A stretch of 26,835 bases of DNA from a virus (Duplodnaviria > Caudoviricetes), in the IMG/VR virus record IMGVR_UViG_3300005077_000096, positions 1 through 26,835 of that record; one strand, 5' to 3'. The number at the start of each line of letters is the position of its first letter. Position 1 is the first letter of the stretch. A model generated the notes under the pieces. The model did not search any database, was not told where the DNA came from, and saw only the letters and a program-made list of their open reading frames with translations. This document shows, piece after piece, positions 1 to 26,835 of this stretch. The position numbers and the translations under genes are program-made.

Positions 1-246
1 GTTACGCTCACCATGCGTCCACGCCAAAACCCCGGTGCAAACTACAGCGAAGCCGCTACTCCAACGGTAACCAGCACTCAGAACTACCAAAATGAGCGGT
101 ACTACGAGGTACAGCAGTTCACTCAGATCGTCTATGTTCGGGTTCGTGGGCGCCAGATGGCGTTCAAGATTAGTTCGACCGGGCTCGGCGTAGCATGGCA
201 GTTGGGTGTGCCTCGTATGGATGTCAAACCTGATGGACGTCGCTGA
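1..246 (+). CDS. C-terminal fragment of tail/DNA-stabilisation protein (P22 gp10-like), truncated by window edge
   Basis: Frame is open from base 1 (GTT ACG CTC ACC ATG...). Ends ...VRVRGRQMAFKISSTGLGVAWQLGVPRMDVKPDGRR, a C-terminus I recognise from gp10-like proteins of environmental podoviruses. Its stop overlaps the next start (TGATG, 244-248). Confidence 0.65.
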   Translation, partial: VTLTMRPRQNPGANYSEAATPTVTSTQNYQNERYYEVQQFTQIVYVRVRGRQMAFKISSTGLGVAWQLGVPRMDVKPDGRR

Positions 247-1130
247 TGGCTACTCCTAAGAAAATTGGGCAGCTTATTGCCCCGCAACAACCCGCGCTTC
301 CACTAGCTCCTGATGAGTATTCACGGCAGTACGGGGATCAGCTCAACAACATTTTGCGCTTGTACTTCAACCAGTTGAGTAACGTGCTACAGGAGATTAT
401 TGTGAGTAATCAGATACCCTTCTACAACCAAGTAGCCCAAGGTCTTGTGCCGGGGTATAGTTCTTTTTCAGTGTTTGGCTATAACCCAGATGTCGATCAG
501 ACAGAGGAAAGTGTTTGGCCAGATGGGGGCATGGTGCCCAATCCGACTTCAGCCGCTCAGTTAACGGTGGTTTCGACGTCGACTTCGGATGACGGCTCCC
601 CTGCAGGTGTTGGAGCTCAGACTGTTTATATCGAAGGGGTAGATGGCAACTACGCGGTTGTAAGCGAAACGATAACGCTGAACGGCACAACAGGTGTGAC
701 AACAACCAAGTCCTATCTTTACATCAATCAGTTTTATGTGGTGACTGTGGGCTCTAGCAGCGCTAACGTTGGAGAAATCACAATCAAACAAGGCGCTACT
801 CTGTATGACATTATCGCCGTTGGCAGTAACAGCCGCACAACAGGCCACTACTGCGTACCAGCAGGCTACACCGCTTATCTGAGTACAGGTATATTTTCCT
901 GCGGGCAAGCCTCTGGCACGACAGCGGTAACTGGATACTTGAAGTCGCGCGGTCCGGATAATATTACTCGGGTGCTTGCTGTGACCACAATAAATAACGG
1001 CACTGCCCAGTACGACTTTGTAAACCCCGTACGTATCCCAGAAAAGACATGTATTGAAGCTACGGCAATTGGCGCCGCAAACAATAACAGCACGTCTTCT
1101 ATGTTCAACATTCTGCTGGTACAAAATTGA
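246..1130 (+). CDS. Virion/tail-associated protein, 294 aa: short helical N-terminal module plus beta-rich T/S/G/V C-terminal domain
   Basis: TGATG coupling to the upstream gene. N-terminal PALPLAPDEYSRQYGDQLNNILRLYFNQL module at the gp26/tail-needle position. The remainder is Thr/Val/Gly-rich, as in beta-sandwich virion proteins. Confidence 0.6.
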   Translation: MATPKKIGQLIAPQQPALPLAPDEYSRQYGDQLNNILRLYFNQLSNVLQEIIVSNQIPFYNQVAQGLVPGYSSFSVFGYNPDVDQTEESVWPDGGMVPNPTSAAQLTVVSTSTSDDGSPAGVGAQTVYIEGVDGNYAVVSETITLNGTTGVTTTKSYLYINQFYVVTVGSSSANVGEITIKQGATLYDIIAVGSNSRTTGHYCVPAGYTAYLSTGIFSCGQASGTTAVTGYLKSRGPDNITRVLAVTTINNGTAQYDFVNPVRIPEKTCIEATAIGAANNNSTSSMFNILLVQN

Positions 1131-1136
1131 GACCCA

Positions 1137-1145
1137 TGATAGACT
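1137..1145 (+). promoter_or_regulatory. Possible extended -10 promoter (TG-A-TAGACT) in the gap upstream of the 723-aa gene
   Basis: TGnTAnnnT pattern in a 43-nt intergenic gap, ~30 nt before ATG 1174. No convincing -35. Confidence 0.3.
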
Positions 1146-1173
1146 CAACCAACCCCTTTTCTGTGAGGCAACA

Positions 1174-3345
1174 ATGAGCCTTGAACTAGCTGCAAAACAC
1201 CTAGCCGCGCAAGGTCGCGGCAAAGACCGTAATCTTGTTCACATGACCGACCGCGAAGTGGCTGGTCTGCAAGCGCTTGCTATGGCTCAAGGCGGCTCTT
1301 TGACTATTAACCCCGAGACTGGCCTGCCCGAAGCAGGTTTCCTTGACAGCTTGTTGCCTTCTATTATTGGTTTTGGCGCTTCTGCTTTGACTGGTGGGGC
1401 AATCAACCCCATGACTATCGGTCTTTTGACGGGTGTCGGCACCGCAGCTATCTCTGGCGATCTCAGTAAAGGCTTGATGGCAGGTCTTGGCGCTTATGGT
1501 GGCGCGGGGCTTGGTGCTGGTCTGATTGGTGCCGGTACGCCCGGCGGCACGGTTTTGGGTGAAGCTGCTGGACTCGGCACCCCTGCACAGCCTATGTTTA
1601 CTCAGACTCCTGTTGCACAAGCCGCACAGGCAGCGCAGAGCGCACCTTTTGATTTGAGTTCGATGGGTACCGTTGGAGGCGGGGCTACACAGGCCCTACC
1701 TAACGCATTGACCGCTCCTACATATAGTGGGCAAATTATGCCTGCTACCCCTGCTGTTCAAGCAGCGCAGGCTGTACCGACAGTGACCCCTACACCTGAA
1801 ATCGCGATGCCTCCAGCAAGCGAACTAAACGCTCAAGGTGTGGCACGTCTTGCACGTCAGAGCACTGCCCCTGTGACTATGCCTCCAGTTGGAGAAACCA
1901 TGAAGGCCAGTTTGGGCGCTGTTGCTAAGAACCCCATGGATTTCATGACCAAAGAAAACGCCATGTATGGTCTGGCCGCAGCTGCGCCTATGTTGATGGC
2001 TGCTCCTGAGACTACTGAACCTGAAAAAGACACGGAGCAGTACAAATACATCTATGACCCGGGACGTGTTGCCGATCCGGAGTCGACCCGCATGGGGGGT
2101 CCTTCTAGTGAGTTGACTTATTTCCGCCCACGTTACACCCGCACCGCTGCATCTGGCGGTTTGATGGCTTTGGCTGACGGCGGACAAATTACAATGACAG
2201 GTACTTTTAGTACAGAGGGGGGTAACTCCTCTAGCGGCATACCGCTACCATCAAACAGCAACCAAACTCCGCTTTTCAGTGGACAAAACAGCGCACTGCC
2301 CCAACGCCCTACATACGAGCAGTATATGGCGCAGCGTAATCCTATGCAGCACAATGTTCCTCTTAGCCGAGAGCAGTACAACAGTATGCCTAACTTGGGC
2401 GCGATGATTCAACCAAATACTGCCCCGATTAGTTTCAGTGGCTCCGGCGGTATTGGTGGGCAGTTGTTTGCCGAAGGCGGCGAGGTTGATAACGAAGTCA
2501 TTGAGTATGAGTACGACCCGTTGACCAAGACATACAAAAAGAAAGTAGCCCCTGTGGCTGCAGGCGCCGTTGCGCCTATTACTAGTTCTACAACATCTGG
2601 CAGCTCCACGATGACGCCTCTGTCTAAAGAGCAAGAAGCCTATCTTGATTGGGAAGCTAACACCGCCGAAGGCAACGCAGCCCGTGATAACCGGATGCAG
2701 AATATCAGCAACGCGATTTCGTTGGCAATGCCCGGAGCAAGTCTCTTCAATGCGCTCTCAGGTAAGCCCACACCCCTGCCAAGCCTACAAGCCATTTTTG
2801 GCACACCAGACGCATACCGTCAGTATCAAGCAGCCGTAGCTAGCGGTGCGCGTCCAGCCGCAGTGGGCCCAACTTATTCTGGATATGTCACTGATAGTTC
2901 AGGCAATGTTGTCCGTTCTGGTGACGGTAGCCCTGTGTCTTACGGCGAGTCTGGCGGTTGGGCTAACACTGCTGCAGATAACTCAAACCGTTCAGACCCC
3001 GGCGCAGTGGGCAGTATTGCGGATACCGCGGGGGATAAAGCAGGCGGTCGTATTGGCGACAAGCCCCACCATAAACCTCAACAAGGTCGTTTCCTCGAAG
3101 GCCCCGGTGATGGCGTATCTGACTCTATCCCTGCAACCATCAATGGTACGCAGCCTGCCCGCCTAGCTGACGGTGAGTTTGTGATCCCTGCACGCATTGT
3201 GTCTGAACTGGGTAACGGCTCGTCTAAAGCTGGCGCACGTAAGCTCTACGCCATGATGGACCGCATCCAGAAAGCCCGCAGCAAAACTACAGGCAAAGGC
3301 AGAGTAGCAGCCAACACAAAAGCTGAGAAATACTTGCCAGCATGA
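1174..3345 (+). CDS. Virion-module protein, 723 aa, low complexity, with several A-x-G-G motifs and a C-terminal 'GPGDGVSDSIPA...ARLADGEFVIP' domain (putative internal virion/processing protein)
   Basis: Start re-assigned from 1054 to ATG 1174 (GAGG at 1165-1168; avoids overlap with the upstream gene). N-terminal GRGKDRNLVHMTDREV...LTINPETGLPEAGFL motif, then a Gly-rich hydrophobic segment, an A/P/T/Q-rich linker and a compact C-terminal domain. Confidence 0.75.
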   Translation: MSLELAAKHLAAQGRGKDRNLVHMTDREVAGLQALAMAQGGSLTINPETGLPEAGFLDSLLPSIIGFGASALTGGAINPMTIGLLTGVGTAAISGDLSKGLMAGLGAYGGAGLGAGLIGAGTPGGTVLGEAAGLGTPAQPMFTQTPVAQAAQAAQSAPFDLSSMGTVGGGATQALPNALTAPTYSGQIMPATPAVQAAQAVPTVTPTPEIAMPPASELNAQGVARLARQSTAPVTMPPVGETMKASLGAVAKNPMDFMTKENAMYGLAAAAPMLMAAPETTEPEKDTEQYKYIYDPGRVADPESTRMGGPSSELTYFRPRYTRTAASGGLMALADGGQITMTGTFSTEGGNSSSGIPLPSNSNQTPLFSGQNSALPQRPTYEQYMAQRNPMQHNVPLSREQYNSMPNLGAMIQPNTAPISFSGSGGIGGQLFAEGGEVDNEVIEYEYDPLTKTYKKKVAPVAAGAVAPITSSTTSGSSTMTPLSKEQEAYLDWEANTAEGNAARDNRMQNISNAISLAMPGASLFNALSGKPTPLPSLQAIFGTPDAYRQYQAAVASGARPAAVGPTYSGYVTDSSGNVVRSGDGSPVSYGESGGWANTAADNSNRSDPGAVGSIADTAGDKAGGRIGDKPHHKPQQGRFLEGPGDGVSDSIPATINGTQPARLADGEFVIPARIVSELGNGSSKAGARKLYAMMDRIQKARSKTTGKGRVAANTKAEKYLPA

Positions 3346-3743
3346 TCGAGATCATCAACCCCGCACATGTGAATCGTGTTTGGCCGATGGCTGAACCCTT
3401 CATTGAAGAGGCGCTTGTCTATTCTTGCGGGGACTATACGCTTGATCAAGCTAAGACATTGGTAGCGGTGGGTGCGTGGACACTGTTAGTTTCTGTAGAT
3501 GAAGCTGGCATAAACGGCGCAGCCACTGTATCATTTAGCAACCGTCCGGATGACCGGGTCGCTTTTATTACTGCCATGGGCGGTAAGTTTGTTGTTAACC
3601 AAGAGTCCGTCGATACGCTCAAGCACGTGCTAGGGTCTGTCGGCGCAACATGTATTGAAGGCGCAGTACGGGATTCCGTCGAGCGCCTGTTGTCACAGCA
3701 CGGATTTACGCCCAAGTACCGGGTCGTAGGAGTAAAAATATGA
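3342..3743 (+). CDS. GNAT-fold (acetyltransferase-like) virion assembly protein, P22 gp14 / T7 gp13 position
   Basis: 133 aa with ATGA overlaps at both ends. Pattern RVAFITAMGG...GATCIEGAVRDSVERLLSQHGF resembles GNAT motifs A/B. Sits directly before the ejection-protein genes. Confidence 0.6.
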   Translation: MIEIINPAHVNRVWPMAEPFIEEALVYSCGDYTLDQAKTLVAVGAWTLLVSVDEAGINGAATVSFSNRPDDRVAFITAMGGKFVVNQESVDTLKHVLGSVGATCIEGAVRDSVERLLSQHGFTPKYRVVGVKI

Positions 3744-5311
3744 GCGGCGGTTCATCATCTACGCAATCAAGCACGCAAGTCGTTGACTTACCCGAATGGG
3801 CAAAACCGTACGCCAAGGAATCCCTTGGTAAAGCCTCTGCGCTGACAGACACGGAACAAAACCCGTACCAAGCGTATGGTGGGGAACGTCAAGCTGGGTT
3901 TACTCCTTTGCAACAAAGTGCGTTTCAGGGGGCGGCGGCTATGCAGCCTTCGGCAGAACTCGGTCAAGCTGGCGGTATTGCGAACATCGCTGCGCTAGGT
4001 GCTTTGGGTACAGGGTATAACGCCGCACGTCCCACTAACTTCTACCGCTCAATTCCCGGTTACGACGCACAAACATACGGCAACCAATTCCAAGCCCCGG
4101 GTCAGTACCAAACGGGTCAGTTTACTAGCGGCTACGAGGCCCCTCAAGGTTTTGAGTCTCGCGAATACGCCAACATGTTCCAAGCTCCGGGGCAGTACCA
4201 GACTGGCGAGTTCGGTACACAAAGCTTCACGCAGCCGGGTGCAGCAGAATCGTATATGAGTCCCTACATGCAGAATGTAGTGGATATTCAAAAACGTGAA
4301 GCCCAACGTGCTTCAGACGTCCAGCGCACACAAGATCTTTCCGCAGCCACTAAATCAGGTGCTTTTGGTGGAGGTCGTCAAGCTATTATCGAAGCTGAGC
4401 GTCAGCGCAACCTATCTCAGCAGTTGGGGGATATTCAGGCTACAGGCTCGCAAGCAGCGTTCCAAGCCGCGCAGGCGCAGTTCAACCAAGAACAACAAGC
4501 ACGTCAAGCAGCACAACAAGCTTTGGAGCAATCACGTCAGTTTGGCGCGGGTCAAGGTCTTACTGCCGCACAGGCAGCCGCACAGTATGGTTTGGCTGGA
4601 CAGCAGCTCGGCTCGCAAGAGCGTCAGTTCGGCTATGGGCAAGGCATGACGGCTGCGGATCTTGCAGCTAAGTACGGACAAAGCGCACAACAAGCTCTGG
4701 AGCAATCTCGTCAATTTGGCGCAGGGCAGGGCATGACTGCTGCACAAGCGGCAGCACAATACGGTCTCTCAGGACAACAACTCTCCGAGCAAGCCAAGCA
4801 GTACGGGTATGGTCAAGCAGCTAACCAAGCACAGTTGGCGGCTCAGTACGGTCTATCTGGTGCGCAGTTGGCTGAGCAGTCTCGCCAATACGGCGCTGGC
4901 TTAGGTCTGCAGGGACTTCAAACTGCGCTTACTGGTGCAGGTCAGTTGGCCAATATCGGTCAGCAGGGCTTTGCTCAACAGATGGACATCAACAAGCTGC
5001 AGCAACAATACGGCACGCAGCAACAAGCGCAAGAGCAGGCGGGTATGGATATCGCCTATCAGGACTTCCTCAACCAACAACGCTACCCCTATCAGCAGTT
5101 GGAGTTCATGTCGAACATCCTGCGCGGTACCCCAATGGGAACAACTACTTCTTTGTACGCGCCTACTGCCTCTCCTCTGTCTCAGTTGGCCGGTGCGGGC
5201 ACCGCGTTGTATGGCGCGAGCCAGTTGATGAAAGACGGCGGCGAAGTTCAAGCAAAAGACAGAAACGCTCGAGGCGCTGGGTTGGCTGACTTGGCTCTCT
5301 CAAAGATGTGA
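3740..5311 (+). CDS. Putative ejection/DNA-transfer (pilot-like) protein, 523 aa, Gln/Ala/Gly-rich with internal repeats
   Basis: GGAG RBS. N-terminus MSGGSSSTQ..LPEWAKPY; YMSPYMQNVVD and GAFGGGRQAIIEAE motifs; Q-rich helical repeats; P22 gp7-like position after the GNAT gene. Confidence 0.7.
   Translation: MSGGSSSTQSSTQVVDLPEWAKPYAKESLGKASALTDTEQNPYQAYGGERQAGFTPLQQSAFQGAAAMQPSAELGQAGGIANIAALGALGTGYNAARPTNFYRSIPGYDAQTYGNQFQAPGQYQTGQFTSGYEAPQGFESREYANMFQAPGQYQTGEFGTQSFTQPGAAESYMSPYMQNVVDIQKREAQRASDVQRTQDLSAATKSGAFGGGRQAIIEAERQRNLSQQLGDIQATGSQAAFQAAQAQFNQEQQARQAAQQALEQSRQFGAGQGLTAAQAAAQYGLAGQQLGSQERQFGYGQGMTAADLAAKYGQSAQQALEQSRQFGAGQGMTAAQAAAQYGLSGQQLSEQAKQYGYGQAANQAQLAAQYGLSGAQLAEQSRQYGAGLGLQGLQTALTGAGQLANIGQQGFAQQMDINKLQQQYGTQQQAQEQAGMDIAYQDFLNQQRYPYQQLEFMSNILRGTPMGTTTSLYAPTASPLSQLAGAGTALYGASQLMKDGGEVQAKDRNARGAGLADLALSKM
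4076..4213 (+). repeat. Coding duplication with 90-bp period (YGNQFQAPGQYQTGQF / YANMFQAPGQYQTGEF)
   Basis: Copies start at 4076 and 4166. DNA similarity is visible (ttccaagccccgggtcagtacca vs ttccaagctccggggcagtacca). Confidence 0.85.
4511..4900 (+). repeat. Coding tandem repeat: ~4.5 units of 29 aa (87 bp), with a 58-aa higher-order period
   Basis: Units: AQQALEQSRQFGAGQGLTAAQAAAQYGLA / GQQLGSQERQFGYGQGMTAADLAAKYGQS / AQQALEQSRQFGAGQGMTAAQAAAQYGLS / GQQLSEQAKQYGYGQAANQAQLAAQYGLS / GAQLAEQSRQYGAG. Units 1 and 3 start at 4511 and 4685. Confidence 0.9.
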
Positions 5312-5319
5312 GGCTGTAA

Positions 5320-6897
5320 ATGATCAACGTAAACCAACTCACCGCTAAGCTAGCCAGCCTCTCTGATCAAGCACTGCAGCAGTACGCGCAGATGCACAAA
5401 GAAGACCCCTACGTCATGGCGTTGGCTGTGTCCGAGTCAGGTCGTCGCAAGGCAATGCGCAACGCGCAGCAAGCGCAGGCTGCTGGGCAAGAACAACCCA
5501 AAGTAGCCGACCAAGAGATTGCCGGTATGGCTGCGCCCATGCCTGAAGATGTGGGCATCGCTCAACTGCCTGCTGGAGACATGGACTTTGCCGATGGCGG
5601 CATCGTGGCGTTTGCGGATGGTGGTGTGATGCCTCAGTATGGAGGCCCTTATGGTGGCGGGCGTATTCTGCCGGATACAACTGGTTATGAAGGCAAAACG
5701 CTTGGCGACCTGTATGACTACATCGTTGAAGGCGGCAAACGCTTGCACAAGTCTGGCACTTACGAAGAGCGTCAAAGGCTCGCTAAAGAAGCTGCCGCTG
5801 CCAAAGCCCAAGAAACCGCTGCAGACAACCGCACGCTTTTAAACAAGGCCGATGCTGATCTGCGCTCCGTACGGTATTTGGGCGGAGATGTTCAAGGCGC
5901 TGATGGTACACAAGGCGCGGGTGGTGCGGGTACTGGAGCAGGTACTGGAGCGGGTGTTGATATGGGCGGTGCAGGCGTTGTACCTAGTGCTGGCCAAGGA
6001 GTAGCTATTCCAAGTGCCATGACCCAAGCGGGTATTGAGGCCGCATACAAGCAGCCGTCGATTGCTGACTACGAGAACAAAATGACAGAAGCCGCTAAAG
6101 CTGAAGTGGCGGCAGAGCAGGGTATCTTGGATTTGTTCAGGAAACAGCGAGAAGAACTGGGCGAGTTTGGTGCTGGACGTGAAGCCCGCCTGAAAGAGCG
6201 CGAAGGCAAGCTGGCTGAAGATACCGCTAAAAATAAAGGCTTGGCGATTTTCCAAGCCGGTCTGGCAATGATGGGCGGTGAGTCTCCCAATGCGTTTGCC
6301 AATATCAGCAAAGGCGCGATTGCGGGACTGGCGCAATACTCAAGTGGACTTGAAAAACTCAGTGCGCGTCAAGAGAAACTGTTTGACGCCTACGATGCGC
6401 TGGAAGAAGCTCGCCGTTCTGAAAAGGTGTTGACTCAGGGACAAGAACGTGACTTGATGGGCAATGTCCGTAGAGCCGAAGCCAAGATTAAGAGCGTTGC
6501 GGCAGGCATTGCCGGTAAGCAGTTTGATATGGCTGAAAACCGCGCTAACAAGATTGGCGACGCAGTCTTGCAAAATGCTCGCACTATGTATGAACAGCAG
6601 CAGGCAACCCAGCGAAACGCGGCAACTATCAGCGCTACGCTATCTACACCTGAACGCCAAGCTTTTGCAAGTCTCCTGAAAAAGCACAAAGGCGATGCGG
6701 GCGCAGCGTACAGTGAGCTGCAAAGCCTTAAAGACGAGTCCAAGGGCACTATCACTCGTGAGGTGGCCCTCAAAGAATGGAACGACAACGCCCTGAGTAT
6801 TCAAGCGCAGTATCCAAATGTGAAGACATTTGATGATTATTGGACTATACTTAGCGGCAGTAACTCGGGGTTCAAAGTTCTGGGTCCGGAGAAATAA
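5320..6897 (+). CDS. Putative ejection/internal virion protein, 525 aa (P22 gp20-like position)
   Basis: GAGG RBS. FADGGIVAFADGG motif, Gly-rich linker, coiled-coil-like region and hydrophobic GLAIFQAGLAMMGGESPNAFANISKGAIAGL segment. Lies between the pilot-like gene and the giant gene. Confidence 0.7.
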   Translation: MINVNQLTAKLASLSDQALQQYAQMHKEDPYVMALAVSESGRRKAMRNAQQAQAAGQEQPKVADQEIAGMAAPMPEDVGIAQLPAGDMDFADGGIVAFADGGVMPQYGGPYGGGRILPDTTGYEGKTLGDLYDYIVEGGKRLHKSGTYEERQRLAKEAAAAKAQETAADNRTLLNKADADLRSVRYLGGDVQGADGTQGAGGAGTGAGTGAGVDMGGAGVVPSAGQGVAIPSAMTQAGIEAAYKQPSIADYENKMTEAAKAEVAAEQGILDLFRKQREELGEFGAGREARLKEREGKLAEDTAKNKGLAIFQAGLAMMGGESPNAFANISKGAIAGLAQYSSGLEKLSARQEKLFDAYDALEEARRSEKVLTQGQERDLMGNVRRAEAKIKSVAAGIAGKQFDMAENRANKIGDAVLQNARTMYEQQQATQRNAATISATLSTPERQAFASLLKKHKGDAGAAYSELQSLKDESKGTITREVALKEWNDNALSIQAQYPNVKTFDDYWTILSGSNSGFKVLGPEK

Positions 6898-6925
6898 TCA
6901 CTGCTAACTGCTTTTTGGAGGCTAC

Positions 6926-9900
6926 ATGCCTATCTATCGCGTACAAGGTCCCGACGGTAAAATTTATAGAGTGGAGGGGCCAGAAGGCGCTTCCGAAGAG
7001 CAGTTAATCCAAGCCGTTCGTGCACAGTATCTTTCGCAACCCGCACAAGAAACGCCCACAGAAAAGACCGGTTTTGGCGCTGCACTGCGCTCAGGTTTTG
7101 AAGGGCTCAAGGGCGATATTGGCGCTATCGGTGCCGGGCTTGGAGTAGAAGGCGCTGAAGAATACGCACGCGCACAGCAGGAAAAAGCTGCTCAGGCGTA
7201 CCAGATGCCTGAATTCACAGAGGCACCGATTGAATACATCAAAGGTTTGGCCGGGCAGTCTCTCCCGTACATAGCCGCTCCCTTGGCTGCCGGTGCAGCG
7301 GCTATGGGCTTGGGCCCTATTGCTGCCGGTGCTGCCACAGGTTTGACGTCTCTTGCACAGTTTACGGGTTCAAACGTAGGCCGCCAAATTCAAGAAGGCG
7401 CCACAGGCGAAGATCTTGGGCTGGGCAGAGCAGCACTGGCCGCAGTTCCTCAAGCTGCGTTGGACGTGGTTAGCTTTAAAGCCGCTCCGCTGATCCGTAA
7501 CATTTTTAAAGCAGCCGGTAAAGAACTCACAGAAACAGCGGCTGAGAACATCGCCAAGCAAGGTCTTACTAAAACTGCGCAGGACTACGTCTTTTCTACC
7601 GGTAAGGCAATGACCGCCGAAGGCTTGACCGAAGCAGGTCAGCAGCTTCTTGAACGCGCTCAAGCTGGTTTGGCTTTGACAGATGAAGCTGCCCGTGATG
7701 AGTATTGGGATAGCCTGTTTGGTGGCGCACTGCTTGGCGGTGTATTGGCCGTGCCGGGGCGTGCCGTTGAACGTTCTGGTGAGAAGCGTCGCGCTGAAGC
7801 CCTTGAACAAGAAGCCGCCGCTAAAGAACAAAGACGCATTGCTGCCGAGGAAGAAGCTGCAGCAGCGCAGCCAACATCGCCTGAGTACGCTACACAGGTA
7901 AAGTCGCAGTACGATGCGTTTGTAGAACGTGAGCGCGCACTTCGTGAGATCCTTAAAGCTAAGCTTGCCCCCACGGATTTGGCAGGGCGTGAAGACAAAC
8001 GCAATGCAAAACGTGAGCTCAAAGAACTTCAACAATCTCCTGAGTACAACGAGACTGTAAAAGAATACGCCAAACTGCGTAGCAGAGGAGCGTTTGGTGG
8101 TGTCGGACCCGCGGCGCCTGTCGCGGCGCCTACTGTTGAGGGACAGCTTGAAGGTTTTGAAGCTCCCGGTACCATGGCTGTTGAAGCGCCTATTGATGAG
8201 GCGCGTTTGAATGAGCAACGTACCAATTTACTGACGAACTATCGTCAGCTTCAAGCTTTGGTACAAAGCGAACGCGAGGTCAAATTTGATTACGCGCAGC
8301 GTGGCGACATAGACGCTATCACCCGCACCAACAACCGCTTACAGCAACTTGACGCTGAACTCAAAGCGCTGAGTAAAGAAGCCAAGACTCTGGGCTTGAC
8401 AAAGGCCGATCTTGAAGGCGGTGTCGAGGCCAACCGTGAACAGCTGGAGAGCTTGCTGGCAGAAAACCGCGCCAAGCTCAAAGCGCTTACAGAAGACTCT
8501 AAAAAATACAGCGAGAAAAAAGTTGACGCGCTTGTAGCCGAGTCTCAAGAACTTCAACAACGCTTGAATGAGTTGGCACAAACCTCCTTGCCTTTGGGCG
8601 CTGCCATCAACTTGCCTGAACGCCGTGCACGAGAAGAAATGCAAGCGCGCACTGAAACGCTTGAGGCACAAGGCCAGCCCCGTGCAGAGCAAGAAGATCT
8701 TTTTGCGCAAGAACAAGCTGAGGGTTATGAGCAGGCTCGCAAAGAGCAAGCGGTTGAAGAGCCCGAAATCCAAGCGCTTTTGCGTCAAGCGGGGTTTGCT
8801 GAAAAAGGTGAAGAGCCTACGGCTGAAGGGTACTATGCGTCTGCTGCGCTTGGCGCAACTCGCCAAGAACTCGAGGGCGTGCCCCAAGAAGAGCGTTTTA
8901 TTTATACCCAGCCTGAACGGCCTACAGGCGCGCGTCGTGTTCCTGCAGATCAAATCCGTTTGTTTCCCGACGCAGGCGCGGCAGAAGTACCCCGACTGGA
9001 TGTTCTTGAAACGCGAATCAATTCGTTACTGGCGTCAGACGTTGACGAGAATACTTACAATTTCTTACGCCGTCTTGAAGGTGTTTTGCCCGCTACAGAT
9101 CAAGATCTGGAAGGCGGAAGTTTCTATCAGGCAGTGGGCGACACACTAACCCGCATCGAAGACAACCTTCGCGAACGTGGTGTGGAAACCACATTCTACG
9201 GTGCTCCTGAAACTGCACGCACAAGCGGTATAGCTTCGGCGCTGATTGATCCAAGAGAAGCCCAGTACCGCGAAGAAAAACCTGAAGCGTCAGCGAGAAA
9301 ACTCAGGGCGGATATTCAACGCACGGGTGTGCAACGCGGTGTTTCTCCAGAAGAGTTTGAACGCACCACAAAAGCGCGTGGCGCAGATGTGACTCGCCGT
9401 GAGCCTATTGAACGCGCTGGTCGTAAGCCTTTACTCACACTGCCAAAAGACAGCGCACCGATCATTGATGAGCGGTTGGCGGAGTTTGTGCAACGCCGCA
9501 CCGAAGGGGAGCGTGTGGCTGCCGCTGAGGCAGAAGGCCAACAAGAGCTGTTTGCGCAAGAAGGTGTTGCAAAAACGAGACAAGCTTTCTTGGCAAAACA
9601 ACGCGCCGGAAAAGCCAAGGCTGGGCCAAAAGTTTCTGCAGCTACGCAAGCTTCTCGTGAACGTACCGCAAAGGACGTCAAAGAGCGCAAAGAAGCCGCG
9701 GACAAAGCGGTTGCCAAAGCCAAACAAACCCAGCGTCAGCTTGAAGCGCGTTTTGGTGATACAGAAAAAGTTGAGCGCCGTGCTTTTGCCCAGATCTCAG
9801 ACGCTGAACGGCGCGCACGTGAGCGTGGAACAGATCTCGTGACAGCTGCACAAAAAGATGTTGCAGAGAAAGACCCCGTCAAGACACTGGCTGGACTCCA

Positions 9901-12900
9901 AAATAAAGAAAAAGCCCTTCGTAGAAAAATCAAATCGGGCATTGAGCGCAGCCGTAGTTTCTTGATGCAGAACACCGAGAAACTCTTGGGTACATACACG
10001 CGCTTGAACGACGCGTACTGGAAAAATCCTAGTCCAGCAGCCGCAGAAAAAGTTGAGCAAGCTCGCGCTGCCTATGACGACGCAGTCAACCGCCTGAAGT
10101 ATCAAGAAAACATCATGTGGGTTGGCGCCGGCAAAGACGTCGAAGAACTGCAAAATACGATGGCGCGAATTGAAGACTTGCGCGAGGGTTTGGAATCCGG
10201 ACGCTACATCCGTCTTGAAGACCGCGAAACAGCCGGCGCACCAAAAGGCACAACCGTAACGCCCAAAGCACAGGCACGTGCGCAGGAAGCAAAACGCGCT
10301 AAAGAATCTCTTGCTGCAGTGCAAAAAGAAGGGCCAGTGCCAACAACTTCTGGTGAAGCGTTGACCCGTTCGCAAGTTGCCAAAGCCCGCAAACCACAGA
10401 AAACAACGTACCAATCCAAGGGCGTGTCCGCAGCTACCGATGAAAACGCTGATCGCATTTTGGAAAAGCTCAAAAAGACCGGCAAGATCACAATGTCGGA
10501 AGCCAACAAAGTGCCGTTTGAGCTACTGCCCAAGAGGGTGCAGAACCAGCTACTGGTATCTCGTGCAGCCGCAAGAGACGCTAAGAAAGCCGCGGCGCTG
10601 ACTGGAGGGCGTATTGTTGACGTGGGCGATGCGGATATTGAGTATTCAGTAGGCACAGTGGAAGAAGGTATCACTGCAGCTGACGTCAACAAAGAACTCG
10701 ACCAAGCCATGGGCGAGAAGGACGTCGTGAAAGGCAGTAACGGCAAAGTGCGCGTGTATAACAGCGTGGCTGACTTCGTTGCTGAGAACCCTGAGTACGC
10801 TGGCAAGATTCGCCCTGACGCTCGTGCGTTTGTGCAAGATGGCAAGGCTGTTTTGTTTGGCGAGAATATCGGTCAAGGTCAGGCGCTGGCGGTACTGCTG
10901 CACGAAGTGGGTGCTCACGTAGGTATGCGTGGCACAATGCCAACCGCTCAGTACAACGCCCTTGTGCAGACAATCAAGAGCTGGGCTAAACGCACAGATA
11001 ACTCTTTGGAAGCTCGTATTGGGCGTGCCGCCATGGCACGTGTTGAAGCTGCCCAGACACCTGCAAATCAAGTCAACGATGAACTGTTGGCCTATGCCAT
11101 TGAAGAAGCCACGCTTGCCGGTGTGAACCCCGATGCCAACGCTACAGTTGTAGAGCGCTTCTTGCGCATGGTGACTAATGCGTTTAACAAAGTGCTTCGC
11201 ACATTTGGCTTGAAGGGTAAGGACGTCAATCCTGTTGACTTGGTCAATATGGCCTACGGCGCAGCCAAGCTTGAGCTGACTATGCCGAATAAACCCGCAA
11301 AGGTTTCAGATGGTGAAATACTGTTCTCAGTAAAAGCACCCAAGAGCATGATCGTTGGCAGTAGTCCAAGCGTGTTGTCGAACATTCGCGGTAACGTATT
11401 TGGTTTGGCAGGACGTGTGCAGTATCTGGACAACCTTGCGGCTGTTGAAGAAACCGTGCGCCGTGGGTTGGGCGCAGGACAAATCTCAGACGCTGAAGCT
11501 ACGCAGACAAACTACAACTTGCGCATCATGGGTATGGCCAACAACTTTGTCGGTCAAGCAGCCACGCACGGTCCGATTCGTCGCGTTAAAACCAAAGAAG
11601 GCGACTACGTCTACCGAAGCGAAAAAGGCACGAACTTAGGTACTATTGCTGAAGCACTGCGCGAAGCAGAGGGCGTATTCCCAAATACAGAAACCGCGTT
11701 TACGGTATATCTGGCTGGAAAGCGTGCCAAGAAAGTTGGTTGGGAAAAACTCAACCGCACAAAACCTGCCGAAGCCAAAGCTGAGTACGACGCGGTGATG
11801 CAAAAGCTCGCTTCAAACGCCCAAGCTAGAGATGCCTTTAAAGCTGCCGAAGATGCTTGGCGCGAGGTTAACAATAATAACCTTGACTTCTTGGTTGCAA
11901 CAGGTGAAATGAAGCCTGAGCTTGCCGCAACGCTCAAACAGCAAAGTTACGTACCGTTCTTCCGTATGAATGGAGATGAGGTGCAGCTCTTTAGTGAGGA
12001 CGAAAAGATCCGCACGATTGGCAACATCAAGGATCAGCCGTTCTTGCGGGAGCTCGTAGGCGACGACAGCACCATTCAGCCTTTCTTCACAAGCGCCATG
12101 CGTAGCATTGCGTTGCTGACCCGTATGGGCATGCGTAACGCGACCGTCAAGGATACTGCCTACATGCTCAAGAAATTGGGTATGGCCAGTGCAATCCGTC
12201 AAGGTCCGAAACCGTCTGGCGCTGAGTACATGGCGTTTAAACAGGATGGCATCCCCATGTACGTCAAGATCGACAATGACGCGTTTGGCGTACCTGCTGA
12301 GCTTGTGATCAAAGGGCTTGAGGGCATCAAGACAACGCTTCCTGCAGCGATCCGTTTGATGGGTTTGCCTGCAGATTTGTTGCGCTACACCGTAACCCGT
12401 ATGCCGACATATGCGTTGCGTCAGGTTATCCGTGATCCTCTGTCGATGTTCATGACAGGTAACATGAACTCAACGCCTATCGTGTCTTCGATAAAGCAGC
12501 TCATCAGTATGCAAGGCGGCAAGTCTCCTACTGAAGCGCAGTTGATGCAGTCTGGTGTGATCAACAGTAACATTTTCACTGGTGATAGCCGCGACCTTGA
12601 TATTTTTATGCGCAAAATCCTCAACGGGGATAGCACATGGACCAAGGCGCTCTCCAGACTGGACGCACTAGCTATGCAGGGTGATGCTGCATCGCGTGCA
12701 GTACTCTGGGAAGAATCCAAGAAGCAGGGCTTTACAGACATCGAAGCAGACTTGCGCGTGTTGGAGTCCATGAACTTCTCACGCCGCGGACTGTCGCCCA
12801 GTATGCTGGCGCTTAACCAGATGATCCCGTTCTTTAACGCACAGGTTCAAGGTCTGGACGTGCTGTACCGCTCGATGACAGGCAAAATGCCCTACGCACA

Positions 12901-13852
12901 ACGCCTTGATATGCAGAAGAAAATGCTACAGCGCGGAGCCCTTGTTGCCGCCATGAGCGTTATCTACGCAGCGTTTATGCAGGACGACGAAGCCTACCAG
13001 AAGGCAACGCCTGAAGAGCGCAACATGTACTGGTTTGTGTACGTTCCCGGAACAGAGAAGCCTTTGCGTGTGCCAATTCCTTTTGAAGTTGGTTACATGT
13101 TCAAAGCTTTGCCTGAGATGCTGTACAACGTGATGGCCGGCGACACTACCACGAAGCAAGCCGCTCAAGCGTTTGGTGCGTTTGTGAAGAACTCCACACC
13201 GCTCAGTATTCCCCAAGGCGTAAAGCCGCTGATTGAGATTGCGGCCAACAAGAACTTCTTCACTGGCTTGGATATTGAGTCTCAGGCAGAGCGTCGCCTC
13301 ACTCCTGAAGAGCGCGTGCGTCAGGATACAACGGAGTTCAGCCGCATACTGGGTCAGGCTGGGGTTTTGTCACCTGTTCAGATCGAGAGCTTGATTCGTG
13401 GTTACACCGGATCTATGGGCGTGTTGTTTGCATCGCTTGCCAACCCGATCCTGCGTCCGTTTGGTGGTGAAGAGCGCCCCGAGGGACCGGCCAAAGAGTG
13501 GACTGACTCGCCACTTATTAAGTCAATGTTCCAGCCTGTGGACGGCAGAGGTCTCAAGCAAGCTGCGTACGACATTGTTGAAGAGGCTCAGCAAGCGTCA
13601 CAGACGTACAAGGAAATGCTCAAGCAAGGCCGCCGTGCAGACGCGCAAGCGTTTTTGCAGGAGAACCTCAAGGCTGTACAAGCCGGAGCGCCTGCCGGTC
13701 AGTTCCGTCAACAGATGGGTGAGTGGGCACGCTTGAAGCGACAAGTCGCGGCAAGTAAAGTACTGACCCCTGAGCAGAAACGTGACCAGATCAAACAGAT
13801 CACGGCGCTTGAAGACCGCTACGCCAAGCTGTTGATTGAGAGTCAGCGATAA
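6926..13852 (+). CDS. Giant polyvalent internal virion/ejection protein, 2308 aa, with zincin-like metallopeptidase motif and C-terminal LPD38-like domain
   Basis: GGAGG RBS. N-terminal Gly/Ala hydrophobic helices and a long charged region. VLLHEVGAHVGM at ~10892-10927 with downstream DELLAY. C-terminal NFSRRG..IPFFNAQVQGLD..EERNMYW..LRVPIPFEVG..KPLIEIAANKNFFTG pattern (~12770-13420) matches my recollection of LPD38. Confidence 0.8.
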   Translation: MPIYRVQGPDGKIYRVEGPEGASEEQLIQAVRAQYLSQPAQETPTEKTGFGAALRSGFEGLKGDIGAIGAGLGVEGAEEYARAQQEKAAQAYQMPEFTEAPIEYIKGLAGQSLPYIAAPLAAGAAAMGLGPIAAGAATGLTSLAQFTGSNVGRQIQEGATGEDLGLGRAALAAVPQAALDVVSFKAAPLIRNIFKAAGKELTETAAENIAKQGLTKTAQDYVFSTGKAMTAEGLTEAGQQLLERAQAGLALTDEAARDEYWDSLFGGALLGGVLAVPGRAVERSGEKRRAEALEQEAAAKEQRRIAAEEEAAAAQPTSPEYATQVKSQYDAFVERERALREILKAKLAPTDLAGREDKRNAKRELKELQQSPEYNETVKEYAKLRSRGAFGGVGPAAPVAAPTVEGQLEGFEAPGTMAVEAPIDEARLNEQRTNLLTNYRQLQALVQSEREVKFDYAQRGDIDAITRTNNRLQQLDAELKALSKEAKTLGLTKADLEGGVEANREQLESLLAENRAKLKALTEDSKKYSEKKVDALVAESQELQQRLNELAQTSLPLGAAINLPERRAREEMQARTETLEAQGQPRAEQEDLFAQEQAEGYEQARKEQAVEEPEIQALLRQAGFAEKGEEPTAEGYYASAALGATRQELEGVPQEERFIYTQPERPTGARRVPADQIRLFPDAGAAEVPRLDVLETRINSLLASDVDENTYNFLRRLEGVLPATDQDLEGGSFYQAVGDTLTRIEDNLRERGVETTFYGAPETARTSGIASALIDPREAQYREEKPEASARKLRADIQRTGVQRGVSPEEFERTTKARGADVTRREPIERAGRKPLLTLPKDSAPIIDERLAEFVQRRTEGERVAAAEAEGQQELFAQEGVAKTRQAFLAKQRAGKAKAGPKVSAATQASRERTAKDVKERKEAADKAVAKAKQTQRQLEARFGDTEKVERRAFAQISDAERRARERGTDLVTAAQKDVAEKDPVKTLAGLQNKEKALRRKIKSGIERSRSFLMQNTEKLLGTYTRLNDAYWKNPSPAAAEKVEQARAAYDDAVNRLKYQENIMWVGAGKDVEELQNTMARIEDLREGLESGRYIRLEDRETAGAPKGTTVTPKAQARAQEAKRAKESLAAVQKEGPVPTTSGEALTRSQVAKARKPQKTTYQSKGVSAATDENADRILEKLKKTGKITMSEANKVPFELLPKRVQNQLLVSRAAARDAKKAAALTGGRIVDVGDADIEYSVGTVEEGITAADVNKELDQAMGEKDVVKGSNGKVRVYNSVADFVAENPEYAGKIRPDARAFVQDGKAVLFGENIGQGQALAVLLHEVGAHVGMRGTMPTAQYNALVQTIKSWAKRTDNSLEARIGRAAMARVEAAQTPANQVNDELLAYAIEEATLAGVNPDANATVVERFLRMVTNAFNKVLRTFGLKGKDVNPVDLVNMAYGAAKLELTMPNKPAKVSDGEILFSVKAPKSMIVGSSPSVLSNIRGNVFGLAGRVQYLDNLAAVEETVRRGLGAGQISDAEATQTNYNLRIMGMANNFVGQAATHGPIRRVKTKEGDYVYRSEKGTNLGTIAEALREAEGVFPNTETAFTVYLAGKRAKKVGWEKLNRTKPAEAKAEYDAVMQKLASNAQARDAFKAAEDAWREVNNNNLDFLVATGEMKPELAATLKQQSYVPFFRMNGDEVQLFSEDEKIRTIGNIKDQPFLRELVGDDSTIQPFFTSAMRSIALLTRMGMRNATVKDTAYMLKKLGMASAIRQGPKPSGAEYMAFKQDGIPMYVKIDNDAFGVPAELVIKGLEGIKTTLPAAIRLMGLPADLLRYTVTRMPTYALRQVIRDPLSMFMTGNMNSTPIVSSIKQLISMQGGKSPTEAQLMQSGVINSNIFTGDSRDLDIFMRKILNGDSTWTKALSRLDALAMQGDAASRAVLWEESKKQGFTDIEADLRVLESMNFSRRGLSPSMLALNQMIPFFNAQVQGLDVLYRSMTGKMPYAQRLDMQKKMLQRGALVAAMSVIYAAFMQDDEAYQKATPEERNMYWFVYVPGTEKPLRVPIPFEVGYMFKALPEMLYNVMAGDTTTKQAAQAFGAFVKNSTPLSIPQGVKPLIEIAANKNFFTGLDIESQAERRLTPEERVRQDTTEFSRILGQAGVLSPVQIESLIRGYTGSMGVLFASLANPILRPFGGEERPEGPAKEWTDSPLIKSMFQPVDGRGLKQAAYDIVEEAQQASQTYKEMLKQGRRADAQAFLQENLKAVQAGAPAGQFRQQMGEWARLKRQVAASKVLTPEQKRDQIKQITALEDRYAKLLIESQR

Positions 13853-14019
13853 AACCAAACGCCAAGCTTGCCGTTCTTGATACAGAAGACGGCCTTGGCG
13901 CGGAAGATACGCAGTTCGTGAGCGCGAGATAACCCCTCGCGTCTTACTTCTTCGAGGTTAAGGGCAGGGACGAAAAACCCCTGCCCCTTCTCAGTCTTCT
14001 CCCATGGATAGTTCTTCAT
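13843..14019 (-). CDS. Small phage protein, 58 aa (missed by ORF track), possible DNA-binding
   Basis: Manual translation: MKNYPWEKTEKGQGFFVPALNLEEVRREGLSRAHELRIFRAKAVFCIKNGKLGVWFYR*. The YPW..G.xFFVP...GVW pattern is familiar from small phage proteins. It fills the otherwise empty gap between the primase and the giant gene. Confidence 0.75.
   Translation of the reverse strand: MKNYPWEKTEKGQGFFVPALNLEEVRREGLSRAHELRIFRAKAVFCIKNGKLGVWFYR
13962..13986. other. GC-rich inverted repeat at the convergence of the two gene blocks (possible weak terminator/pause)
   Basis: gggcaggg (13962-13969) / ccctgccc (13979-13986), 8-bp stem and 9-nt loop. No clear U-tract on either strand; lies inside the 58-aa ORF. 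Confidence 0.3.
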
Positions 14020-16993
14020 CTACCGTAGAGATGTCTTGCGTGATACGAAGTGCACTGACTCGCATGACTGGGGCCTTGGTGCCTGTGGTCATGTTCTTCT
14101 GAACAGTATCCACATTGTGTTGCGCTTTCATGCCTTTCATGAAGTCCGCGTATCCAAAACCATACTTGGCACAGAACGCACGCATGGCCGCAACCTCGAT
14201 GTAGAAGTCAATGTGCCCGGGGGTCTTGCCCTTTTCCACACGCCCTGCGATCTCAGTACGGGTCAGCGACTCATCCTTGCCGTCATCACGCTCAAGGCCA
14301 CCCAAGGAGAACTCGGGACGAATCTTGGAGATGGTGTAGTCAACGAAGAGTAGCTTGCCGTACTTCTCGCGGATGTAAGCGTTGAGGATGTCCTTGGCTG
14401 AGCGGCGACCCTTGCGTGTGTACTCACGCACGCGAAACACCATGCCTTTGTAGACCTCAAACAGATCGGACAGCGGCAGGTCAATCAAACCCGTGTGCTT
14501 ACTGCTCAACAAGATACCGGCCATCATACTAGCGGCAACGCCTGCCATCCAGAAACGCTCATCGTTGGACGCATCCAAATCTTTGTAGCATTTCTGAAGC
14601 ATCTTACGCGTACGAACAGCGATATCTGGACAGTGGTCGACCAAGTACTGAACGAAAACGGGAGCGGCTACTGCGCAGTTCTTCTCCAGTAACGCAAGCG
14701 TTTCCAGCTCGTCATCTGCCCAGACAACTTCCTGCTCCATGGACAGCTCCAGCACCCGGCGCAGTTCACCTTCAGAGGAGTGCGTACGCAAGCCAGTCAA
14801 GTAGTCAACCGCCTGTGTATTGGATGACACCATAGCAATTGAGTTCCAGTACGTGCTGTTGATACGCTCGCGGTTGGCACCGGACTCCATACGCTCCTTG
14901 CCCTTACCTTCAGAGACATCGAACAAGAAGCTAGGCAACCACTCCATGTCAGAGTCGCGGTTGTTCTGGGTAACCTCGTCCACAATCAACGGCTCGCTGT
15001 TGAGCAAACCAAGACGGTGTGTCATTGTCACGCCAGATGTCTGACGGCTAACCATGTAGGGCTTGCCGCGACCCCAAAACGCTGAACCAAGCAGCATGCC
15101 CAAGGACTTGCCAGTACCGGAACCAGTCGACGCATAGTGAAACGTAACGCCTGCCATGCCAGTAAAGCGCATGAGGGGAGCAGCGCAAGCCGTCAAAAAG
15201 ATAGACAAGATGTCGTAGCGTTTCTTTGCCACCATCATGCGCATAACTTTTTGCCAGTTCTCCAGCGAGCCAACAGGCGTAGTAGCCAAGTTCAAGTTGT
15301 CCAAGTCAGCCATGGGCACAACCATCTGAGGCTTACCCTTGACGAAAATCTTGCCAGCATGAACAAAGGAGTCGTCATCTTGCCAGCCGTAGTGTTCTGG
15401 AACGCGGGTCACGTGGTTACTGGTGCTGGCGTCATTCACACAAGCGCGGACATACTCGAACAAGTTCTTGTCGTTGCCTGAGCCAAAGAGCGCCACAACG
15501 TTTTGCATGGCCAGAGTCTTCACGGTCTCATCTTTGCTAACCACAGCTTTTTGCGGCAGCATGATTTCCTCCACGCCGTGGGGACGGCAGTAAGCCAGTT
15601 GAATCTGGTGTTCCTTCTGAGTGCGCAGGATGCGTACTACAAACAAGTCGTAAGGCAGTAGCGGGATTTCCTTGGTGACCTTCTCACCGTCAGCGTCTTC
15701 GTCTTTCTTCTGCATGTACACGCCGCCTTCACGTCCGTAGCTGTAACCCCTTGGAGGTGGTGGGCGCAGGATAGTGTGGGTAGGCAACGCAACAGTTACC
15801 GCAGTTTCTGGATCGACATCCTCAAAGTTAACGTCCTCGTCTACTTGTGGCTTCGCGGGAGTTAGCTCGATTACTTTCTCGGTGTTGTCGGTTGCGAGCT
15901 CACGCCCAAGCATCAACGGGTTAGTGATCTTTCCAAAGTGAGGGCAAGATGTGCAGACACCCGGGTTCTCACTATCCATCTTGATGCACGGATACGGGCC
16001 TTTGATCTCGTCCCACTTGGTGGCCATGCGGTCACGGTCGTATGGATGCAAGTCAGAGAACTCGATGGCCGATTCCCAACCGTCAGCTTCGCAACACTTC
16101 GCCCATGACAGTAGCCCACGCCAGATAGGTTCCAAGCCGTCACGCGAGGGGTTGTCCAGATACGCTTTGACTTGACCACAACCGTTGCCCTGCTCAGACT
16201 TGAGCCAAATCGTTTTGAACGACGTGACGTTGTTAGCCATGAGGCGCTTGCTAAGGTCGGTGGCTTGGCCCTTCGGACGCTTACCTTCGAGCGTAAGTGC
16301 TTTCTTCTCTTCATACGATGGCCCCACGAGTTTTTCACGCACCACCTTGGCAAAGTCCTCAAACTTGAAGATGTCGCCCGAGTACATGAACTTGGAGCGT
16401 GTTTCACCACGCACCTTTTTACCAGCCTTGATACCGTTGTTTCGCGAATCCAGTGCCCGCATGAGACGCGCTGTATCAGAAGGCACAGCGGTGTCGATGT
16501 TCATCCCAACCTGAATCAGCAGGGACTTGAAGTTCTCAGCAACAACCTTCCAACGCTCGGCTTCGATATCCTCAGTTAAGGGCCAGTAGACGTGCACACC
16601 TGAACCTGAAGACATGAACCATGGGCGCCCTAAAGCACCGAGCCCTGTGTCCTCAAGCATCTTGAGCGTGGCTTCATACGCGAGCTTTGCAGACGGATAG
16701 TCCTTGGGTTTGATCTCACCTTGCTCGTTGGGTATATCCAGCTTGTGGTTGCAATCTAAGTCCAAGAAAAACGACCGCAGATACGTCGCGTCATCGGCAC
16801 TACGCTTCTCTTTGAATGTGGCCATGCCCACGTATGTGTCATAGCCCTTCTGCGTAAACTCCGCTAATTTCTGTCCAAACTCCTCGAAACTGTCAGTGCA
16901 GTAGTGTTCTTTTTTCTTTGATAGCTCAGCCGCGCAGTATTTGCCTTTACCTGCAGACGGCAGAACCACCGCTAGGAAATCAAGCGGTTGCAT
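13991..16993 (-). CDS. Primase-helicase fusion, 1000 aa: AEP (RepB-like) primase + Cys cluster + DUF927 + AAA+ (Cch/MCM-like) ATPase
   Basis: AEP motifs RSFFLDLD, SSGSGVHVYWPL and DTARLMR. Cys cluster CGQ...PYPC...CTSCPH. DUF927-like HYGWQDDDSFVH. Walker A GSGTGKS, Walker B PLIVDEVT, and GELRRVLEL arginine-finger-like motif. Confidence 0.85.
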   Translation of the reverse strand: MQPLDFLAVVLPSAGKGKYCAAELSKKKEHYCTDSFEEFGQKLAEFTQKGYDTYVGMATFKEKRSADDATYLRSFFLDLDCNHKLDIPNEQGEIKPKDYPSAKLAYEATLKMLEDTGLGALGRPWFMSSGSGVHVYWPLTEDIEAERWKVVAENFKSLLIQVGMNIDTAVPSDTARLMRALDSRNNGIKAGKKVRGETRSKFMYSGDIFKFEDFAKVVREKLVGPSYEEKKALTLEGKRPKGQATDLSKRLMANNVTSFKTIWLKSEQGNGCGQVKAYLDNPSRDGLEPIWRGLLSWAKCCEADGWESAIEFSDLHPYDRDRMATKWDEIKGPYPCIKMDSENPGVCTSCPHFGKITNPLMLGRELATDNTEKVIELTPAKPQVDEDVNFEDVDPETAVTVALPTHTILRPPPPRGYSYGREGGVYMQKKDEDADGEKVTKEIPLLPYDLFVVRILRTQKEHQIQLAYCRPHGVEEIMLPQKAVVSKDETVKTLAMQNVVALFGSGNDKNLFEYVRACVNDASTSNHVTRVPEHYGWQDDDSFVHAGKIFVKGKPQMVVPMADLDNLNLATTPVGSLENWQKVMRMMVAKKRYDILSIFLTACAAPLMRFTGMAGVTFHYASTGSGTGKSLGMLLGSAFWGRGKPYMVSRQTSGVTMTHRLGLLNSEPLIVDEVTQNNRDSDMEWLPSFLFDVSEGKGKERMESGANRERINSTYWNSIAMVSSNTQAVDYLTGLRTHSSEGELRRVLELSMEQEVVWADDELETLALLEKNCAVAAPVFVQYLVDHCPDIAVRTRKMLQKCYKDLDASNDERFWMAGVAASMMAGILLSSKHTGLIDLPLSDLFEVYKGMVFRVREYTRKGRRSAKDILNAYIREKYGKLLFVDYTISKIRPEFSLGGLERDDGKDESLTRTEIAGRVEKGKTPGHIDFYIEVAAMRAFCAKYGFGYADFMKGMKAQHNVDTVQKNMTTGTKAPVMRVSALRITQDISTVDEELSMGED

Positions 16994-17007
16994 AGTGGTT
17001 CCAAGTC

Positions 17008-17154
17008 TTACAGGGGTTTACGGTCTTCGGCTTCCTCGAGTTTTTTGGTAAGAGCTCGTACCCACGCTAGCAAGTTGGCGTCTTTGGCTTCCAACAAGTA
17101 CGCATAGCGCAACAGTTCTTTGGTGGTCAGATTCTCAGGTCGTACGCTTGACAT
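17008..17154 (-). CDS. Small hypothetical protein, 48 aa (missed by ORF track)
   Basis: Manual translation: MSSVRPENLTTKELLRYAYLLEAKDANLLAWVRALTKKLEEAEDRKPL*. GGAG RBS just upstream (GGAGAAAAATATG). Fills the gap between the HTH and primase genes. Confidence 0.75.
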   Translation of the reverse strand: MSSVRPENLTTKELLRYAYLLEAKDANLLAWVRALTKKLEEAEDRKPL

Positions 17155-17405
17155 ATTTTTCTCCATGCGTCTTCTGCTGTCGAAGACGTTTCCATAATTT
17201 TGATGAGGGTGGTGACGCGTGGTTGATATGCGATGAAAACTTCGCCGCCTTCAAACCAGTTGTACACCGTCTGACGTGTAACGCCCAACACTTTGGCTAG
17301 CTTAGTAACCGGCAGGTTCAAATGCACTGCCCATCTACCGAGCCTATTGCCTAGCGTTTTTGGTGCGCTATACACAATGTCTTTGGTTTGTTGTGAATAT
17401 CCCAT
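17127..17405 (-). CDS. XRE/Cro-like helix-turn-helix protein, 92 aa
   Basis: LPVTKLAKVLGVTRQTVYNWFEGG is a classical HTH signature. Confidence 0.85.
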   Translation of the reverse strand: MGYSQQTKDIVYSAPKTLGNRLGRWAVHLNLPVTKLAKVLGVTRQTVYNWFEGGEVFIAYQPRVTTLIKIMETSSTAEDAWRKICQAYDLRI

Positions 17406-17413
17406 GGCATGTC

Positions 17414-17432
17414 GGGGCGGCGTTGCCGCCCC
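17414..17432 (-). promoter_or_regulatory. 8-bp all-GC hairpin between the SSB-like gene and the HTH gene
   Basis: Minus strand reads GGGGCGGC-AAC-GCCGCCCC. No U-tract, so it is not a canonical intrinsic terminator. Confidence 0.6.
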
Positions 17433-17440
17433 TTAACTCC

Positions 17441-18361
17441 TTAATCGTCCCACTCGTCAGCCAGAGCTGCCAAGTCTTTCTTGTCAGGAACGGCATTGGT
17501 TTTTGCCGCGGGCTTACGCACTTCAGGCTCAGCAACTTCTTCTGCGGGGCTAGCCACCTCTTCAACCACTGCTTTAGCAGGTGCTTTCTTTGCAGCTACT
17601 GGAGGCTTGCCTTCCAACACAGGCGCTTTAGCTACGTTGTCTACTTTAGCCACGGTCATGGTGATTGCTTCAATCGCGTCAGCGGTTTTGCCTTGCTCTT
17701 GCACTTTGGCGTACTGCTCATCGGTGAGCCACTTCTTGGGTGCAAAAAACAGCTTGGGGCTTTCCGACTTAGTATCGAAACGCAACTCGGTAACGACCAT
17801 GTCAGGGCTGATACTTTGTGCGGCGAGGTAACGGGCGTAGGCTTGCAGGGGGCGCTTACCGTCGAGCTCTTTACCGAACACAGAAGTAGCGGGGAGGGTC
17901 AACTGAAGCACATCGCCTTCGATGTCATTGGCCAGCACCACAGCGATACGTTGTTGATAGCGACATGCGCGGCTATTACCTTGACCAGAACCGGCCACGT
18001 TCATGGGGCAGTCTGCGCAGTTGCTGTGCTGTTTGTTCTCGGCGTCAGCGGCGGGCTTCTCACCATCGGGCGACCAGCAGTCGGGGCCAGCAGGATTCTC
18101 GGGGTCCCACTTCTTCAAGTACAACACGCGACCAACCTTGGGTGCGGCGTTCACAATCACCACGTCGAGGTGGCGCTCGTCGATACTGCCGATCTCTTTG
18201 CCGCCAGAAATCAGACGGAACACACCGCCCTTGATGGACAGACGCTTCACGTGGTTGGCGCCAGCACCACCAGTCAGGGCTTTGGCAACATCCGACAAGC
18301 CTTCACGGCTCTTGGCAAACGCAGGTAACTGCGCGGGGTTGAACAATGCAACATCACTCAT
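17441..18361 (-). CDS. Putative single-stranded DNA-binding protein with Cys (Zn) cluster, 306 aa
   Basis: GGAG RBS. PDCWSPDG...CADCPMNVAGSG..RACR Cys cluster, Ala/Pro/Lys-rich linker and acidic-aromatic tail LADEWDD typical of phage SSBs. Located in the replication module. Confidence 0.65.
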   Translation of the reverse strand: MSDVALFNPAQLPAFAKSREGLSDVAKALTGGAGANHVKRLSIKGGVFRLISGGKEIGSIDERHLDVVIVNAAPKVGRVLYLKKWDPENPAGPDCWSPDGEKPAADAENKQHSNCADCPMNVAGSGQGNSRACRYQQRIAVVLANDIEGDVLQLTLPATSVFGKELDGKRPLQAYARYLAAQSISPDMVVTELRFDTKSESPKLFFAPKKWLTDEQYAKVQEQGKTADAIEAITMTVAKVDNVAKAPVLEGKPPVAAKKAPAKAVVEEVASPAEEVAEPEVRKPAAKTNAVPDKKDLAALADEWDD

Positions 18362-18375
18362 TTCACTTCTCCAGA

Positions 18376-18822
18376 TTAAGAGGGTTTACGTACAGAAATA
18401 TCGTATTCACTGTCGGTGTTAAGGCCGGGTGGTACGAGGGTGGGGTTCTCTTCCAAGAACTTGGCCATGTTGGTTTGGTGGATTCGGCGCTCAAAGAGAT
18501 CCACTACATCGTGCTCGACTACGAAACGCTTGAACGAATCCCAGTCTTGCGTGTAGTAGCGTGTCTTCTTGCCCAGAATCACCGTGCCACTTGGCGTGTT
18601 GATTGACTTTGAGCCAAGGCTCATCATGATGTCCTTGATTGCGGACTTGACAGCGTCTTGCTGTACCTTGATGGCTTCGGTTTGAGCCGTGTACTCACGG
18701 TCAATTTCTTGAAGTTTGTCGCGCATCTTGCGATAGATACGGATGAGCTTTTCAAGAGGGACGTCCTGTTTTTGAGGGACGTTGTCCGTTGCGTCGTCGA
18801 CGCTTGTGTCTTCGTTTTCCAT
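18376..18822 (-). CDS. Conserved phage replication-module protein, 148 aa (coiled coil + small beta domain; Gam/Gp157-like architecture)
   Basis: N-terminal coiled coil, then KSINTPSGTV...DWDSFKRFV..LFERRI..VPPGLN. AGGA RBS. Exact function not established. Confidence 0.55.
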   Translation of the reverse strand: MENEDTSVDDATDNVPQKQDVPLEKLIRIYRKMRDKLQEIDREYTAQTEAIKVQQDAVKSAIKDIMMSLGSKSINTPSGTVILGKKTRYYTQDWDSFKRFVVEHDVVDLFERRIHQTNMAKFLEENPTLVPPGLNTDSEYDISVRKPS

Positions 18823-18842
18823 GCTTTGCTTCCTATGTTTTC

Positions 18843-18858
18843 TGTCTAGTGTTTGACA
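18843..18858. promoter_or_regulatory. Palindromic operator-like site TGTCnA-N4-TnGACA overlapping the predicted transcription start
   Basis: TGTCTAGTGTTTGACA has dyad symmetry at 10 of 16 positions and abuts the -10 hexamer. Confidence 0.5.
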
Positions 18859-18886
18859 AGTATAACGACTTTTTTATTGAGTGCAA
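18859..18886 (-). promoter_or_regulatory. Sigma70-type promoter for the Gam-like/SSB/HTH/primase genes
   Basis: Minus strand TTGCAC (18886-18881), 16-nt A-rich spacer, TATACT (18864-18859), in an AT-rich intergenic gap. Confidence 0.7.
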
Positions 18887-18895
18887 CACCTCCTT

Positions 18896-20455
18896 TCAAC
18901 TTTTTATTTCAGTCTCAAACATTTTTGTCAGTAGGTGATTGTCGTTAACCCTACCTGACAGTGCCGCGAACATGCGCTTCTCCATGGGTGACCCCTGAAT
19001 GTGGTGAACTGTCACCTTGTCAGAGTCTTGACCCTTACGGTCAGCTCGTGCTACGCACTGTATGTACTGCTCAACGCTCATCAAGGGGCCATAGAACACA
19101 ACCGTGTCCGCCGCAGTCAACGTGATACCGTGCGCTGTGGCTTGGGGTTGCATCACAAGTACCCGTGGATCCGCCGCCGTTTGAAAGCGTTTGATGATGT
19201 CGCCCCGCTTGGCGGCGTTAACGTCACCATGAATCTCCTCCACGGCATAACCGTGCTTCTTGAGGTGGGTGCTAATTGCGTCAATGACTGAACGGAACAT
19301 CGCGAAGATCAGAACCTTGCGGTCTGTCTCTTCCAGAATCTCTTCGAGAACTTTCAAGCGGTTGCTTGCGTCGAACTCCACAACTTCCTTGTCGTCCGTG
19401 TAAGCCGCACCACACGAGATCTGCAACAACTTGTTGACCGCCGCAGCTGCATTGACTGCCGTGATCTGTTCGCCAGCAGCGTGCACCAGCATCTGGTCTT
19501 TGAGCATGTTGTAGTACTTCTTCTGTTGAGGGGTAAGCTCAACTTCACGGGTCATGGTGATGACTGGCGGCAAGTCCAAACACTGCGCCTTGGTGTAGCG
19601 TATGGATGGTTGGAGGGCTTGGTGTACCTCGTCCTTGGCCGTGTGCTTGGGCGCCCACTTAAACTGTGTGATCTTGTTCATCACCTTGTCGCGCCATGCA
19701 GTATAGAAACGGGGCACGCCGCTTGGGTTAACCAGCTTTGCCAAGCCATACGCATCTAGCGGAGACTGTGAAGCAGGCGTACCTGTCATCATCCACAGAT
19801 ACGTGTCAGCGTTGATGATCTTGTTGAGGGCTTTCCAGCGGTTTGTCGAGACGTTCTTGTAGGCTTGCGCCTCGTCAGCGATAACCAAATCGAAACGCCC
19901 ATCGGCACGGATCTCGTCAGCGATCAGGTTCAAGCCTTCGTAGTTGGTAATGACGATCTCGTAATCTCCCTGCACCATCTCAATACGACGAGCAGCTTGC
20001 GCATGGTGGGCAACAATCGCGGTGCGGTGGATGATGCTACTGCTAATGTCCCCCATCCATGCTGAGTACATGATTGAGAGCGGACACAGTATGAGGACGC
20101 GACGCACTTCACCGATACTCATGAGATAGTCAGCTGCCCACAACGCAGAAAGCGTCTTGCCTGTGCCGGGCTCGCTGAACACAAACGCCTTGCGGTGCAT
20201 GGTCAGAAACGCAGCTGTATCTCGCTGGTGTTGCATAGGCATAAACCTGCCGGGCCAGTTGTAGCGTCCCATGATGGGGGATGGGACGTTGCGTACACCT
20301 AGATTGCGAAGCACCCGCGCTTCGTGCAGGCCCCACTTCACAAGTATCTGGTAGGTGTCATCCTCTTGCGCTACGACTTTGCTCTTGGGTATGGCGCTGT
20401 ACTTAAGCGGCGCCTTTGTTTTTATGAGCAGTGCTTTGTTCTCGATGATTTCCAT
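18896..20455 (-). CDS. SNF2-family (SF2) helicase, 519 aa
   Basis: Q motif PMQHQ, Walker A EPGTGKT, ILCPLS, IADEAQ, MMTGTP, HGITLTAADTVVF and motif VI QCVARADRKGQ. Confidence 0.92.
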   Translation of the reverse strand: MEIIENKALLIKTKAPLKYSAIPKSKVVAQEDDTYQILVKWGLHEARVLRNLGVRNVPSPIMGRYNWPGRFMPMQHQRDTAAFLTMHRKAFVFSEPGTGKTLSALWAADYLMSIGEVRRVLILCPLSIMYSAWMGDISSSIIHRTAIVAHHAQAARRIEMVQGDYEIVITNYEGLNLIADEIRADGRFDLVIADEAQAYKNVSTNRWKALNKIINADTYLWMMTGTPASQSPLDAYGLAKLVNPSGVPRFYTAWRDKVMNKITQFKWAPKHTAKDEVHQALQPSIRYTKAQCLDLPPVITMTREVELTPQQKKYYNMLKDQMLVHAAGEQITAVNAAAAVNKLLQISCGAAYTDDKEVVEFDASNRLKVLEEILEETDRKVLIFAMFRSVIDAISTHLKKHGYAVEEIHGDVNAAKRGDIIKRFQTAADPRVLVMQPQATAHGITLTAADTVVFYGPLMSVEQYIQCVARADRKGQDSDKVTVHHIQGSPMEKRMFAALSGRVNDNHLLTKMFETEIKS

Positions 20456-20462
20456 GATGGAC

Positions 20463-20702
20463 TCACTTGCCGTTATCGCGCACGTTGGCTTTGGGGCTAC
20501 GAAGTCTCAAGTTACCTTTGGTGCTCTTACCACCTGCGCGAATAGGCTTCTTGTGGTCAATGTGCTTACCGTCACGCTCAATGCCTTCTTTATCGTAGGC
20601 GCGTCGAGCGCGTTGGCGTTCCAGTTGGTCTTCGGTTTCACCGCTTGCCTTCTGAAGTTTGTATGCGTGTTTGTAGTCACGCTTGCCATTTGTCTGTGTC
20701 AT
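20463..20702 (-). CDS. Small HNH-motif protein, 79 aa
   Basis: HIDHKKPIRAGGKSTKGNLRLRSPKAN is an H-N-N type beta-beta-alpha-Me motif. GGAG RBS. Confidence 0.75.
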   Translation of the reverse strand: MTQTNGKRDYKHAYKLQKASGETEDQLERQRARRAYDKEGIERDGKHIDHKKPIRAGGKSTKGNLRLRSPKANVRDNGK

Positions 20703-20732
20703 GCTTTTCTCCGATTGCGGTTAAGAGCTTCC

Positions 20733-20987
20733 TTAGTTGGGTTGGTTGTTTCTAAGCGCATCAAACTGCGCGACTATTTCTGGTGCAATCCTGCGTGCGA
20801 CGGTTTCAGCATTTAAGCTTTTAACCTGAGCATCGCGAGTTCCCTGTAGGGTCAATTCGATGGGCACATCAAGTGGCAGCTTTTTGCGTTGTGCACGAAG
20901 CTTCGCAATTGCCTCGGCTTCGCTATCTGCGTCAACGTATCCCATGTCAAACATGCCTTCGGTATAAATGTTGTACATATACTGCAT
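20733..20987 (-). CDS. Hypothetical protein, 84 aa
   Basis: Start re-assigned to ATG 20987 (MQYMYNIYTEG...), 1 nt after the nuclease stop, with GAGAG upstream. Confidence 0.6.
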   Translation of the reverse strand: MQYMYNIYTEGMFDMGYVDADSEAEAIAKLRAQRKKLPLDVPIELTLQGTRDAQVKSLNAETVARRIAPEIVAQFDALRNNQPN

Positions 20988-20988
20988 A

Positions 20989-21657
20989 TCAATCTCTCTT
21001 TTTGTTGAACTCACACGTCTTAACGACGCACCAGCCGCATAAGGGTGTGGGTTTTGGATTCCAAACGCCGTGCTCAAGCGCGGCTTCGATAAATGCTACT
21101 CGCTCTCTGTAACTCTGCCAACCAGTGTCAAACTGTTCGACCAACATATTGTCTTTGACCATGTCGTTCTTCACAAGAAACAAAAGGGCCGAGTTAACTT
21201 TGCGAATGTGCGGGAAGTGTGCAAACACCATGAGGGCCATGAGCTTGAGCTGGTCTAAATCAGGGTACTTGTTGTTACCCGTCTTGTAATCCGCCACCCA
21301 TGCGGTGAGCCCATCGTCATCAATAATCAACAAGTCAGCGATGCCACGAACCCAGACGTCTTTTGCGAACCAATCGCAGGGCTTGAGCTCATGTGTGAGC
21401 GCCATCTTGTATTCGGGCAGTTTCCTGCCCTGCTTCTTGAGGAGTGAGTCCACCACAGGTTTGAACTGTGCGTAGGCTTCAGGTATTGGCGTACCATCTT
21501 TTACGTACAGCTCAAGGGCCTTGTGTACCTCGTTGCCGTACCTTGTGGCTTCAGTCTCTTGGAAGGGGTACTTCTTCAAGACCTTGACCTCGTGATAGCG
21601 GCGAGGGCAGCCCTCATAATCTTTGAGGGAGGAATGAGACCAGACAACTTGCGGCAT
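20989..21657 (-). CDS. PD-(D/E)xK exonuclease, Cas4/RecB/AddB-like with 4-Cys cluster, 222 aa
   Basis: WSHSSLKDYEGCPRRY, GNEVH, RGIADLLII, VADYKTG, QLKLMAL and C-terminal CGWCVVKTC (1+3 Cys arrangement of Fe-S staple nucleases). Confidence 0.88.
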   Translation of the reverse strand: MPQVVWSHSSLKDYEGCPRRYHEVKVLKKYPFQETEATRYGNEVHKALELYVKDGTPIPEAYAQFKPVVDSLLKKQGRKLPEYKMALTHELKPCDWFAKDVWVRGIADLLIIDDDGLTAWVADYKTGNNKYPDLDQLKLMALMVFAHFPHIRKVNSALLFLVKNDMVKDNMLVEQFDTGWQSYRERVAFIEAALEHGVWNPKPTPLCGWCVVKTCEFNKKRD

Positions 21658-21965
21658 TAAAACCTCGCAGTGCGAATCGCACGGGTTAAGTAGTTGGAGA
21701 AGTGCGAAACAAAACGCTCGTCTCGGTACAGCTTGTGTCCCATCTCGTGCAAGATGGCGTGTACAACCTCATGCCAGAACGTGTCTTGTGTCTGTGCTGG
21801 GCCGAACTTACGGCCTGTGCGACTACTGTGCGTGGCCACTTCGATCTCGTGTGTATCGTAGCGAACCTCACCCATACAGCCGTATCGGTACAACACCCGT
21901 GGTTGCGCAACTGTGTAGCGGTTTTTGCCGATACGTAGATGTCTCGGGAGTACTGGATCTTTCAT
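21657..21965 (-). CDS. Small HExxH zincin-like metalloprotein, ~102 aa
   Basis: DTFWHEVVHAILHEMG..DERFV motif. Start re-assigned to ATG 21965 preceded by AAGGAAAGCAAAGC. Stop overlaps the next start (TAATG). Confidence 0.7.
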   Translation of the reverse strand: MKDPVLPRHLRIGKNRYTVAQPRVLYRYGCMGEVRYDTHEIEVATHSSRTGRKFGPAQTQDTFWHEVVHAILHEMGHKLYRDERFVSHFSNYLTRAIRTARF

Positions 21966-21985
21966 GCTTTGCTTTCCTTTCACTT

Positions 21986-24004
21986 TTAGTTTTTAGCCAA
22001 ACCGTAGCGTTTGTGCACGCCGCCGTCTGCCGAGAGTGGTATTCCCGGCATGTACGTTGGTTCCTTTGTCATCTGGTCGATGACCCAAGGCAGTGCATCA
22101 TTCGCCTCACTTTCTGGTGCGATACAGATCTGTTCATCATGTACCGTACCTGCCACAAAGTACTTTTTAGAAGTACGTAGCATCCCGTCTGTCATCACAA
22201 TGCGCGCTGTGCCTTGTGTGACGTTGTTGGCAACCCTGCCAGCATAGAGCTTTTCACGCCCTTTATCGCCAGCAAAGTCCCATTGTACTCTCCCTTCTTC
22301 ATTTTTGGAACGCTTTAAATCTGGGTATAGAAGGCTCATGCCATTAGGCAGAACAATCTCTTCCTTACGGAACACCAGACACTTGTGCGTGTACTCTTTG
22401 CCACCATAGAGGCTGTACTCGATGAGCTCCTGCAAGAGACTCCAAAACGCCTGCACGGGGGCGGCAGTTGAGCGGTATTTGTCGATGATGGCCTTTGACG
22501 CTAGGCAGTGAATCAACAGCTCCTCGTCTGTGCAAGTGTGCGGTATCTCCACCATGCGATCCATATAACGGTCGTTATCAAGAAAGTCACGCACCTGCTT
22601 GGCAGTCACGCCCAGCTTCTTAGCGTCGTTCATTGTGTAGCGTAGGGGCGGTGCGCCCAGAAACCCTGTCAACAACTGCGCGGCAAAGGAACCCCACCCC
22701 AACTGGTAACCTGCACCAAGCAAAGCAGACTTTGCAGACTGGCGTTCAACTGGGTGGCTGTCTTTTGTCATGCCGGGTAAGTTAAACATCTGTGCGCCAA
22801 ACGCAGCGTATGGATCACCGCCTGCTCTGAAGATGTCAAGCATCTCGTCGTAATCCGCCAGCCATGCAAGCACACGCGGTTCGATCTGAGACAAGTCACC
22901 CACCACCAGCACGTGGCCATCTGGAGCCATGATTGCCTTGCGCAAGAAAGACCCACGCTTTAAGTTCTGCATGTTGATTGCAGAACCCTTTGCCGCCGTC
23001 CATCGTCCAGACCTAGCGCCGTAGTATGAGAGTGGGACAGGCAGTGTGCCGCGTGTGGCAATGTCGAGGAACCGCTGTGCACGTGTACGCTCTGAGGTTG
23101 ACTTCACTTTCATGCGTGCTTCGCACAATAGCGCCACGTCCTCGTTGTCACCATTAAGCATCGCTTGGAATAGCGCATCGTTCTTGGCAAACGCAAACGC
23201 CACACCTTCTGGGTTAGGCGTTTTCTTTGTAGGCTTCTTTTTCTTTGTCGGCGGTTCAACCCCCATGTCTCGTAGCACCTGTGCGAAGTGGTCGTTACTG
23301 GCCAGCATCCCATCGGTTACCTTGAGGCGAGCAAGCAGTCCTTCACGCTGTTCACGCTCTTTCACAATCGCATTGGCCAGCATGTCACTGTCAAGCACTA
23401 GCTGAGGGAACACAAACATCTTGAGCGTGAGGTCAACCAGCCGCAGTTCGCTAACAGGGTAGTCAGGAAGCAGACGTTTGAATATTTCAACGCACAGCCA
23501 TGTGTCGTGCTTACAGTACAGAGCGATCTGTTCTTCAACTTGAGGATGTAGCGCGTCAAGCACACCGTCAGTTAAACGCAGCTCGTTGCCCTTTGGAGGC
23601 AGGTTAAAGTCGTTGGCAAGTTGCTCAAGGCTGTTCTTCACAGCCAGCCCACGCTTGGCTCGAGCCATTGAGAGCGTATCAAATATGAAGGCTGGTTTGG
23701 CGTTGTAGTGCCAGCTCAGTATCGCACCGTCAAACATTGCGTTTTGTGCAAGGATCGCTGTGCGACTCCAGTCAATGCTGTCAACCCATTCTTGTACGTC
23801 TGCACCACTAACCCATTGTGGTCCGCCGGTGTTCTCTGTGCGTAGCGCATCATCAAGACGCAGCTCTTCCCAACTCAAGCCCCATGCTTTGAAGCGTGTG
23901 TCACGTATATAGCTTTCTGTGGTCAGCTTGCGTAGTGTGTATTCTTTTGAGCAGTAGGCAGTTTCAAAGTCAACGGCGAGTATTCTGTCAAACGGGGCGC
24001 TCAT
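21986..24004 (-). CDS. polA: Family A DNA polymerase with 3'-5' exonuclease, 672 aa
   Basis: Exo I LAVDFET, Exo II QNAMFD, Exo III YCKHD. GARSGRWT, NMQNL, motif A GDLSQIEPRVLA, motif B RQSAKSALLGAGYQ, motif C TVHDE. Confidence 0.95.
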   Translation of the reverse strand: MSAPFDRILAVDFETAYCSKEYTLRKLTTESYIRDTRFKAWGLSWEELRLDDALRTENTGGPQWVSGADVQEWVDSIDWSRTAILAQNAMFDGAILSWHYNAKPAFIFDTLSMARAKRGLAVKNSLEQLANDFNLPPKGNELRLTDGVLDALHPQVEEQIALYCKHDTWLCVEIFKRLLPDYPVSELRLVDLTLKMFVFPQLVLDSDMLANAIVKEREQREGLLARLKVTDGMLASNDHFAQVLRDMGVEPPTKKKKPTKKTPNPEGVAFAFAKNDALFQAMLNGDNEDVALLCEARMKVKSTSERTRAQRFLDIATRGTLPVPLSYYGARSGRWTAAKGSAINMQNLKRGSFLRKAIMAPDGHVLVVGDLSQIEPRVLAWLADYDEMLDIFRAGGDPYAAFGAQMFNLPGMTKDSHPVERQSAKSALLGAGYQLGWGSFAAQLLTGFLGAPPLRYTMNDAKKLGVTAKQVRDFLDNDRYMDRMVEIPHTCTDEELLIHCLASKAIIDKYRSTAAPVQAFWSLLQELIEYSLYGGKEYTHKCLVFRKEEIVLPNGMSLLYPDLKRSKNEEGRVQWDFAGDKGREKLYAGRVANNVTQGTARIVMTDGMLRTSKKYFVAGTVHDEQICIAPESEANDALPWVIDQMTKEPTYMPGIPLSADGGVHKRYGLAKN

Positions 24005-24306
24005 TGCAGTGTGTCCGATGATGGCGCCATCATTACGTCTGCGTCTTCCATCTGCGCTTCTTCCATCAACGACTCAGCCAACTCTGCGGCCATGCTGTAA
24101 AGATCCGCCACGTCCATCTTGTATGCGTGAACAGAGATCCTGCCTTCAGTTTCAACCAGCAACGCAACGCTCATACCGTCAACAATTGCAGCCATGGAAG
24201 CCAACTGCATGCGGGCAAGCAGTGTGCGTGTCTCTTCATCCATCTGTTCTACACGCTCGATGAGGGCTTTTGCAACAGCCCGTTCAGCATCACTTAAATT
24301 TGTCAT
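24001..24306 (-). CDS. Hypothetical protein, 101 aa
   Basis: GGAG RBS. ATGA overlap with the polA start. Fits the tightly packed operon. Confidence 0.7.
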   Translation of the reverse strand: MTNLSDAERAVAKALIERVEQMDEETRTLLARMQLASMAAIVDGMSVALLVETEGRISVHAYKMDVADLYSMAAELAESLMEEAQMEDADVMMAPSSDTLQ

Positions 24307-24595
24307 TTGCTTTCTCCAAAGTTTCGGTTACTTCGTGGATGTTTTGTTCATTGATAACTAACGCCACGCCGCCGCTATCTATGATTTTCTTGATGTTCAT
24401 TTCTTGCAGTGCAGTTGGCTTGTTCTTACCCGCCTTGCACTCAAAGGCAAAGAAGCTACCTTTGTAGCAACACACAATGTCAGGAACGCCGCTCGCACCG
24501 AAGCCTCCCGTAACCGGGTAGAAATAGTATGCGCCGTATGACTTCAGGATGTCTACAACTTTTTTCTTGACTTTCGATTCAGGCGTTGAGGCCAT
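24290..24595 (-). CDS. VRR-NUC domain nuclease (Holliday-junction resolvase-like), 101 aa
   Basis: TPESKVK...GVPDIVCC..G.FFAFECKAGKNKPTALQ...GGVALVINE is the VRR-NUC PD-(D/E)xK signature. AAGGA RBS. Confidence 0.9.
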   Translation of the reverse strand: MASTPESKVKKKVVDILKSYGAYYFYPVTGGFGASGVPDIVCCYKGSFFAFECKAGKNKPTALQEMNIKKIIDSGGVALVINEQNIHEVTETLEKANDKFK

Positions 24596-24610
24596 GTGTA
24601 TTCCTTGTGT

Positions 24611-24760
24611 TAGAGGTGGGGGGATATGCAGATTCCATGCCCCCCGTCATGGCCTGAAAGGTGTGCAAGTGGGTTAAACATCCTGACCGCCCCCACCTGC
24701 ACCGCACAAAGTTTCACATCTGCAAGGCTTAACAGTGTGCGGAATCATGGGCGGTCAAAT
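24611..24760 (-). ncRNA. Candidate structured non-coding element (multi-stem, pseudoknotted / switch-like RNA, or DNA origin)
   Basis: The longest non-coding gap in the window. Contains at least 7 complementary segment pairs of 5-9 bp (see findings). One helix is continuous only on the minus strand, via a G-U pair. Confidence 0.65.
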
Positions 24761-24943
24761 GACTGTGTTGAGTTTCTGTTCAGCCGTACGGACTGCCGCA
24801 ATCAGTACGTCTAGTTCTTTTGTATCTTGTGTCATTGTGTTGACGCGCAGATTCAGCGCGATGTCATCTAGGCTCTCCATCACGAACACGCTGTTACCGT
24901 ATTCATCGCGGGCTTCGATAGCGGTTATATGCAGTTGAATCAT
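24755..24943 (-). CDS. Hypothetical protein, 62 aa
   Basis: Start re-assigned to ATG 24943 (MIQLHITAIEAR...), with GAGGAG RBS and ATGA overlap with the DUF3310 stop. Confidence 0.7.
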   Translation of the reverse strand: MIQLHITAIEARDEYGNSVFVMESLDDIALNLRVNTMTQDTKELDVLIAAVRTAEQKLNTVI

Positions 24944-25170
24944 TGCCAAACTCCTCGCTCGATTTCTTTCAGCTTCTGCATGTAGTGCAGGCACTTCTCA
25001 GCGTCGGGGCTGTCTTTCTTGCCTTGGCGCATGCTGTACTTGATGATGTTACCTTTGAGGTAGCCAACAAACTCTTCGTGTGTCAGTACGGCTTGCATCA
25101 CGTGCCATGGTTGCACGTCCATTGTTTTGTAATGGTCACCGCCGTATTGCAATGCGTCTGCATTACTCAT
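24940..25170 (-). CDS. DUF3310 / SaV-like protein (T7 gp1.7-type nucleotide kinase family), 76 aa
   Basis: QYGGDHYK..VQPW...EFVGYLKGNIIKYSMRQGKK..D.EKC.HY signature. Confidence 0.85.
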   Translation of the reverse strand: MSNADALQYGGDHYKTMDVQPWHVMQAVLTHEEFVGYLKGNIIKYSMRQGKKDSPDAEKCLHYMQKLKEIERGVWQ

Positions 25171-25388
25171 TTCGCATCCTTTCGGTAAACAAGTTGACTG
25201 CCCATACGTGACGGGAGCTTGAGGTTGTCGTTGGCGCCGGGCCTGCCTTGATAGGGCTTCAATTCGTCCCCTTTATACAGATCGCGTGTCATCATGTCGA
25301 TCTTGCGCTTGGCGGGCATCTCGAGTTCGTGTCGAGTAACTACCGCTTTAGTTGTGAACGGCGCGGGTGGGATGGTGAATGTGCTCAT
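25167..25388 (-). CDS. Hypothetical phage protein, 73 aa
   Basis: ATGA overlap with the downstream gene. Contains YKGDEL...RPGAND..LPSRMG..LVYR, a pattern I recall from small proteobacterial phage proteins. Confidence 0.7.
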   Translation of the reverse strand: MSTFTIPPAPFTTKAVVTRHELEMPAKRKIDMMTRDLYKGDELKPYQGRPGANDNLKLPSRMGSQLVYRKDAK

Positions 25389-25548
25389 TGTTTATCAGTT
25401 GGTTAAGTTGTTGCAGGCTATAAACGGCCATGGTTTTGTCGTCATACAGGATGTGTATCAGACCAGTCTTTTCGATAGTCGTCACCGTCCCTGTCGGGCA
25501 ATCCTCGTCGTTCGTCTTTATTCTTTGGCCTATTGCGGGGTAGTCCAT
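25348..25548 (-). CDS. Hypothetical protein, ~66 aa, possible SH3/Tudor-like beta barrel
   Basis: IGQRIKT....TGTVTTIE..GLIHILYDD pattern. AAGGA upstream of ATG 25548. Confidence 0.55.
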   Translation of the reverse strand: MDYPAIGQRIKTNDEDCPTGTVTTIEKTGLIHILYDDKTMAVYSLQQLNQLINNEHIHHPTRAVHN

Positions 25549-26023
25549 CAATGCGTTTTCCTTTTATCCAACGGCGATCAGGCCGAGGGCAATCTTCTGG
25601 CACTTCGACCGCGCACCATACGGCGCTCCACTGCGCTTGAGGTTTTGTTTGAATCCATCGGTCAACGTAGGTGTCAGGCATCGCACGTAGTGTGATGTGT
25701 AGGTGTTTTACTTCTCGTTCCATCAACTCAGCGAGTTGTTTGATTGTCAACCCATCTGGGTTTTCTCTGAGTATTCTACGCACCTCTGGGTGTGTACTTT
25801 TGATCCCCATCTGCTTCTCTCTTTCTATTTGTTGTTCGCCCTTGGCCTCCCGCAGTTTGCTGGCCCATTGCTGGTTACAAAAGCGGGAGACGTGACACGC
25901 GGCGGCTTTGGTCAGCATGTAGATCAGGTGGTCATCTGGCCCACGTCTCTCTTCCAAGCCAGCGGCAAACCCCCGCATGCGATGTGCGTGCGTGTAGTAC
26001 TGAAGTTTTGTTGCGTCGATCAT
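25442..26023 (-). CDS. 193-aa ORF whose core (from ATG 25810) is a winged-HTH-like phage protein; probably two genes read in one frame
   Basis: Core EVRRILRENPDGLTIKQLAELM...MPDTYVDRW...AVWCAVEVPEDCPRP. ATG 26023 has an ATGA overlap with the upstream stop; the internal ATG 25810 has a purine-rich leader. Confidence 0.6.
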   Translation of the reverse strand: MIDATKLQYYTHAHRMRGFAAGLEERRGPDDHLIYMLTKAAACHVSRFCNQQWASKLREAKGEQQIEREKQMGIKSTHPEVRRILRENPDGLTIKQLAELMEREVKHLHITLRAMPDTYVDRWIQTKPQAQWSAVWCAVEVPEDCPRPDRRWIKGKRIDGLPRNRPKNKDERRGLPDRDGDDYRKDWSDTHPV

Positions 26024-26298
26024 GTGTTTTTCTCACGTAGTTTGGCTTCGATGTTCTTCCAAGTTTGCACTGCGTTGGTTGTCCAACACTCTGCCACTTC
26101 CTCCTCTGTCAGCCCAACCCATTCACGCTTCGGTGGTGCGGTGTAGAAGGCAACGCCTTGTGTGCTCTCTTTGTTTTGTACCCACGCATCCAGTCTTATG
26201 TCGTATCTGAAGTACCCATAAGGCGCACACTTTGGTGCTTTAGCAGCTTCGTCACAGATACAGATCGTGTTGCCACATTGTTCACAATAGCCACTCAT
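26020..26298 (-). CDS. Hypothetical phage protein, 92 aa, with N-terminal CxxC-x4-CxC and C-terminal YTAPPKREWVGLT...IEAKLREKN module
   Basis: GAGG RBS and ATGA overlaps at both ends. The C-terminal module is a common shuffled element in phage early regions. Confidence 0.75.
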   Translation of the reverse strand: MSGYCEQCGNTICICDEAAKAPKCAPYGYFRYDIRLDAWVQNKESTQGVAFYTAPPKREWVGLTEEEVAECWTTNAVQTWKNIEAKLREKNT

Positions 26299-26525
26299 GT
26301 GTTTTCCTCAGCGATTTTGCGTGCTGCAAAGTGCCAATAATTGTTATTGTGCTGCTGAGATTTGTGCATTTCCATGAACTTATCGTGCAGTCGATCACGT
26401 TCTGCCTTCATCCCAGTCTTGTAAGCTGATCGAAGTGCCCATGTCCACTGCTCACGATCGGTCTCGTCCATACTGTCTATCTCGGCAGGCAACGGGTAGG
26501 TTATGAACCACTCGTCAAAGGTCAT
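26295..26525 (-). CDS. Hypothetical protein, 76 aa
   Basis: GGAGG RBS and ATGA overlaps at both ends. MTFDEWF start; C-terminal NYWHFAA motif. Confidence 0.75.
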   Translation of the reverse strand: MTFDEWFITYPLPAEIDSMDETDREQWTWALRSAYKTGMKAERDRLHDKFMEMHKSQQHNNNYWHFAARKIAEENT

Positions 26526-26740
26526 TTGCTCACCTCCGTAACCGCTGTAATTGCCTTGGCGATCAGCTCACTGATCTCATCCCACTCCTCAAGAGTGAAT
26601 AGGGTCATGTGCCAGTCACCGATCTGCACCTCGTCATGCGTAGCACCAAGCCCTTTGTCTGGGGCGGATACCGTGGTAACAAACAGGTCATCGTCCATGT
26701 AGATGGAGACTTCTGTTACTTGTGCTTTAAATCTGCTCAT
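26522..26740 (-). CDS. Hypothetical acidic protein, 72 aa
   Basis: Start re-assigned to ATG 26740 (MSRFKAQVTEV...), giving an ATGA overlap with the upstream partial gene. Confidence 0.65.
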   Translation of the reverse strand: MSRFKAQVTEVSIYMDDDLFVTTVSAPDKGLGATHDEVQIGDWHMTLFTLEEWDEISELIAKAITAVTEVSK

Positions 26741-26835
26741 GTGTCGCTCGCTACTTCTGCTTGGATTAAATTTGCCGCAACGTGCCAATAGTTGTGACTG
26801 CCTTTAGCCATCTCGTGCTGGATCATCAACAAGTT
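26737..26835 (-). CDS. C-terminal fragment of a hypothetical protein (truncated by window edge)
   Basis: Manual translation: ...NLLMIQHEMAKGSHNYWHVAANLIQAEVASDT*. Stop overlaps ATG 26740. Shares the NYWHxAA motif with 26295-26525. Confidence 0.65.
   Translation of the reverse strand, partial: NLLMIQHEMAKGSHNYWHVAANLIQAEVASDT

Follow-up and report, generated by a model that had tools for sequence, protein, structure and literature searches.

Phages are known to punctuate their messages between genes with sites for host nucleases, as in the early region of T7, where the RNase III sites are simple long hairpins. Another host enzyme, RNase P, has been connected with H-type pseudoknots and with the pseudoknotted tRNA-like structures at the 3' ends of TYMV and TMV RNA (PMC12710915, PMC11143913). 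According to the accessible portion of PMC12710915, RNase P RNA cuts loop 1 of an H-type pseudoknot only once an RCCA tail has been added; the TYMV tRNA-like structure is named there as a substrate, the T2/T4 gene 32 mRNA pseudoknot, which is followed by ACCA, is claimed as another, and the targeting of pseudoknots by RNase P in vivo is called an open question. In bacterial RNase P RNA there is a GGU, and the RNA gauges a distance of 12 bp from the elbow of the tRNA (PMC11143913). Autoregulation through elements such as the pseudoknot of T4 gene 32 or the operator of gene 43 is described in PMC3014915. Related in shape are the glmS ribozyme, with its double-pseudoknot core, a set of ornate orphan RNAs (raiA, ROOL, GOLLD, drum, skipping-rope), and the 8495 csRNA candidates from IMG/VR (PMC5737381, PMC10690425).

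The element reported here lies in a window of 26,835 nucleotides, the whole of a 26.8-kb IMG/VR virus record (IMGVR_UViG_3300005077_000096) that is estimated to be 41% complete; relatives whose records count as complete measure about 65 kb, and the carriers are uncultured phages of about that size. An earlier note, made from the letters of the window alone, had drawn attention to a 159-nt gap (24596-24754) between two minus-strand ORFs, 24755-24994 and 24290-24595, and this gap is confirmed. The upstream ORF encodes 79 aa from a GTG, has no family hit and is preceded by a DUF3310 gene (24940-25170, minus strand). Downstream, also on the minus strand, a VRR-NUC/Hjc-type endonuclease gene (24290-24595) heads a chain of overlapping or abutting ORFs that leads to polA, encoding a family A DNA polymerase (21986-24004), and to a PD-(D/E)XK exonuclease gene (20989-21657); the Shine-Dalgarno (SD)-like sequence of the VRR-NUC gene (24602-24606, minus strand) falls outside all conserved helices. 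The minus strand also encodes an SNF2 helicase and a DUF927 primase/helicase-like protein, and the plus strand carries large genes, including that of a 2308-aa LPD38 protein. The LPD38 gene and the gene of the DUF927 protein (1000 aa), at 6926-13852 and 13991-16993, stand tail to tail at the strand switch. For the small ORFs at 24755-24994, 24001-24306 and 25167-25388, Pfam and PHROG gave no hit, and tblastn against 80 polA-related loci gave no match. Among 50,697 isolated phage records there was no DNA match covering the element, and the nearest polA of an isolated phage (Rhizobium phage RHph_TM3_14A and kin) is about 30% identical; a relative of polA was not found in GTDB contigs. The public sequencing runs that best match the record sequence are aquatic and freshwater metagenomes, and no RNA run is among the matches listed; contigs from the DNA runs attest to presence and to nothing more.

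All features of the fold are on the minus strand, and read 5' to 3' they begin with the 5' strand of P1 (24749-24757), which starts at the stop codon of the upstream ORF. After a joiner of about 10 nt comes the P2 hairpin, whose 5' strand (24731-24742) comprises a longer helix (24742-24736) and inner pairs (24733-24731). The P2 loop contains a purine-rich internal loop, above it a 2-bp helix, P2b (24727-24728 with 24717-24716), that shuts the kissing loop, two unpaired pyrimidine-rich positions and the 7-nt 5' strand of P6 (24718-24724); the 3' strands of P2b and P2 together occupy 24702-24717. There follow the 5' strand of P3 (24692-24702), a helix that can be extended to 11 bp with one G-U, the 3' strand of P1 (24684-24692), a loop, and the 3' strand of P3 (24663-24673), which completes a 5' pseudoknot, P1/P3. 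The linker J3/4 (24653-24662) is pyrimidine-rich with a purine at its end, and leads to the 5' strand of P4 (24648-24652), to loop 1 (24646-24647; 0-6 nt in the family, with A first in 94/98) and to the acceptor-stem-like 5' strand of P5 (24640-24645). The 3' strand of P4 (24635-24639) comes immediately after it, and is separated by an unpaired A (24634), invariant in 98/98 sequences, from the 3' strand of P6 (24627-24633); 2-3 nt further on, the 3' strand of P5 (24618-24623) is followed by an unpaired A-C-C (24615-24617) in register with the end of P5, in the manner of a discriminator base plus CC. The architecture is thus that of a variable 5' pseudoknot (P1/P3), a hairpin (P2) and a conserved 3' H-type pseudoknot (P4/P5), with P6 formed by the loop of the 3' pseudoknot paired back with the loop of P2. 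P4 has 5 bp and adjoins P5 without a linker, the two lying next to each other like the T and acceptor arms of a tRNA.

With the TYMV- and TMV-type structures and the H-type substrates of RNase P, the element has in common an H-type acceptor-like arm, a single-stranded loop 1 at the would-be cut and, in many loci, an RCC-type tail right after the helix, and the TYMV-type arm length of about 12 bp is reached where P5 has 7 bp (63/98). It differs from them in being internal to a DNA-phage operon, with a gene 17-26 nt downstream in 59/85 loci and terminators in 2/98 in place of a 3'-terminal position, in carrying the full RCCA in only 16/82 loci, in having no T-loop or anticodon loop, and in adding the loop-loop helix P6 and an optional 5' pseudoknot; its cleavage by RNase P is a prediction. 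Like the T2/T4 gene 32 pseudoknot and the gene 43 operator (PMC3014915), it would be a phage mRNA pseudoknot that precedes DNA-replication genes, and it shares with the gene 32 pseudoknot two adjoining stems and a short loop 1; gene 32 is moreover the claimed RNase P substrate that is followed by ACCA. Unlike either, it is about 150 nt long with three pseudoknots, stands before several unrelated genes and never before a recognised ssb, is kept despite an intervening promoter and has no known protein partner. The glmS core is alike in the strand order of three core helices and in having a dispensable peripheral pseudoknot domain, but Rfam shows no sequence match, the junction lengths differ, none of the unpaired G positions counted is invariant, and in the element it is a hairpin loop that contains the first strand; no glmS gene was seen among the scanned neighbours. 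The orphan RNAs are likewise covarying, phage-borne and rich in pseudoknots in the accessible descriptions, whereas the element has no Rfam match, is smaller than ROOL or GOLLD and mostly lacks a promoter or terminator of its own. The T7 RNase III sites have the punctuating role that we propose here, in contrast to the pseudoknotted, tRNA-like form.

No description of the element was found in a body of full-text papers that are mainly free of subscription. Its core words are absent from PMC10085705, which mostly concerns metatranscriptome motifs, and in the readable tables of PMC10690425 there is neither a VRR-NUC entry nor a core word nor any of the contig ids tested, though a fragment of the element may be among the unnamed csRNA models of that paper.

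Homologues were first obtained from a locus search based on polA, in which the element was present in 31/80 loci; a search based on VRR-NUC gave 5/80. Among the matches listed, a pattern scan of viruses yielded members in 119/119 loci, a pattern that left the kissing helix free yielded 81/119, with new compensatory changes in that helix, and a metagenome scan yielded 8/119. A first, too loose pattern had found no member in 120 loci. The first GTDB scan likewise gave 0/97, one candidate (L415) being without a P6 partner, and the second gave 1/10, this member (L741) belonging to a beta-proteobacterial MAG, in which it lies on a contig of 6.5 kb that carries phage replication genes, a weak hint as to the host. 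Altogether there are at least 288 members among 805 loci, many of them one contig seen twice, and at least 160 distinct sequences, of which 98 are below 90% and 63 below 75% identity by our own alignment score; the family is larger than the sequences collected. Letters written into the search patterns (parts of P5, of the 3' strand of P4 and of P6) are over-conserved by construction. A covariance model built from 78 of the 98 sequences matches 98/98 at E < 2e-8, and the occasional second matches are weak, being lone hairpins without the 3' domain in two records (G007, G015) and a match at E 0.1 in a third (G013). The members accompany DNA polymerases that are only 34-40% identical to that of the window.

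In an alignment of the 98 sequences fitted to P1, P2, P2b and P5, with P4 and P6 outside the model, the 39 pairs of the fold are paired in 86.1% of cases against 69.2% after shuffling, and their covariation is 0.449 against 0.168 for shuffled and at most 0.141 for slid controls; both sides have changed in 30 of the 39. P4, which the earlier note had missed, is 96.5% paired with double-sided changes in 4/5 pairs, and the two P2b pairs, also missed, are present in 85 and 77 of 87 sequences, with C-G to G-C swaps in 7. The helices that correspond to P5 and P6 had been proposed correctly, being paired in 99.4% and 99.5% of cells, each with double-sided changes. The letters of P6 may resemble a Cas12a repeat stem and the anticodon stem of tRNA-Tyr, a likeness that is not used as evidence. 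Further supporting the core, an unfitted MAFFT alignment of 78 sequences has its 23 core pairs paired in 94.6% of cases against 82.6% shuffled, with covariation of 0.353 against 0.141, and the top pairs by APC-corrected mutual information, calculated with no structure assumed, belong to P5, P6, P4 and P2.

Since P1, P2 and P3 are too variable for alignment columns, they were assessed by an alignment-free test, on which P3 depends altogether because its shifting register spoils a column-wise count. In 39 sequences below 65% identity, with six short variants left out, the own strands of P1, P2 and P3 pair at -17.3, -13.7 and -18.0 kcal/mol, as against -10.0, -7.8 and -9.0 for permuted partners, and none of 20000 permutations paired as well for any of the three. 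The minus strand, which had been favoured for a single G-U pair, is indeed the right one: of 66 homologues, 47 have their stabler duplex on it for P1, 55 for P2 and 53 for P3. The 5' pseudoknot is dispensable: P1 is missing in five loci (L515, L520, L383, L534, L607), in two of which, L520 and L534, a GNRA-looped hairpin stands in for it, and P1 and P3 are both missing in L584. These short variants reduce the core to about 85 nt.

On this covariation it is nearly certain that the three-pseudoknot fold is real. The element is well supported, by its homologues, as a new RNA fold with three crossing sets of helices and about 100 diverged examples, and by the same comparison it belongs to an RNA family that is uncatalogued.

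The claim of a multi-pseudoknot element on the minus strand that matches no known family is therefore strongly supported, both by the covariation and by the negative Rfam result: no covariance model of Rfam 15 matched the window or either of two sets of 20 homologue loci at the gathering score, and beyond that threshold there were only chance hits (E 8.4 and 4.5). ARAGORN found no tRNA or tmRNA gene in the window, and the consensus has no T-loop or anticodon loop. Of the seven helices originally listed, all with complementarity in the window, the five that we call P1, P2, P3, P5 and P6 lie where they were placed and covary in homologous loci. The other two do not hold. Of the one drawn between 24652-24659 and the flanks of the kissing segment (24726-24728 and 24712-24716), the 5-bp part was computed at that place and the 3-bp part can be read in the sequence, and the 24673-24677/24729-24733 complementarity is likewise present, but neither is conserved; together they are paired in 35.8% of cases against 36.5% after shuffling, with 397/500 shuffles as high, and they are best regarded as chance. 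The conserved tail at 24617-24615 had also gone unnoticed.

The window sequence alone offers modest evidence and is mildly unusual. Its disjoint helices of at least 7 bp sum to 23 bp, a value equalled by 1/1000 shuffles; when the record was scanned in 667 sliding windows, one other reached it as well. Its nested folding is no better than that of shuffles (z -0.42 for the minus and -1.20 for the plus strand). The reality of the element is thus decided by the homologues and not by the single sequence. A conserved small ORF does not account for the gap, as at most 27/98 sequences are open in any frame and internal distances modulo 3 split 35/31/32; stop-codon readthrough was likewise rejected, an in-frame stop following inside the element. 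The window also has a perfect 9-bp alternative helix (24698-24690/24622-24614), the formation of which would disrupt P3, P1 and P5 here; as a family feature it is not conserved (p 0.79).

Of the 98 sequences, 63 have a P5 of 7 bp (six 8-bp cases being entered as 7 bp plus a G), 30 have one of 6 bp and the other 5 one of 5 bp; the first base of P5 is G in 78/98. The tail right after its last pair was specified in none of the search patterns. In the 82 loci without a promoter after the element it begins with a purine in 82/82, reads RC in 78/82, RCY in 75/82 and RCC in 60/82, and extends to RCCA in 16/82; a few bases further on, the background frequencies are 4% for RCY and 2% for RCC. Its register follows the end of the helix, both where P5 has 6 bp (16/19) and where it has 7 bp (58/60). 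The tail persists where no SD follows, is kept in 6/6 low-G+C loci without a promoter, and is mostly unpaired, its pairing with downstream RNA being 0.29 as against 0.31-0.37 for swapped tails. Pairing of the tail with the SD, with J1/2 or with the P1-P3 loop was considered, and no partner was found. The way it varies (A/G, C, C/U) is what pairing to a GGU that never changes should produce; a conserved partner of this kind was not found in cis.

In 16 loci the element is followed by a promoter or terminator, and there the whole fold is kept while the tail reads RCY in only 6/16 (Fisher p 7e-6, which is overstated because the 16 loci form about seven related clusters and the contrast is not independent). 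The G+C content of these loci is 0.43 as against 0.52, and the loss of the tail in them may reflect other hosts. As the fold is kept where the tail decays, it has a use for which the tail is not needed.

The promoter-like sequences were recognised by pattern in 14/98 loci, with 2 added on other evidence, and the terminators directly follow the fold in 2/98 (L327, L741); within 90 nt upstream, no promoter-like sequence was found in any of 87 loci. Eight loci with the element (L009, L014, L039, L288, L310, L378, L768, L799) and two motif-less relatives (L045, L071) have a near-consensus sigma-70 promoter-like sequence just upstream of VRR-NUC, and the position of its -10 box, mostly a few bases before the ATG, suggests that the VRR-NUC messages could be leaderless there. 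In L045 and L071 a terminator-like hairpin and a promoter-like sequence were seen by eye at the same border.

Among the loci long enough to show polA, 60/60 have it downstream and in the orientation of the element, an association inflated by those loci that were themselves found through polA; among those that show VRR-NUC, 77/78 have it downstream. The element had originally been described as preceding the VRR-NUC and polA genes, and its tie to VRR-NUC is in fact loose: VRR-NUC is the next gene in 63/98 and in the others this place is taken by polA, an exonuclease, DUF2201 or unknowns. The upstream side is mostly occupied by DUF3310, AAA and DUF2201 genes. By a heuristic choice of start codons, the next start is 17-26 nt from P5 in 59/85 loci, and the upstream stop falls within -9 to +14 of the start of P1 in 69/82. 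In four loci (L318 and L618; L304 and L336) the element stands between an AAA ATPase gene and DUF2201, or ahead of a different PD-(D/E)XK exonuclease gene.

Of 18 near-complete related records, picked from 47 that we had chosen, 13 have one strong copy of the element and 5 lack it. On a quick polA tree of 58 rows, from which 9 loci with short flanks and duplicates had been dropped, its presence needs 4 changes as compared with 18.7 for shuffled labels, a pattern that fits inheritance with losses. The gap of 28 motif-less loci that were inspected holds no comparable element, and in the same slot of motif-less relatives there was no tRNA (0/60 loci) and no Rfam RNA, known ribozymes included (0/16 loci).

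We suggest that the element is a tRNA-like site at which host RNase P would cut and thereby split the phage operon message, a reading to which we assign a probability of roughly 0.4. The fold would be transcribed within the early-to-replication message of the phage; P4 and P5 would stack coaxially into an acceptor/T-like arm of 11-12 bp, the tail would pair with the GGU loop of RNase P RNA, and P6 and P2 would supply an elbow-like surface. By analogy with the substrates in the accessible text of PMC12710915, the predicted cut is in loop 1, between 24646 and 24645, just 5' of P5. It would part the accessory genes from the replication genes, leaving an upstream product that ends in a pseudoknot, probably nuclease-resistant, and a downstream product whose paired, G-C-rich 5' end would lie about 20 nt before the start codon, probably protecting it and leaving the SD free. 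The 7-bp P5 of 63/98 sequences, together with the 5 bp of P4, fits the 12-bp tRNA ruler given in PMC11143913; an arm of this build with the tail in register is what RNase P recognises in substrates of the pseudoknot type. The element stands at a similar distance before unrelated genes (VRR-NUC, polA, exonuclease, DUF2201, unknowns), as a gene-independent processing signal would.

Several features count against cleavage by RNase P. There is no T-loop, the main docking site of the enzyme, and the full RCCA is infrequent. Pre-tRNAs usually have a U in front of the cut, whereas in the 98 sequences the position in front of the predicted cut is taken by C 64 times, by A 30 times and by U 3 times. 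In 39/98, loop 1 has only 1-2 nt, such that the leader bound by RNase P protein would fall in P4. The first tail position could be explained otherwise, a 3' dangling purine stabilising any helix, and the model leaves P2, P6 and the invariant G4/C4 and A-U pairs unexplained, as a simple hairpin with RCCA would serve. The lack of a tRNA or Rfam RNA in the slot of motif-less relatives, the missing element in 5/18 near-complete related genomes and the survival of the fold where the tail decays also speak against it. The fuller proposal, a new class of RNA in which three pseudoknots build a tRNA-shaped surface from a non-tRNA strand order, recruit RNase P and so separate and stabilise the replication message, falls just short of an even chance in our estimate. 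A bolder variant is that the glmS-like core may itself be a new catalytic or ligand-gated RNA.

Other readings of the same features are less probable. A replication protein (polA or a ssDNA-binding protein) or host RNA polymerase might bind the fold as an operator or elongation element and so set the expression of the replication genes. The steady presence of polA and VRR-NUC downstream, and of ORFs that in the window overlap or abut as far as the exonuclease, would suit such a role, as would the two-stem H-type layout of P4/P5, which recalls the gene 32 operator and precedes a spacer that is unstructured and poor in G (31 G in 800 nt), and invariant paired positions, which suggest groove readout. 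We nevertheless hold it unlikely, given that in 16/98 loci a promoter, sometimes with a terminator, precedes the next gene, so that the main downstream message would be without the element and yet the fold is intact; that the next gene varies, unlike the T4 gene 32-type leader of the binder's own gene; that the polA association is inflated; and that the RCY register goes unexplained. Another reading is a free tRNA-like RNA released from the operon, which might decoy or partner host proteins that sense tRNA or act in defence, or might be completed with CCA and aminoacylated. Such an RNA would account for the mimicry of the top half of tRNA and for the single copy per carrier genome, and the terminators right after the fold in L327 and L741 and the promoters after it elsewhere agree with release. 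It is distinctly improbable, however, as the tail decays precisely where the 3' end would be free (6/16), no promoter-like sequence lies within 90 nt upstream (87/87), and the fold overlaps the upstream stop codon and ends about 20 nt from the next start.

Processing of the message by a self-cleaving ribozyme of a new, small type is a shade less improbable than such a free RNA, and is suggested by the order of the core strands, P6a-P4a-P5a-P4b-P6b-P5b, which is that of P2.2/P2.1/P2 in glmS (PMC7125110; the first strand of P2 being our placement), by the ~85-nt core of the natural variants without P1, or without P1 and P3, and by the variety of neighbouring genes. In most of the known ribozyme classes a G serves as base or a C as acid (PMC8495972), whereas among the core positions counted a single A is the only unpaired base that never varies; none of the unpaired G positions is invariant, and 5/98 sequences have A in place of the loop C. 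The junction lengths and sequence are unlike those of glmS, and no Rfam ribozyme matched up to E 10. Less probable again is a riboswitch aptamer through which a nucleotide-related ligand would gate the replication genes. The compact multi-pseudoknot form, with conserved core and variable periphery, and the nearness of the SD in most loci are riboswitch-like, and pyrimidine-rich J3/4 and the 3' strand of P5 could pair with the SD. But the linker does not covary with the SD as an anti-SD would (p 0.20; p 0.45-0.77) and is just as rich in pyrimidines in loci that have no SD after it, the mean energy of the P5-to-SD hairpin is -1.8 kcal/mol, and terminators are few (2/98); with the 9-bp alternative helix of the window not conserved either, the expression platform that the riboswitch reading of the earlier note calls for was not found. 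Its other alternative, a ssDNA structure at a replication origin, to which a primer RNA may be added, is the least probable of all. Covariation cannot separate RNA from ssDNA (PMC5737381, accessible text), the helices pass with DNA energies too, and a single copy at the head of the replication module is where an origin might be placed. The element is always on the gene-sense strand, however, fitted between stop codon and SD; RNA energies give a larger strand asymmetry than DNA energies do; in L520 and L534 the place of P1 is taken by a GNRA-looped hairpin; complete relatives do without the element and have no gap left; and there is no skew switch at the site.

The RNase P reading gives a sharp and cheap prediction, namely that the enzyme cuts at a single specified bond and needs the three-base tail to do so. 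If it is true, RNase P processes pseudoknots inside mRNAs in nature, phages organise the expression of replication genes by tRNA mimicry, and the element is a natural and widespread mRNA pseudoknot targeted by RNase P, the point left open in the accessible text of PMC12710915. If it is false, the same constructs would serve for a new ribozyme or protein-binding RNA. In either case the natural minimal variants of about 85 nt are suited to crystallography or cryo-EM.

Some further features of the collected loci may be of use to others. In L255, a motif-less relative, a 209-nt gap about 4.3 kb upstream of polA contains a G6/C6 hairpin with no match to the family. One 23.9-kb contig (L775 and L800) carries the replication module twice in inverted orientation, which is likely an assembly artefact. 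Right after the element and without an SD, VRR-NUC and the family A DNA polymerase are fused in L220:4401-6998 (866 aa) and L333:1613-3091 (at least 493 aa). In three loci, L275:3266-4107, L277:2697-3586 and L278:2654-3537, inserts of about 0.85-0.9 kb split polA at one and the same residue (431 in the numbering of the window protein), as an intron, intein or homing-endonuclease insert would do.
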